A stretch of DNA of 64,000 bases from Accumulibacter sp. (GTDB taxonomy: Bacteria; Pseudomonadota; Gammaproteobacteria; Burkholderiales; Rhodocyclaceae). A program made the translations under genes and the position numbers. Position 1 is the stretch's first letter, and the number at the start of each line of letters is the position of its first letter. Below are positions 1 to 64,000 of this stretch, in pieces. The notes below the pieces were generated by a model that searched no databases, was not told where the DNA came from, and saw only the letters and a list, made by a program, of their open reading frames with translations. The DNA lies in assembly GCA_031266435.1 (NCBI GenBank), contig JAISAZ010000103.1:16119-80118 (forward strand). The letters are read 5' to 3'.

Positions 1-25
1 ATCGGTTTTCATCTGATTCCTGTTT
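1..25 (-). repeat. Edge of a mosaic repeat cluster (AGGAATCAGATGAAAACCGAT module), continues beyond window start
   Basis: Reverse complement of 1-21 contains GGAATCAGATGAAAACCGAT, identical to 11223-11242 and nearly identical to the modules near 5471-5489 and 56288-56308. Confidence 0.8.
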
Positions 26-328
26 CTCCGGCAACGGCGACAAGATCGGCGCGGGGGTGACGGTATCCCCGTTTTCGAGGCGGTAAATCCACGCGAGCAG
101 TTCGGCGACGGCGAGGTAAAGCTGCGGCGGAATGCGCTGGTCGAGGTCGACCTGCAAGAGCAGGGAGACGAGTTCGGGCGATTCGTGGACATAGACGCCG
201 TGTTCGTGCGCGCGCGCGATGATCTGCTCCGCGACGACGCCACGCCCTTTGGCGACGACGCGGGGCGCGGCGTCGGTCTGCGAGTAGGTCAGCGCGACGG
301 CGCTTTTCTGCGAATCGCGCACGCTCAT
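2..328 (-). CDS. FlhB C-terminal-like (EscU/YscU/HrcU family) export switch protein; 3' end runs off the window
   Basis: Not in the ORF track; translated by hand from ATG at 328 (ATGA overlap with the upstream stop): MSVRDSQKSAVALTYSQTDAAPRVVAKGRGVVAEQIIARAHEHGVYVHESPELVSLLLQVDLDQRIPPQLYLAVAELLAWIYRLE. The VAL-Y..APRVVAKG..IP..LY.AVAE.LAW pattern is typical of the family. Confidence 0.85.
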   Translation of the reverse strand, partial: MSVRDSQKSAVALTYSQTDAAPRVVAKGRGVVAEQIIARAHEHGVYVHESPELVSLLLQVDLDQRIPPQLYLAVAELLAWIYRLENGDTVTPAPILSPLPEKQESDENR

Positions 329-1524
329 TCCTTTTCCATTTCAGCGTCGATGTCGATCGACGCGATGGCAAGCCCCGCCTCGCCCATCTGGCTTTGGAGC
401 GCGCCGCGCGCCGCGCGCATCTTGTCCCGCGTACCTGGTTTCGCCGCGTGCATCGAGAGCGAGACGTTCGACCCGCGAACGAGTATCCCGATGTCGATTT
501 CGCCGAGTTCGGGCAAATTCATCCGAAGGCGCGTCGACCAGCGCGCGGCGCCGTCGTCTTCGGCGCCGGCGGCGGCGTGGCGCTCCTCGTCGTCGTCGAT
601 CTCCCAGCGCATCGTCTGCCCGGGCCAGATGATTCCCTGCCACGCGAATTTCTGCGACGCGAGCGCTTCGAGCTGCTGCTGGACCAAGGTATGGAGAGAC
701 TGCGCGACGATCTGCTCGGGCGCGCGATCGCTCGTCGCGCGCGCGCCGGCGCGAGCTTCGTCCGGAGCGTCCTGACGCGCGGGCGCGAGTTTGGCCGCCT
801 CTTCCGAAGCGTCGGGTCGTGAAGATTGTGAAGCCTGCGCCGTCTGCGCCGCTTGTGTCGTTTGCGCCGTCTGAGCCGTCTGCGAGGCTTGAGCCGGCGT
901 CGTCGTCTGCTCCGCTTGCGCCGTCTGCGGGTCGGCGAACGCGGTAGGGGAGGAGAGCTTCCCCTGCGGTTCGCGCAGGAGCGCGGCCTGCGTAAAGCGT
1001 CCCTCGACCCATTCGGCTTGGTGCGACTCGTAAAACATCCCGCTCTGAACGATCGCCTGCTTCAAGAGGGGGATCAATTCCTGGCGACCGAGCGCGGGCG
1101 AAGGCGTCAGGGGGCGGTTTTCGTTGAGTGCCGGCGGCGCGGGGGCTTCGCCGCCCTCGCGTCCTCCGCCGCCCAAAAGTCGGGCGATGAGCTGCCCCGT
1201 GCGGCTCAGGTTCGCGGCCGCCGATTCGGCGCCCTTGGCCGCCTGCTCCGCGACGGCGAACGCGACCTTGCCGTTCGTCTCGGTGACGAACATTTCGAGC
1301 ACGTCGCCGCTTTTTGCGGAAAAAGGGAGCGCGAGCGTGACGTTCCGCTGGTTGATCAGCGCGCGGTAGGTTCCGTTGGGAAGGAAGGCCTGAATCTCGG
1401 CCATCACCTTCTGGCCCGGAACGAGGTCGGAGAGCTTGTCCGAAATCTCGACCGGCTGCGCGACCGGGCGGAGCGTCGGCTCGGCCGAAACTTGCAAACG
1501 GCTGACGACGTCGGGCGGGATCAT
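325..1524 (-). CDS. fliK: Flagellar hook-length control protein FliK-like
   Basis: C-terminal WQGIIWPGQTMRWEI...WSTRLRMNLPELGEI hook-length-control domain, low-complexity AQT-rich linker, adjacent to FlhB-like and fliT genes. Confidence 0.75.
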   Translation of the reverse strand: MIPPDVVSRLQVSAEPTLRPVAQPVEISDKLSDLVPGQKVMAEIQAFLPNGTYRALINQRNVTLALPFSAKSGDVLEMFVTETNGKVAFAVAEQAAKGAESAAANLSRTGQLIARLLGGGGREGGEAPAPPALNENRPLTPSPALGRQELIPLLKQAIVQSGMFYESHQAEWVEGRFTQAALLREPQGKLSSPTAFADPQTAQAEQTTTPAQASQTAQTAQTTQAAQTAQASQSSRPDASEEAAKLAPARQDAPDEARAGARATSDRAPEQIVAQSLHTLVQQQLEALASQKFAWQGIIWPGQTMRWEIDDDEERHAAAGAEDDGAARWSTRLRMNLPELGEIDIGILVRGSNVSLSMHAAKPGTRDKMRAARGALQSQMGEAGLAIASIDIDAEMEKE

Positions 1525-1610
1525 CGCCAGAGACGCTCAAGCAAGACTTTCTTCCCGCCGGGGAAGAAAGCGGATTCCTGGAAAAATCGATTCATCGTGC
1601 GCATTTTTTT

Positions 1611-1713
1611 ATTCCTTTTCCAGTTCGTTCATGCCGAGAAGACGAGCCGTAGACAGTACAGGTAGTACGGCAAGGCGAAGTCGACAAAGGAAGGGACGAT
1701 CTGGAAATGGAAT
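1611..1713. repeat. ~100-bp MITE/REP-like element with imperfect terminal inverted repeats (copy 1)
   Basis: Left ATTCCTTTTCCAGTTCGTTC and right GACGATCTGGAAATGGAAT are imperfect inverted repeats; the core CATGCCGAGAAGACGAGCCG.AGACAGTACA....AGTACGGCAAGGCGA recurs at 54127-54226. Confidence 0.85.
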
Positions 1714-1789
1714 CAAACGCTTTTCGGTCAAATCATGAACGAAAAACCCCCTCGCCTCCAAGCGCCGTGAACGAGGGCTGGGAAACGCG

Positions 1790-2113
1790 CTAACTTGGTA
1801 AAGCCTCCCGCCTCACAGCGACCGGGTGGCGTTCGAAGGAACTCAGCAGAGGGCGCACCTGATCCATCCACGTACTCGCCTGGTCGGAGATGAATTTCTG
1901 CCGGTCGAGAAGCGTTTCGATCAACTCGTGCGCCTCGGCGCGCTCGTCACCGACGAGAAGGTCGACGAGCGAAAGCCTCTTCAGGTCGGAAAAACGCGCC
2001 TCGGCCATCTGCCAGATCGTCCCGACGCCCTGCCAGTCGAAAACGTCGATCCGCTCGACCATCTCATCGTGGCACTGCTTGAGTTCCCTGAGCAAAAAGA
2101 GCGCTTGAGACAT
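1790..2113 (-). CDS. fliT: Flagellar protein FliT-like (start reassigned to ATG 2113)
   Basis: 107-aa helical protein MSQALFLLRELKQ...WQ...QVRPLL directly downstream of fliS; the longer ORF-track start overlaps fliS. Confidence 0.7.
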   Translation of the reverse strand: MSQALFLLRELKQCHDEMVERIDVFDWQGVGTIWQMAEARFSDLKRLSLVDLLVGDERAEAHELIETLLDRQKFISDQASTWMDQVRPLLSSFERHPVAVRREALPS

Positions 2114-2141
2114 GGCGGTCAAATTCGCGCGGCTCGATCGC

Positions 2142-2555
2142 CTAGGCCTTCGCCGGCTGCCCACCTTCGTCCCCGATGCTGGCCCAAGCGCCCTGTATGT
2201 CGGTGAGCAAGCCGAGAACCTCGTTGAGCGCGCCCCTGTCGTTGTGCATATTTGCGTGCAAGAGGCGACCGGCCATGTAATCGTAGAGCGCGTAGAGGTT
2301 CTGCGCGATCTCGCCGCCTTCTTCGAGGTTGAGCGACGCGCGCAGACCATTCAGGATGATGTCGATCGCCTTCGTGATCGACATCCCCTTTTTCGGAATG
2401 TCGCCTTCCTCCATCCCGGCGCGCGCGATGACGATCGCCTCGTGCGCGCCTTCGAAGAGCAGGAGGATCAGCTTGTGAGGGCTGGCGTTCTGAATCGACG
2501 TTTCGATGCTCACGCTACTGTAGGCCTGCGCGGGATTGGTCGTGGTTCCGAACAT
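2142..2555 (-). CDS. fliS: Flagellin export chaperone FliS
   Basis: AY..V..ET....ASPHKLILLLFEGA and GGEIAQNLYALYDYM motifs; follows fliD. Confidence 0.95.
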   Translation of the reverse strand: MFGTTTNPAQAYSSVSIETSIQNASPHKLILLLFEGAHEAIVIARAGMEEGDIPKKGMSITKAIDIILNGLRASLNLEEGGEIAQNLYALYDYMAGRLLHANMHNDRGALNEVLGLLTDIQGAWASIGDEGGQPAKA

Positions 2556-2570
2556 GCGAGTCGTCCTTTT

Positions 2571-3896
2571 TTAACGGGAAGACGACATATTACCCAACAT
2601 TGTGAGTTGTTGCGTCAAATAATTCGACGTCGACTGCATTTTGCTTATCAAGGTATCGAGCGCGGAGAACTGCTTGCGGTACTGCGCCTCGATTTTCTCG
2701 AGACGCGTGTTCAAGGTTTCCATCTGCGTATCGAGTAGTTTGGTGGACTGCTCAAGCCCTTTCGTTCGCGAGGTGACCGCTCCTTGGGCGCCGTTCAGGT
2801 TGGTTGCCAACGTGTCGAAAGCCGACCCGTACGCGGTCAGGCTCGCCGTGACCGCCGCCGAGTTCTTCTCGATCGCGGCGGTCAGCTTGGTAGCGTCGAG
2901 CGTCATCGTCCCGCCGGTCGACGAAGAAATACCCAGGTCGAAAAGATATTTGAGCGAAGGATCGACGCCGGCGGGGAGGGTCGAAGCGGCGTTCCGCACC
3001 TGGCTCATGAGCGAGCGGACGGTGCTGTCGCCGTTGAGGACGCCCGATGCGCCGTCGGCGTTGTATTGCGAGAGCGTCTTCAAGGTCGAGACGACGTTGT
3101 TGTATTCCTTGATGAAAGCCTCGGTCTTTTCGCGCAGGACCGAGCTGTCGGCGGAAACGTCGAGCCGCGTCGACCCGGTTTTCACCGCGCTGAGCGTGAC
3201 CCCCGTGATCGCGTTCTCGAAGCTGTTCGTCGCGCTCGAAACCTCGATTCCGTCGATTTTCACGATCGCGTCCTGTGCGGCGGACTGCTGAGTCATCGTA
3301 TTGCCGGTAGCGGAAGCGGGGTCGAACGTAAGCTCGTCGATTCCAGACATCTTGAACTCGTTGGCCTTGCCGGTCTCGTTACCGGTGACGACGAGTTGCT
3401 GGCCGTTACTGCCGTTGACGACGGTCGCGGTGACGCCGGCATTCGCCGAGTTGATCGCGCTCGCGACGGAAGAGAGCGAAGCGCCCGCGGCGATCGTGAC
3501 ATCCACGCCAGTGCCGCTCCCCGTCTGAATCGTCAGTTTGCCACCCGAAACGCTGGAAGAAGCGTCCGAGACGATTTTCTGCGCGCTTGCGATCTGCGTG
3601 ACGTCGACGTTGTAGCTCCCGCCGACCGCGCCCGTGGCGACGCTCGCCGTCGCGACCGACGTATCGGACGTCGTCGCCGTCAGCGCCGTCAGCTTTCTGG
3701 GGTCTTTCATCGCGCTCGCGGCGGTTTGCAAGGACGCGAGCGCGCTCTTGATCTGGCCGAGCGCCGAAATCTGGTTGTTATACGTGTTCTGCTTCGTTTG
3801 CAGGGCGGTCAAGGGCTTTTTCTCGACCGCCATCAATTTCGTGATGAGGCCCTCGAGGTCCAGCCCCGAACCGACGCCTAGTGAAGAAATAGCCAT
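2571..3896 (-). CDS. fliD: Flagellar filament cap protein FliD
   Basis: N-terminus MAISSLGVGSGLDL, C-terminus YRKQFSALDTLISKMQSTSNYLTQQL. Confidence 0.96.
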   Translation of the reverse strand: MAISSLGVGSGLDLEGLITKLMAVEKKPLTALQTKQNTYNNQISALGQIKSALASLQTAASAMKDPRKLTALTATTSDTSVATASVATGAVGGSYNVDVTQIASAQKIVSDASSSVSGGKLTIQTGSGTGVDVTIAAGASLSSVASAINSANAGVTATVVNGSNGQQLVVTGNETGKANEFKMSGIDELTFDPASATGNTMTQQSAAQDAIVKIDGIEVSSATNSFENAITGVTLSAVKTGSTRLDVSADSSVLREKTEAFIKEYNNVVSTLKTLSQYNADGASGVLNGDSTVRSLMSQVRNAASTLPAGVDPSLKYLFDLGISSSTGGTMTLDATKLTAAIEKNSAAVTASLTAYGSAFDTLATNLNGAQGAVTSRTKGLEQSTKLLDTQMETLNTRLEKIEAQYRKQFSALDTLISKMQSTSNYLTQQLTMLGNMSSSR

Positions 3897-3921
3897 CGTT
3901 CTCTCCTTTCAAACGTGTGTT

Positions 3922-4377
3922 TCAGGCCTTGTTCTTGATGAAAAGCCCCTGCAAGCGGTCAAGCGCGCGCGAAATATCAAGCATCTCTTCCGTAGGAATC
4001 TGGCGTATGACGTCCTTCGTCCCTCGGTCGATAATCTTGATGACCGTGACGCCGCTTTCCTCGTCGATCGAAAAATTGATGTCGCTCGCGGCCACACTGA
4101 TGAACTTTTCGATCTTGTCCAATGCCGATTGTAACGCATCGCGCGAGGTTTGCGAGGCTTGATCCTCGGCACGCGCGTCCTGCGCCGGATTGAGCGGGGC
4201 GGACTGGTTTTCGGACACTCTGTTGCTGGCGCCGCTCGGCGCACCCGCGCTGTCGGAACGGACAAGCGGCGGCGCGACGGCCTGCCGGGTGTTTTCGCCG
4301 GCGGGTTTTTCCGGGCGAGCGACAGGCGGCGCGTAAGCCTGGGCGGACGTTACGCGGGTGATGTCGCTGATGTTCAT
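3922..4377 (-). CDS. flaG: Flagellar protein FlaG
   Basis: C-terminal FSIDEESGVTVIKIIDRGTKDVIRQIPTEEML motif; between fliC and fliD. Confidence 0.9.
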   Translation of the reverse strand: MNISDITRVTSAQAYAPPVARPEKPAGENTRQAVAPPLVRSDSAGAPSGASNRVSENQSAPLNPAQDARAEDQASQTSRDALQSALDKIEKFISVAASDINFSIDEESGVTVIKIIDRGTKDVIRQIPTEEMLDISRALDRLQGLFIKNKA

Positions 4378-4405
4378 TTCAAACTCTCCTTTGTCTTGGG
4401 CAAAG

Positions 4406-4451
4406 CCCCGGCGCGGCGAGTGTTGCGAATGTTACAAGTACCGCGCCGGGG
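4406..4451 (-). terminator. GC-rich stem-loop between fliC and flaG (possible attenuating terminator or mRNA-stabilising stem)
   Basis: CCCCGGCGCGG (4406-4416) pairs perfectly with CCGCGCCGGGG (4441-4451), 24-nt loop, only a short CTTT tail on the minus strand. Confidence 0.4.
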
Positions 4452-4490
4452 AGAATTCGCCTCAAGGATACTGGAATCCTCCGTCCGTCA

Positions 4491-5288
4491 TTACCTCAAG
4501 AGCGAAAGCACGTTTTGCGGGAGCGTATTCGCCTGCGCGACCATCGCGACGCCCGATTGTTGCAGGATTTGCGCGCGCGACAAATTCGCGGTTTCGGCTG
4601 CAAAGTCGGCGTCCATGATGCGGCTCTTGGCGGCAGTCTGATTCTCGCGCGCGGCTTCGAGGTATTGCCCCGTATAGGCCAGACGGCTCTGGACTGCGCC
4701 GATGTTGGCGCGGCTTTTCGAGACATCAGCGAGCATCGACTCAATCACCGACAGCGCGGACCCAGCGGCACCAGCATCGATTACCGAAAGGTCGCTTACT
4801 GAAACGCTGTCAAATGTCGCCGTAATGCTTTGCTCATAATTTGCGCCAACCTGGAAGGTATATCCGGCCGATAGATAAACGTTCTGATTATTGAGTTCGG
4901 CAACGCTTTGCATCCGATTGGCTTCCGCAATCAGTTGCGTGAATTCTACGTTGATCATCGAACGTTCAGTGTCAGAAATCGTTCCGTTCAATGCCTGCGT
5001 CGCGAGGTCGCGCATCCGCAAGAGTTGGTCGGTCACGACTTCGAGCGCCTTGTCGGCGGTTTGCGCGAAGGAAATCCCGTCGTTCACGTTGCGCATCGCG
5101 ACGGTCAGCCCACGAACCTGCGCTTCCATTTTCGTCGCGACGGCGAGACCCGCCGCGTCGTCCATCGCGGAATTGACACGAAGACCCGACGAGAGGCGTT
5201 CGAGCGCGGTTGACATCGCGCCTTGGCTCTTGTTCAGGTAACGTTGCGAATTGAGCGACATTATATTTGTGTTGATGATTTGGGGCAT
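4491..5288 (-). CDS. fliC: Flagellin, short form (265 aa)
   Basis: MPQIINTNIMSLNSQRYL...LSSGLRVNSAMDDAAGLA N-terminus; SRIMDADFAAETANLSRAQILQQSG..M.AQAN..PQNVLSLLR C-terminus. Confidence 0.97.
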   Translation of the reverse strand: MPQIINTNIMSLNSQRYLNKSQGAMSTALERLSSGLRVNSAMDDAAGLAVATKMEAQVRGLTVAMRNVNDGISFAQTADKALEVVTDQLLRMRDLATQALNGTISDTERSMINVEFTQLIAEANRMQSVAELNNQNVYLSAGYTFQVGANYEQSITATFDSVSVSDLSVIDAGAAGSALSVIESMLADVSKSRANIGAVQSRLAYTGQYLEAARENQTAAKSRIMDADFAAETANLSRAQILQQSGVAMVAQANTLPQNVLSLLR

Positions 5289-5376
5289 TACTGACTCCTT
5301 GAGGTTGATTGAACCAACGCGCCGACGCCGAGCGTGGCGCTTTCATTATTCGCGGATTTTCGATCCGTTGGAGATG

Positions 5377-5403
5377 CTAACGGTAGAATACCAGAAAACT
5401 TTA
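5377..5403 (-). promoter_or_regulatory. Sigma-28 (FliA) promoter of fliC
   Basis: Minus strand TAAAGTTT-N11-ACCGTTAG versus consensus TAAAGTTT-N11-GCCGATAA, about 90 bp upstream of the fliC ATG. Confidence 0.8.
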
Positions 5404-5420
5404 GGGGTTTTTGATATCCC

Positions 5421-5830
5421 GTACAGGTTGGTGGTGAGCGCATCATCAGGGATCAGATGTCAGGTATCAGGGATCAGATGAAAACCGATTTCAACCGCGA
5501 AAGGCGCGAAAGTCTTTGTAGGGGCACGGCACGCCGTGCCCTATCGGCGGTATAGGTTGGGGTGAGCGAAGCGATGCCCAACGTTCCGTGTTCGCATGAA
5601 TGATGGAGAGGGCAGGGGAATTCTCCATGTAGGGGCGAACCTATGTGTTCGCCCAATATCCGGGCAGACACGCAGGTCTGCCCCTACGTGGCAATCGACG
5701 ACGCGCGGACGGTTGACGCCGCTTTTGCGGGAATGATGCCGATCCTGAAATGGCTTGCGCTTCGCGCAAGCGAGATGTTGGGCATCGCTCCGCTCACCCC
5801 AACCTATACCAACCCATACCCACCCCAACG
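5421..5830. repeat. Mosaic repeat cluster C1
   Basis: Heptamer array (ATCAGGG/ATCAGAT); nonamer arm AACCGCGAAAGGCGCGAAAG 5493-5512; REP-B GTAGGGGCACGGCACGCCGTGCCC 5518-5541; REP-A 5551-5582 (+) and 5777-5808 (-); inverted REP-C pair 5629-5654 / 5662-5687; hairpin GCTTGCGCTTCGCGCAAGC. Confidence 0.9.
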
Positions 5831-5908
5831 TATGCGACCATCAAGCGGGAATGCCACAATGAGAATTGTGAGACAATCGAAAAAATTTTTTTCCGACAAG
5901 GAATCAAA

Positions 5909-8557
5909 ATGAATGCGTGCAAGCCGGAACCATCCGCCGAGCAGCCCGACGCGATGAAGCGCGCTACGGCGTTTTTTGAGTCGGGTGAATTCGCCGAAGC
6001 CGAGCGCCTCGCGCGAGAAATCTGCGCCGCGAACCCGACTGACGAAAACGCCCTGCGCTTTCTCGCGCAGGCCGTCTACGAGCAGGGGCGTATTGAGGAA
6101 GCGGTCGGCTTGATCGGGGACGTGTTGAAACTCAACCCGATGCGCTCGGCGTACCACAACGACCTCGGCGCGATGCTCGCGGCCTTGAAGCGCTGGCCCG
6201 AGGCCGAAGCCGCGTACCGGATGGCGAAGGTTCTCGACCCGCACAATCCCGACGCGCCTTTCAATTTGGCGATTGCGCTTTCGAACCAGAACAAAAACGA
6301 CGCGGCCTTGCGCGAGCTCGAGTCGCTCGAAAATGTACAGCCTGATTTCGCCGATGCCTACGCCTTGCGCGGGAAAATTCTGTCGAGTGAGGGGCGTTAC
6401 GACGAAGCCGCCGACGTGTTTTCAAAAGCGATCGCACACGGACTTGATAATGCTGACGTTTATGCTGACCTCGGAGTCGCGCTTTTTCGCGCTGGACGAC
6501 GCGAAGAAGCGCTCGAGACCTTGTTCGAATCGGGAAAAATCGACCCCGAAAGCGCGATGGCGAATTGCTGTATGGGTGAGTTGATGCACGAAAAAGGAGA
6601 TATCGCAAAAGCGCGGTGCTACTTTGAAAAGGCGCTCGAAATCGACCCAAGCCTTGCTGTGGTGCGCAATAATCTCGGTGTGATTCTCCAGAAGGAAGGC
6701 GATTTTTTGCGCGCCGAGGCCGAGTTTTCGCGCGCGATCGAGTTCGACCCTGAAATGGCTGCTGCCTACGTCAACCTCGGCAACTGCCAGAATCGCCGGG
6801 GCAGGCGCGAAGACGCGCGCGCGTCTTTTCAACGCGCAATCGAGATTGATCCATACGACCCTGGAACGTGGAATAACCTTGCGTTGCTATTTTACGGCGA
6901 ACGGCGTTTCGACAAAGCCGAGGCGACGTTTCAACAAGCGCTATCGGTGAGGCCCGATTCGCCGCTGGTAAAATTCAACTACGGTGTGATGCGGCTTTCG
7001 CTCGGCGACTTCGAGGCCGGGTGGGAGGAATACGAGCAACGCCACGCGCTCAAAGCGAGAGAAAACAAAGGCGTTCACCCCTCGCACTCGAAATTCGATT
7101 GCCCTGAATGGGACGGTGAGCCACTTGATGGCAAGGGTCTTTTCGTCGACACCGAGCAGGGTTTGGGCGACAGCATCCAGTTCGTCCGCTACTTCGGCAC
7201 GTTGCGCGCGCGCTACCCGTCCGCGCGCCTTTTTTTCAGGTGTTATTTTCACTTGGCGCGCCTTTTTTTGCTCGTCGCGGTGAAATACGGCGTCACGATC
7301 ATTTGGAATACAGACCAATACGAGGAGAATAAAGGGGATTGGGATTTTTTTGTTCCCCTGATGTCGATTCCCAGGCATCTCGCGGGGACAAGGTTGACGA
7401 TCCCTGCCGACGTGCCGTATTTAGGCCTGCCCGACGCCTTCATCTCACAATGGGGTGCACGTCTCTCCACGCTCGTCGGAAAAAAGGTAGGCGTCGTCTG
7501 GTCGGGGAGCGAAGGCTACGTGGCAGCGGGTCGCCGCAATATGACGATATCGCAGTTTGCGCCGCTCTTCGACATCCCCGGAATATCGTGGGTCTCGTTG
7601 CAAAAACTGCCGAAAGGCGACGCGCGCGGAGAGATCGACACCGAAGGTCTTTCGACGAAGATTTTCGACCCGATGCCTGAGGTGAAAGACTTCGCCGATA
7701 CGGCGGCGATCGTCGCGAACCTCGACCTCGTGATCAGCGTCGATACGGCGGTGCTCCACCTCGCTGGCGCGATGGGCGTCGCGGTCTGGCTCATGAACCG
7801 CTTCGATACCGACTGGCGCTGGGAGTACGACTCTTCGGACAGCCTCTGGTACCCGACGATGCGAATCTTCCGCCAGAAGACTTCCGGTGAATGGGCGCCG
7901 GTCGTCACCGAGGTAGCCGACGCTTTGAAAAAATGGGTCGACGCCGACGCGAGCGAGGCGACGTGGGTGCTCATCGAGCCGCCGAGAGCGGATGCGGCGT
8001 TCAACGTCGCGCTCGCGCTCTCGAAAGAAGGGAAGGCCGACGAAGCCCTGCGCGTCCTCGATATCCTGGAAAAAAAATACCCAGAATTCGCGTGGCAATT
8101 CGCACTGCGCGGGAAGATCTATCGTGCGGAAAAACGCGCCGAGGATGCCGTCGAAGCGCTGTCGTGCGCGGTCGCGCTCGGGATCGAAGCGCCGAGCGTC
8201 GTCACGCAGCTCGGTCTGGCGCTTGCGGACGCCGGCCTGGACGACGAGGCGTTCAAAGTGCTCGCCGAATCGGGCAAGGCCGATGCCGAAGACCCTGCCG
8301 TCAATCATTGCCTCGGCGTTCTCCTGAGGAGGCGCGGTAAAACCGACGAGGCGCGCCGCTATTTTGAAATGGCCATCGTCGCGGACCCGACCTTTACGGA
8401 AGCCCTCGAAGCTCTGGGCGAACTCCTGTGCGCGGCGGGCGATGTGGCGGCGAGTGATGCCGCATTCGCGCGCAGGGACGAAGTTAGCGCGAGCCGCGCG
8501 CGTTATCGCGCGGCGCTCGAAGACTACGCGGCGGCGATTTTCGGCCTCGTGCGCTGA
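5909..8557 (+). CDS. TPR-repeat glycosyltransferase (GT9/heptosyltransferase-like catalytic domain)
   Basis: Many TPRs, then EQGLGDSIQF, VGVVWSG, WVSLQK, DFADTAAIVANLDLVISVDTAVLHLAGAMG, DWRW, WYPTMRIFRQ. Start moved to ATG 5909 because the upstream in-frame part is repeat-derived. Confidence 0.85.
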   Translation: MNACKPEPSAEQPDAMKRATAFFESGEFAEAERLAREICAANPTDENALRFLAQAVYEQGRIEEAVGLIGDVLKLNPMRSAYHNDLGAMLAALKRWPEAEAAYRMAKVLDPHNPDAPFNLAIALSNQNKNDAALRELESLENVQPDFADAYALRGKILSSEGRYDEAADVFSKAIAHGLDNADVYADLGVALFRAGRREEALETLFESGKIDPESAMANCCMGELMHEKGDIAKARCYFEKALEIDPSLAVVRNNLGVILQKEGDFLRAEAEFSRAIEFDPEMAAAYVNLGNCQNRRGRREDARASFQRAIEIDPYDPGTWNNLALLFYGERRFDKAEATFQQALSVRPDSPLVKFNYGVMRLSLGDFEAGWEEYEQRHALKARENKGVHPSHSKFDCPEWDGEPLDGKGLFVDTEQGLGDSIQFVRYFGTLRARYPSARLFFRCYFHLARLFLLVAVKYGVTIIWNTDQYEENKGDWDFFVPLMSIPRHLAGTRLTIPADVPYLGLPDAFISQWGARLSTLVGKKVGVVWSGSEGYVAAGRRNMTISQFAPLFDIPGISWVSLQKLPKGDARGEIDTEGLSTKIFDPMPEVKDFADTAAIVANLDLVISVDTAVLHLAGAMGVAVWLMNRFDTDWRWEYDSSDSLWYPTMRIFRQKTSGEWAPVVTEVADALKKWVDADASEATWVLIEPPRADAAFNVALALSKEGKADEALRVLDILEKKYPEFAWQFALRGKIYRAEKRAEDAVEALSCAVALGIEAPSVVTQLGLALADAGLDDEAFKVLAESGKADAEDPAVNHCLGVLLRRRGKTDEARRYFEMAIVADPTFTEALEALGELLCAAGDVAASDAAFARRDEVSASRARYRAALEDYAAAIFGLVR

Positions 8558-10989
8558 TGGGCATCGACGGTGTCGACCCTTTGCGCCGCGATAAAATCTC
8601 GCGTGCGCAGGCGCTGTTCGGCGAAGGCCTCGCGCGTTCGCGCGCAGGGCGTTTTGCCGAGGCGCGGGAATACTACGAACGCGGCTTGAAACTCTTCCCC
8701 GGTCAGCCCGACGCGGTCTTCCTGCTTGGGGAAACGCATTTCGAACTCGGGAACGCCGCCGAAGGCGAGCGCCTCGTCCGGCGCGCGATCGCCGCAAACC
8801 CGCGCGCCGACAACTACCGCCGCGCGTTTGCGACGCGGCTGTTCAAGGCCGGACGGCTCGACGAAGCGCGGGCGTTTTTTGAAGATGCCGCCCGCCTGAA
8901 CCCCTCCGAGCCGGCGAATCTCTCCGGGCTGGCAAGCGTTCTCGAAGGTGTTGGTCGCTTTGCCGACGCGATTGCCGTATGGCTTCGACTGCTCGAACGC
9001 GCGCCGGCCTCATTGGAAGCGCTCGCCCGCCTTTCGCGCCTGTTCGTCGCGGAGAATCGCGTCCCCGAAGCTTTTGCCATGATTGAGCGCTGGATGAATG
9101 TCGCATCGAACGCTTCGGATGCTTCAGCCTACGCCTTGCGCGCCGAGCTTTACGAGAGCGTTGGGAACGCCACCGCCGCGCTGGCCGATTACGCCGACGC
9201 CGCCGCGCGCGCGCCGGATGACGCGAGCACCCACGCGAAGTACGCGCTGGCGCTCGCAAAGGCCGGAGACGACGACGCGGCGCTCGCGCATTTCGACGCA
9301 TCGGTTCGCCTCGAACCCCGTAACGCGCTTTTGCACTTCAACCGGGGCGTCGCGTACGCGCGCGCTGGCGTCCGCGACCAAGCCGTGTCGGCTTACGAGA
9401 CGGCGCTCGGACTTCTCACACTCTCGACGGATTTGCCACTGGCGTCGAATACCATGCTCAATTTGGCGAATCTCTATTCCGACCTCGATCGTTGTGACGA
9501 AGCGCGGGCGCTTTATACGCGAATCCTCGCGGCTGAACCCAAAAACGCTGCGGCGCTTTTCAACCTCGGTATGCTGGATCTCGCCGCTGGGCACAAGAAG
9601 GACGCCGTCAAGACGCTCGAACGCGCGCTCGCCGCCGACCCCGACGGCGAATCGGCTGGTTTGGTCGCGGCGCATCTCCTCTTCCAGAAAATGCATCTCT
9701 GCGAATGGGACGGACTGGAGGATTTGACCCGCCGCGTGATTCACGCGGTCGAGAACGATACGGCCGACGTTCCGCCTTTCATCACGCTGTCGATCCCCGG
9801 AACGACGCCGTGTCTCCAGCGGCGATGCGCCGCGAACCACAGTGCCCGACTGAAAAAGCCTGGAATGAGCGTGTTTAGTGAAACGAGGCGCTGTGCCGCG
9901 CCGCGCGAACGCCTGCGCGTCGGCTATCTTTCGTCCTACTTCAAAGCACACGCGATGCCGTGGCTCACAGTCGAAACGCTCGAAGCGCACGACCGCGCGC
10001 GCTTTGAAATCTTCGCGCTTTCTTATGGTGTCGATGACGCTAGTCCGATGCGCACGCGCGTTGTGAACGCCGTCGAGCACTTCGTCGAACTCGCGGGCTT
10101 GCCCGACCGCGACGCCGTCGCGCGCATCGCCGCGCTTGAACTCGACGCGATCGTCGACTGGAATGGTTATACCGAAGGGAATTGCAGCCGCTGGTTGCAA
10201 TATCGCCTCGCGCCGCGCCAGATCAGTTGGATCGGTTATCCCGGAACGCTCGACGCGCCGTGGGTCGAGTTTTTGATCGCCGACGTGCACGTCGCGCCGC
10301 CGGAAAACGACTCGTTGTTCAGCGAGCGCGTCGTTCGCCTGCCGGGTTGCTATTTGCCGAACTGCCGCGCGCGCGAATGCGCGCCCGTACCGACGCGCGC
10401 GGAAGAGGGCTTGCCCGAAGGCGCGCTCGTTCTCTGCTCGTTCAACCAGACGGTCAAGATTACGCCGGAGATGTTTGCGCTTTGGATCGGCCTCCTCGGT
10501 GAATTCCCCGAAACGGTTCTTTGGCTCTGGGCGTCGAACCGCTGGGCAGAGGCTTCGCTTCGCCGAGTCGCCGAAGCCGCGGGACTCGTGCCCTCACGCG
10601 TCGTTTTTGCCGAAAGCCGACCGCAGGCCGAACACCTCGCGCGCTTGCCGCTCGCCGACCTCGCGCTCGACACCTTCCCGTGCAACGGGCATACGACAAG
10701 CTCCGACGCGCTCTGGGCCGGCGTCCCCGTCGTGACGCTCGAAGGCGAGGCTTTCGCCTCGCGCGTCGCGGGTAGCCTGCTACACGCCGCCGGATTGCCC
10801 GAACTCGTCGCGCCCGACACGGCGGCGTATCGCGCGATCGTCCGGCGCTTTTGCCGCGATCAAGGCTTCAGGGACGGCGTCTCGAACAAGGCGCGCGCGC
10901 TGCGCGAGACTTCCGACCTCTTCGATAGCGCGAAGTTCGCGCGCAAGCTCGAAGCGTGCTTCGAGGAGATTTGCTTGGGGGAGGGGTGA
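8557..10989 (+). CDS. TPR O-linked GlcNAc transferase-like protein (GT41/SPINDLY family)
   Basis: TPRs, then RLRVGYLSS.F..H and DLALDTFPCNGHTTSSDALWAGVPVVTLEGEAFASRVAGSLL; TGATG overlap with the upstream gene. Confidence 0.9.
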   Translation: MGIDGVDPLRRDKISRAQALFGEGLARSRAGRFAEAREYYERGLKLFPGQPDAVFLLGETHFELGNAAEGERLVRRAIAANPRADNYRRAFATRLFKAGRLDEARAFFEDAARLNPSEPANLSGLASVLEGVGRFADAIAVWLRLLERAPASLEALARLSRLFVAENRVPEAFAMIERWMNVASNASDASAYALRAELYESVGNATAALADYADAAARAPDDASTHAKYALALAKAGDDDAALAHFDASVRLEPRNALLHFNRGVAYARAGVRDQAVSAYETALGLLTLSTDLPLASNTMLNLANLYSDLDRCDEARALYTRILAAEPKNAAALFNLGMLDLAAGHKKDAVKTLERALAADPDGESAGLVAAHLLFQKMHLCEWDGLEDLTRRVIHAVENDTADVPPFITLSIPGTTPCLQRRCAANHSARLKKPGMSVFSETRRCAAPRERLRVGYLSSYFKAHAMPWLTVETLEAHDRARFEIFALSYGVDDASPMRTRVVNAVEHFVELAGLPDRDAVARIAALELDAIVDWNGYTEGNCSRWLQYRLAPRQISWIGYPGTLDAPWVEFLIADVHVAPPENDSLFSERVVRLPGCYLPNCRARECAPVPTRAEEGLPEGALVLCSFNQTVKITPEMFALWIGLLGEFPETVLWLWASNRWAEASLRRVAEAAGLVPSRVVFAESRPQAEHLARLPLADLALDTFPCNGHTTSSDALWAGVPVVTLEGEAFASRVAGSLLHAAGLPELVAPDTAAYRAIVRRFCRDQGFRDGVSNKARALRETSDLFDSAKFARKLEACFEEICLGEG

Positions 10990-11535
10990 TTCAGGAGACA
11001 GGAGACAGAGGACAGAAGACAGAGGACAGAAGACAGATCAGTTAGCGGCGGCTTCGCCACCGGAGAAGAGCTTTTTCAACCCGCCTCGGAAACGTTGGGC
11101 ATCGCTTCGCTCACCCCAACCTATGGCATCTCCGCTCCGTTCTCGGCGGTATAGGTTGGGCTGCGGCGAAGCAAAGCCCAACGTTCCGTATGCGCATATC
11201 ATGTATCAGATGTCAGGAATCTGGAATCAGATGAAAACCGATCGGTGTATCAAAGATTCTTCTCCGGCCGAAGGCCGCAAGAATTCTCTGTCTCCCGACC
11301 TCTGTCTCCTGTCTCCTGAACCAACCCGCCTCGCGATCGTTGGGCTTCGCTCCGTTCTCGGCGGTATAGGTTGGTGGTGAGCGAAGCGAACCCCAACGAT
11401 TCCGTATGCGTATATCAGGGATCAGGAATCAGAGGACAGGAATCAGATCAGTCAGCGGCGGCTTCGCCACCGGTAAGCGCTTTTTCACGCCGCCCCGGAA
11501 ATGTTGGGCATCGCTGCGCTCTGCCCAACCTATGC
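10990..11535. repeat. Mosaic repeat cluster C2
   Basis: Heptamer arrays (GACAGAG/GACAGAA) start right after the stop codon; module F CAGATCAGTYAGCGGCGGCTTCGCCACCGG at 11034 and 11444; REP-A at 11094(-), 11150(+), 11365(+), 11503(-); GGCCGAAGGCC at 11266; inverted heptamers 11286-11319. Confidence 0.9.
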
Positions 11536-11618
11536 GAGTTATGGGGGCGGACTGGCGGGTTATAGGGGCTTGAAGAGAAGAAATATCTGTGTTAAAAACC
11601 GAAGGAAAGGAGAGCGAA

Positions 11619-11822
11619 ATGGCTGACGAAAGTACGACCGTTGAAAACGAAAGACTCATTCACATCCGACGAATCGACGCGGAAATATCGAAGATATTTA
11701 CCGAAATCGAAGAAATGCGCGCCGAAACGATGAAAATCCAAACAGAATCAAAATGGCATCCTTTTGTCGTAGTTGCCGGAATCTTCGGCGCCGCCATCGC
11801 CATCGTTAAACTTTTTGTCTGA
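11619..11822 (+). CDS. Small hypothetical protein (67 aa), coiled coil plus C-terminal membrane anchor
   Basis: GGAG RBS then ATG 11619; heptad-like RIDAEISKIFTEIEEMRAETMKIQTE followed by hydrophobic WHPFVVVAGIFGAAIAIVKLFV. Confidence 0.7.
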   Translation: MADESTTVENERLIHIRRIDAEISKIFTEIEEMRAETMKIQTESKWHPFVVVAGIFGAAIAIVKLFV

Positions 11823-12005
11823 TTCCTTTTCCAGTTCGCCACGGTCGACTTCGTCTTGCCGTAAAGATGTGGGGGACGTGGCGAACCCCAAACCGTACGC
11901 TTTTTCATGCCGCCCCGCGATTGTTGGGGTTCGCTCCGTTCTTGGCGGTATAGGTTGGGCTGCGGCGAAGCAAAGCCCAACGTTCCGCATACGCATGAAT
12001 GATGG
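11822..12005. repeat. Mosaic repeat cluster C2b (truncated inverted MITE arm + REP-A)
   Basis: 11822-11863 ATTCCTTTTCCAGTTCGCCACGGTCGACTTCGTCTTGCCGTA matches one arm of the 1611/54127 element in opposite orientation; half REP-A at 11923, full REP-A at 11949-11981. Confidence 0.85.
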
Positions 12006-12056
12006 TGGGTAGGGGGGCGGGGTACACGATAATCACTCGGTGTGGGAGGGTAGAAA

Positions 12057-12911
12057 ATGGATGACGAGCATCTTTTTGGAGGGGTTTGGACGCGTACGAA
12101 ACTTGATGCGCTGGAAAAATATCTCGCCGCTTTCAATACGGCGCTGAGCAAACAGAATTTCAAACGGATTTACATTGATGCGTTTGCGGGTAGCGGATGG
12201 TGTGACATCACGGAAGGCAGCCAAAAAACGCGGATCGACGGCTCGGCAAGGCGCGCGTTGAACGTTTCACCCCCTTTCAATACGCATTATCTTATCGAGT
12301 TGGCGCAAAAGAAGCTGGCGGCGTTGAGGGCGATGAAGGCCGAATACCCGGGAAAATCGATTGAAATCATTCACGGCGACGCCAATATTGAATTGAAGAG
12401 GCTGTGTAAAAAATACTCTTGGCACGACGAACGCGCCGTTCTATTTCTCGACCCCTATGGAATGAAAGTAGAGTGGGAGACGCTGAAAGCGGTTGCCGGA
12501 ACGCATGCGATCGACGTCTGGTATCTATTCCCTTATTCGGCGTATTACCGTCAAGCCGCGAAAGACGCGAATGCAATGGATTCTGGAAAACAGGAAGCCA
12601 TTACCCGTTTGCTGGGAACAGAGGAGTGGCGGCAGGTATTTTACGTCCCGAAACGGCAACCCGACCTCTTTGATGCGAATAGCGGAGACGAGCGGGAAGC
12701 CGGTCATTCCGAGATGCTGGATTTCGTATCGGGCCGCTTGCGCGAAATATTTCCCGCAGTACTGGAACCAAAAATTCTGTATCAGGGAGGCGATTCCAGG
12801 AACCCGCACGGCGCGCCGCTCTTTGCGCTTTATTTCGCGGCGTCGAATCCAAAACCCGCAGCGTATAAACTTGCGAAAAAGATCGCCAAGGATGTTCTCG
12901 ACGCGCTATGA
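12057..12911 (+). CDS. tcmP: Three-Cys-motif partner protein TcmP (SAM-dependent methyltransferase-like fold)
   Basis: WTRTKLDALEKYL, YIDAFAGSG, GDAN, AVLFLDPYGMKVEWETL..IDVWYLFP, LYFAASN motifs typical of the family; next to DUF5131. Confidence 0.88.
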   Translation: MDDEHLFGGVWTRTKLDALEKYLAAFNTALSKQNFKRIYIDAFAGSGWCDITEGSQKTRIDGSARRALNVSPPFNTHYLIELAQKKLAALRAMKAEYPGKSIEIIHGDANIELKRLCKKYSWHDERAVLFLDPYGMKVEWETLKAVAGTHAIDVWYLFPYSAYYRQAAKDANAMDSGKQEAITRLLGTEEWRQVFYVPKRQPDLFDANSGDEREAGHSEMLDFVSGRLREIFPAVLEPKILYQGGDSRNPHGAPLFALYFAASNPKPAAYKLAKKIAKDVLDAL

Positions 12912-13655
12912 CACGACCGGCGATGTTTGCGGATAACTGCTCCAGATGCGTCCCTGAAATGTGCGTCCGTTGGCTTTTTTATGCCGTTTGACTCCATCCG
13001 CACCCCATCCGCCCCACTGTTTGAAGAAAAAAGCGGTATTCACCGCATCCGCTTGGCGTTTTATATTTTCGACCCATTCCGACCTCATCGGGCGGGCTTT
13101 GGGTCCCGATTCACCGCCGACGATCACCCAATGAATCCCATCGAGGTTTATTTCTCCCAGATTTTCCAGCAAGGGCTCAATGGACAAAAAACGAATGCGT
13201 GCACTCACTTTGCGTAGATAATCGATGCGTGGCACCCCATACTTCCGGTCTTCCACGGAAACACCCAGCCAGACGTTGTTTGGACAGATACGATCCTTGA
13301 AGTATACGGGCAGACGTTCGGCGCGTTTGGTTAATATTTGATACGTGTGCTGCGGCGTCTGGCGGATCACATCGAATACCCGATCAAGGAATTCATCGGG
13401 AATCCCCTTGTGGAAGAGATCGCTCATCGAATTGACGAAATAAATGGTCGGTTTTCTTCGTTGCAAAGGCTGGGTAAGCCGCTCGGGCAGAATAGTCAGG
13501 TTGAAACCGTCACGATAACCCGGTACTCCCATGGCGCGGAGCCGATGGGCCATTACCTCGGCGTAGCAATGCGTACAAGCGGGAGAAATTTTCGTACACC
13601 CCGTTGTCGGGTTCCACGTTTGCTCCGTCCACTCGATTTGTGATTGTGTCGCCAT
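12906..13655 (-). CDS. DUF5131 (phage Gp37Gp68) family protein, radical-SAM-like three-Cys motif
   Basis: SQIEWTEQTWNPTTGCTKISPACTHCYAE, FVNSMSDLFH, QILTKRAER, VWLGVSVE, FLSIEPLL, WVIVGGESGPKARPM, FFFKQWGG. Confidence 0.92.
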   Translation of the reverse strand: MATQSQIEWTEQTWNPTTGCTKISPACTHCYAEVMAHRLRAMGVPGYRDGFNLTILPERLTQPLQRRKPTIYFVNSMSDLFHKGIPDEFLDRVFDVIRQTPQHTYQILTKRAERLPVYFKDRICPNNVWLGVSVEDRKYGVPRIDYLRKVSARIRFLSIEPLLENLGEINLDGIHWVIVGGESGPKARPMRSEWVENIKRQADAVNTAFFFKQWGGWGADGVKRHKKANGRTFQGRIWSSYPQTSPVVS

Positions 13656-13853
13656 GGTTTTTCCTCTTTTCGCTCATCCTGCACATGGCCGCATGTGAGG
13701 GCATGGATTGTCAAAGAATCGCAGAAAGGGATAGCAAGATTGCCGACACGCGGCGATGGCGCTTATCCGAATAGACGAGATTTTACCCGATGAGGAGTCG
13801 GTTTCGTCATCCGGCGCTTTTGGCGCGATCAAGGCTTCAGGGATGTTGGGGGT

Positions 13854-13906
13854 TTTGGTCAATAAATTGACCAAACCCCTATATTTTGGTTAAAATTTTG
13901 ACCAAA
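13854..13906 (+). promoter_or_regulatory. Twin 22-bp palindromic operators overlapping a sigma-70-type promoter of the XRE gene
   Basis: O1 TTTGGTCAAT-AA-ATTGACCAAA (13854-13875, perfect 10-bp arms); O2 TTTGGTTAAA-AT-TTTGACCAAA (13885-13906, one mismatch); -35 TTGACC 13867-13872, -10 TAAAAT 13891-13896, ATG at 13906. Confidence 0.75.
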
Positions 13907-14565
13907 TGAACACTTCGGGAATCAGCGCCGTTCTGGAACGTCAGTTGCTGTTGCAACTGGGCGACCGGCTCAAGCGTCTGCGGAAAGCGCAGGGGCTTGG
14001 TACGGTCGAGATGGCCGCGAGCGCCGGGATTTCCCGCAACACCTTGCGGGCCGTCGAAACCGGCGACCCTTCTCCCTCGATCGGCGCCTATTTGCGCGTA
14101 ATGTCGCTCCTCGGCGTCAGCGGCGAGTTGGCCTTGTTGGCGGGAGATACCCTGCAGCCGCCGCCGGATTCCGAAGCGGCGCGATCCCGACGCGCTATGC
14201 CGCTCGTCAAGGTGCGCGTTTCGGCGGACGAGGCACGACACGCGCTTCAGGACACGCGGAGTCTGGCGCTTCACGAGGAAGCCGTGCGGCTGGTCAAGAC
14301 CGATCCGGCTCTGGTTTTACAGGCACAGGACACCACCAAGCGCTGGCTTGCCACCGGTGACCCGCGTTCCGCAAGCCTGTGGCGCGAATGGCAGAATATC
14401 TTGGGCGTGGGGTCTTGGCGCAAGGCGCTCGCTCGTACGCGGCGCGCTCAACAGTTGCGGCAGGCCTCGCCGCTCGTTACTGTCCTTCCAGAAGAAGTAC
14501 GTCGTCGCATCCTGAATCAGGTGAATGAACTCAAAAAAGGGGTCGACATCACGGGGTTTGCATAG
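13906..14565 (+). CDS. XRE-family helix-turn-helix protein with an additional C-terminal domain
   Basis: LGDRLKRLRKAQGL..VEMAASAGISRNTLRAVETGDPSPSIGAYLRVMSLLG HTH; C-terminal SLALH...W...LRQASPL domain. Confidence 0.85.
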   Translation: MNTSGISAVLERQLLLQLGDRLKRLRKAQGLGTVEMAASAGISRNTLRAVETGDPSPSIGAYLRVMSLLGVSGELALLAGDTLQPPPDSEAARSRRAMPLVKVRVSADEARHALQDTRSLALHEEAVRLVKTDPALVLQAQDTTKRWLATGDPRSASLWREWQNILGVGSWRKALARTRRAQQLRQASPLVTVLPEEVRRRILNQVNELKKGVDITGFA

Positions 14566-14595
14566 CTTGTGAGGCGTAGCGAACCCCAAGCTACG
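14561..14595. repeat. REP-A variant hairpin overlapping the XRE stop codon
   Basis: TAGCTTG (14563-14569) / CAAGCTA (14587-14593) stem with loop TGAGGCGTAGCGAACCC resembling REP-A; reads GTAGCTTGGGG... on the minus strand. Confidence 0.6.
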
Positions 14596-14605
14596 CGGAC
14601 CCCGT

Positions 14606-15334
14606 CTATTCTGCATCCTCCGTCCGGGGCTTTTTGTAGCGAACCTTCTCCGACGCAAAGCGCAGGAGTTGCTCCAGCAGAATATCGGGCGGTTTCGTTC
14701 CGTCGAGACGCAGGTGCGGTTCCAACGGCACCTCGAATGTGGATGATATCCCGGTAAAATCTGGAATCTCGCCGCGCATCGCTTTTGCGTAAAGATTCTT
14801 GGGGTCGCGCTGAATACAGACTTCCAACGGTGTATCGACGAAAATTTCGTAAAGTTCGTCCTCCCGAAAAAGCTCCCGGAGTGCCAGCCTGTCGCGCCGT
14901 AAGGGTGAAATGAACGACGCGAGGACGATCAAGCCGGCGTCGGCCATCAGATGCGCCGCTTCGGACGCGCGGCGTATGTTTTCTGAGCGATCTTCTACTG
15001 AAAAGCCCAGGTCGCGATTCAGCCCGTGCCGCAGGTTGTCGCCGTCGAGAAGATAGACGTGCTTCCCGCGTTCGTACAATGCCTTGCCGAGCAGATTGGC
15101 CATCGTAGACTTTCCTGAAGCGGACAAGCCGACAAACCAAAATACGCAAGGATTCTGGTTTTTTTGGGCGGCGCACGTCGCTTGGTTCAAGTCAAACGTA
15201 TGCCATTGAATGAGTGGTCGCACGTCAGCTCCCGCGTCGGCGTCAATCGTCAACGCGCAGCAGTCTTGCGATTTGCGCGTCCCTTTGGGCAATCTGCGTG
15301 TACAAGGCGTTGTGTGATTTTTTGATACATACAA
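14606..15334 (-). CDS. cysC: Adenylyl-sulfate (APS) kinase; true start may be downstream
   Basis: WFVGLSASGKST P-loop, LDGDNLRHGLNRDLGFS.EDRSENIRR, SFISP, DPKNLYAKA..GEI..FTGI. Confidence 0.92.
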   Translation of the reverse strand: MYVSKNHTTPCTRRLPKGTRKSQDCCALTIDADAGADVRPLIQWHTFDLNQATCAAQKNQNPCVFWFVGLSASGKSTMANLLGKALYERGKHVYLLDGDNLRHGLNRDLGFSVEDRSENIRRASEAAHLMADAGLIVLASFISPLRRDRLALRELFREDELYEIFVDTPLEVCIQRDPKNLYAKAMRGEIPDFTGISSTFEVPLEPHLRLDGTKPPDILLEQLLRFASEKVRYKKPRTEDAE

Positions 15335-15383
15335 TTAAAGTGGTGGCCTCATTCAGAGAACAACAATATCTTGGGAGTGCTTT

Positions 15384-16457
15384 ATGAAAAACGAATCCAT
15401 TTTCCTCCACGCCCTGCCACGTACGTCGAGCACTTACGTTTTTGAGAAACTGCGCCGCCCCGCCTACGACACGTATTGCTACAACGAACCCCATCATGAG
15501 ATCCACGCAACTCTCACTCGAGAACAGGCAAAAAAAGGATCGTCGGCGACTTGGCCGGCCGGGCATCACCCCCCTGATTTCGCGCCTTACTACTTTGAAT
15601 ACCTTCCGCTCCTTCAGGAAAGCGGTGGAACTTTGGCCTATAAACGCGAGTACGGAGTAGCGAATTTCTTTCCGTCGGGGCCGCTATCCGAAGGCGAAAT
15701 CGCTTATTTGCGTCTGCTCGAAGAAAACGCCCGCAAACGAAACCTGCGCCCCGTCTATGGTTTTTGCCATTCGTTCGGTCGTGTCGGACATATTCGAAAA
15801 GCATTTACAGGCGTACACGTCGTACAGTACAGGAACCCGCATCAGGTACTGGCTTCTCTCATGAAGCTTTGTGGTGAAGGGTTTTTTTGTTCCGCCGTCA
15901 AGGAAGCAAAACCCGGATCGCTCCTGGATCGGATCGGCTTTGCGGGACCTGACATTTTGCATGCGGAACTTGACCCCGTTCCAGAGTCGCTTGCCCTCGT
16001 AACGTCGCCCGCGTTGTATGCGCTTTTCTTCGAATTTTACGTGATCGGTGTCATCGCTGGCGCGTTCTACGCCGACTTGCTTTTGAGCGTCGATTTGCTC
16101 GCCCACGACACGGACTACCGCGCGGCGTTTACACGCGATTTTGAAAAGCTGACGGGTATCGCCGTGAATTTCGCCGACGCCAAATTACCTGACAAACACG
16201 AAGGCGCAATTTACAACCCAACTTTCTTTGAAGACGCTATCGAAAAATACGCGGGTTCGGAAGAGCGCCTCAAAGTTTTCAAGAACGCTCTGGAAGCTGT
16301 CAGCGGAACGCCCGTATGCAAATCGATTCAGGACATTCAAGAAATGATTGAGATCTGGAAAACGATCTTCCCTTCTTCAAAATGCGCGGACGACCTAATT
16401 TTATGTATCATAATATTCAAGTTTTCATTCGGTGAAATCGGCGTTCATTTGCCTTGA
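15384..16457 (+). CDS. Sulfotransferase-like protein
   Basis: N-terminal IFLHALPRTSSTYVFEKLR resembles the 5'-phosphosulfate-binding loop, then YNEP and a later RNP motif; divergent from cysC. Confidence 0.6.
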   Translation: MKNESIFLHALPRTSSTYVFEKLRRPAYDTYCYNEPHHEIHATLTREQAKKGSSATWPAGHHPPDFAPYYFEYLPLLQESGGTLAYKREYGVANFFPSGPLSEGEIAYLRLLEENARKRNLRPVYGFCHSFGRVGHIRKAFTGVHVVQYRNPHQVLASLMKLCGEGFFCSAVKEAKPGSLLDRIGFAGPDILHAELDPVPESLALVTSPALYALFFEFYVIGVIAGAFYADLLLSVDLLAHDTDYRAAFTRDFEKLTGIAVNFADAKLPDKHEGAIYNPTFFEDAIEKYAGSEERLKVFKNALEAVSGTPVCKSIQDIQEMIEIWKTIFPSSKCADDLILCIIIFKFSFGEIGVHLP

Positions 16458-16463
16458 AAGCGT

Positions 16464-16820
16464 TCAGCCTGCGCTATAAAACAGGCTACACCCGACGGCC
16501 TCACGCGACAGGCGCTCGATCTGCGCGAGCATTTTTTCTCCTTGCGTTTCCAGGATCAGCGCTCGCGCTTCTTCGCCAAGCCCCACGGCGCGTGCGGCGA
16601 GGTGAAAGTCGAAGAGCGCGGACAAATCGCCGTCCTTGACGGCGAATATACGGAACGCCGCTACGAGATTCTCTTCTCCATCTACCAATGGAGCCGTCGC
16701 GCGCAGGGTTGTCCCCTTCGCGCGGCAGTGCTCTTCGGCGATTTGCAGGAGTTGTTCCGCCGAACAGAAACGCACGGCGGCGCCGTTTTCGATCAGGTAG
16801 TAGAGAGTGCGTCCATCCAT
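16464..16820 (-). CDS. Hypothetical protein (~118 aa)
   Basis: ATG 16820 overlaps the last 28 nt of the large glycosyltransferase; fills the gap to the convergent sulfotransferase; no recognised motif. Confidence 0.4.
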   Translation of the reverse strand: MDGRTLYYLIENGAAVRFCSAEQLLQIAEEHCRAKGTTLRATAPLVDGEENLVAAFRIFAVKDGDLSALFDFHLAARAVGLGEEARALILETQGEKMLAQIERLSREAVGCSLFYSAG

Positions 16821-19800
16821 GCGTCGAGTCTGTTTTCGAGCAAATAGTGTTTTTTGACCCATTCGCGCAAGGCGTCGCCCTCGCGCGCGAGCGCGTCGGG
16901 GTCGGCGATCCTCTCAAGGATGGCGGCGATCCATTTGTCGGGGTCGTTCGGCAGGCGCGTGACCGGCGGGTTGTCGGTTCGGAAAGGGAAGATGTCGGAG
17001 CAGATCACCGGCCAGCCGAGAATGCCGAATTCGAGCAGGTGCAGATTGCTTTTGGCTTCGTTGAAGGGGTGGATTTCGAGCGGAGCGACCGCGAGGTCGA
17101 GGTTCAGCGAAGCGAGTTTTTCTGGGTAGGTAGGGAAGTCGTGGTGAAAATCGTGGAATTCGGCGACGTAGGGGCGAATTTCTTCAGGGATCATGCCGAA
17201 GAATATCCAGTCGGCGTCCTTGCACGTCGCCTTGACGACCTCCGTCAGGAATCGCAAATCGCCCGCGTGCTGCTGCGCACCCGTCCAGCCGATGCGCGGC
17301 TTGCGGCCTTGTCGGCGTTTCGATTGCAAATGCCCCCAAACCCGCCATTCCAAAGCGTTCGGAACGACGCGGATGTCGTCGATCATGGTACGGAAGGCTT
17401 CCGCGAGCGGTTCGGTACTGACGAGCAGACGGTCGCACGCACCAAGACCAAGATGTACTCTCTTTGTGAATTCGTCTCCAGATGCCATCGAATGCATGGG
17501 GTGATCTTCGGGGAGGCAGGTGAGCAGATCGTCGAGCGAATAGATGCGAAAAACGCCCGGATTGGATTCCTTATAGCTGAGGAGGGCCGCGTAACTGACC
17601 TCGTTGACAGGCGTGTGCATGACGAGCACGTCGGGCGCGAGGCGGTCGAGTTCGACGGGGGTTGGCGCACGCCGTGCTTGTCCCTCGTGCAACTGGCATA
17701 TGTCGGCGTAGTGCAACCGCCCCTGAAGGTTCAGCGCGCGCAGGGGCGCGACGCCGCGGTATTCCGCCGTTGCCGGAGGCGATACCGGGAGAAACAAAAC
17801 ACGCGGTCGGTCGTGAAAATCGGTATTCCACGGAACGACGAGTTCGTTTTCCAGAGTCAGCGCCATTTCCCATAAGCTGAGGTGGCGGTTCCACGCTGGG
17901 TCGCTGGAGAGACGATGTTTCCACCGCTTGATGAAATTTTCTGTTTCTTGAGCCATTTCAGCAAACGTGGCTTGTTCCATATCTTGGCTGCTTAGATGCT
18001 TGAATGAAGCGGAACCTTGATGGAGCAGCGTGGCGAAAGGCGTCCAGACGACGCGGTAGCCGAGTTCTCCGACCTTGAGACAGAGGTCGACGTCTTGGTG
18101 CTGGAGTTTGAGCAGGGGGTCAAGGCCGGCAACTTGGTGGAAAATCGACGCACGGACGAGCAGGCACGCGCCGGTGACTGCCGAGTATTCCTGGTCGACG
18201 AAAGTTCGATTCATATAGCTCGGCGCATCGTGAGGATGGAGCACGAAAATGTGGTTTGCTGTATTGAGGGGCGCCAAGCCGAGAACGACGCCAGCGTGTT
18301 GGATCTTCAGCGTTTCTGGAAAAAGGAGGCGCGCGCCGACAATGCCGACGTCGGGTCGCTGCGCGTGGCTCATCATCGCGTCGAGCCAGTTGGCGTCGAT
18401 GCATTCGGTGTCGTTGTTGAGGAGTAACAGGTATTCTCCCTCCGCCTGACGCGCCGCGCGGTTGTTCATCGCGGAGTAGTCGAAGTCGCCGGGCGTGGGG
18501 ACGATTTTTACACGGCCCGGAAATCGTGCGCGAAGCCTGTCGTAGTAGGCGTGGACCTTCGGGTCGTCACTGTCATTATCGGCGATCACGAGTTCCCAAT
18601 TCGGGTAGGTGGTCTTTTTGAACAGGCTTTCGACGCAGGGAGCGATGAGGTCGAGGCGGTTGCGCGTCGGGACGATGATCGAGACCTTCGGTTTTTCTTC
18701 GTGCAGATAGACGACGCTACGCGACCGAATCCTTGCGTCAGCGGTCAGTCCCGAAAGAATCGAGACGGGCGTTTTCCTGCGCTTGAAGTGTCGGCGCAAG
18801 GCTTCGGTCGCGCCCTCGTCGTCCGCGCCCATGCTTGCCGAGTCGCAAAGGTGAACGAGGATTTCCGGGATATGGCCGACGGCGGCTTCGCCGGACGCGT
18901 CGATCGCGCGCAAGAGGAGGTCGTAGGGCGCCGCACCGGGGATGGTGGAAAAGCCGCCAGCGCTGGCCAATGTATATTTTTCGATAAAAAAGCCGCCGAT
19001 GTAGTCGGTTGAACGCAGAAACTCCAGGTTGAGGTCGGGTTTGAAGCGCGGCGAGTGGAATTTCCCGTTGCGCGCAACGCAGTCGTCGTCGGCGTAGATC
19101 AGCTTCCACTGCGGGCGGATCGCGATGTAATCGCCGAGCGTCAGAAACGCGTCTTCGGAGAAACGCGTTCCGCACTCGAAAAAGCCGAACCAGTGCGTGG
19201 GCGATTCAGCGATGTACGCGTTAACGTGCTCGGCGAGTTCCTCCGGCGGGCAGCAGACCCAGCGAACGGGGCTGTCGCTTTGCGTGAATTCGGCTTCAGG
19301 CGAAGGGGTTTGCGCGAAGATGCCGAGGCGCCAGCCTGTGTAATACTGCCGCGCGAGGCTGTCGATGCTGTCGGCGAGCAGGGCTTCCTCGCCGGGATTC
19401 AGAATCAGCAGGATTTCGAACAGCGGTGGCGTTTTCCAGAGGTTTTCCGCGCGTTCGCGGCGGAGCGTCTCGAAGAGCGGGTCTTCGAGGCGGCGTTCGC
19501 GCCAGCGCCAGTAGTCGAGCAGGAAAGCCGCCTGCACCTCCTCGCCTCGGTTTTCGAGCGTCGCGCGCCCGGTAAGCGCGGTTTCGATCCATTCGCGTAC
19601 GCCGATGGCTTCGGGAAAGCGCTCGATATAGCGCTCGAGCAGAGGGACAGCTTCGGCGAAACGATCCGATTCTGTCAAGAGTTTTGCCAGCTTCAGGTTC
19701 TCGCGGACCGGCTCGCCGGCTCTTTCTTCGGCACGTTGATACCAAGAGATCGCGAGCGCCTTGTTGCCCATTTTTTCAGCGTAATCACCGAGGCGGTCGT

Positions 19801-21259
19801 AAACTTTCCAGTCGCAATCTTTTCGCTCGGCCAAGCGCCCCAGTCTTTCGATATTTGCCTTCCAGTAAGCGGGATGGTTTCCTATCGGGAGTACCATCGA
19901 AATGAAGATTTCGGGTTCCTCGCCCATCAAGCCAAGCCGATACGCGCCATCACGCAACAGAGCGAAATTGATTCTGGCTTCCTCCGGGATGCCGGGGTCT
20001 CTTTGCTGTTGCTCGGGATGGATACGGAAACACGAGAGCGTTGCCGGGACGTAGGCAGCGTTCCCCTTGGAGAGCAGGTTACACCATATCGCATGATCGC
20101 GGACAACAAGAATGCGATCGTGCCCTGCAAACGCCATGAAGTGAGGTTTGTTCGACGCGAGTTCGGATTTTCTGAAAAGCGGCGTAGTTGGTTCGCCGAT
20201 AAAATTGTATGCGGATATAAGGAGACCCGCAGCGAGCGCCGTTCCTTCGAAAACGCAGTCATCTGTGGAAAGCGGAAGGCTGTCAACCCGATCGGGAAGC
20301 GCACGGTCGTCGGCGTCGATCAACGCTCTTTTTGAAAACGCGAGCGTGATGTCGGGGTACTTCCGAAAGCCCTCCAAGAGGCGTTCGACGCAATCCGGCG
20401 CGAGAGTGTCGTCGTCGTTCAGGAATTTGATGAATTCGCCGTTCGACGCGGTGAAACAGAGAGCATGATTTTCACATCCGGAGTTATCTACCCTATTTGG
20501 ATTTCTGAGGTAACGGACTCGCGGATCCGCTTCGAATTTTTTGACGATTTCTTCGATTCCCTTATCCGGGCAATCGTCACAGATCACGATCTCGATGTTT
20601 TTCCAGGTTTGCGCGATGGCGCTTTTCAGCGCTTTCTCGAAATATTTCGGCTTGTACGCGGGAATCGTGACGCTGACGAGCGGAACAGCGTCAGCGGCAA
20701 GGCGCCGGTCGGACTTGATAAATTCCAGGATCAGGTCCGATTCGGCGCGGTATTCGAGGTTTCTGAGCGCCTCGTGCGTACTTTCGCCGATCCGGCAACG
20801 CTCGGTAAAGGTGAATCCTGCGATTTCCGCGACGCGCCGCAATTCTTCCTCGTCGTAGACGAATTTATGCCCCCACTCGCGCATAGCGACATTCAACGCC
20901 TCGCAACGCGTTTTGACCCAAGGAAGGCCAAACGCGGCGAAACCTTCATGAAGACGATTGCTCTGGTAAGCGGCGACCGTTCCTTCCAGGCCAGGGGTCG
21001 CAAGGCGGAGGATTCCGCCGGTTTTCAGGACGCGCCGCACTTCGCGCAGGAGGCGCAAACCCTCGCGCCGGTCGAGGTGTTCGATGAAATGCTCGCTGAA
21101 AACGGTGTCGCAACTCGCGTCGGGGAAGGGGAGACCCTTTCGTACGTCGATTTGCAGGTCGACGCCCGGAATCGCGTCGATATTGACGAAACCGGGGAGT
21201 ATCCGGCTCCCGCAGCCCAAGTGTAGCCGGAGCGGCGTGCTGTTTTCCTTGATATTCAT
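16793..21259 (-). CDS. Multidomain flagellin glycosyltransferase: class I methyltransferase + GT2 + TPR + GT2 + GT4-like
   Basis: LHLGCG..DVRKGLPFPDASCDTVFSEHFIEHL; LVSVTIPAYK..IVICDD..KFLNDDD; VSIIVPTR..FDYSAMNN..LLLLNND..SAVTGACLL; C-terminal IGWTG..LDLAVAPL..FNEAKSNL.LLEFG. Confidence 0.88.
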   Translation of the reverse strand: MNIKENSTPLRLHLGCGSRILPGFVNIDAIPGVDLQIDVRKGLPFPDASCDTVFSEHFIEHLDRREGLRLLREVRRVLKTGGILRLATPGLEGTVAAYQSNRLHEGFAAFGLPWVKTRCEALNVAMREWGHKFVYDEEELRRVAEIAGFTFTERCRIGESTHEALRNLEYRAESDLILEFIKSDRRLAADAVPLVSVTIPAYKPKYFEKALKSAIAQTWKNIEIVICDDCPDKGIEEIVKKFEADPRVRYLRNPNRVDNSGCENHALCFTASNGEFIKFLNDDDTLAPDCVERLLEGFRKYPDITLAFSKRALIDADDRALPDRVDSLPLSTDDCVFEGTALAAGLLISAYNFIGEPTTPLFRKSELASNKPHFMAFAGHDRILVVRDHAIWCNLLSKGNAAYVPATLSCFRIHPEQQQRDPGIPEEARINFALLRDGAYRLGLMGEEPEIFISMVLPIGNHPAYWKANIERLGRLAERKDCDWKVYDRLGDYAEKMGNKALAISWYQRAEERAGEPVRENLKLAKLLTESDRFAEAVPLLERYIERFPEAIGVREWIETALTGRATLENRGEEVQAAFLLDYWRWRERRLEDPLFETLRRERAENLWKTPPLFEILLILNPGEEALLADSIDSLARQYYTGWRLGIFAQTPSPEAEFTQSDSPVRWVCCPPEELAEHVNAYIAESPTHWFGFFECGTRFSEDAFLTLGDYIAIRPQWKLIYADDDCVARNGKFHSPRFKPDLNLEFLRSTDYIGGFFIEKYTLASAGGFSTIPGAAPYDLLLRAIDASGEAAVGHIPEILVHLCDSASMGADDEGATEALRRHFKRRKTPVSILSGLTADARIRSRSVVYLHEEKPKVSIIVPTRNRLDLIAPCVESLFKKTTYPNWELVIADNDSDDPKVHAYYDRLRARFPGRVKIVPTPGDFDYSAMNNRAARQAEGEYLLLLNNDTECIDANWLDAMMSHAQRPDVGIVGARLLFPETLKIQHAGVVLGLAPLNTANHIFVLHPHDAPSYMNRTFVDQEYSAVTGACLLVRASIFHQVAGLDPLLKLQHQDVDLCLKVGELGYRVVWTPFATLLHQGSASFKHLSSQDMEQATFAEMAQETENFIKRWKHRLSSDPAWNRHLSLWEMALTLENELVVPWNTDFHDRPRVLFLPVSPPATAEYRGVAPLRALNLQGRLHYADICQLHEGQARRAPTPVELDRLAPDVLVMHTPVNEVSYAALLSYKESNPGVFRIYSLDDLLTCLPEDHPMHSMASGDEFTKRVHLGLGACDRLLVSTEPLAEAFRTMIDDIRVVPNALEWRVWGHLQSKRRQGRKPRIGWTGAQQHAGDLRFLTEVVKATCKDADWIFFGMIPEEIRPYVAEFHDFHHDFPTYPEKLASLNLDLAVAPLEIHPFNEAKSNLHLLEFGILGWPVICSDIFPFRTDNPPVTRLPNDPDKWIAAILERIADPDALAREGDALREWVKKHYLLENRLDAWMDALSTT

Positions 21260-21484
21260 GAATCCTCGCTCTGATAAAGTGGCGATTGACGTTTGAGCTT
21301 ACCCTGTGAATTCTCGTTGAAGGGACGAGAAAACCGGCAAAGTATACTATTTATACTATTCAATGCGTAAAACCGAATGGACATCTGCTGCTAGAAATGT
21401 CAATTAGATAAATAAGTCTGCTATTGCACGTGAGTGTATGTCTTTCCTTCTGGGCGACGGTGGAAAATCCACGCTGGGCGCAGA

Positions 21485-22120
21485 TCAGAGTCCGATTTCC
21501 CGCGCGGGGTTTCCGAAAACCTTTTCTCCTGCCTTGACGCGCTTCAAGACGACGCTACCGGCGCCGACGTAAGCGTCGTCCTCGATCACAACGCCCGGCG
21601 CAATGGCGACATTGCCGCCGATAAAAACACGGTGGCCTATCGAAACGCGGCCCATAATATTACAATACGATGAAATCGTACAGTAGTCGCCTACGGTCAC
21701 GTCGTGTCCCAGACCGCATGTAAGAAAACTCGGGAAGTTTCCGACGCTAACGTTTACCGTCATGCCGAATCCGCCGTAAACAACGGCGCCTTCGCCGAGT
21801 GTATTGTGCCGTCCGAGATAGGCGTAAGGGTGGACGACGGATTCAAAAACCGCGCCGCGCGCTTTCAGCGTCGTCGAAATCCTTTCCTTGGCGGCGGGGT
21901 TGGCAATAGCCATGACAAGCGCTTCATTCTTTTTCGGTATGTAATCGTCGATTGTCCCGACGACAGAATAATCGCACGCTTTGCCCCGTAGCGGGTCTTC
22001 GGTGTCGTCGAGGAAGCCCTTTATGTTCCAGCGTTGCCCTTGGGTGGCGTGAATGTCGAGCATCAGGTTCAAGACTTCACGCCCGAAGCCGCCCGCACCG
22101 AGTATGTATATATCCTTCAT
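21485..22120 (-). CDS. NeuD/PglD-like sugar acetyltransferase (left-handed beta-helix)
   Basis: IYILGAGGFGREV N-terminal domain, hexapeptide repeats, GAGSVV..VFGNPAR. Confidence 0.88.
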   Translation of the reverse strand: MKDIYILGAGGFGREVLNLMLDIHATQGQRWNIKGFLDDTEDPLRGKACDYSVVGTIDDYIPKKNEALVMAIANPAAKERISTTLKARGAVFESVVHPYAYLGRHNTLGEGAVVYGGFGMTVNVSVGNFPSFLTCGLGHDVTVGDYCTISSYCNIMGRVSIGHRVFIGGNVAIAPGVVIEDDAYVGAGSVVLKRVKAGEKVFGNPAREIGL

Positions 22121-22139
22121 TGGGTTTATTCATTTCCAA

Positions 22140-22997
22140 TTATCTTACACTGACGATTCTACCTTCCCTTCGATAGGTCGTATCTTTTAAGTTCGTGTCG
22201 AACTTCCCGTCAGTCAAGCAAAAAATATCCGTATCAAGCAGCCGGGAAATTGTTTCATAAGAATCCTTTTCATCGAAGCAGCAAAGTGCGCTGTCACCGA
22301 CGTTTTCGCTACGTAATTGCCTTTTTTTCACCATCGCATCGTATACGACGAACTTGGGGTTCAAGTTGCAATTCGCGTAGGTCGAGTAGAGGAAGGCTTT
22401 TCGGTTCTTGCTTTCCCGGCCATCTTCGTCTATCACGGTTCCAACGAATTTTCTGTCGTACCTGTACGGAACACCTAGGACAGCCTCGGCATAATGCGTG
22501 TAGGTGAAGCACGCGCGCATATCCGCGCCAAAGAATAGAAATTTGACATTTTTCCCACAATTGCGCAAGCGATCGTAGTTTGAATCTTGACCGATGGAAT
22601 ATTCGCTCAAATCGTCCACAAGATTCAGTTTGTCTCCGAGAACATAGACAGAGAGCAGGGGATCGTGAGTGCGGGCGCCGCGACCTGTTTTTCGGACGTA
22701 TTCATTGAGCGCACCCATCGGGGTTTTGCTGTTTTGCACGTCATAAGCTTCGTCATTGCAAAAGCTGAAAGTGAATGTGGGGAAAACGAGCGTGGCAACG
22801 CGTAGTTCTTCGATGATTCGCAGCAACGAAGCGAGCAAGTCTCCGCGCCTGATTCCTTTTGCGGGTAGCCCGAAAGTCATGTCCGTGTGGATGTAGAGAA
22901 CATCGCATTCGCCTGCCTGTATTCTCTTGAGTTTTTCGAGCATCTTCGACGAACTCACGCCACCCCGATTGCTGTGGAACAAGACTTCATTTTGCAT
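22140..22997 (-). CDS. AAC(3)/YokD-family N-acyltransferase (start at ATG 22997)
   Basis: DVLYIHTDM, TLVFPTFTFSF, MGALNEYVRK, RTHDPLLSV, FTYTHYAE..LGVPYRY motifs. Confidence 0.85.
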   Translation of the reverse strand: MQNEVLFHSNRGGVSSSKMLEKLKRIQAGECDVLYIHTDMTFGLPAKGIRRGDLLASLLRIIEELRVATLVFPTFTFSFCNDEAYDVQNSKTPMGALNEYVRKTGRGARTHDPLLSVYVLGDKLNLVDDLSEYSIGQDSNYDRLRNCGKNVKFLFFGADMRACFTYTHYAEAVLGVPYRYDRKFVGTVIDEDGRESKNRKAFLYSTYANCNLNPKFVVYDAMVKKRQLRSENVGDSALCCFDEKDSYETISRLLDTDIFCLTDGKFDTNLKDTTYRREGRIVSVR

Positions 22998-23017
22998 GGT
23001 GTTATCCCTTTGTGAAA

Positions 23018-23764
23018 TCAGAGTTTCGGAAAGCGCTCTCCGCCGTCTACGTTGATGATCTGCCCTGTGAGGTAGCACGCGTCCTCCGAAAGCAAAAAGC
23101 GTGCGACCCTAGCGACATCTTCGACGGCTCCTGGTAGTAACAGCGTGGGCGGTGCCCATTCTGCGTCGTCGGACGTATCGGCGAAAAGCGTTTGTATAAT
23201 CCGCGTTTTGAACGACCCTGGCGCGATGGCGTTTACACGCACGCTGGGCGCGAGTTCGTTGGCGAGTGCGACCGTCAGCGCGTTGATAGCGCCCTTGCTC
23301 GCGCAATAGTGTGCCTGATGTTTTTTTCCGACAGTGGCCACGATGCTGCTTGTGAGGACGATCGCTTCAAGGCGACCGGCGTTGACCCTGCGCTTCAGGA
23401 GCGTACTGATGATTTCCGTCGCCGAAAAGTAATTGATATTCATTACTTGCAGACCGACGCTGTACTTCGTTTTGGATATCGGCAGTACTTCGGTTATTCC
23501 AGTGAAATGCGCGAAGGCTTCTACGCCTACGCCTTCTTCCCTCAGGAATGCCCCAAGTGTTGCCGCGAGGCCATCGGCTTTTTCCAGGTCGTAGGGGAAA
23601 AGGAGTACCTGGTTGCCGTGCTCTGCACAGGCATCGCCGACCGCAGCGAGTCGTGCTTCGTCGCGTCCATTCAGGATGAGGTTACGATCAAGGCTCAGCA
23701 GCTTTGCGGTAGCCTCACCCATGCCGGAGGAGGCGCCGGTAATGAATGTGAAAGATTGATTCAA
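23018..23764 (-). CDS. Short-chain dehydrogenase/reductase (FabG-like)
   Basis: ITGASSGMG, YCASKG, VNAIAPG, YLTGQIINVDGG. Confidence 0.9.
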   Translation of the reverse strand: MNQSFTFITGASSGMGEATAKLLSLDRNLILNGRDEARLAAVGDACAEHGNQVLLFPYDLEKADGLAATLGAFLREEGVGVEAFAHFTGITEVLPISKTKYSVGLQVMNINYFSATEIISTLLKRRVNAGRLEAIVLTSSIVATVGKKHQAHYCASKGAINALTVALANELAPSVRVNAIAPGSFKTRIIQTLFADTSDDAEWAPPTLLLPGAVEDVARVARFLLSEDACYLTGQIINVDGGERFPKL

Positions 23765-23803
23765 GATTGAATCCTCAATGAATGAAGTTGTAGGCTAGCT
23801 TTT

Positions 23804-25052
23804 TTACGTCCGCAACTTCATGCGCTCTGGCGGAATGGCATAGCAAATCACCTCATCCCCCCAATTCGTGTAAGCGCGCAAAACAAATTTGTAATCGGGA
23901 ACGATGTGTTTTATGAATAATGGTAGATCGTAAAGGTCGTACGGGTGATGATAGACAGAAATGGCAAGGACGGGGCGGTCTCTGCTGATTAATTCGGATG
24001 CGCCGTGTAATGCGTGTGCTTCGAAGCCTTGGATGTCCATTTTTATAAGCGTTACCGGATTTTCGCCGCTCAGGCGGTTGTCCAAGGGAATACATGGTAT
24101 TTTGCCCCCCCCCCCCCCTAACATCGCTACGCTCTTCAAGGGTAACGAAGGAAGAAGACCCCATATCCTCTGGATTAAGATATACGGTCCCATCCTCTGA
24201 ACCTACCGCGCTGTGCAAAACAGTAACCTTAGCCTGGATGTTGTTGGGCAAAGTTTCTAATGTCTCACGCAATCCCTTGATGTTTCGCTCGTCGGGTTCG
24301 ATGGCGATATATTTTTTGAAAGAACGAGCGGAATCCATCTTTAGGTATTGCAAAAGCGTATCTCCAGTGAATGCGCCGCAATCGACGAAAACATCGTTCT
24401 CTATGCTCGTGTATACATCATCAAAATATTGAAGCTCAGGATCGCTGGCTGGTATGAAAGCGTCCGAATTTAGAAGATAGCGCTTCAATACGGACGTAAA
24501 GACTGCCTTGGAATGGAAATCGCAGAAAAGATCATAGGCTTGCTTGGTTTTGACCCTGTTCCTTTGAGATGCAAATATGTCGGTTTTGCGATAGAAATCA
24601 TAATTTTTTGTTTTTTTGGAACCATATGGAAGGAAGTCGCCCAATTGCCTAAAATTTATGATTATGTTCTTTGCGTCATGAGGAAAAAATTGTGCAATTT
24701 CAGCATACGATTTTTCAGCGCGGTCATTGAGTTCGCAAATGACAAAGAGCGCTCGCGGCGCCTTGAGCAAAGCTTCGCGTAGGGGGAGGGTATCCTGCTC
24801 GTCACGTGGGCTGTCCGAAAGAGAGCAATGCGTTGAAATTTTCGGTTCATGGCTTTCATCGCTCACCGTTATTGGAATTTCAGGGAGGGTCTCCTTCATG
24901 AGAGAAAATATAACGTTTGAGTGGTAATTGGCCGGGTAAAGAATCACGCCAGACTTACTTTTCCACTCGTCGCCATATTTTTGTTTGGTGAAACGCGATG
25001 AGTCTAACATAGTGTTGTCATAAATTTTGAAAAGTTGCTCTATATTGCACAT
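23804..25052 (-). pseudogene. FkbM-family methyltransferase, frameshifted at a G14 tract (probable phase-variable OFF state)
   Basis: Frame 1 has FVDCGAFTGDT..IAIEPDERN..AVG; after the tract the FkbM C-terminus (LIKMDIQGFE..ALHGA..RPVLAISVYH) is in another frame. G13 or G16 would give one ~415-aa ORF. Confidence 0.88.
24105..24118 (-). repeat. Homopolymer tract C14 (G14 on coding strand)
   Basis: Direct count TTTG-C14-TAAC; the longest homopolymer I noticed in the window. Confidence 0.9.
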
Positions 25053-25056
25053 GACT

Positions 25057-26598
25057 TTACCTTCCGGGTGTATGCATTCTGTCGTGAAGGGGCAGGGTTT
25101 CCTTGAGCGTAAAGCGGTCGATTTTTCCGTTGACGTTACGCGGCATCTCGCTTAGGTGGATGTACTCTGTTGGAAGCATGTAACGGGGGAGGGTTTCTCC
25201 AAGGCGAAGCCTGAGCGATTTTTCATCGAGAGTTACGCGCGCTTCATAAAAGAGGACGATTTTTTTATCCCTGTAAAAAACGCAGCAATTCCTTACTTCG
25301 GCAACCGCGCTTATAGCGGCATGTTCAATTTCCGCAAGCTCAATTCGGTATCCTTGGTGCTTTATCAGAGTATCCTTGCGCCCTTTGAATACGATTTCGC
25401 CGTAGTCATTCACGTATACGATATCGCCGGTCCTGTAGATTATCTCGGGATAGCATCCGTTCAAAGGGTTCTGAACGAAGACCTCGGCTGTTTTTTCGGG
25501 AGCGTTGTAGTAACCAAGGGCGAGTGAAGACCCCAAAACGCACAGTTCTCCCTCTTCACCGGTTTTTGCCAGTTCGTTCGATCCGTTCAGAATGAGAATG
25601 TCGACGTTCTTTCTCGGAAATCCTATCGGGATCGGCTCGTCATTTGCAAGCTCACGTTCTATTTTGTAATAGGTGCAGTCGACGGTTATTTCCGTCGGAC
25701 CGTACAGGTTGACAAAAATGGCGGTGGGGAAGGCGGCGCGCCAGTAATTAAATTGCCGCGTTGGAAAGACTTCACCCGCGAACCAGATCGTTTTCAAAGG
25801 GGGGGGCACTGCTTCGTCGAATAGCTTCATATTTGCGATATTGACCATGATGGTCGGCACCCAAAAAATGAAACTGACACTGTGCGTTTTCAGGAGTCCG
25901 AGTATTTTTACCGGAAAGGCTGAAAGAGACGGAGGGATCAGGAGCAATGAGACACCGTGTATGAAAAGAAGGCATATTTCGTATACATAGTGATCGAAGA
26001 CGACGGGAGAAAGGACTCCAAGAACCTCTTCATGCGAGAGCGAGAAGGTGTCTATCGCCCAGCGTGTATAGTCCAGAAAACCGCGCTGATGCAAAACAAC
26101 GCCCTTCGGTGTCCCCGTCGATCCCGATGTATTGATGATGCAGAACATTTTGGAATCCGCCGTACAAGAGACGATGTTCGAGGATTCTTCCATCGCATCT
26201 GGTTGTGCGAGGATTTCTTCCATGCAAAGAATGATTTGCTCTTTCAAACGAATTTTAAATATATGATCATATAATTTCCGCGTCGTCAATATCAGCGGTG
26301 GTGCAACGTTTTCCAGAATCCTGCGTATTCGTTCGTGTGGAATGCTTACATCCAGATTCATGAAAGCATTTCCGCTGTAAATGATACCCAAGTCGGCGAC
26401 GACAGTTTCTGCGGATTTGGACAGATAAACGGCGATGGGTCTATTGGAAACTTCTGTATTGGACAAAGCGTGAGAAATGGCGAGAGCTTTTTTTCTGAGT
26501 TCTCGGAAAGTAACGTGCCGCTCACCGTCGATAATCGCCGTCTTCTCTGGAAATGTGGCGACTGTTTCTTCAAAGTGTTCAATAATATTCGTTTTCAT
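25057..26598 (-). CDS. Stand-alone adenylation (AMP-binding) enzyme, DltA/NRPS A-domain-like
   Basis: IINTSGSTGTPKGV, NLYGPTE, YRTGD, GRKDTLIKHQGYRIELAEIE, NGKIDR. Confidence 0.92.
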   Translation of the reverse strand: MKTNIIEHFEETVATFPEKTAIIDGERHVTFRELRKKALAISHALSNTEVSNRPIAVYLSKSAETVVADLGIIYSGNAFMNLDVSIPHERIRRILENVAPPLILTTRKLYDHIFKIRLKEQIILCMEEILAQPDAMEESSNIVSCTADSKMFCIINTSGSTGTPKGVVLHQRGFLDYTRWAIDTFSLSHEEVLGVLSPVVFDHYVYEICLLFIHGVSLLLIPPSLSAFPVKILGLLKTHSVSFIFWVPTIMVNIANMKLFDEAVPPPLKTIWFAGEVFPTRQFNYWRAAFPTAIFVNLYGPTEITVDCTYYKIERELANDEPIPIGFPRKNVDILILNGSNELAKTGEEGELCVLGSSLALGYYNAPEKTAEVFVQNPLNGCYPEIIYRTGDIVYVNDYGEIVFKGRKDTLIKHQGYRIELAEIEHAAISAVAEVRNCCVFYRDKKIVLFYEARVTLDEKSLRLRLGETLPRYMLPTEYIHLSEMPRNVNGKIDRFTLKETLPLHDRMHTPGR

Positions 26599-26676
26599 GG
26601 TGTGCGAATATTTAAAGTCGCGTGTTGTGGGAGCAGGCCAATTGCTTTTGGGAATGTGTTACTCCAGTATTGAAGT

Positions 26677-27543
26677 TTATGCCATACGGATTTCATGCTT
26701 TATAAATTTATATACCATATGGTAGATGAACACGCCGTCAAGTGTCTGATTGAGTAGCCGAGAGTATTTCATCAGGCGCTTGTTCGTCGCATCACGCCAG
26801 CCGTAAAACCGGGATGGCGGGATAGCGAGCCGCCGGATATGGCGATGTAGGAAATAACCGAATTTTACGGAGAGGAACTCGTCCCGATAACCCTTTCGCG
26901 TTATGTCGTAGATGTCGGAGTATTGACCGTTCTGTATGCTGAAGTAGAGGAGTGCGCCAATCATTTTGCCTCTTCTAATGACGAGAATCTGGCGCGCCTC
27001 GATGTTTTTTATGATTTCCGAAAATTCTGGGATGTTGTCTCCAAATAAATCGAATTCCTCGAAAAGCATCTCGGAAATTTCTTCGGCATCACTGACGCAC
27101 GCATAGCCGACCTGCTCTTCTTGTTGGCTTTTCAGCAACTGCTGTACCAAGGGCGGATTGACGTCAGTACGAATTCTTGCCAAGCGCTTGCAGAGCACGA
27201 AGCCGGACTCATCAAAAACCGTAGCGATTTCACCTGTAGAGGGTTCTTTTCCGGTTATCGAAGCGCGTAGCGCGAACGTATCGTCGTAAACCGACAAAAA
27301 ATTCTTTAGGTCGTCACGTAATGAATCCATGCTTGCCGAGACGTAAAGGAAGTCATAGTAGGAATCGTGGTAAGGAATCAATAAAAAAAGCGAAGCTTCA
27401 AGAGAATGGAATAGGCAGTGCCTACTTTCAAGGAGTTGGCGGAGTTTATCCGCGCTCAAAAAAATATTGCTCAGCGGACGGCGATATTTTTCTTTCAACG
27501 CGTCGGCGCGGCCAATGAAATCAAGAATCGACGCTGGTCGCAT
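26677..27543 (-). CDS. Hypothetical protein, possible GNAT-fold acyltransferase
   Basis: C-terminal half VGYACVSDAEEISEML...ILVIRR...TRKGYR resembles GNAT motifs; lies between the adenylation enzyme and an SDR. Confidence 0.5.
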   Translation of the reverse strand: MRPASILDFIGRADALKEKYRRPLSNIFLSADKLRQLLESRHCLFHSLEASLFLLIPYHDSYYDFLYVSASMDSLRDDLKNFLSVYDDTFALRASITGKEPSTGEIATVFDESGFVLCKRLARIRTDVNPPLVQQLLKSQQEEQVGYACVSDAEEISEMLFEEFDLFGDNIPEFSEIIKNIEARQILVIRRGKMIGALLYFSIQNGQYSDIYDITRKGYRDEFLSVKFGYFLHRHIRRLAIPPSRFYGWRDATNKRLMKYSRLLNQTLDGVFIYHMVYKFIKHEIRMA

Positions 27544-27585
27544 ATCCCTCCTTCTCGGCGGTTATTGACATTGAGCTTTGTTGGG

Positions 27586-28362
27586 TTAGCACACGGCACC
27601 AGCATTGATGGAAAGCGTTGCACCTGTAATGGATTTTGCTGCGTTGGAAAGCAGATAGATGGCCAGTTTTGCGACGTCGTTCGGGTCGATAAGGCCGAGC
27701 GGTTGGTAGCCTGTTGATTTGATGTGCTCGTTGAAGTCGCCGGTGATCTCGTCGATTTCGGCCAGCATTTCAGTTTTGACGAAGGCGGGGCGTACTGCGT
27801 TGATCGTCATGTTCTTCGCCGCGAGCTCTGTGCCAAGGCAACGAACGGCGGCCTCCATGGCGGCTTTTGAAGCCGCGTACGCGGTAAGGTATTTCTCATG
27901 CGTCACGCTTGCCAGAGATGAGATGCAGACAACGCGCATACTTTGCGCCTTTGTTTTTTTTCGGACGAGGCAACGTATGAATTCTATAAACGGATAAAAA
28001 TTTATTTGCATGAATTCATGCGTCGTTGCGTAAGTGTTGTCGCGTAGCCTGATTTTCCCCATCTTTCCTGCGGAAAATATAAGCCCGTCGATGTGATTAT
28101 ATTCTGTTTGCATTGTTGTCACTACCATTTCGATATCTGAAATATCAGCGATGTCGAAAGGGAGGATGGTGTGCTTACCCCGTGGCATCAACTGAAGAGT
28201 TTCTTCAAGCGCCTGTTTATGTCTCGCTACGAGAATCACATTGGCGCCTTGCGCGCCAAGTTCAAGGCAGACGCTTCGCCCTATCCCTGAGGATGCGCCG
28301 ACGACGAGATAGTTTTTGCCAGAATATTCGCCGTTCATTTTCAAGACGTGATGAAGTTTCAT
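27586..28362 (-). CDS. Short-chain dehydrogenase/reductase (FabG-like)
   Basis: LVVGASSGIG, YAASKAA, INAVRPAFVKT; ATGA overlap with the upstream KAS III. Confidence 0.9.
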   Translation of the reverse strand: MKLHHVLKMNGEYSGKNYLVVGASSGIGRSVCLELGAQGANVILVARHKQALEETLQLMPRGKHTILPFDIADISDIEMVVTTMQTEYNHIDGLIFSAGKMGKIRLRDNTYATTHEFMQINFYPFIEFIRCLVRKKTKAQSMRVVCISSLASVTHEKYLTAYAASKAAMEAAVRCLGTELAAKNMTINAVRPAFVKTEMLAEIDEITGDFNEHIKSTGYQPLGLIDPNDVAKLAIYLLSNAAKSITGATLSINAGAVC

Positions 28363-29456
28363 TCATTCACTGGCTTTACGAAGCCCTCTTCGAAACGACC
28401 GTCGTAAGTGAAGATCGGATCGATGACCGACGAGTCGATTTCAAAAGCGGCGATTCCCCAGGATAGTCCAATGCCGAAACCGCAGGTCAAAAGCGATAAT
28501 TTGTTTTTTTCCGCGTTAGCGAAGGCGTCGGCGATCGTCAGAGAGACAGATGCGCCCCCCATGTTGCCGTAACGGTCCAGCGAGACGGGAACTTTATCCA
28601 TGTCGATTTTGAGGCGTTTGGCGATGGCGCTGACGATCTGCAAATTTGCCTGATGTAGCACCAAGGCGTCGTAGTCGACCAAGGTCTTTTTCTGCGTCGA
28701 GACGAATGCGCGAATACTATCCACGACGGTTGTGGTTGCAAATAGAGTAATTTCCAGTCCATCCATGTAGGCACCAAGTCCTGAATATTCCGCGCCATTC
28801 GGCAACAATACCTTGGGCTGATATCGCCATGCGTTTCGGGCACCGCCGAAAGGGGCAAGCATATGCTTGTAACCTGACCCGTCTGTATGCAGGGAAACGC
28901 TCAGAGATGTGCATTCACTCTTTTCCAGTAGCAAGGCCGTAGATCCTTCCCCGAAAAGGAAAGAGTCTTGCCTCAACAACTCCTCTCTGGAAGCATATTG
29001 CGGCCATATGGTTTCGCCGGAAAACATCAGAACACGATTAACGTGCGCCTGCTGCAAAAACGCGGCGCAGACGGAAAGCCCGTAGGGGAAGCTCGAGCAC
29101 CCCAAAGTAATATCGAAGGCTAGGGTACCCGACGGAAGTCCAAGACGATACTGCATCAGGCATGCGTTCCCCGTCGCGGGGTTGTAATCCGGTAATTGCG
29201 ACATGAAGACGATCGCGTCGATGCTTTCCGCATCCCATCCGGTTTTTTCCATCGCTCGGAGCGCGGCAGCGTAAGCGAAGTCGGTACTGGTTTGCTCGGT
29301 GATCGAGATGTGACGTTGCGAGATGCCGGTCTGCTTTTGAAAATTTCGTACGTAGGCCGGGTCGGGGGTTTTGTCAGCGCCGATTTTCTGCACGTACGAG
29401 GGCACGGCACAAGTAAGCGCCGCGATCCTCACGTTGTCGAATTCTAGATAGGCCAT
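28359..29456 (-). CDS. 3-oxoacyl-ACP synthase III (FabH-like) #1
   Basis: Catalytic triad motifs DITLGCSSF, HQAN, YGNMGGAS; GFGIGLSWG. Confidence 0.9.
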   Translation of the reverse strand: MAYLEFDNVRIAALTCAVPSYVQKIGADKTPDPAYVRNFQKQTGISQRHISITEQTSTDFAYAAALRAMEKTGWDAESIDAIVFMSQLPDYNPATGNACLMQYRLGLPSGTLAFDITLGCSSFPYGLSVCAAFLQQAHVNRVLMFSGETIWPQYASREELLRQDSFLFGEGSTALLLEKSECTSLSVSLHTDGSGYKHMLAPFGGARNAWRYQPKVLLPNGAEYSGLGAYMDGLEITLFATTTVVDSIRAFVSTQKKTLVDYDALVLHQANLQIVSAIAKRLKIDMDKVPVSLDRYGNMGGASVSLTIADAFANAEKNKLSLLTCGFGIGLSWGIAAFEIDSSVIDPIFTYDGRFEEGFVKPVNE

Positions 29457-29681
29457 CTAGGCCGACTCCATTGTATTCAGGATGTCCCGCACGGTTTTGA
29501 ACGCGCGTATCTGCGCGCCAGTTACCTTTTTATTGAATTTATCGGTCATCAGCACCACGAGCGAAAGCGCGGCGAGCGAATCCCATTCGTTGATGGAGCC
29601 GAGGCTGGCTTCGGGCGTCAGAGTGCCTTCTTCCAAGTCCATGATTTCTTCCAGCGCGGCCAGTTTTTCTTGTAGATTCAT
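29457..29681 (-). CDS. Acyl carrier protein #1
   Basis: 74 aa, acidic, WDSL phosphopantetheine attachment motif. Confidence 0.9.
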   Translation of the reverse strand: MNLQEKLAALEEIMDLEEGTLTPEASLGSINEWDSLAALSLVVLMTDKFNKKVTGAQIRAFKTVRDILNTMESA

Positions 29682-29715
29682 TTTTTTCCTTTCGTGAGAA
29701 TAGGTTCCAAGAGCC

Positions 29716-30816
29716 TTAACTCGCGGTATACGCGATGGTTCCTTCTCCCGGATGTTCTAGGAACTTGCAAAAATCCAGCTTGCCCAAGCGGTCGACGCCC
29801 GCCGCCAAGGATAAACCGGCGCCGAAGGCGGAGTAGCAGACGAGAGGGCGTTCCGTGAGCAGACGTTCGCCCAAGTTGAAAGCGATATTCACCGGAATTG
29901 TCACTGTCGACGAATTACCGAAGTTCTCGACGATATTGTTGAAGAGTATCGACCGGGGAACATCAATTAAATCGGCCAGCTTTTCGAGCATGAAGCGGTT
30001 GGGCTGGTGTGTCAGGTGGTAGCGGATATCACCTTTGGCAACCTTGGCGTAGCGGCAAGCCTCTTCGACCAGCGGCGGAACTTCTTCCATGACAAACTGG
30101 AATACGGCGGTCCCGTCCATGTGCATATTGTTCAGGCTACGGTAGTTGCCCATTTCATCCTGAAAGACCTTTGCGGTCTCTTCGGAGTAAGGCATGCGGC
30201 GCCCGCCCGCCGGGACGATGAGTGCTTCACGACGGCTGCCGTCGGTGTGGAATACGAAAGAAATTTTGTCATCAATGTCGGCGCTTTTGCTCACGACGGT
30301 GACGGCGGCTGCGTCACCGCACAAAGGGTAGGTGTTGCGGTCGAGTTTGTTGGCGTAGCATGCGCCAGCGTCGGTCGTCACGAGGACAACTTCTTCGATG
30401 TCCGACGCGGCGATCAGACTACATGCCGTGTAGAGACCGGAAATGAAGCCGATGCAGTTTTCATAGAGGTCGGTGCAGAAGCAATCGCGCGGAAGACCGA
30501 GCTGGCCGTGGATGACCTTGCTGTTCCCGGGGGTGAGGTGGTCGGCCATCTGGGCGACGACGACGAGCGCAGAGACGGCATCTTTTTCGAGATAGCCTTC
30601 GTGAAAAAGATAATTCAGCGTGTAGGAGGCCAGATCGCAGGGTGTCGTTTGCGGGTCGGCGATTCTGTGCTCCTTGAAACCCATGACTTTGGCGAGCCGA
30701 CGCGAAGATTTTTCCGGGAACGGAAAATCTTTCAGTTCATCCTCGAAGCGGCAAACCCGCGCTGGAACCGTGGCGCAAATGCCTCGAATTTTTACCCCGT
30801 GAATCGTCGCTCGCAT
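29716..30816 (-). CDS. 3-oxoacyl-ACP synthase III (FabH-like) #2
   Basis: ENCIGF (Cys), HQPN (His), FGNSS (Asn), FGAGLS. Confidence 0.9.
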   Translation of the reverse strand: MRATIHGVKIRGICATVPARVCRFEDELKDFPFPEKSSRRLAKVMGFKEHRIADPQTTPCDLASYTLNYLFHEGYLEKDAVSALVVVAQMADHLTPGNSKVIHGQLGLPRDCFCTDLYENCIGFISGLYTACSLIAASDIEEVVLVTTDAGACYANKLDRNTYPLCGDAAAVTVVSKSADIDDKISFVFHTDGSRREALIVPAGGRRMPYSEETAKVFQDEMGNYRSLNNMHMDGTAVFQFVMEEVPPLVEEACRYAKVAKGDIRYHLTHQPNRFMLEKLADLIDVPRSILFNNIVENFGNSSTVTIPVNIAFNLGERLLTERPLVCYSAFGAGLSLAAGVDRLGKLDFCKFLEHPGEGTIAYTAS

Positions 30817-30831
30817 CGTGTAACCGTTTTA

Positions 30832-31089
30832 TTAAGCCATGCCTTCTGTTATCGGTACTTTTTTGCTTTTCTTTATGAGCGCACAGATGTTTTTTGCCGA
30901 CGAAAAATTTTCGGGAACGATGTCGAGCGCCGAAATGAGTATCGAAAAAGTTTCCTCAAGCTCACCTACGAGAGTGACGACATCGAAACTGTCCAAATAG
31001 CCCATTTCGACGAAATCGACACCTTCTTCAAAGTCGTAAACGGGTTGAATATCCTTGAGAATTTCAAAAACTTTTTCTTCCATGACCAC
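30832..31089 (-). CDS. Acyl/aminoacyl carrier protein #2 (DltC-like)
   Basis: GYLDSFDVVTLV phosphopantetheine motif and PENF tail. Confidence 0.88.
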   Translation of the reverse strand: MVMEEKVFEILKDIQPVYDFEEGVDFVEMGYLDSFDVVTLVGELEETFSILISALDIVPENFSSAKNICALIKKSKKVPITEGMA

Positions 31090-31094
31090 TCCTG

Positions 31095-32267
31095 TTATGA
31101 TAAACAGTTTTTTACGATGTCAGCGATGCGCTCGATGTTTGCGTCTTCAAGCCCCGGATACAGTGGTAGACAGAGGACGCGCCGGGAGACGCTTTCCGCA
31201 ACGGGACAGGGTTGCGTTTCCTTGAGATAGGGGAGCGTGTTCAGCGCCGGATAAAAGTAGCGCCTCGAAAAGATGTTCTTCGCGTTCAGACGTTCCACTA
31301 CGCACAGTAGCGTTTTCTCGTCGTCGAAAATCACCGGGTAATACGCGTGATTGTATTTCAGGTCGTTTCTGAGAGCGGGGCGCCTCAGGCCGAGCGGCGG
31401 GAGGTATGCGTCGTACGCGTCGCGAACTTTTGCGCGCGCGGCGATCCTGCTTTCAACGCCGTCCAGCAGGGCGAGGCCCATCGCCGCGTGAAGCTCAGAG
31501 AGTTTCGCGTTGATGCCGAGGCGATAGTGTACGTCCCCATGGTGCCCGAAGGCGCGCAGGAGGGTCAGCGCTTCCATGGCCTCCGGCGAGTGCGCGACCA
31601 CGCCGCCGCCTTCGACCGTATGAAATATTTTCGTCGCGTGAAAACTGCACGTGGCATAATCGCCGTAATTGAGTACGCTTTGGCCTTTGTAGGCGCTACC
31701 GAAACACTGTGCACCGTCGTAAATAAGCGTCAGGTGTGCGTCTTTCGCCATTGTGCCGAAGGCATCCACGTCGCACGCGTTGCCGTAGATGTGCACCGGC
31801 AGAACACCAGCGACGTCGGGTGTGATCTTTTCCGAGACCGCGTGAGGGTACAGGCAGAGGGTTTCTTCGTCAATGTCCGCGAAGACCGGCGTACAGCCTT
31901 CCCACAAGAGCGCGGAAACGGTTGCTACGTAGGAAAAAGGCGTCGTGATGACTTTCTTTCCCGTCAGCCCCGACGCGCGCAAGGCGATTTGCAGGGCCAG
32001 TGTACCGTTGGCGCAAAGCGCGAGGTGCGGAACGGAGAGGCGCGTTTTGAGTGCCGTTTCGAGCCGGTCGACGAAAGGGCCATGATTGGTAAGATGCCCG
32101 GAAGAGAATATCTGCGCCAGATAAGCGGCGTATTCGCTCGCATCGGGGACGGCGGAGCGCGTGACCTGGATGGGGGCGATCGCGTCGATTCCGTCAGGCG
32201 GAAGCGGATTTTCGCACTCTTTTGCGGCGGCGGCGTCCGAGAGCGTGTGTGGAATTTTATGCGCCAT
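31095..32267 (-). CDS. DegT/DnrJ/EryC1/StrS sugar aminotransferase, VioA-like (start uncertain)
   Basis: IQVTR..P, LTNHGP, TPFSYVAT, SFHATKIFHTVEGG (PLP lysine), GINAKLSE.HAAMGL, RRYFYP, VLCLPLY. Confidence 0.9.
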   Translation of the reverse strand: MAHKIPHTLSDAAAAKECENPLPPDGIDAIAPIQVTRSAVPDASEYAAYLAQIFSSGHLTNHGPFVDRLETALKTRLSVPHLALCANGTLALQIALRASGLTGKKVITTPFSYVATVSALLWEGCTPVFADIDEETLCLYPHAVSEKITPDVAGVLPVHIYGNACDVDAFGTMAKDAHLTLIYDGAQCFGSAYKGQSVLNYGDYATCSFHATKIFHTVEGGGVVAHSPEAMEALTLLRAFGHHGDVHYRLGINAKLSELHAAMGLALLDGVESRIAARAKVRDAYDAYLPPLGLRRPALRNDLKYNHAYYPVIFDDEKTLLCVVERLNAKNIFSRRYFYPALNTLPYLKETQPCPVAESVSRRVLCLPLYPGLEDANIERIADIVKNCLS

Positions 32268-32569
32268 GCGCTTCTTTCTCAGAAGGACGCGGCGTAGTAG
32301 ACCGCTTTTTTCGGAGAAGAAGCTGGGTGGGGAGGTCGAAGTGTCCAAGGCACTTGGAATCACGCGCGGCTGGAGAACCGGAAAGCGAGTTTCGCTTGCG
32401 GAAGAGACGAGACGCGGGTAACCCGCCCGGACAAGCGTCGAAGCAACGCGGAATCGTGGAATTCCGTCATGGTTTTGTGCCTATTTTTGAAAATGCGAGC
32501 ATTTCCTCTTCTCTTTAACTGGGCTTTAATTATATAGATAACTGAGTCGACGATTCTATCTGTTCTGCT

Positions 32570-33943
32570 TTACGAATCGCACACCGTTGGTATAAAAGCG
32601 TACTCCGGCCATTTTTCTCGCAAGACGGCTTTGCTTTCCTCGAACTCTGGCGGAACGCTGTATCCAGATTTTGTATTATGGTAACACGGGGCGTCAATGA
32701 CGACGCTTTGAAGTCCGGCGCGTTTTGCGGCGAGGCAGATATCCGTGCCGTAGAGGTGCCAGCCCAGCGACGGTTCAAGTTGGAGCGGTGAGGATTTCGG
32801 GATGATCAGCGCGAGTTCGTCCAGACTGTCCGCAGACGCGGGGAGTGCGCCGGATTCGTCGAGCAAGACGCCTCGGTCGACGACCCTGCCGAGGCGGCGG
32901 ACGCCGTCGGGCGTAGCGGAAACGCCATAAACTCCCATGACGCCGATCGGCGCGTTCGTAGCCTTCGCTGTCGCGCTGAGGCGGGCGTATTGCTCAAAAA
33001 CCCGCGCGACCCAACCGGCAGGAAGGTAAACGTCCTGATGCGCGAGGACGACGATCTCGTTCCGCGCTTGCGCGATCGCCTCGTTCAGCCCTTCCGCCGC
33101 GCTGCTTGCGCCTTCGATCGTCAGTATTTCGTGTTTGTCGCTCTGCAGGCAGGGAGAGGCCAAGAGGTTGGCGCGTAGCGTTTCCGGGTCGTTCGTACAG
33201 ACGCCGACGGAGACCGGGGGCGTATCTTCGGTTTGTGTGGGCCAGTTTTCGATCGGACGCGCGTCCATGAAGTAGTCGAGGGTGCGCGTTCGCTGCTCGA
33301 AAACGGCGGGGGCGAGCCGCATTCTCTGAATCGTCGGCGCCAGGGCGGAGAGCCAGCCATTTGGCGCGGTGATTTCTCTACGGTCGGCGATACGCGGCAG
33401 ATATCCGGCGTCGAGGAAGAGTTTGACGATGTCGGAAACGGCGAAAAGGTTTTCCGTATGCGCGTGGGATGTGGGGGGAATGTTGTGAGTGTTGTAGCTC
33501 CGGCCTCGCAGGTCGCCGTGAAGAAGGCTGTCGAAAAAGCGCCAGTGCTGCGCGTTGGAAAATGAGGCGATCAGGTGACCGCCCCAGCGCAACAAGGGAC
33601 GCAACGCGTTCAGCGCGGCGAGGGGGTCGGGCGAGTGCGCGAAGAAATCGTCGGCGATGATGCAGTCGATTGATTGAGGCTCGATTGCGGGAGGCGCGTT
33701 TTCGATGTCCAGAATGAAATTCCGGTCGAAACGCTTCGCGGCCTCAGGTGGGATTTTTGTCCTTGCGACGCCGAAAATTTTTCGGGAAGGCACGAGGTGT
33801 TTGAGGATTTCGGCTATCCGTCCGTTGCGGGCGTCGAGGTCGAGGATGTTTCGCGCGTCGCCGGGTACAAGCTGAACGACGCGCAAATCGGCTTCATGGT
33901 AGAACTCTTCGGCGAAGGGTCTGGAATTTTCGATCGTCGTCAT
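32570..33943 (-). CDS. Methyltransferase-like domain fused to a GT2-like glycosyltransferase
   Basis: N-terminal ILDL...DPLAAL..L.PLLRWGGHLIASFSNAQHW; C-terminal SAAEGLN..VVLAHQDVYLP..DSLDELAL..GWHLYGTDICL. Confidence 0.75.
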   Translation of the reverse strand: MTTIENSRPFAEEFYHEADLRVVQLVPGDARNILDLDARNGRIAEILKHLVPSRKIFGVARTKIPPEAAKRFDRNFILDIENAPPAIEPQSIDCIIADDFFAHSPDPLAALNALRPLLRWGGHLIASFSNAQHWRFFDSLLHGDLRGRSYNTHNIPPTSHAHTENLFAVSDIVKLFLDAGYLPRIADRREITAPNGWLSALAPTIQRMRLAPAVFEQRTRTLDYFMDARPIENWPTQTEDTPPVSVGVCTNDPETLRANLLASPCLQSDKHEILTIEGASSAAEGLNEAIAQARNEIVVLAHQDVYLPAGWVARVFEQYARLSATAKATNAPIGVMGVYGVSATPDGVRRLGRVVDRGVLLDESGALPASADSLDELALIIPKSSPLQLEPSLGWHLYGTDICLAAKRAGLQSVVIDAPCYHNTKSGYSVPPEFEESKAVLREKWPEYAFIPTVCDS

Positions 33944-34039
33944 GATCGGCCGTCAAACGCATCGTATTCAATTGTCGGAATCGAAAGGCCGTTGCAACAT
34001 TTGCGTCGCTTTTGCAATTTCGGATTCGTAGAGGTAACG

Positions 34040-34918
34040 TTAGAGCGGGGCGGGAACGCCGAGCGCGCGGGCGAGGATTTCCGGTGCGTTGCGCTTTGAG
34101 AAAATTTCGAGGCCCTGCCGCGCGAGTTTTGCGCGTGCGTCGTTGTCCGCGACGAGTTCGGCGCAGGCATCAACGAGCGCGTCGTAGGGGACGGCGCGGA
34201 CCGCTTGGCGTATATCGGGTTCGATCGCCGTCGCGGCGCCGCATTCAGCGACGACGGGTTTTTCGTTGGCGAGGAGGTAGGAGACGCGAACGATTTCGAA
34301 AACCTGCGCGTCGTAATAGTGCATGTTGAGGACGACTTTGGCGCGTGCGATCATGCGGTCGCGCTCTTCGCGGTAGACGCCGACGAGGAATTCGATGCGG
34401 AGACCTTTTTTGATCAGTCCTTCGAGGATGACCCGGCGGCGTTCGTTGATCGCGCCGTAGAAAAGGACGTCGATGTCTTGCGCGACGTCGGCGGGGATGC
34501 GCGTGAGTTGCGGGACGTAGCCGATCGGGACGAATTTCGCGCCTTCGACGCCGATGTTTTTCATGCGTCGGATGTTTTCTTCGCTGTAATCCCAAACGAC
34601 GCATTTTTTGAGCAGGTCGAGGTAGGCGGGGGTGATCCACGTGGAATTTTCGTCGGGATTTTCACTGATCTGTTCGGAGTTGTAGAGGATCGTGTCGGCG
34701 GGGATCGCGCGCATCGTTTGCGCGTCGAGGAGGTGGGCACCGAGGACGATGTTCGTGCAGTCGGGCTCGATTTTGTTCATGTTGAACTGGAAGGGGAGGC
34801 GTAGCGCATCGAGCGCAACGATCAGCGTTTCGGCGAGTTCGGCCATCGCGGCGCTGTGCGCGTAGTTTTCCGGCTGGAGCAGCGTGAGGTTGGTGGGGCG
34901 CGTGGTGGGTTCGGGCAT
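34040..34918 (-). CDS. Putative glycosyltransferase (GT-B fold)
   Basis: VWDYS..N, DIDVLFYGAINERR, AKVVLNMHYY..FEIVRVSYLLAN motifs seen in glycan-locus proteins. Confidence 0.6.
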   Translation of the reverse strand: MPEPTTRPTNLTLLQPENYAHSAAMAELAETLIVALDALRLPFQFNMNKIEPDCTNIVLGAHLLDAQTMRAIPADTILYNSEQISENPDENSTWITPAYLDLLKKCVVWDYSEENIRRMKNIGVEGAKFVPIGYVPQLTRIPADVAQDIDVLFYGAINERRRVILEGLIKKGLRIEFLVGVYREERDRMIARAKVVLNMHYYDAQVFEIVRVSYLLANEKPVVAECGAATAIEPDIRQAVRAVPYDALVDACAELVADNDARAKLARQGLEIFSKRNAPEILARALGVPAPL

Positions 34919-34925
34919 GTTTTCT

Positions 34926-35150
34926 TTCAGAGGACAGATGTCAGGGATCAGAGGACAGAGGACAGAGGACAGAAGATAGAGGACAGAATTGTGGTCTGTG
35001 TTCAGTATTCAGATGTCGCATGGCTTGCCTCCTTCAGATTATAGACAACTGATTACAGAGGCCGAAGGCCGCTCTGTCGTCTGTCCTTTCCATCATTCCA
35101 GCGTTTGCGGAACGTTGGGGTTCGCTGCGCTCACCACCAACCTATGCATA
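34926..35150. repeat. Mosaic repeat cluster C4 (heptamer array, 83-bp core, inverted heptamers, REP-A)
   Basis: (CAGAGGA)n 34928-34987, core 34989-35071 homologous to inverted 55293-55374, CTCTGTC 35072-35087, REP-A(-) 35114-35145. Confidence 0.88.
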
Positions 35151-35157
35151 TCGGTTC

Positions 35158-36939
35158 TTATGCCCGCACGACCCGGTTCTTGCCGGTCTGCTTGGCTTGG
35201 TACATGGCGCCATCGGCGCGTTTGACGACGCTTTCTTCGTCGTCGCCGTCGCGGATTTCGGTGACGCCGGCGCTGAAGGTGATCAGCACTTTTTCGTTGT
35301 TGTTGAGGAAGAAGTGCTTGGTGAGTTCGCGCTGGAGGCGGACGAGGACGCCTTCGGCTTCTTCGAGCGGCGTGTCGGGCAGGACGATGACGAATTCTTC
35401 GCCGCCGTAGCGCGCGAGCGTGTCGTGCGGGCGGATCGTTTCGCGGATGACCGCCGCGAAGTGGACGAGCGCGGCGTCGCCGGTCGCGTGGCCGAGTTGG
35501 TCGTTGAGTTTCTTGAAGTTGTCGATGTCGAGGAAGGAGAGGCACGCGGGCGACCTTCTGCGGCGGGAGCGCGCGATTTCGCCTTTGAGGATTTCGTTCA
35601 TTCCCTTGCGGTTGATCGCTCCGGTCAGGTGGTCGTGGCGGACGAGTTCGCTGGTCTTTTCGAGTTCGTTCTGCAATTCGTCGATGCGCTTTTGCGCGGC
35701 GTCGACGTTTTGTTTTGCCAGACGCAGGTCGTCGCGCGAGCGCTGCGCGTTGAGCTGGATGATGCGCGTCTCGCGCATGACGTCGGCGATGACGTTTTCG
35801 AGTTTGGTGATGTCGTCGGCCTGACTGATCTTTTTGGCACAGGCTTCGATTTTGTCGTGGTAGTCCGACGTCGATTCGGCGAATTCGGCGAGGTGGTCGA
35901 CGAATCCAGCGAGCATGTGTTTGAGCGATTCGCGCGCTTCGAGCAGGCTGTGCTTCAACTGGCTTTGCCGGAAGAGGACTTCCCTTAAGCGCTGCTCGGC
36001 GTCGTCTACCGCGCGGATCGAAAGCGGGCGCGACATGATGTCGCGGACGACTTCGAGTTGACCGCTCATCCATTTGTCGTCGAGGACGAGTTCGTTGGCA
36101 TTTTCGACCATGACGCGGAGGAGCTTCACGAGGCTTTCGCGGAGTCCGTTGCGGTCTTCGGCGAGGAATTCGAGCTGGAAGGCGAGGCGTTTGATCGCCG
36201 CGAGCACGTCCTGTACCGCCCTGAAGTTGTTGACGGCGCGCACGGCTTCGGCGATTTTTTGGGTTTGTGCGGCGAGTTCCGGGACGTCGGCGATCTGCGC
36301 GAAGAGCATGACTTCGAGCGTGTAGGCGAGCATGTCGCGGAACTCCGGGATCAGGGTCTCGGTCGCGGCGAGGCGCTCTTCCGACGTACTCGCAACATCG
36401 GAAGAGTGGGGGGGTTCAAGGGGGTCGGAAAGTTCGACGAGATCGGGCAGCCCGGTGTCGTCGGGTTCGAGCGACCACGATTTGACGAGGTTCTGGAGGC
36501 GCGTGTAGAGGAGTTCGTTGTTTTTGGCGGTGCCGGACAGGACGTGTTCGAGCGCTTCTCGCTTGCGCGCGGAGGTCAGTCCGGCTTGACGGGCGTCCCA
36601 TTGGCGGATGAGTTCGCCGACGAGTTCGCTCCAGAGCGTTTCGGGTTCCGCGCCGCATTCGCCGATGAATCCGGCGAGCGTGTCTTTGTACGCGTTCCAG
36701 TCCTTGTTTCGGATCGTTTCGTCGAGGTCGCGCCGCAGGCGTTGCTGCGCGAAAGTTTCGACGGGGATCGCGTCGAGCAGGGCTTTGAGTTCGTTTTCGG
36801 GAAAGATTTCGACGCGGACGCCTTGAGGCTCGGCGATTTCGTTGTAGATCGCGTAGTAGTTTTCGGGCGTCGGGGAGACGCGTCGGGACAGCAAAAGCTT
36901 CAGCGTTTGTCTGGCGATTTCAGAAGGATTGACCGGCAT
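35158..36939 (-). CDS. Diguanylate cyclase with long helical N-terminal region
   Basis: DHLTGAINR, LDIDNFKKLND..GH..GD, RPHD I-site five residues before GGEEF, RADGAMYQAKQTGKNRV. Confidence 0.93.
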   Translation of the reverse strand: MPVNPSEIARQTLKLLLSRRVSPTPENYYAIYNEIAEPQGVRVEIFPENELKALLDAIPVETFAQQRLRRDLDETIRNKDWNAYKDTLAGFIGECGAEPETLWSELVGELIRQWDARQAGLTSARKREALEHVLSGTAKNNELLYTRLQNLVKSWSLEPDDTGLPDLVELSDPLEPPHSSDVASTSEERLAATETLIPEFRDMLAYTLEVMLFAQIADVPELAAQTQKIAEAVRAVNNFRAVQDVLAAIKRLAFQLEFLAEDRNGLRESLVKLLRVMVENANELVLDDKWMSGQLEVVRDIMSRPLSIRAVDDAEQRLREVLFRQSQLKHSLLEARESLKHMLAGFVDHLAEFAESTSDYHDKIEACAKKISQADDITKLENVIADVMRETRIIQLNAQRSRDDLRLAKQNVDAAQKRIDELQNELEKTSELVRHDHLTGAINRKGMNEILKGEIARSRRRRSPACLSFLDIDNFKKLNDQLGHATGDAALVHFAAVIRETIRPHDTLARYGGEEFVIVLPDTPLEEAEGVLVRLQRELTKHFFLNNNEKVLITFSAGVTEIRDGDDEESVVKRADGAMYQAKQTGKNRVVRA

Positions 36940-37343
36940 TTTCTGATTTCTGGGGTTTTACTTCGTCGTTCCGTTTCAAAGGTGCCGGTGATCTCCTTGA
37001 GCGCGCGACTTCCAGCGTCCGCGTCCCGGTGTCACCGGCGATTCCCGCACGGAGCAGTCGCGGGAATCTGAATGATACGCCCTTTTATTCCATTTTCAGT
37101 TCGTCCCTGGCCGACTTCGCCTTGCAGTACACGAGGCTTCCGCCGGCGTACCGGTTTCACAAAGGACCGCAGGCGATCCGGGAGGGTTTTGTATGCAAAT
37201 CGCAAAAAGGTTTATAAATAACTTTAAGTAAATTTATTTATCCATTGTTTTTTAAGGGTTTTTTTATTTCGACCAGACGAAAAAGAATCAAGGTAAGTCT
37301 TTGTACTGATTGAAAAAAACTTCACAAAAAACCGCAAAAAACC

Positions 37344-37405
37344 TTGCGTCGACGTTTTTTTCCTCCTATAGTGGGATGAAGTGGAGTAAAGTGGGAAAAT
37401 ATGGG
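37344..37405 (+). promoter_or_regulatory. dcw promoter with MraZ-binding repeats
   Basis: TTGCGT-N17-TATAGT (37344-37372) followed by GTGGG, GTGGA, GTGGG, ATGGG at 37371, 37381, 37391, 37401 (10-bp period). Confidence 0.8.
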
Positions 37406-37459
37406 AGAGGTGAGACGCTTTCTTCGTCGCTCTCCTTGACGAACGCTAAAGAGGATCGA

Positions 37460-37906
37460 ATGATGTTTCAGGGCGCGACCGCATTGAACCTTGACGCCAA
37501 GGGAAGGCTTGCCATTCCCGCGCGGCACAGGGATTCGCTCGTCGCCGCGTCGGATGGGCAACTCGTTCTGACGGCGCATCCGCATCGTTGCCTCTTGCTT
37601 TATCCGGTCGACGCGTGGGCGCCGATCCGCGATCGGGTGCTCGCTGCTTCGAGCCTGAATCCGCATTCGGCGGCGGTCAAGCGCCTTCTCGTGGGGAACG
37701 CGCGCGACGAGGCGCTCGATTCGGCGGGGCGGCTCCTGGTTGCGCCGGAGTTGCGGCAGTTCGCGCAGTTTGAAAAGAAGGTTTGGCTCGTCGGGCAGGG
37801 AAGCCATTTTGAAATCTGGTCGGACGCGGGGTGGCAAAAAGAGCAGGAAAAGGTTTTCTCTCTCGATGGGCAACTTCCGCCGGGACTCGAGGACCTTGCG
37901 CTGTGA
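37460..37906 (+). CDS. mraZ: Division/cell wall cluster repressor MraZ
   Basis: [37 protein letters not shown]. Confidence 0.95.
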
Positions 37907-38856
37907 CGCCGGCTTCTCCCCATCGAACGGTCCTCCTGCGCGAGGCCGTGAGCGCGCTGAACATCCAGCCTTCGGGCGTCTACGTCGATGCGACCTTCGG
38001 GCGCGGCGGGCATAGCCGCGCGATTCTGGAAAAACTCGGCGAATCCGGGCGGTTGCTCGCGCTGGATTGCGACCCCGCCGCCGTCCGTGCCGCCAGACAG
38101 ATCGACGACCGCCGGTTTTCGATCTTTCACCGGCGTTTCGGCGACTTGCGCGACGCAGTGGGTGAGGCGGGTTTCCCTTGCATTGACGGCGTGCTTCTCG
38201 ACGTCGGCGTGTCGTCGCCGCAGATCGACGAGGCCGAGCGGGGCTTCAGTTTTCGTTTCGACGCGCCGCTCGACATGCGGATGGACACTTCAGACGGCGA
38301 AACGGCGGCGGAGTTTCTGGCAAGAGCGGACATAAAAGAAATTACGGAGGTGATCAGAAATTATGGCGAAGAACGGTTTGCTTTCCAAATTGCAAAGAAG
38401 ATTGCGTTTGCTCGGGAAACCCGGCCTCTTGCGACAACAGGCGAGCTTGCGGCACTCGTCCGTGAGGCTGTGCGGACCCGCGAGCCTGGCCAGGACCCGG
38501 CGACACGTACTTTCCAGGCTTTACGGATTTACGTCAATCAGGAGCTCGATCAGCTTGCTCTAGCCCTTCCGCAGGCGATGGAGCTTCTCGCGCGCGCCGG
38601 TCGCCTGGTCGTGATCTGTTTTCATTCGCTCGAAGATCGCATCGTCAAGCGTTTTTTCCGCGAACAGTCGAACCCCGACACCCTGCCCAAGAATTTGCCG
38701 CTGCGATCCGACGCGCTCCCGCGTCCGCGTCTGCGCCTCGTGGGGCGGCCGGTGAGGGCGGGCGACGAAGAAACGGCGCACAATCCGAGGGCGCGCAGCG
38801 CGATCATGCGCGTCGCCGAGCGGCTCGATACGGCGCCCCTCCCGGAGGCGGCCTGA
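37903..38856 (+). CDS. rsmH: 16S rRNA m4C1402 methyltransferase RsmH
   Basis: [46 protein letters not shown]; GTG start overlaps the mraZ stop. Confidence 0.96.
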
Positions 38857-38857
38857 A

Positions 38858-39133
38858 ATGGCGGCGCGTTTCAATCTTTTTTTAGTGCTTGTCGCGGTTT
38901 TTTGCGCGCTCGGCGTCGTGACTTCGCAACACAAGTCGCGCAAGCTCTTTCACGCGATCGAAGTCGAGCAGGAGCGCGCGGGCCAGCTCGAAGTCGAATA
39001 CGGCCAGCTTCAGCTTGAATTGTCGACGTGGGCAACGTCGCCGCGCATCGAACGCGTCGCGCGCGAAAGGCTGCGCATGCGCTTGCCCGAAGCCGCCGAC
39101 ATCGCCACCCTCGCGGAAAGGGCTTCGCCATGA
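38858..39133 (+). CDS. ftsL: Cell division protein FtsL
   Basis: TM helix, coiled coil EYGQLQLE, RIERVARERLRM; position in dcw. Confidence 0.92.
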   Translation: MAARFNLFLVLVAVFCALGVVTSQHKSRKLFHAIEVEQERAGQLEVEYGQLQLELSTWATSPRIERVARERLRMRLPEAADIATLAERASP

Positions 39134-40908
39134 AGTCCTTCAAGGGGTCGGGCGCGCACAAATTCACGGAAAGCCCGGTGTTGCAGCTACGTCTGCCCGC
39201 GTGGCGTTCGCGCTTCATGGGGATTCTGATCCTGTCCGCGCTCGTCCTGCTGATCGGGCGCTCGTTCTATTTACAGATCCTGCGGAACGATTTTTTGCAG
39301 GGCAAGGGTGAATTGCGCTACAAGCGCGAACTCGAAATTTCGGCTTCGCGCGGGCGCATTTCGGACCGCAACGGCGAAATCCTCGCGGTTTCGACGCCGA
39401 TGGCGTCCGTCTGGGCGATTCCGGCGGAAGCGCGCCTATCGCAGAACGAGATCAAGCGGCTCGCCGGACTGATCGAATTGAGCGCCAGGGACCTCACGCT
39501 CCGCCTTGCCAGCGAGAAGTCCTTCGTCTTCCTCAAGCGGCAGTTGCCGCCGGACATCGGCGAGAAGGTCGCGGCATTGAAGCTGCGGGGAATCGGGATC
39601 GACAAGGAGTACCGCCGCTATTATCCGACGGGTGAAATGGCGGCGCACGTCGTCGGATTCACCGGCGTCGACGACAAGGGCCTCGAAGGTGTCGAACTCG
39701 CTTTCGACGCCCAATTATCAGGAAAACCCGGAAGCCGCAGCGTGATCCGCGATCGGCGCGGCCAGATCGTCGAAGACGCGGGTTCGATCCACTTTCCGAA
39801 AGACGGCAAGGATACCCGCTTGTCGCTCGATATGCGCGTTCAATACCTGGCGTACAGCCAGTTGAAGCAGGTGATCGCCGACACGCGCGCCAAGGCCGGC
39901 AGCGTCGTCGTCGTCGACGCGCGGACCGGCGAGATCATCGCGCTTTCGAACTGGCCGACGTATAACCCGAACAACCGCGAACTCTTGAGCGGCACGCAGC
40001 TCCGCAACCGGGCGATCACCGATACCTACGAGCCGGGTTCGGTGATCAAACCGTTTACGGCGGCGCTCGCGCTCGAGAACGAGAAAGTCCGTTTCGATAC
40101 GCCGATCAACTGCGCTCCGGGGAAACTCACGATCGGCACGGCGACGATCTCGGATCCGAGGCCGCACGGAACCTTGAGCGTCGCGCAAGTCATTCAGAAG
40201 TCGTCGAACGTCGGCTCGGCGAAGATCGCCCGAATGCTTTCGGCGAAAGAAATGTGGGGGATGCTCGATTCGATCGGCTTCGGCCACGTCACGCACCTCG
40301 GCTTCCCCGGCGAGGTCAGCGGGCGCATGCGTCCCTGGAAGAGCTGGCTCCCCATCGAGCAGGCGACGATCTCGTACGGGCACGGGTTTTCGGTCTCGCT
40401 CGTCCAACTCGCAAAAGCCTACACGGTTTTCGCGCGCGACGGCGACTTGATCCCCCTTTCGCTGATCCGCCTCGAATCTCCGCCTCTGAAAACGACGCAG
40501 GTTTTCAGCCCGCAGACGGTGCGCGAAGTGCGCGCGATGCTCGAAATGGCGGTCCAACCCGGAGGGACGGCACCGAAGGTCAGGATACCGGGCTACCGCG
40601 TCGCCGGAAAGACCGGGACCGCGCACAAGGTCGAAGGCGGTCATTACGCAAAGAACAAGTACGTCGCGTCGTTTGCCGGATTCGCGCCGGCGTCCGACCC
40701 GCGTTTTGTCGTCGCGGTCATGATCGACGAGCCGGAAGGCAATATGCACTTCGGCGGCAGCGTCGCCGGACCGGTCTTTACGCGCGTGATGAGCGGGCTT
40801 CTGCGCCTCTACAGCGTCCCGCAGGATTCGCCGTCGCCTGCCGAGGGAATGCACGTTGTCCAGAATTCCGGGCACTTGAGTGCGGTAAGAGACGAGGAGC
40901 GGCTATGA
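39130..40908 (+). CDS. ftsI: Peptidoglycan transpeptidase FtsI (PBP3)
   Basis: RGRISDRNG, EPGSVIKP (SxxK), SSNVG (SxN), KTGT. Confidence 0.96.
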   Translation: MKSFKGSGAHKFTESPVLQLRLPAWRSRFMGILILSALVLLIGRSFYLQILRNDFLQGKGELRYKRELEISASRGRISDRNGEILAVSTPMASVWAIPAEARLSQNEIKRLAGLIELSARDLTLRLASEKSFVFLKRQLPPDIGEKVAALKLRGIGIDKEYRRYYPTGEMAAHVVGFTGVDDKGLEGVELAFDAQLSGKPGSRSVIRDRRGQIVEDAGSIHFPKDGKDTRLSLDMRVQYLAYSQLKQVIADTRAKAGSVVVVDARTGEIIALSNWPTYNPNNRELLSGTQLRNRAITDTYEPGSVIKPFTAALALENEKVRFDTPINCAPGKLTIGTATISDPRPHGTLSVAQVIQKSSNVGSAKIARMLSAKEMWGMLDSIGFGHVTHLGFPGEVSGRMRPWKSWLPIEQATISYGHGFSVSLVQLAKAYTVFARDGDLIPLSLIRLESPPLKTTQVFSPQTVREVRAMLEMAVQPGGTAPKVRIPGYRVAGKTGTAHKVEGGHYAKNKYVASFAGFAPASDPRFVVAVMIDEPEGNMHFGGSVAGPVFTRVMSGLLRLYSVPQDSPSPAEGMHVVQNSGHLSAVRDEERL

Positions 40909-42413
40909 ACTCCGGCGCGCCGAATCCGGCGCCTCGAATGACTCCGACGGAAATACTGAGCCGGCTTTCCGCCGTCGGCGTGGAGCCGACCGGCGTTTCG
41001 GACGACAGTCGGCGCGTCGTTCCGGGCGATTTGTTCCTTGCCTACCCCGGCGGCGCTTCGGACGGCCGTTCGCACATCGCCGACGCGCTAGCTGCCAAAC
41101 CGTGCGCCGTGCTCTGGGAGGCGGGCGGCGGTTTCGAATGGAATCCCGAATGGCAGACCGCGCACCTGGAAGTGCCCGAACTCAGGCGTCTGCGCGCGCC
41201 GCTCGCGCACGCGGTGTTCGGCTACCCCAGCGAACGCCTGTCCCTGATCGCCGTCACGGGAACCAACGGCAAGACGACGATCGCGCAGTGGCTCGGACGC
41301 CTTCACCCGCAGCGTTGCGCGATCGTCGGGACGCTCGGCGCGGGTTTCATCGGGAAACTCGACGATACGGGGCTGACGACGCCCGAAGCGGCGACGCTGA
41401 TGCGTTGCCTGAAGGAATTCGTCGACGACGGCGCGCGCGCGTGCGCGCTCGAAGCGAGTTCGATCGGAATCGAGGAGGGCCGCATCGACGGTTTGCGCGT
41501 CGACGCGGCGGTCTTCACCAATCTGACGCGTGACCATCTCGACTATCACGGCACGATGGAAGCCTACGCGGCGGCGAAGGAAAAGCTGTTCCTGTGGCCG
41601 CGCCTGCGCCTCGCCGTGATCAACGTCGACGACCCCTTCGGGCGCGAACTCGCGGAAAGGACGACGGCGAGCAAGGTCGTCGTCTATTCGCGTGAAAGGG
41701 ATTCGGTCAGGCAGCGCCAGGGCGCGTTCTTCGCCGAAGACATCGAGGAAGGCCCAAACGGTCTGCATTTCCGCATGCACACCCCAATGGGGCGCGTGAG
41801 CGTCGAAACCGGGCTGATCGGGAGCCACAACGTCTCGAACCTTCTCGCCACCGCCGCGATCCTCTCCGACGCCGGGGTGTCTCCGGGGCGAATCGCCGAA
41901 GGCTTTGCCGAACTCGCCGCGCCACCGGGGCGTCTCGAAAGGATCGCGCTCGACGACGACGCCCCCGCGCCGCTCGTCGTCGTCGATTACGCGCACACCC
42001 CCGACGCGCTCGAAAATGTTCTGACGGCTCTGCGCGAAGTCGCGCGCGCCCGCGACGGCGCGCTGAGCGTCGTTTTCGGTTGCGGCGGAAACCGCGATGC
42101 AGGCAAGCGTCCCATGATGGGTGAAATCGCGGCAAGGCTCGCCGACCGTGTCGTTCTCACGAACGACAATCCGAGGAACGAATCGCCGGCGGCGATCATC
42201 GAAGCGATTCGCGCCGGCGCGCCGCGCGCCGAAGTCATCGAAGACCGCGCGGGGGCGATCCGCGCGGCGATTCTGTCGGCGGAGGTGTCCGACGTCGTCC
42301 TCCTTGCGGGGAAGGGGCGCGAGCGCACGCAGGAAATCGCGGGGGAACGCCGACCTTTTTCCGACGCGAACGAGGCTTACGCCGCGCTCCTTTCACGCGA
42401 GGCGCACGCATGA
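40905..42413 (+). CDS. murE: UDP-MurNAc-tripeptide ligase MurE
   Basis: VTGTNGKTT, LTTP, FTNLTRDHLDYHG, VDYAHTPDAL, FGCGGNRD..KRPMMG, DNPR. Confidence 0.96.
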   Translation: MNSGAPNPAPRMTPTEILSRLSAVGVEPTGVSDDSRRVVPGDLFLAYPGGASDGRSHIADALAAKPCAVLWEAGGGFEWNPEWQTAHLEVPELRRLRAPLAHAVFGYPSERLSLIAVTGTNGKTTIAQWLGRLHPQRCAIVGTLGAGFIGKLDDTGLTTPEAATLMRCLKEFVDDGARACALEASSIGIEEGRIDGLRVDAAVFTNLTRDHLDYHGTMEAYAAAKEKLFLWPRLRLAVINVDDPFGRELAERTTASKVVVYSRERDSVRQRQGAFFAEDIEEGPNGLHFRMHTPMGRVSVETGLIGSHNVSNLLATAAILSDAGVSPGRIAEGFAELAAPPGRLERIALDDDAPAPLVVVDYAHTPDALENVLTALREVARARDGALSVVFGCGGNRDAGKRPMMGEIAARLADRVVLTNDNPRNESPAAIIEAIRAGAPRAEVIEDRAGAIRAAILSAEVSDVVLLAGKGRERTQEIAGERRPFSDANEAYAALLSREAHA

Positions 42414-43834
42414 GCGCGACGATGAGGCTCCTGGACGCCGCCGCCGCGATCGGGGGCGAGGTCGTGGGCGCCGCTTGCGAAGAGCGCTCGTTCTCCGGCG
42501 TTTCGACCGACACGCGAACGCTCGGCGCGGGCGAACTCTTCGTCGCCCTGCGCGGGGAACGTTTCGACGGCAACGACTACGTCGGCACGGCCGAGGAACG
42601 CGGCGCCGCCGCCGCGCTCGTCGCCTCCGACGCGGTGCGCAAACTGAGCGCGCCCGGAGGAATGAATCTCCCGCTGATCGCGGTCGACGATACGCGAGAC
42701 GCGCTCGGACGGCTCGCCGCGTACTGGCGCGCAAGGTTTTCGATTCCCGTCGTCGCGGTGACCGGGAGCAACGGAAAGACGACGACAAAGGAAATGATCG
42801 CCGCGATCCTGCGCGCGGTGTGGGGGGGCGCGGTTCACGCGACCGAGGGAAACCTGAACAACGAAATCGGCTTGCCGCTGACGCTGCTCGGTCTCGACGC
42901 GACGCACCGTGCGGCCGTCGTCGAGGTCGGGATGAGCCATCCCGGCGAAGTCCTGGAACTCGCGCGGATCGCGCAAGCGAGCGTCGCGCTCGTCACGAAC
43001 GCGCAGCGCGCGCACCTCGAAGGCTTGGGATCGCTCGAAGCGGTCGCGGCGGAGAAGGGCGCGCTCTACGCCGGAATGCCCGAATCGGGCATCGCGGTCA
43101 TCAACGCCGACGACGCATTTTACGAACTGTGGCTTGGCTTGGCCTCCGGCCGCAAGCTCGTGCGCTTTTCGTTCGAGCGCCCCGTCGAGGTCTGCGCGCG
43201 CCGCGCTGGCGACGCTTCGATCGCTTCGGAAAGCATTTTGACGCTCCGCTTCGGCGGAGAAGAAGTCGAAGTCCGGCTCATGACACCGGGAATCCACAAC
43301 GCGCGGAACGCGCTCGGCGCCGCCGCTGCAGCGCTTGCCGCGGGCGCGCCTCTTCATGCCGTCCGCGACGGATTGTCCGCGTTTCGAGGCGTTCGGCGCC
43401 GTTTGACGCGGAGGCGCGCGCTGAGAGGCGCGACGGTATACGACGACACGTATAACGCGAATCCAGACTCGGTTCGCGCCGGAATCGACGTGCTCGCTTC
43501 GACCGACGGGAAAAAAATCCTCGTGTTCGGCGACATGGGCGAAGTCGGCGACGACGGCGCGCGTCTCCACGAAGAAGTCGGCGCCTACGCCAGGGAAAAG
43601 GGCATCGACCTTTTATTTGCGCTCGGCGCGTCGAGCGCGCGCGCGCTACGCGGCTTCGGCGGCGACGGGCGGCATTTCGACGATGCCGACGCGCTCATTG
43701 CTGCGCTGAAGACGGAACTTTCGCCGCGCGTGACGGTTCTGGTCAAAGGCTCGCGCTTCATGCGGATGGAACGTGTCGCCGACGCCGTCGCCGCGCCGGA
43801 GACGGGGTCGGAATCGGAATCGGGAGGAATCTGA
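42410..43834 (+). CDS. murF: UDP-MurNAc-pentapeptide ligase MurF
   Basis: [46 protein letters not shown]. Confidence 0.96.
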
Positions 43835-44922
43835 TGCTGCTCGTTCTGACACAATGGCTCTCGCAGGGCGTGCGCGCGTTCAACGTGTTCAACTACATTA
43901 CGCTCCGCGCGATGCTCGCCGCGTTGACGGCGCTGGTCATTTCCTTCCTCGCGGGGCCGGCGCTGATCCGCTGGCTGACGGCCAAGAAAATCGGACAGGC
44001 GGTGCGCCAGTACGGCCCTCAAAGCCATCTTTCCAAATCCGGTACGCCGACGATGGGCGGGGCGCTGATCCTGCTCGCCGTCGGATTGACGACGCTCCTC
44101 TGGGGCGACCTCGACAACCGTTATATCTGGGTCGTCCTGATCGTGACCTTGAGCTACGGCGCGATCGGCTGGTACGACGACTGGCGCAAGGTCGTCTACC
44201 ACGACCCGGAAGGACTCGCGAGCCGCTGGAAATATTTTTGGCAGTCGGTTTTCGGCTTGGCAGCGGCGGTCTACCTCGCGGCGACCTCGACCGTGCCCGC
44301 GCAGATGGAATTGATCGTCCCCTTTTTCAAGACGGTCTCGTACCCGCTCGGCGCGGTCGGCTTTGTCGTCCTGACCTACTTCGTCATCGTCGGCACGAGT
44401 AACGCCGTCAATCTGACCGACGGCCTCGACGGGCTCGCGATCATGCCAACCGTGCTGATCGCCGGCGCGCTGGCGATCTTTTCCTACGTCGCCGGACACT
44501 CGGGTTTTTCGCGCTATTTGCTTCTGCCGTATATCCCCGGCGCGGGAGAACTCGCGGTCTTTCTCGGCGCGATGGCAGGCGCCGGACTGGGTTTCCTGTG
44601 GTTCAACGCCTACCCGGCGGAAGTCTTCATGGGCGACGTCGGCGCGCTCGCGCTCGGCGCGGCGCTCGGAACCGTCGCGGTCATCGTCCGGCAGGAAATC
44701 GTCCTGGCGATCATGGGCGGCGTCTTCGTCGCGGAAACGCTCTCGGTCGCGATCCAGGTCGTTTATTTCAGGTTGACCGGGGGGCGGCGGATTTTCCGCA
44801 TGGCGCCCCTGCATCACCACTTTGAACTCGGCGGGTGGAAGGAAACGCAGATCGTCGTGCGTTTCTGGATCATCACGCTGATGTTGGTACTTATTGGGCT
44901 TTCGACGCTGAAGATTCGCTGA
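43834..44922 (+). CDS. mraY: Phospho-MurNAc-pentapeptide transferase MraY
   Basis: [34 protein letters not shown]. Confidence 0.97.
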
Positions 44923-44930
44923 ATACGAAA

Positions 44931-46316
44931 ATGGAACTCAAAGGAAAACGCGTTTTGGTCGCGGGGCTTGGCGAGAGCGGCCTTGCAATGGCAAAGTGGC
45001 TCGCGCGCGAAGGCGCCGACCTCGTCGTCGCCGACAGTCGCGCCGCGCCGCCGAACGCGGACGCCTTGCGCGCAGCGATCCCCGGCGTCGAACTGCGCGC
45101 CGCCGATTTCTCCGACGCGACGGCGTTCGACGGTGTGGAATTGATCGCCGTCTCGCCGGGTATTCCGGTAGGGTTTCAGGCGATCGCGCCGATCGCCTCG
45201 GCGCGCGCGCGCGGCGTCCCGATCGTCTCCGAAATCGAGCTTTTCGCCTGGGGTCGACGCCGCTACGCGCCGTCGTCGCGCGTGATCGCGATTACCGGGA
45301 GCAACGGGAAGACGACGACGACCGCCTTGAGCGCGCATCTCCTTGTCAGCGCGGGCGTCCCCGCGCGCGCGTGCGGGAATATTTCCCCGTCGGCGCTCGA
45401 CGCCCTGATGAACGCGCTCGACGAGAAGAGGCCGTCGACATTTCCGCGCGTCTGGGTCATCGAGCTTTCGAGCTTTCAACTCGAAACGACGCAAACCTTG
45501 AATGCGGACGCTGGCGCGATCCTCAACATCACCGAAGACCACCTCGACCGTTACGACGGAATGGCCGCGTACGCGGCGGCCAAGGAGAGAGTCTTCCTCG
45601 GAAGCGCGTCCCAGATACTGAACCGCGGCGACGCGCGCTGCGCCGCGATCGCGCGCGAATGCCCGTCGGCGATCACTTTCGGCCTCGACGCGCCGACGCG
45701 CGATGCTGACTACGGAATCCGCTCCGGGAAAATCGTCCGGGGCGAAGAAGAACTGATCGCGCTCGATGAACTTTCGATCACGGGTTTGCACAACGCGGCC
45801 AACGCGATGGCGGCGCTGGCGCTTTGTAATGCGATCGGCGTGGAAAACCGGCAAGTCTTGCCGGGTCTTTCGAATTTTACGGGCTTGCCGCACCGTGTCG
45901 AGTGGATATGCGAAGTTGGCGGCGTCTCGTATTATGACGACTCGAAAGGGACGAACGTCGGCGCGACGCTCGCCGCGATCGAAGGGCTGGGGAAGAAGAT
46001 GGCTGTCATCCTCGGCGGCGAAGGGAAGGGGCAGGACTTTTCGCCCCTGCGCGACGCGCTCGCTTTGCACGCGCGCGCGGTCGCGCTGATCGGCCGAGAT
46101 GCCGGAATCATAGACGCGGCGATTCAGGGTTGCGGCGTCCCGGTCAAATACTGCGCCGACCTGGAAGCCGCCGTTTCCTGGTGCGCGACGCAGACAAGAC
46201 CCGGAGACGCGGTTCTGCTTTCTCCGGCGTGCGCGAGTTTCGACATGTTTCGCAACTACGCGCACCGCTCCGAAGTCTTTGTTTCGGCGGCACGTAAATT
46301 GCTTGAGGCCGTCTGA
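44931..46316 (+). CDS. murD: UDP-MurNAc-L-Ala-D-Glu ligase MurD
   Basis: [46 protein letters not shown]. Confidence 0.96.
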   Translation: MELKGKRVLVAGLGESGLAMAKWLAREGADLVVADSRAAPPNADALRAAIPGVELRAADFSDATAFDGVELIAVSPGIPVGFQAIAPIASARARGVPIVSEIELFAWGRRRYAPSSRVIAITGSNGKTTTTALSAHLLVSAGVPARACGNISPSALDALMNALDEKRPSTFPRVWVIELSSFQLETTQTLNADAGAILNITEDHLDRYDGMAAYAAAKERVFLGSASQILNRGDARCAAIARECPSAITFGLDAPTRDADYGIRSGKIVRGEEELIALDELSITGLHNAANAMAALALCNAIGVENRQVLPGLSNFTGLPHRVEWICEVGGVSYYDDSKGTNVGATLAAIEGLGKKMAVILGGEGKGQDFSPLRDALALHARAVALIGRDAGIIDAAIQGCGVPVKYCADLEAAVSWCATQTRPGDAVLLSPACASFDMFRNYAHRSEVFVSAARKLLEAV

Positions 46317-47476
46317 TGGATCATGACTTCAGCGTTCCTCGCCGCTTTCCAGCCGAGCTGGATATGACGCTCCTGTGGAGCAGTCTGTTGCTCCTCCTTT
46401 TCGGTATGGTAATGGTCTATTCGGCGTCGATCGCGATCGCCGAAGGGAGCCGGTATTCGGGGAACCAGCCCGCGTATTTTCTCGTCCGCCACGTCGTCTT
46501 TTTGACCGTCGGACTGCTCGCGGCGCTCTGCGCTTTTCAGGTTCCGCTCAAGGTCTGGCAGCGTTTCGCGCCCTGGCTCTTCATCGGCGGCGTCTTTCTC
46601 CTGGTCGTCGTCCTCGTTCCGGGGGTCGGGCGCGCGGTCAACGGCGCGCGCCGCTGGCTGCCCTTCGGCCCCTTCAACCTTCAGCCCTCCGAGTTGATGA
46701 AGCTCTTCGCCGTTTTGTACGCGTCGGATTACACGGTGCGGAAAATGCCGTATATGCAGGACCTGAAGCGCGCGTTCATCCCCATGTCGGTGGCGATGGT
46801 GACCGTCGGCGTCCTCCTGCTCAAGGAGCCCGATTTCGGCGCCTTCGTCGTCATCATCTCGGTGGCGACCGGGATTCTTTTCCTGGGCGGGATGCGGGCG
46901 CGCCTCTTCGCGATCCTGATCGTCCTTCTGGTGGTCGCGTTCGCCGTCCTGATCATCGTGTCCCCGTACCGGCGCGACCGAATCTTCGGGTTCATGGACC
47001 CCTGGTCGGACGCCTACGGTCGCGGCTACCAGCTCTCGCACGCGCTGATCGCTTTCGGGCGAGGGGAGTGGTTCGGCGTCGGCTTGGGTTCGAGCGTCGA
47101 AAAACTTTTCTATCTGCCGGAAGCGCATACCGACTTCCTGCTTGCGGTGATCGCCGAAGAACTCGGCTTTTTCGGCGTCGTCGCCGTCATCGTCCTCTTC
47201 GGACTCCTCGTCCAGCGCGCGTTTGCGATCGGACGTCAGGCGGTGACGCTCGAACGCCTCTACCCCGCGCTCGTCGCGCAAGGGGTCGGCATCTGGATCG
47301 GGATTCAGGGCTTCGTCAATATGGGCGTCAATATGGGACTTCTGCCGACGAAGGGGCTCACGCTCCCGCTGATGAGCTTCGGCGGGTCGGGAATCCTCGC
47401 GAATTGCCTCGCGCTTTCGATTCTCCTGCGCGTCGATTGGGAAAACCGGCAACTGATGCGGGGTGCGCGCGTATGA
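46316..47476 (+). CDS. ftsW: Peptidoglycan polymerase FtsW
   Basis: GARRW, QPSE..K, EPDFG, LPEAHTDF, PTKGLTLPLMSFGGS. Confidence 0.96.
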   Translation: MDHDFSVPRRFPAELDMTLLWSSLLLLLFGMVMVYSASIAIAEGSRYSGNQPAYFLVRHVVFLTVGLLAALCAFQVPLKVWQRFAPWLFIGGVFLLVVVLVPGVGRAVNGARRWLPFGPFNLQPSELMKLFAVLYASDYTVRKMPYMQDLKRAFIPMSVAMVTVGVLLLKEPDFGAFVVIISVATGILFLGGMRARLFAILIVLLVVAFAVLIIVSPYRRDRIFGFMDPWSDAYGRGYQLSHALIAFGRGEWFGVGLGSSVEKLFYLPEAHTDFLLAVIAEELGFFGVVAVIVLFGLLVQRAFAIGRQAVTLERLYPALVAQGVGIWIGIQGFVNMGVNMGLLPTKGLTLPLMSFGGSGILANCLALSILLRVDWENRQLMRGARV

Positions 47477-48534
47477 GCCGGACGATCATGATCATGGCAG
47501 GCGGAACCGGAGGGCATATTTTCCCCGGTCTCGCCGTCGCCGACGTCATGAAGCGGCGCGGATGGAGAGTCGTCTGGATGGGAAACCCGGACGGAATGGA
47601 AGCGCAACTCGTCCCGCTCTACAACTACCCGATGGCACCCTTGCGTTTTTCCGGCGTGCGCGGCAAGGGCGCGCTCCGGAAGCTGACGCTCCCGTTCTCG
47701 CTTTTTGGCGCGTGTCGGCAGGCGAGCGGCGAACTCCGCCGTTTTCGCCCGAACGTCGTTTTGGGGATGGGGGGCTACGCGAGTTTTCCGGGCGGCCTGG
47801 CGGCGTTTCTGCGCGGGTGCCCGCTCGTCATTCACGAGCAGAACGCGATCCCCGGTCTTGCGAACACCGTCCTTTCGAAATTCGCCAAGCGCGTCGTCTC
47901 GGGCTTTCCCAAGGTCTTTCCGAAAAAGGGCGAGTGGGTCGGAAACCCGATCCGCGCCGACATCGCGCGCATCGAAGCGCCGGAAAAACGTTATGCGGAA
48001 CGCAATTCGAGGCTGCGCCTTCTCGTCCTCGGCGGGAGCCTCGGCGCCGCGGCGATCAACGAAGTCGTTCCGAAAGGCATCGGGCTCCTCGTCGAAGAAG
48101 AACGCCCCCTCATCGTCCACCAGTCCGGCGAGAAGCATCTGGAAAAGCTGAAAGAAAACTACGCGGCCGCCGGCGTTCCGGCGACGTGCGTCGCGTTCAT
48201 CGACGATATGGCGGGCGCGTACGAATGGGCGGACCTCGTCCTGTGCCGCGCCGGCGCGCTGACGATCGCGGAACTCGCGGCCGCCGGCGTGGCGAGCATC
48301 CTCGTCCCTTTGCCGCAGGCCGTCGACGACCATCAGACGCTGAACGCGAAATTCCTGTCGATGACCGGCGGCGCGGTCCTCCTGCCGCAGGAAAAAATGC
48401 AACCCGAATCGATCCGTCTGATCCGCAACTATACGCGCAGCCAGTTGGCGCAGATGGCCGAAAAAGCGAACCTCCAGGCCATGCCGCACGCGGCGGAGCG
48501 CGTGGCCGATATCTGTGAAGAGTGCGCGCGATGA
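47473..48534 (+). CDS. murG: Lipid II GlcNAc transferase MurG
   Basis: [44 protein letters not shown]. Confidence 0.96.
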
Positions 48535-49931
48535 AACACAAGGTCAAAAACATCCATTTCGTCGGAATCGGCGGATCGGGAATGAGCGGGATCGCCGAAG
48601 TTCTGAACAACCTGGGCTACCGCGTCAGCGGTTCCGACCTCGCCGAGAGCGCGGTGACGCGCAGGCTCGCCGGACTCGGAATCCGAACGGTGACGGGGCA
48701 CGCGGAACAAAACGTCGAAGGCGCCGACGCCGTCGTCGTCTCGACCGCGATCCGGGGCGACAATCCCGAAGTCTCCGCCGCGCGCGCGCGCGGAACCCCT
48801 GTCGTGCCGCGCGCGCAGATGCTCGCGGAGCTGATGCGCTTCAAGAAGGGGATCGCCGTCGCCGGAACGCACGGCAAGACGACGACGACGAGCCTCGTCG
48901 CGTCGATTCTCGCCGAGGCCGGGATGGACCCGACCTTCGTGATCGGCGGCGTCCTCAACGCCGCGTGCGCCAACGCGCGGCTCGGCACCGGCGATTACCT
49001 TGTCGCCGAAGCCGACGAATCCGACGTTTCATTTCTGGTGCTCTCTCCCGTCGTTTCGATCGTGACGAATATCGACGCCGACCACATGGAGAGCTACGGA
49101 CACGACTTCGATCGCCTGAAGCAAGCCTTCGTCGACTTTCTGCTGCGCCTTCCATTCTACGGCGTCGCCGTGCTGTGCTCGGACGACGCGCGCGTGCGCG
49201 AGATCATCCCGCAAGTACCCAAGCAGATCATCCGCTACGCGATCGACGACGGCTCAGCCGCCGTACGCGCCGAAAACATGAGTGCGCGCGGCGGAAAGAT
49301 GTTCTTCGACTGCGTCCGTACCAACGGAGTGATCACTCGCTTTCCCGTCACGCTCAACCTGCCGGGGGTGCACAATGTATTGAATGCGCTCGCGGCAATC
49401 GCCGTGGCGACCGAACTCAACGTCCCGGATTCGGCGATCGTCCGCGCGCTCGCCGAGTTCAAGGGCGTCGGCAGGCGCTTTCAGCGTTACGGCGAAATCG
49501 CGCTGCCGGACGGCGGCCGCTTCACGCTGATCGACGACTACGGGCACCACCCCGCCGAAATGCGCGCGACGATCGCCGCGGCGCGCGGCGCCTTCCCGGA
49601 AAAGCGGCTCGTCCTCGCCTTCCAGCCGCACCGCTACACGCGGACGCGCGACTGCTTCGAGGATTTCATTTCGGTACTGGGGAACGTCGACTCCTTGATC
49701 CTGACCGAGGTCTACCCGGCGGGCGAGGCGCCGATCGTCGCCGCCGACGCGCGTTCGCTCGCGCGCGCGCTCCGCGTTGCCGGACGCGTCGAGCCGCTTT
49801 TCGTCGAAAACGTCGCCGACATGCCGCAGGCGATCCTCGGCGCGGCGAGCGACGGCGACGTTGTCATAACGATGGGCGCGGGTTCGATCGGAAGCGTTCC
49901 GGGGCGGCTCGCGGTGGGAGAAAAGCGATGA
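48531..49931 (+). CDS. murC: UDP-MurNAc-L-Ala ligase MurC
   Basis: [46 protein letters not shown]. Confidence 0.97.
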
Positions 49932-50857
49932 AAGAAGTCCGTACGCCGCAAATACCCAATTTCGGAAAAGTCGCCGTTCTCATGGGCGGTGTCTCGGCGG
50001 AGCGCGAGGTTTCCTTGCACGGCGGCGAGCGCGTCCTCGAGGCGCTACGCCGCCAGGGCGTCGACGCCTACCCTTTCGACCCAGCGGAAAAGAGGCTCGA
50101 AGAACTCGGCGCCTTCGACCGCGCCTTCGTCGTCCTGCACGGACGCTACGGCGAGGACGGAACGCTGCAGGGCTTCCTCGAACAACTCAGGATTCCCTAC
50201 ACGGGGAGCGGCGTTCTGGCATCGGCGCTCGGAATGGATAAATGGCGCAGCAAATTGCTCTGGCGCGCGGCGGGGCTTTCGGTTCCCGACTGCGTTTTGC
50301 TCAAAGCCGACGGCGATTTCGTGCGCGTCGGCAAGGAACTGGGTTTCCCCCTTTTCGTGAAGCCCGCGCGCGAAGGCTCGTCGATCGGCGTGTCTCTCGT
50401 CAAAAAGGTCTCTGAAATGCTTCCCGCGTACGAACTCGCGTCGAAATACGACACGTCGGTTCTCGCCGAGCGCGGTCTCTTTGGCGGCGAGTATACCGTC
50501 GCGATCGTCGGCGACGACGTGCTTCCGAGCATCCGCATCGACGTGGCGACCGAATTCTACGACTACGACGCAAAATACCTGCGCGAAGACACGCGCTACC
50601 TCTGTCCGTCCGACCTCTCAGAAGCGCGTGAATTCGAATTGCGCGCCGCCGCGCTCGAAGCCTTCCGAACACTCGGCGGACGCGGGTGGGGGCGGATCGA
50701 TTTTCTGATGGACGAGGTGGGGAAAGCCTATTTGCTCGAAGCGAACACCGCTCCGGGAATGACCGATCATTCGCTCGTCCCGATGGCGGCGCGCGTCGCC
50801 GGGATTTCCTACGACCGCCTGGTCATGCGGGTTCTCGAAGAAGCCACGCTGGGATGA
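49928..50857 (+). CDS. ddl: D-alanine--D-alanine ligase
   Basis: [46 protein letters not shown]. Confidence 0.96.
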
Positions 50858-50860
50858 ACG

Positions 50861-51628
50861 ATGTGGAACAGTCCGCGCTTGATGAACGCCCTGGCGAACC
50901 TGCTCTGCACGATGGCCACCGCAGCGGTGCTCGTGCGCGTGGCGCATTGGGGATTGCGGCAGTCGTGGTTCCCGCTGCGCGAGGTCGCCCTCACGAGCGA
51001 ATTGAAAGAAGTGCGGCGCGGCGACCTGGAGCGCGTGCTTGCCGAACGCGCGCGCGGGAGTTTTTTCAGCGTCGACCTCGACGCGATGCGCGCGTCGATC
51101 GAAGAGATTTCGTGGGTACGCCGTGCGGAAGTACGGCGTCAATGGCCGATGCGCGTCGAAGTGAAGATCGAAGAACACGTTCCGGCGGCTTTTTGGGGGC
51201 GCGATTCGAAACACCTGGTCAATACGCATGGGGAGGTTTTTTCCGCGGTCATCAGAAAGCACCCCTTCGCGGCGATGCCCGTCCTGGTCGGGCCGACGGG
51301 GCTTGCGCCGGAAATGCTGCAATACTACCGAATTTCCAGCGAAGCGCTCAAAAGCGCCTCGCTAAAACCGCGCGCGCTCGTCGTGTCGCCCCGGCTCGCG
51401 CTCCAGATACGTCTGGACGACGGGACGATCCTCGAATTGGGGCGTCGCCACGCCGGACGCCCGTTGAAGAATCGCCTCGATACCTTCGTCGAATATTATA
51501 CCCAAGGCATTTCTCCGCCCTTGGCGCGGCGTCCCGGGGTCGTCGATATGCGGTATCCGAACGGTTTTGCACTGCGCGTCGGCGCGCCGGCGGGCAGCGA
51601 GAGCAGAGGGATTCATGAACAGGGATAA
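50861..51628 (+). CDS. ftsQ: Cell division protein FtsQ
   Basis: TM segment, POTRA FFSVDL..WVRRAEVRRQWP, VDMRYPNGFA. Confidence 0.93.
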   Translation: MWNSPRLMNALANLLCTMATAAVLVRVAHWGLRQSWFPLREVALTSELKEVRRGDLERVLAERARGSFFSVDLDAMRASIEEISWVRRAEVRRQWPMRVEVKIEEHVPAAFWGRDSKHLVNTHGEVFSAVIRKHPFAAMPVLVGPTGLAPEMLQYYRISSEALKSASLKPRALVVSPRLALQIRLDDGTILELGRRHAGRPLKNRLDTFVEYYTQGISPPLARRPGVVDMRYPNGFALRVGAPAGSESRGIHEQG

Positions 51629-52847
51629 GAAGGACATCGTCGTCGGCCTCGATATCGGCACGAGCAAGACCATTGCGCTCGTCGCGGAAATCGACCTCGA
51701 AGGAAGTCTGAATATCATCGGTACCGGCGTTCAGGATTCCAACGGCTTGATCAAGGGCGTCGTTTCGAGCATCGAAAAGACCGTCGCGACGATCGACCGC
51801 GTCGTTCGTGAAGTCGCGCTGATGGCAGATTGCGAAGTCCGGGAAGTGTATACGGGGATCGCCGGGAGCCACATCAAGAGCTTCAATTCAAACGGGATCG
51901 TCGCGGTCAAGGACAAGGAAGTGACGCAGATGGACGTCGAGCGCGCGATCGAAACCGCCAAGGCGATGCCGATCCCCGCCGACCAGGAAATACTGCATAT
52001 CCTGACGCAGGAATTCATCATCGACGAGCAGGACGGCATCCGCGAACCGATCGGGCTGACCGGCCATCGCCTCGAAGTCAAGGTTCATATCGTGACCGGC
52101 GCCGTCTCGGCGGCGCAGAACATCGTCAAATGCGTTCGGCGTTGCGGGATGGAAGTCGTCGACCTCGTCCTGCAGCCGCTCGCTTCGAGCTACGCCGTCC
52201 TGTCCGAGGACGAAAAGGACCTCGGAATCTGCCTGATCGACATCGGCGGCGGGACGACGGACATCGCGGTCTGGACGCAAGGGGCGATCCGCTATACGCA
52301 CGTCATCCCGATCGCGGGGGACCAGGTCACGAACGATATTGCGATGGCGTTCCATACGCCCCGGCGTGAGGCCGAGGAGATCAAGCGGCGCTTCGGCTGC
52401 GCGCTTTCGGAACTCGCCGACCACGAGGACGTGATCGACGTGGCGGGCGTCGACGACCGGCCGTCGCGCAAGCTCTCGCGGCGCGTACTCGCGGATGTCA
52501 TCGAACCGCGCGTCGAAGAGCTTTTCGAACTCGTCCAGGCCGAACTGCGGCGTTCGGGCTTCGAAGAAATCCTCTCGTCGGGGATCGTCCTGACCGGCGG
52601 GTCGTCGGTCATGCCCGGAATGATCGAGTTGGGAGAAGAGGTTTTCCACATGCCGGTACGGCTGGGGATTCCGAAATACGGAGGCGCGCTCGCCGATGTC
52701 GTTCGTTCGCCGCGCTATTCGACGGCTTACGGTCTGCTTCTGGAAGCGCAGGCGCAGAAAAAGCGGGGTCGGAAGGTCAGAGAGACGCACTGGGGTTTGA
52801 AACAGGTGTTCGACCGGATGCGTTCGTGGTTCGAGAAGAATTTTTAG
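51615..52847 (+). CDS. ftsA: Cell division protein FtsA
   Basis: GLDIGTSK, DIGGGTTD, VLTGG..PG, SPRYSTAYGLL. Confidence 0.97.
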   Translation: MNRDKKDIVVGLDIGTSKTIALVAEIDLEGSLNIIGTGVQDSNGLIKGVVSSIEKTVATIDRVVREVALMADCEVREVYTGIAGSHIKSFNSNGIVAVKDKEVTQMDVERAIETAKAMPIPADQEILHILTQEFIIDEQDGIREPIGLTGHRLEVKVHIVTGAVSAAQNIVKCVRRCGMEVVDLVLQPLASSYAVLSEDEKDLGICLIDIGGGTTDIAVWTQGAIRYTHVIPIAGDQVTNDIAMAFHTPRREAEEIKRRFGCALSELADHEDVIDVAGVDDRPSRKLSRRVLADVIEPRVEELFELVQAELRRSGFEEILSSGIVLTGGSSVMPGMIELGEEVFHMPVRLGIPKYGGALADVVRSPRYSTAYGLLLEAQAQKKRGRKVRETHWGLKQVFDRMRSWFEKNF

Positions 52848-52870
52848 GCTTTTTTGCAGAGGAGAAAACG

Positions 52871-54037
52871 ATGTTCGAAATTATCGACAAGGAAGATCCG
52901 GGGACCGTCATCCGGGTGATCGGCGCCGGAGGCGCGGGCGGAAACGCGATCGACCACATGATCCGCGAGAACGTCCAGGGCGTCGGTTTCGTCGCGGTGA
53001 ATACCGACGCGCAGGCGCTCAAGCGTTCGAAGGCCGAAGTGAAACTCCAGCTCGGAAAGACCGGGCGCGGCGCCGGTGCGAAACCCGACGTCGGTCGCAC
53101 CGCCGCGATCGAGGCGCGCGAGGAGATCGCACAGGCGATCAAGGGCGCGCATATGGTCTTCATCACGGCAGGAATGGGCGGCGGGACGGGGACGGGCGCC
53201 GCACCCGTCATCGCCGAACTCGCGCGCGAAATGGGAATCCTCACGGTCGCCGTCGTGACGAAGCCTTTCGATTTCGAGGGGACGCGCAGCAAGGTCGCCG
53301 AGGCGGGGATCGCCGAACTGCAAAAGAACGTCGATTCGCTGATCGTCATCCTCAACGAGAAGCTGATGGAAGTCCTCGAAGACGACGTTTCGCTCGACGA
53401 CGCGTTCAAGGCCGCCGACAGCGTCCTGCGGAATGCCGTCGGCGGGATCGCCGAAATCATCACGTGTCCGGGACTCATCAACGTCGACTTCGAAGACGTG
53501 CGGACGGTCATGGGTGAAATGGGGATGGCAATGATGGGGTCGGCGACGGCGTCCGGTGTCGACCGCGCGCGCGTCGCCGCCGAGCAAGCCGTCGCGTCCC
53601 CGCTGCTCGAAGGGATCAACCTCCTCGGTGCGAAAGGCGTCCTCGTCAACATTACGGCGAGCCGCGCGCTGAAGCTGAAGGAAGTCTATGACGTCATGGG
53701 CACCGTGCGCGAATTCGCCGCCGAGGACGCGCATATCATCCACGGCGCCGTCTATGACGAGTCAATGGGCGACGACATTCGCGTCACGGTCGTGGCGACC
53801 GGACTCGGTCAGCAGGTGAAAAGGCAGCCGCTCGAAGTCATCCGCGCGGCGCCGATCCAGGCGACCGGGACCGACGGCGGCTTCGGCGCGGCGGGGCCGG
53901 CGGGTGTCGATTACAGCCAGCTCGACCGGGAGCCGGCGGTCGTGCGCAGAGGGCGTAGCCAGCAGGTCGAAGCGCTGGCCAACAGTGGCGTCGACCGTTA
54001 CGATATCCCGGCGTTTTTACGCAAACAGGCCGATTGA
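52871..54037 (+). CDS. ftsZ: Cell division protein FtsZ
   Basis: GAGGAGGNA, AGMGGGTGTG, INVDFEDV, C-terminal DIPAFLRKQAD. Confidence 0.98.
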   Translation: MFEIIDKEDPGTVIRVIGAGGAGGNAIDHMIRENVQGVGFVAVNTDAQALKRSKAEVKLQLGKTGRGAGAKPDVGRTAAIEAREEIAQAIKGAHMVFITAGMGGGTGTGAAPVIAELAREMGILTVAVVTKPFDFEGTRSKVAEAGIAELQKNVDSLIVILNEKLMEVLEDDVSLDDAFKAADSVLRNAVGGIAEIITCPGLINVDFEDVRTVMGEMGMAMMGSATASGVDRARVAAEQAVASPLLEGINLLGAKGVLVNITASRALKLKEVYDVMGTVREFAAEDAHIIHGAVYDESMGDDIRVTVVATGLGQQVKRQPLEVIRAAPIQATGTDGGFGAAGPAGVDYSQLDREPAVVRRGRSQQVEALANSGVDRYDIPAFLRKQAD

Positions 54038-54126
54038 CGCGCAGTTACGCCGAAGGATAAACCGACCCGGCGCGATTGCGCGGGGTTTCGGAGGGTATTC
54101 GCACGTTCGGCGCGGAAGGCGGCGTG

Positions 54127-54226
54127 ATTCCTTTCCAGTTCATTCATGCCGAGAAGACGAGCCGCAGACAGTACAAACAGTACGGCAAGGCGAGTCGACA
54201 ATGGAATGGATGAACTGGAAATGGAA
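54127..54226. repeat. ~100-bp MITE/REP-like element (copy 2)
   Basis: Same core and terminal inverted repeats as 1611-1713; between ftsZ and lpxC. Confidence 0.85.
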
Positions 54227-54309
54227 GGAGAAGCGATTGCGGAAAGGGAAGATTGTTAAAACCTCTGCCATGTTACAATCTTCCTCTTTCAGTATTCTCC
54301 GATCGCAGT

Positions 54310-55251
54310 ATGTTGAAGCAGCGCACATTGAAGTCTTCCGTCCGCGCCTCCGGCGTCGGTCTGCATTCCGGAGCGAGGGTCACGATGCTCCTGCGTCCGG
54401 CCCCGCCGGATACCGGAATTGTTTTTCGGCGCATCGACGCGAACCCCGCCGTCGACCTTCCCGCGGACGCGATGAAGGTCGGCGATACGCGCCTGTGTTC
54501 GTGCCTTGAAGTCGATTCTCCCCAGGGGAAGTTCCGCGTCGGAACGATAGAGCATTTGATGTCGGCTTTTTCCGGCATGGGGGTCGACAACGCCTACGTC
54601 GACCTCGACGCGGCGGAACTGCCGATCCTCGACGGTTCGGCTTCGCCCTTCGTCTTCCTGATCCAGTCGGTGGGCGTCGAAGAACAGCCGGTTCCCCGAA
54701 AGTTCATCCGCGTCAAGCGGAGCGTTTCGGTCCGCGAGTGCGACGATTCGGGCGAAAAATGGGCGCGCCTCGACCCCTTCGACGGCTTCAAACTCACATT
54801 TTCGATCGTTTTCAACCACCCGGCAATCGACCGCACGGGACAAGAGCTTACGATCGACTTCGGCGAGCACTCCTACGCCCGTGAAATCGCGCGCGCGCGG
54901 ACTTTCGGCTTCATGCAGGAAGTCGAATGGCTGCACGAAAACGGGCTGGCGCAGGGCGGCGGCCTCGAAAACGCCGTCGTCCTCGACGAATTCCACGTCC
55001 TGAACGGAGACGGTCTGCGTTACGGCGACGAATTCGTGAAGCACAAGGCGCTCGACGCGATCGGCGACCTTTATCTGCTCGGCCACCCCCTGCTCGCGGC
55101 CTTTTCGGCGCACAAATCGGGTCACGCCTTGAACAACCTGCTCGCGCGCGAACTTCTCGCGCAGCCCGACGCCTGGGAATACGCGAGCTTCGAAGACGCC
55201 GCGTCGATCCCCGGCGGTGTCGCGCGCTGGCAAACGCAGCTGGCGTTCTGA
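54310..55251 (+). CDS. lpxC: UDP-3-O-acyl-GlcNAc deacetylase LpxC
   Basis: [46 protein letters not shown]. Confidence 0.97.
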
Positions 55252-55518
55252 TCAGGGATCAGAGGACAGAGGACAGAGGACAGAGGACAGAACGGTCTTC
55301 GACCTTTGTAGTCAGTTGCCTGTAATCAGAAGGAGCGTCCCATCCGACATCTGACGACTGAAAACTGGCCACAAAGCGAGCGCTCAGTCTTCTATCTTCT
55401 GTCTTCTGTCTTCAGTCCTCTGATCCCCGTCCTCTGATCCCTGTCTCCTGATACCTGAAATGGCTTGCGCTTCGCGCAAGCGAGGTGTTGGGCATCGCTG
55501 CGCTCACCCCAACCTATA
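55250..55518. repeat. Mosaic repeat cluster C5
   Basis: Heptamer array directly after the lpxC stop, 82-bp core 55293-55374, inverted heptamers 55385-55460, 64-bp hairpin + REP-A block 55454-55517. Confidence 0.9.
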
Positions 55519-55980
55519 CCTGATTTGATGGCGCAATTGCTTTGTCGTGAGCCTTCGCCCTGCCGAATCATCGGCATAATACATAAGCGCCTCGTCCGAT
55601 TTCAAAGGCAACAGTTCGATGAAGTGCGACCAACTCAATTGTTGCGCCAGCGGCGCAACAATCTCGATATCGGGAAATCTTCTGGAAAACTGTATCATGC
55701 GCCGGATATTCGTATAATCGAAAGAGCTTCCATATCGTCTTTTCAATTGCTGTGCCAAAGACGCAACAATCCTTTTTCCGTATTCCGCGCGTTCACCGTC
55801 GAGCAAAAATGCCTCGACAAACCGCCCGATTTCCCAATACATCAGCGTAATTTCGCGATTCGCGCAGGCTCCGGCGCGGGATTTGCGATTTTCGATAATC
55901 GTCGAAACACGCTCAAATAGAGCAGCCTCCTCTGCCGATGTTGTTTCTCTCGAAACAAGCCGGCCCTTTTCCTTATTCAT
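55504..55980 (-). pseudogene. DUF1016/YhcG-family protein, N-terminal domain only, truncated by a REP-A repeat
   Basis: MYWEIG..RAEYGK.IV..LA..L...YG.SF...N.RRM.QF..LSWSHFIELL motifs; the frame enters REP-A at ...HQIR|YRLG* and stops inside it; no C-terminal PD-(D/E)xK domain follows. Confidence 0.85.
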
Positions 55981-56109
55981 TCGTTTCCTTGTTTTTCTTG
56001 TCTGGGATCGTTTCCGTCGTACCCGAAATACCTCACACAAGCGACACACCGCGCTTGAAGTGCAAACCCTGGCTTTATCAAGGGAGGAATGGGGATATCA
56101 TACACTCAC

Positions 56110-56760
56110 ATCAGGAGACGGGAGACAGGAGACAGGAGACAGATGAAAACCGATCGGGAAGAACCGGTATGGGGGAGTGGGTTCTTGTAGGGGCACGGCA
56201 TGCCGTGCCCATCGGCGGTATGGCTTGGGCTGAACGGGTGTGAAGCCCAACGATTTCGCATACGTATGAATGACGGAACAAGATGGCAGGAATCAGATAA
56301 AAACCGATTTCAACCGCGAAAGGCGCGAAAGACGCGAAAGTGAAGTGTTTGCATAAATTTTCGCGCTTTTCGCGTGTTTCGTGGTTCTTGTTTCCTGATC
56401 GGGCACGGCACGCCGTGCCCCTACGCGCGAATCGACGACGCGCGGATGCTTGACGCCTCTTTTGCGGGAATGATGCCGAATCCTGAAATGGCTTGCGCTT
56501 CGCGCAAGCGAGGTGTTGGGCATCGCTGCGCTCACCCCAACCTATGCTTGGTGGGGTTTCGTCACTCCGGCGGCGAAGCCGCCGCTGACCGATCTGATTC
56601 CTGTCTCCTGATTCCTGATACCTGAAATGGCTTGCGCTTCGCGCAAGCGAGATGTTGGGCATCGCTCCGCTCACCCCAACCTATGCGTAGAGGGTGGGGT
56701 TTCGTCACTTCGGCGGCGAAGCCGCCGCTACCTTCTCTGTCTCCTGATCCCTGATCCCTG
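56110..56760. repeat. Mosaic repeat cluster C6 (largest)
   Basis: Heptamers, REP-B(+) 56187-56210, degenerate REP-A 56219-56251, inverted nonamer element 56312-56386, REP-B(-) 56401-56424, block 56430-56545 shared with 5693-5807, module F(-) 56567-56596, second hairpin + REP-A block 56621-56684, inverted heptamers to 56760. Confidence 0.9.
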
Positions 56761-57206
56761 GCGTGCGAGACGAGTTTGCCCAAGGCTGCGCGCAGCGCGG
56801 ATTCCGGCAGGGACTTCTGGAGTTCTTCGATCTCTTTTAGCGTTTCGAGGCTCAAGGGTTCTCGCGCGGGGAGGGGTGAATCTTTTTTTGTTTCAATGGG
56901 TTGCACTTTAATTTGAATGTCGTTACACTGATAACCGCGCCGGGAGAAGCCGTCGACGAGAGTTGGCGCCATCTGGCGTAGTTTGGACGCGGCGGCGTGG
57001 CTCGACGTGTGCAGGATGAGCTTTTCCGACTTGTAGTTGACCAGTTGGCTGATCAGTCCGAGTTGGGCGGGGACGATTTCCTGGTAGATGCGCGACAAGA
57101 GGGCGAGGCGCTTTGCGTGCGCGATTATTTTCCCGGCGTCGCTGATTTCCAGGAAACTCGACAGGGAGTCGGGTTTTGCGGGTGTTTTAAAGGGGAGAGT
57201 GTGCAT
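56562..57206 (-). CDS. DUF721/DciA-family protein with repeat-derived C-terminal extension
   Basis: L..IY.EIVP.QL..SQLVNYKSEKLILHTSSHAAASKLRQMAPTL..IQIKVQP; expected position between lpxC and M23/secA; the last ~65 aa are encoded by cluster C6. Confidence 0.75.
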   Translation of the reverse strand: MHTLPFKTPAKPDSLSSFLEISDAGKIIAHAKRLALLSRIYQEIVPAQLGLISQLVNYKSEKLILHTSSHAAASKLRQMAPTLVDGFSRRGYQCNDIQIKVQPIETKKDSPLPAREPLSLETLKEIEELQKSLPESALRAALGKLVSHARDQGSGDREGSGGFAAEVTKPHPLRIGWGERSDAQHLACAKRKPFQVSGIRRQESDRSAAASPPE

Positions 57207-58214
57207 ATCATTTTTGTGCCGAGCCGGGCGGCGGCGACCAAGAAGATTTCCATTTTACCATGGCAAATTTGCAGTTTCGTCGTGGGTTTCGTCACGCTTT
57301 CCGTCGCGCTGTCCTTCTTTTGCTCGTGGCTCAGCGTGTATTTCAAGCTGCCTTTCGTTCAGAATATGGTCACGAGCGCTCAGGAGACTCGTGACCGCGA
57401 AATCGAGGACTATACGCGGGACAACATCAAGTCGATGGCCGTCCGCCTGGGTGAGATGCAGGCGCAGTTGGTGCGCCTCGACCTGCTCGGCGAGCGCATT
57501 TCGAAAACATCGGGTGTTCCCTTCCTGAAGAACGACACCAAGGTTCCCGCCGAGATAGATTCGAAGAGCGACGCGGGCGCCGAGGCGAAGGACGCCGCGC
57601 AGGGCGGCCCGCTCGTTCGCGTCTCGTCGCAGAAGTTCCTGGCGAATCTGCAACGTGACATCGACCGCCTGTCGGACGCGATCGCCCTGCAAAGCGACAA
57701 TCTCACGGTGCTCGAATCGCAACTCATCGAGCGGAGGATTCAGACGAGTCTTTTGCCGACGATTCCGCCGATCAACGCGCGTCCCGGGTCGAAGTTCGGG
57801 GTACGCGTCGACCCGATCAACGGCGCGATCGCGATGCACGAGGGGATCGACTTCGCCGCCGAGGTCGGGACGCCGATCGTCGCCGCCGCCGGAGGCGTCG
57901 TGACCTTCGCGTCCTTCCATCGCCAGTACGGGAACATGGTCGAAATCGACCACGGGAACGATTTTTCGTCGCGCTACGCGCATATGTCCAAACTCGAAGT
58001 CAAGCCGGGGCAGATCGTCAAGCGCAAGCAGGCGATCGGTTTCAGCGGGAACACGGGGCGGACGACGGGGCCGCACCTCCATTTTGAAGTGCGTTTCAAG
58101 GGCGTCGCGCAGAACCCGGCGCGTTTTCTTCAGATGAGAGAGAAAGAAGCTGACGCGATCGTGTCCGAGGGGCGCGTTCCGGCCACCTCGCCGGAGAAGA
58201 CGCCCGCCGGCTAA
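57201..58214 (+). CDS. M23-family metallopeptidase with N-terminal TM and coiled coil
   Basis: GTG start after AGGGGAG; HEGID and HLH zinc motifs, YGNMVEIDHG, GNTGRTTGPHLHFEV. Confidence 0.92.
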   Translation: MHIIFVPSRAAATKKISILPWQICSFVVGFVTLSVALSFFCSWLSVYFKLPFVQNMVTSAQETRDREIEDYTRDNIKSMAVRLGEMQAQLVRLDLLGERISKTSGVPFLKNDTKVPAEIDSKSDAGAEAKDAAQGGPLVRVSSQKFLANLQRDIDRLSDAIALQSDNLTVLESQLIERRIQTSLLPTIPPINARPGSKFGVRVDPINGAIAMHEGIDFAAEVGTPIVAAAGGVVTFASFHRQYGNMVEIDHGNDFSSRYAHMSKLEVKPGQIVKRKQAIGFSGNTGRTTGPHLHFEVRFKGVAQNPARFLQMREKEADAIVSEGRVPATSPEKTPAG

Positions 58215-58395
58215 ACTCGCGTCGCGTTCTCCGCCGACGCACGCTGAATTTGCGCGTATTTTTCCTGAAAACTTTCCGGCGGCGTGGGTCGCGGGTGCTT
58301 TTCCTGGCGGCGCACTCCGCCGTGCCGACGAATGAAATCCTTCGGTATGCCGGACGTGGTAGAATCACCCCTTTCACGTCTTGACAATCCCCAGA

Positions 58396-61107
58396 ATGAT
58401 CTCCGGTCTCCTCAGAAAGATTTTCGGCAGCCGCAATGACAGGCTGATTAAACGCTATTCCACGCTCGTCAAGCGGATCAATGCGCTGGAAGCCGGTGTC
58501 GCCGCGCTTTCCGACGAAGCCCTGCGCGGCAAAACGACGGAGTTCCGGGAACGGCTGGGCAAGGGCGAAACGCTCGACGGCCTCCTGCCCGAGGCTTTCG
58601 CCGTCGTCCGCGAGGCGGGTAAACGCGTCCTCGGCATGCGGCATTTCGACGTTCAGTTGATCGGCGGGATGGTTCTGCACGACGGAAAAATCGCTGAAAT
58701 GCGTACCGGCGAAGGCAAGACGCTCGTCGCGACCCTGCCCGCCTACCTGAACGCGCTCAACGGCGAGGGGGTGCACATCGTCACCGTCAACGATTACCTG
58801 GCGAGCCGCGACGCCGAGTGGATGGGGCGCCTGCATCGCTTCCTCGGCCTTTCCGTCGGGGTCATCCTGCCGCAGATGGAGTACAGTACCAAACAGGCGG
58901 CGTATGCTGCGGACATTACCTACGGGACGAACAACGAGTTCGGCTTCGATTACCTGCGCGACAACATGGTCTACGACGTTTCGCAGCGCTTTCAGCGCAG
59001 GCTGAGCTTCGGCATCGTCGATGAAGTCGATTCGATCCTGATCGACGAGGCGCGCACGCCGCTGATCATTTCCGGTCAGGCGGAGGATCATACCGACCTC
59101 TACGTGCGGATGAACCAGGTCGCGCCGATGCTTGACCGCTGCAAGGAAGAAGAGGGGCCGGGTGACTATTGGGTCGACGAGAAGAACCATCAGGTCCTTC
59201 TGACCGAGACGGGCTACGAACGCGCCGAGGAAATCCTCGCGCGCCTTGGTATCTTTCCGGCGGGTGCCAGCCTTTACGATGCGTCCAATATCCTGCTGAT
59301 CCACCATTTGTACGCCGCGTTGAAGGCGCACAGCCTGTTTCTCAAGGATCAGCAATACGTCGTCCAGAACGGCGAGGTCGTCATCGTCGATGAATTCACG
59401 GGGCGTCAGATGGTCGGGCGGCGTTGGTCCGACGGTCTTCATCAGGCCGTCGAGGCCAAGGAAGGCGTTTCGATCCAGAACGAAAACCAGACGCTCGCGT
59501 CGATCACCTTCCAGAATTATTTCCGTATGTACGGCAAACTGGCGGGGATGACGGGGACGGCCGATACCGAAGCCTACGAATTCCAGCAAATCTACAGTCT
59601 GGAAACCGTCGTGATCCCGACGCATCTGCCGATGATCCGGACCGACCACAACGACCAGGTCTTCCGCACGGCCAAGGAGAAATACAACGCGATCCTCGGC
59701 GATATCAAGGACTGCCGCGCGCGCGGGCAGCCGGTTCTCGTCGGGACGACGTCGATCGAAAATTCCGAGCTTCTTTCCAGGCTGCTCGACCGCGAAAAGC
59801 TCCCTCATCAGGTATTGAACGCAAAGCAGCACGCCAAGGAAGCCGAGATCGTGATGCAGGCCGGGATGCCGGGAATGATCACGATCGCGACGAATATGGC
59901 GGGGCGCGGCACCGACATCGTCCTCGGCGGGAGCATCGAAAAGCGGATCACGACGATCCAGGACGACGAGTCCCTCGACGCCGCGGAGAAGGAATCGCGC
60001 ATCGGCGTCCTGCGCGCCGAATGGCAAAAACTCCACGAAAAGGTCGTCGCGGCGGGCGGCCTGCATATCATCGGGTCCGAGCGCCACGAATCGCGGCGGA
60101 TCGACAACCAGCTTCGCGGGCGTTCGGGTCGCCAGGGCGACCCCGGTTCCTCGCGTTTTTATCTCGCGCTCGACGATCCCTTGCTTCGCATTTTTGCCGG
60201 CGACCGTCTGAAATCGATCATGGAACGGCTGAAGATGCCCGAAGGCGAGGCGATCGAGCATCCGCTGGTTTCGCGTTCGCTGGAGTCGGCGCAGAGAAAG
60301 GTCGAGGGGCATAATTTCGATATTCGGAAGCAGCTTCTGGAATACGACGACGTCGCCAACGACCAGCGCAAGGTCATCTACGCGCAGCGGAACGAATTGC
60401 TCGAAGCGGACGAGATTTCCGAGACGATCACGGCGATGCGCAGCCGCGTCCTGAACGATATTCTCCGACGCTACGTCCCGGCGGACAGCCTTGAGGAACA
60501 ATGGGAACTCCCGGCGCTCGAAATGGCGCTCGCCTCCGATTTGCAGCTTCGCGCGCCGGTCGTCGAGTGGTTCGAGAGCGAACCGTCGCTGACCGAAGAG
60601 GATATCTTCAATCGCATTTCCGAGCGCGCCGACGCGGAGTACCACGCGAAGGTCGAGCGTGTCGGTGTCGACGCCTTCCGGAAATTCGAGCGCGATGTCA
60701 TGCTCCAGAACCTCGATACGCGTTGGCGCGAACACCTGGCTTCGCTCGATTATCTGAGGCAGGGCATCCACCTGCGCGGCTACGCGCAAAAGAACCCGAA
60801 GCAGGAGTACAAACGCGAGGCGTTTGAATTGTTCGAGGGCTTGCTCGACAGCATTCGTTTCGACGTGACGCGCCTTCTGATGACGGTTCAAGTGCGTTCT
60901 TCCGAGGAGGTCGAAGAAGCGCCGCCGCCGCGCGCGAATGTTCAGAACGTCCAATACCACCACGCCGACTTCGAGGAAGCGCTTGAGGGCGACGCGGCGC
61001 CCGCGAAAAGTCAGCCGATGCGCGCCGGTCCGAAAGTCGGGCGGAACGACCCTTGCCCCTGCGGGTCGGGCAAGAAGTATAAACAGTGCCACGGGAAGCT
61101 GAATTGA
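58396..61107 (+). CDS. secA: Preprotein translocase ATPase SecA
   Basis: [48 protein letters not shown]-terminal [14 protein letters not shown]. Confidence 0.98.
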
Positions 61108-61724
61108 TGAAGATCGTTCATATCTCTACTATTGCCGCCATGCTTGCGTTGTCGGGATGCTCTGTTCTGAAGCACAATGTGAAACTCGAACAACCCACGG
61201 AAGGTCCCCGCGCGCGCGTCAGGGTGGTTGTTCCAGCCGTCTTCAACGCTTATCGAGGGGTGCGCGCTTTCCCGAACGTAGATTGCCTTCCCGATCTTAA
61301 CTCTCCCGGCAATGGGAATGTTGTTGGCCCCCAATTTGGGTTCGAGGAAAATTTGACGGGTCAGAAACTTGGTATGCCGGAGACACCGTTATCGGCTAGG
61401 GAAGACACCAAGCAAGCAGAGATTTTCGTGACTGCAGGACAGCCAATCGTGTTTCGTTACACCGGCTCTGCAATCGCAATCCGAAACGCCGGTACTAGAT
61501 TTGCCGTCGCTCATCTTTGCAGTTTTCCTGTCTCGTTCATTCCAGAAGCAGGTGCGGATTACGAATTGGAATTTGGCGGTCATGTCGATAGTTGCGTTTT
61601 CAGATTGTTGCGCTTGGACGCACCACTGACACAGCTTCAAGCCAATCGGGTCGATAAATGCGTGGTACGGCGGCGCTCTTCCTTTGACACGGTTGACACA
61701 GTTTCAAGTCCAGTGGGCCGATAA
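61107..61724 (+). CDS. Hypothetical lipoprotein (205 aa)
   Basis: ATG overlaps the secA stop; signal peptide with lipobox LSG-C; visibly lower GC than flanks. Confidence 0.75.
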   Translation: MKIVHISTIAAMLALSGCSVLKHNVKLEQPTEGPRARVRVVVPAVFNAYRGVRAFPNVDCLPDLNSPGNGNVVGPQFGFEENLTGQKLGMPETPLSAREDTKQAEIFVTAGQPIVFRYTGSAIAIRNAGTRFAVAHLCSFPVSFIPEAGADYELEFGGHVDSCVFRLLRLDAPLTQLQANRVDKCVVRRRSSFDTVDTVSSPVGR

Positions 61725-61807
61725 TTATGTAGGGTGGCGGCGCTCTTTATTTCAGTATCCATGAAGTAAAACCTGCCTTCTTCACTACTCGATCTGTCGT
61801 CAAAATT

Positions 61808-63046
61808 ATGACTGTTAATTACGCCACCCCGTCGCCGGCCGCGCTTTTCCCGGTCGACGGAGTCCGCTTGGGGACGGCCGAAGCCGCGATCCGTAAGCCC
61901 GACCATAAAGACTTGATGCTCCTGACGCTCGATCCGGGGAGCGTCGTCGCGGGTGTCTTCACGCAAAACCGCTTTTGTGCCGCGCCGGTTCTCGTCTGCC
62001 GCGCGCACCTCGAAGCCGCCGACCGCATCCGTGCGCTCGTGATCAATACCGGAAACGCGAACGCCGGAACGGGCGAGGCGGGGCTTTCCGCGGCGCTTTC
62101 CACCTGCGACGCGGTCGCCGGATTGCTCGGCGTTTCCAGAGACCAGGTACTGCCCTTTTCGACCGGCGTCATTCTCGAACCGCTTCCGGTCGACCGCCTC
62201 GTCGCCGCGCTCCCGCGCTGCGTGAGCGAGCTGTGCGCGGAGAACTGGCACGCGGCTGCGCACGCGATCATGACGACCGATACGGTCGCCAAGGCCGCTT
62301 CGCGCCGGATGGAAGTCTGTGGCAAGCGCGTGGTGATCACCGGGATCGCCAAGGGCGCGGGGATGATCCACCCCGATATGGCGACGATGCTCGGCTTTGT
62401 CGCAACCGACGCCGCGATTTCCGCGCCCTTGCTGCAAAAGCTCGTGCATGAGGCCGCCGACGAATCGTTCAACACGATCACCGTCGACGGCGACACGTCG
62501 ACGAACGACTCTTTCGTACTGATCGCGACCGGAAAATCGGGTGTCGCGTTCGCCGACGAAGGCGAGGAGGGCTACGCCGCGCTACGTTCCGCGATCGTCG
62601 CCGTTGCCGCCGAATTGGCGCAGGCGATCGTCCGCGACGCCGAGGGCGCGACGAAATTCATTACGCTCGCCGTCGAAGGCGGGAAAGATCGCGACGAGTG
62701 CCGCCGCGTCGCCTACGCGATCGGGCATTCACCGCTCGTCAAGACGGCTTTTTTCGCCTCTGACCCGAACCTCGGGCGGATACTCGCGGCGATCGGCTAC
62801 GCGGGGATACGCGACCTTGATGTCGATAAAGTCCGCGTCTGGCTCGCGGCGGAGAATGACGAAGTCCTCGTCGCCGAAAAAGGAGGGCGCGCGGTCGCGT
62901 ACCGCGAGGAAGACGGCGCGCGCGTCATGAAATCGGCGGAAATCACCGTCCGCGTCGACTTGGGGCGCGGTCAGGCCGCCGCAAAGGTGTATAGCTGCGA
63001 CCTATCCTGCGATTACGTGCGGATCAACGCGGATTACCGGAGCTGA
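61808..63046 (+). CDS. argJ: Ornithine acetyltransferase / N-acetylglutamate synthase ArgJ
   Basis: [61 protein letters not shown]. Confidence 0.97.
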
Positions 63047-63093
63047 TTACAAGGGTCGCTTGTTTTCTGTCGCCTGCCTTGCGCCGGCCTTCT

Positions 63094-63840
63094 TCATGAC
63101 TTCTGGATCATGCGGCGGCGCGCTTCAAAGAGGCAAACACCGGCAGCGACCGAGACGTTGAGGCTTTGCACCGCGCCGGTCATCGGGATCGCGACGCATT
63201 GGTCGCAGGTCTCGCGCGTCAAGCGGCGCAAGCCGTCGCCTTCGGCGCCGAGCACCCACGCGACGGCGTTGGGCCATTTGGCCGCATACAGACTTTCTTT
63301 GGCTCCGCCGTCGGCGCCGACGACCCAAATACCGCGTTCCTTCAATTCGCGCAGCGTTCGCGCGAGGTTCGTTACCGTGATATACGGCATGGTCTCGGCC
63401 GCGCCGCTCGCCGCCTTGATCGCCGTCTGCGTCAGCCCGACGGCGCGATCCTTGGGTGCGATCACGGCGTGCGCGCCCGCGCCGTCGGCAACGCGCAGAC
63501 ACGCGCCGAGATTGTGCGGGTCCTGAATACCGTCGAGCACGAGCAAAAACGCGGGTTCTTCGAGCGTATCGAGAACATCGTCAAGAAAAACGGGACGCGC
63601 GTCAGCTTCGACGCGCGCGACGACTCCTTGATGGCGGGCCTCCGCGCCGGACATTCCATCGAGCCTCGCCGCGTCGACGGGGACGACGCGGCATCCGCTC
63701 GCTTCTGCGAGTTTCAGAAGGTCACGGACGCGCGAATCCTGCCGCGCCGCGTCGATGAAAATCTCGCGTACGCTCGCGGGTTTGTGGCGCAGACGCGCGA
63801 GGACGGCGTGAAATCCGTGGATGAAGCGTAAGTTCGGCAT
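63094..63840 (-). CDS. rlmB: 23S rRNA Gm2251 methyltransferase RlmB
   Basis: GFHAV, HQGVVA, LDGIQDPHNLGACLR, LGAEGDGLRRLT, IPM.G.VQSLNVSVA. Confidence 0.95.
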   Translation of the reverse strand: MPNLRFIHGFHAVLARLRHKPASVREIFIDAARQDSRVRDLLKLAEASGCRVVPVDAARLDGMSGAEARHQGVVARVEADARPVFLDDVLDTLEEPAFLLVLDGIQDPHNLGACLRVADGAGAHAVIAPKDRAVGLTQTAIKAASGAAETMPYITVTNLARTLRELKERGIWVVGADGGAKESLYAAKWPNAVAWVLGAEGDGLRRLTRETCDQCVAIPMTGAVQSLNVSVAAGVCLFEARRRMIQKS

Positions 63841-64000
63841 CGTTACTCAGGCGTCGTTAATGGGGGTGTGCATTGATTCATGAATTTAGCAAATTATTCT
63901 CGCGTGTCCATGTTCTGCAAGGAATACGATGAGCGTTCGCTTTCCATCGGTCGCCGCAGGCGATTGACGGCTGATTGGCGACCGATTGGTGGTCGATTGG

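Follow-up and report, generated by a model that had tools for sequence, protein, structure and literature searches.

The heptamer-bounded repeat described here (copy A) is best read, with confidence slightly above even, as one member of a lineage-specific family of ~100 copies of 150-210 bp non-coding palindromic repeats, and as an ORF-less extragenic relative of the selfish stem-loops of the intervening sequence (IVS) type. It lies in a window of 64,000 nucleotides from an Accumulibacter sp. contig, the source of which is a termite-gut metagenome; the LpxC protein encoded in the window is ~80% identical to those of its nearest named relatives (Propionivibrio, Accumulibacter). The evidence that carries this reading is a dispersed family, the pairing of its arms, the abutment of stop codons, a change in unit number and the presence of differing interiors at one site.

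The same order of parts is found in all copies of the family: a purine-strand array of heptamers, the motif TTTGTGA, an imperfect inner hairpin, a GGCC-GAA-GGCC mini-hairpin and an inverted array (Table 1). An earlier note, made from the letters of the window, had described two such heptamer-bounded copies, one of them inverted, and both are confirmed. TRF detects period-7 arrays at 34928-34987, 55260-55291 and 55387-55457. Runs of three or more CAG.... units number 11 in the window, as compared to 0.7 in shuffles, and CAGAGGACAGAGGA has 14 matches with up to two mismatches, where 0.23 are expected. Self-blastn aligns 55277-55427 with 35087-34944, inverted, with 78.3% identity over 152 nt (E 1.6e-18). 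The core identity of roughly 80% and the frame-breaking indel that had been proposed also hold, MAFFT yielding 81% column identity and a single 1-nt indel in the core. Some details of that description were amended. Copy B, given as 55250-55460, ends at 55457, and copy A, the architecture of which is otherwise as described, has a right arm of only 16 nt (~2.3 units) and lacks the 20-26 nt segment GAGCGCTCGCT(GAC)GCTCGCT that stands between the left array and TTTGTG in the other copies.

The nine units of the copy A 5' arm read CAGAGGA, CAGATGT, CAGGGAT, three times CAGAGGA, CAGAAGA, TAGAGGA and CAGAATT, and 9 nt separate the outer end of this arm from a start codon at 34918, which belongs to a minus-strand gene. 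In the copy A core, the inner hairpin carries the invariant CTCCTTC-GATTA at its apex. Arm length and unit composition vary freely between both ends and among copies; CAGAGCG, the innermost unit, is the sole one to be mirrored consistently between the arms.

Table 1. Coordinates of the heptamer-bounded units and neighbouring modules (window positions, except for the two inserts of locus L121)
Feature	Position	Strand	Description
Copy A	34928-35087	+	whole element
Copy A 5' arm	34928-34990	+	purine-strand heptamer array, 9 units (CAGRRRN)
Copy A core	34989-35071 with mini-hairpin; 34989-35059 without	+	begins TTGTGG
Copy A inner imperfect hairpin	arms 35001-35017 and 35044-35059	+	within core
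Copy A mini-hairpin	35060-35070	+	GGCC-GAA-GGCC, just ahead of 3' arm
Copy A 3' arm	35072-35087	+	inverted array CTCTGTC GTCTGTC CT
Copy B	55250-55457	-	whole element, inverted relative to copy A
Copy B 3' arm (element orientation)	55250-55294	-	plus strand reads TGA-TCAGGGAT(CAGAGGA)x4
Copy B mini-hairpin	55294-55304	-	GGTC-TTC-GACC on plus strand
Copy B mini-hairpin and core	55294-55381	-	
Copy B 5' arm	55381-55457	-	~11 mixed-type heptamer units
Second-type heptamer-bounded unit	11198-11319	+	array, CAGATGAAAACCGATCGG, short interior, GGCC-GAA-GGCC, inverted array
Parts of second-type unit	11266-11276; 11286-11318	+	GGCC-GAA-GGCC; inverted array
Half-design	10992-11065	+	array, then hairpin GGCGGC-TTC-GCCACC
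Left end of second unit type	56112-56157	+	array and CAGATGAAAACCGATCGG
Half-design	56565-56625	+	hairpin GGCGGC-GAA-GCCGCC, GCTGACCGATCTG, inverted array
Second 56565-type half-design	56704-56760		array runs into dciA 3' end
REP-like ATAGGTTGGGGTGAGCGAAGCGATGCCCAAC units	5549-5585, 5777-5810, 11091-11197, 11348-11425, 11501-11533		
REP-like ATAGGTTGGGGTGAGCGAAGCGATGCCCAAC units, continued	11932-11996, 35113-35145, 55487-55520, 56515-56545, 56654-56684		
L121 insert 1	635-1060		PF05635 ORF
L121 insert 2	1710-1872		without ORF

The repeat is a dispersed family and not a local duplication. A search with the core pattern retrieved four further copies at unrelated loci of the Accumulibacter MAG Gx485_bin129 (termite gut), and one orthologue of copy A is located in a sister MAG contig (L040); together with copies A and B, these are the seven sequences compared below. 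In the Logan contigs of the source sample (run X1), the summed k-mer depth of the core reaches 1678, as compared to 12.8 for single-copy flanks, and copy B displays a similar excess over its own flanks. These depths suggest ~100 copy-equivalents for the family, to which other strains in the sample may contribute. The 31-mers of the core are found in runs of the source study only. The exact core pattern has no match in the JGI metagenomes, blastn with the core gave none in phage, plasmid and E. coli collections, and an nhmmer profile of the seven copies detected no extra copies in the window and related loci; two matches to the core pattern in CPR bacteria are coding-sequence coincidences. Rfam searches of the window, of the MAG loci and of 20 metagenome loci returned only tRNA and rRNA, whether a gathering or an E-value threshold was applied. 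The copies in Gx485_bin129 and L040 and the k-mer depth support what the earlier note had proposed, a non-coding, multi-copy, dispersed unit with inverted heptamer arrays of variable length. That note had also considered that the two copies might derive from one local duplication, or that the core might belong to a known Rfam or IS-end family. The unrelated loci of Gx485_bin129 and the sister copy contradict the former, and no match to such a family was found in these searches.

The copies are intergenic, A and B each having protein-coding genes on both sides. In the four Gx485_bin129 copies, the purine array starts 0-3 nt past a same-strand stop codon or overruns it. The genes whose stop codon is abutted by an arm are rlmE, vapC (PIN-domain), a UbiA-family gene, a gene of locus L004, and lpxC; in loci L003 and L004, two convergent stop codons are separated by the element and nothing else. 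The 3' arm of copy B begins within the lpxC stop codon (55249-55251), while the length of LpxC stays native. Beyond the 5' arm of copy B stand a REP-like unit and then a probably truncated DUF1016_N gene. Copy A is the exception to this arrangement: its neighbours are a GGDEF gene on one side and the start of a second gene on the other, and it is antisense to both genes.

The sister MAG contig is 94.5-95.5% identical to the window over 11 kb. It holds copy A at the same place, with a core ~93% identical and a different number of heptamer units, which fits slippage. At lpxC, window and sister are homologous up to 5 nt past the stop codon, a point that falls within the first heptamer unit. From there on, the sister presents (CAGGAGA)n-CAGATGAAAACCGAT...ATCGGTTTTCATCTG-(inverted heptamers), a unit unlike copy B. 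MAG assemblies can be mis-joined at repeats, a caveat for any comparison of repeat sites; the two versions of the lpxC site recur on different Logan contigs from runs X1 and X2. The polymorphism at lpxC consists of a different unit at the same site, and not of a clean empty site; in a more distant relative, lpxC is not followed by arrays, and the spacer cannot be aligned. To note, the minus-strand gene that starts beside copy A (34040-34918) encodes 292 residues and has its stop codon at 34040-34045, where the sister has a 3-nt difference; the sister orthologue is 504 residues long and possesses a methyltransferase domain.

The whole element folds better than its shuffles, with z values of -5.5 and -6.7 for the two strands. 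The outer helix assembled by the arms reaches 24-37 bp in copy B and in loci L001, L003 and L004, and ~15-16 bp only in copy A, its right arm being short. Among the seven sequences, 2 of 42 pairs covary. The mini-hairpin does exhibit a compensatory change, from GGCC/GGCC to GGTC/GACC in copy B, and in L006 it contains one G-T wobble.

IVSs are typically inserted in helix 9, 25 or 45 of the 23S rRNA, and their S23p or four-helix-bundle ORF is optional. Those carrying an S23p ORF (Coxiella burnetii, Leptospira; PF05635, TIGR02436) are regarded as selfish and horizontally moved. Locus L121 harbors a metagenomic bacterial LSU rRNA gene (1-2456, minus strand, 1511 bits) with two inserts, both bounded by inverted CAGARGA arrays and having stems of 29-33 bp. 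The ORF of the first insert, the ATG of which is directly 3' of the array, encodes a PF05635 protein (23S_rRNA_IVP, a four-helix bundle; E 1.7e-34). The helix-45 IVS of Coxiella has been described as a selfish element whose terminal stem measures 28 bp (Warrier et al., PMC4990558). Ahead of its S23p start codon, the 5' part of this IVS is formed by AGAAGA, (GACAGAT)2-3 and GACAGAA; the repeat number differs among strains, and experiments have shown RNase III cleavage where the first repeat begins (PMC4990558). GACAGAT and GACAGAA are the units of the window read in another phase. This confirms a statement of the earlier note, that heptamer arrays flank four-helix-bundle (TIGR02436-type) genes in other genomes. 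It applies to L121 and to the Coxiella IVS, and not to the window ORFs tested (a subset of the small ORFs), among which no PF05635/TIGR02436-type gene was found, as the same note had stated for the window.

The focal element therefore compares with IVSs as follows. Its terminal inverted repeats pair, as do those of IVSs, in which the stem measures ~28-33 bp, against 24-37 bp for the focal outer helix and ~15 bp in copy A. Its heptamers belong to the same CAGAWGA unit family as those of Coxiella, the number of which likewise varies among strains, and both the ORF-carrying and the ORF-less forms in L121 have CAGARGA arms. Conversely, the focal element is located between protein-coding genes and not in rRNA (Rfam identifies no rRNA in the window), carries no ORF, has its own family-specific core and occurs in many copies per genome. 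Its stem resembles that of an IVS; its location is not that of one.

In the mechanism proposed, the element would be co-transcribed in the 3' UTR of its neighbour or in intercistronic RNA. By analogy with the Coxiella 23S IVS, the arm duplex may be cut by RNase III, or may block exonucleases or read-through. Spread would occur via a trans-acting enzyme, or through recombination or gene conversion between shared arrays, rather than via an element-encoded transposase; recombination or gene conversion would fit both the absent duplications and the mosaic ends. The abutment of stop codons may reflect slippage deletion that proceeds until selection on the coding sequence halts it. Several features of the data weigh against the IVS-like reading. 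The arm pairing of copy A is short for RNase III, and copy A is antisense to both neighbour genes. A pure stem function leaves the conserved core of 83-110 nt unexplained, the covariation among the seven sequences is thin, and the DNA examined provided no empty orthologous site, target-site duplication or enzyme.

The architecture is also found in a wider class of loci. A pattern of two purine units, 90-120 nt and two inverted units was searched in metagenomes of many environments, and at least 120 loci with inverted CAGARGA arrays around structured cores were identified. Among the matches listed, ~37 possess a common core of 55-65 nt, formed by two GC hairpins, the triloops of which are TNC and GNA. 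Both hairpins covary, with double changes in 8 of 16 pairs, and on each strand a T-rich tail follows the first hairpin (4.4 T per 10 nt, 2.1 being expected). Judged by its sequence, this two-hairpin core looks like back-to-back terminators; in the 20 metagenome loci of the class submitted to Rfam, no match to it was found. Arms in the class typically begin 0-10 nt past a stop codon, with a variable offset. Among the matches listed, an ORF of at least 80 residues terminates within 10 nt of an arm in 60 of 91 elements, and the abutment per side amounts to 35-38%, as compared to 6.2% at random positions. In many cases a degenerate first unit (CAGATGA, CAGATAA or TAGAGGA, for example) includes the stop codon. 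One Gallionellaceae-like locus holds a canonical element between murC and ddl, within the dcw operon. The sequence (CAGAGGA)3 is present in 21 viral contigs, often just 5' of start codons and sometimes in inverted pairs with a short centre; for CAGATGAAAACCGAT, all viral matches were either chance or coding ones.

These positions are also those expected of a 3'-end signal selected by the host, in which the arrays would be tunable post-stop spacers and the core a terminator, an attenuator or a stabiliser. The strong stop-codon abutment across the class and the covarying hairpins with T-rich tails of the commonest metagenome core, both among the matches listed, speak for such a role, together with the exact filling of the convergent-stop gaps in L003 and L004 and with the heptamer arrays of Xanthomonas, which are transcribed and conserved in position (PMC4692102). 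For the focal family this role is nevertheless doubtful. Its core lacks a hairpin-plus-T-tract on either strand, and promoter and terminator scans at copies A and B found nothing. Near-identical cores sit at unrelated genes, which argues for copying and not for independent selection. Furthermore, a strong terminator between murC and ddl would harm the dcw operon, and copy A precedes a gene start, in antisense orientation.

A classical MITE, that is, a deletion derivative of a DNA transposon whose arrays would be bound by a transposase made elsewhere and which would move by cut-and-paste, is an equally improbable identity. The MITE-like character proposed in the earlier note stands as far as the element is small, non-coding, multi-copy, dispersed and inverted at its ends; the mirrored innermost CAGAGCG units and the different units held at one site by sister strains also agree with it. 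The window moreover contains, between ftsZ and lpxC, an insert of ~118 nt (54113-54229) with clear terminal inverted repeats, TTCCTTTCCAGTTCATTCAT at one end and the inverse at the other. The insert has a second copy at 1617-1712 (89.6% identity), is absent in the sister (L039 9905-9921) and looks like a genuine MITE with presence/absence polymorphism, from which MITE-type mobility would operate in this genome. For the focal element, no target-site duplication of at least 4 nt was found within 3 nt of the ends in any of the seven copies, the arms differ freely in length and unit make-up between ends and copies, and no transposase partner was seen in the window or in ~50 kb of related DNA, including loci near copies. 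The stop-codon offset, which ranges from 0 to 10 nt across the class (among the matches listed), argues against a fixed target. Classical MITE status of the focal element is unproven.

The term emptied cassette, also used in the earlier note, would mean that arrays and end modules are the boundaries of a small gene and that the core is the remnant left after cargo loss. It is a fair description insofar as arrays flank a PF05635 ORF in both L121 and the Coxiella IVS. Indeed, L121 combines the ORF-bearing insert, with its ATG right after the array, and an ORF-less one, and the S23p ORF of Coxiella is decaying (PMC4990558). Locus L003 has a vapBC pair between an 11198-type unit and a focal-family copy, a DUF1016_N fragment is located between copy B and the 56112 array, and the second unit type opens with an array followed by ATG AAA ACC GAT. 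Applied to the focal family, the cassette is unlikely, as no recognisable remnant of a cargo gene was found in or beside any focal-core copy. The coding potential of the core is, to judge from its sequence, not conserved: the plus-strand short ORF is broken in frame by the copy A indel and by a stop codon in L004, its peptide has no match among 5.8 billion proteins, and the short ORFs are devoid of ribosome-binding sites apart from a minus-strand ORF of copy A and L040. A Pfam analysis of 60 small ORFs beside arrays, among the matches listed, identified mostly housekeeping proteins and a single PF05635, that of L121, which is a locus of the wider class; no recombinase is known for such cassettes. 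Cargo-bearing long versions were sought among the matches listed, and the search led to arrays in frame in a DnaE2-like ORF and to no cassette. This ORF (L084 3125-6844, plus strand) is 1239 residues long, was recognised as DnaE2-like by eye, and contains CAGAAGA arrays in frame (EDRRQKTEDRR...), which indicates that heptamer units can persist in coding sequence as low-complexity linkers.

That the core encodes a small RNA or a small protein is largely excluded and very improbable, since, against a nearly invariant central segment of 40 nt, a good ribosome-binding site and ATG ahead of the minus-strand ORF in copy A and its orthologue, and an excess of G-U over A-C departures on one strand (14 to 4, a count biased by the folding method), there stand the absence of any promoter-like site or Rfam match, an ATG that reads ATC in the other five copies, the broken plus-strand frame and the lack of a protein match mentioned above. 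The minus-strand ORF itself (34941-35021) displays an invariant GAAGGAG in copy A and the L040 orthologue, with the ATG 7 nt on. It comprises 26-30 codons, runs through the array and stops 22 nt (window) or 11 nt (L040) before the next gene start. Gene 34040-34918 has no ribosome-binding site of its own, and the short ORF may have been co-opted as its leader ORF.

Beyond the IVS-like reading of the focal family, a broader and much more tentative proposal is that heptamer-armed stem-loops represent one widespread, unnamed selfish superfamily, with rRNA IVSs as its rRNA-resident members. Its members would colonise hairpin-tolerant transcribed sites, either just past stop codons or in expansion-tolerant rRNA helices. 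Their interiors may be carried, lost or swapped, from S23p/Avd-like four-helix-bundle genes to toxin-antitoxin pairs, terminator pairs and family-specific cores. They would spread without a conventional transposase, the arrays serving as substrates of recombination or slippage, or a four-helix-bundle protein as an accessory factor. CAGARGA arms bound both an S23p-carrying IVS and abundant ORF-less units past the stop codons of ordinary genes. Two decades-old questions, the origin and mobility of rRNA IVSs and the excess of heptamers in bacteria, are thereby tied together by this locus. The structured motif class is common, is missing from Rfam and breaks metagenome assemblies.

Other repeat systems share some of these features. 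The Correia elements of Neisseria, ERIC and RUP are small, non-coding, multi-copy elements with inverted ends that form hairpins when transcribed, and Correia elements are RNase III substrates altering the expression of neighbour genes. Such MITEs possess terminal inverted repeats of fixed sequence and target-site duplications (TA for Correia). The focal element is likewise small, non-coding, multi-copy and inverted-ended, but it is bounded by tandem arrays that vary, and shows no target-site duplication. REPs are single palindromes of 20-40 nt; they have a conserved head and are moved by RAYT transposases. The likeness to REP, BIME and REPIN resides in extragenic palindromes after genes and in mosaics of intermixed modules, whereas tandem-array arms and a core of ~100 nt set the focal element apart from REPs, and no RAYT was seen in the window and related loci. 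Integron cassettes are defined by an attC site with R''/L''-L'/R' boxes, by cassette arrays and by the IntI integrase. The attC/integron reading, as well as a retron/DGR one, was set aside by eye for want of any defining feature; no integrase was found among the ORFs scanned, and the focal units are dispersed singly after housekeeping genes.

In build and function, the inverted heptamer pairs of Xanthomonas rank with IVSs as the closest known relatives. They belong to the mostly intergenic (GGGAATC)n and (GGGGAYT)n repeats of Xanthomonas and Nostoc, with 70-75 convergent pairs per Xanthomonas genome (Rehm et al. 2015, PMC4692102). The lengths of the Xanthomonas arrays vary between relatives, and a role in G-quadruplex formation has been proposed for these heptamers (PMC4692102). 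The focal class exhibits all traits of the Xanthomonas type: tandem intergenic heptamers, convergent pairs, the purine strand just past the stop codon and variable length. It differs in that the Xanthomonas/Nostoc unit is a G-tract, quadruplex-forming one, and no conserved dispersed core between paired arrays has been described there. In Beggiatoaceae, Cyanobacteria and Bacteroidetes, TAACTGA repeats mostly form direct arrays immediately 5' of start codons (MacGregor 2015, PMC4679880); one inverted set was counted among 170, and a role in translation was proposed (PMC4679880). These repeats and the cyanobacterial STRR heptamers resemble the focal class as abundant intergenic tandem heptamers, patchy across phyla and close to gene boundaries, but the TAACTGA repeats have no dispersed core. 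The idea of a CsrA sponge, suggested by the GGA in every unit, was dropped because most arrays pair with their complement.

The third heptamer-bounded unit that the earlier note had reported, with a different interior, is real (11198-11319), its left end being an array plus CAGATGAAAACCGATCGG. Its likeness to the focal family is confined to the inverted array and the GGCC-GAA-GGCC hairpin, and its homologues are found in L003 (2382-2465) and L006 (2705-2817). Promoter and terminator scans of 10950-11620 found nothing. The array of the half-design at 10992-11065 begins 2 nt past the stop codon of a TPR gene (10987-10989), and this half-design is duplicated at 11416-11475. Elsewhere in the metagenome, the 56112-56157 type joins the 56565 half-design by merely 15-18 nt.

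The REP-like family ATAGGTTGGGGTGAGCGAAGCGATGCCCAAC occurs as single units or as inverted doublets (REPIN-like) and contains the mini-hairpin motif GCGAAGC. Its units adjoin copies A and B, are also present in the other heptamer-rich regions, and are in many cases connected with an array through the conserved linker CGTTCCGTATGCGCATGAATGA. Tandem-repeat arms characterise another kind of hairpin as well, at 56315-56381, where (CGCGAAAGR)n and (TTTCGCGYK)n, two tandem arrays of 9-mers in inverted orientation, surround a 19-nt centre; a direct 9-mer arm is also present after a CAGATGAAAACCGAT end, at 5476-5515. A GC-rich palindrome family, TGTAGGGGCACGGCACGCCGTGCCCCTAC, is located among other modules at 5516-5545, 56185-56215 and 56398-56425. 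A tRNA-Leu(GAG) called by ARAGORN in the dcw cluster (48910-48987, minus strand) is probably false, because Rfam detects no tRNA in the window at gathering score.

Between lpxC and dciA, the 181-residue ORF at 55504-56049 (minus strand) matches the DUF1016 N-terminal domain only (PF17761), and is probably a truncated nuclease-family gene within a module-rich insert of 1.5 kb. The adjacent dciA gene (56562-57206, minus strand) has a frame without stop codon ahead of the array at 56733-56760, and continues for ~70 extra codons through the array and a REP. Its product is thus 214 residues long in the window, as compared to 144 in a relative. The reading frame of rlmE in L001 likewise continues through a heptamer array.
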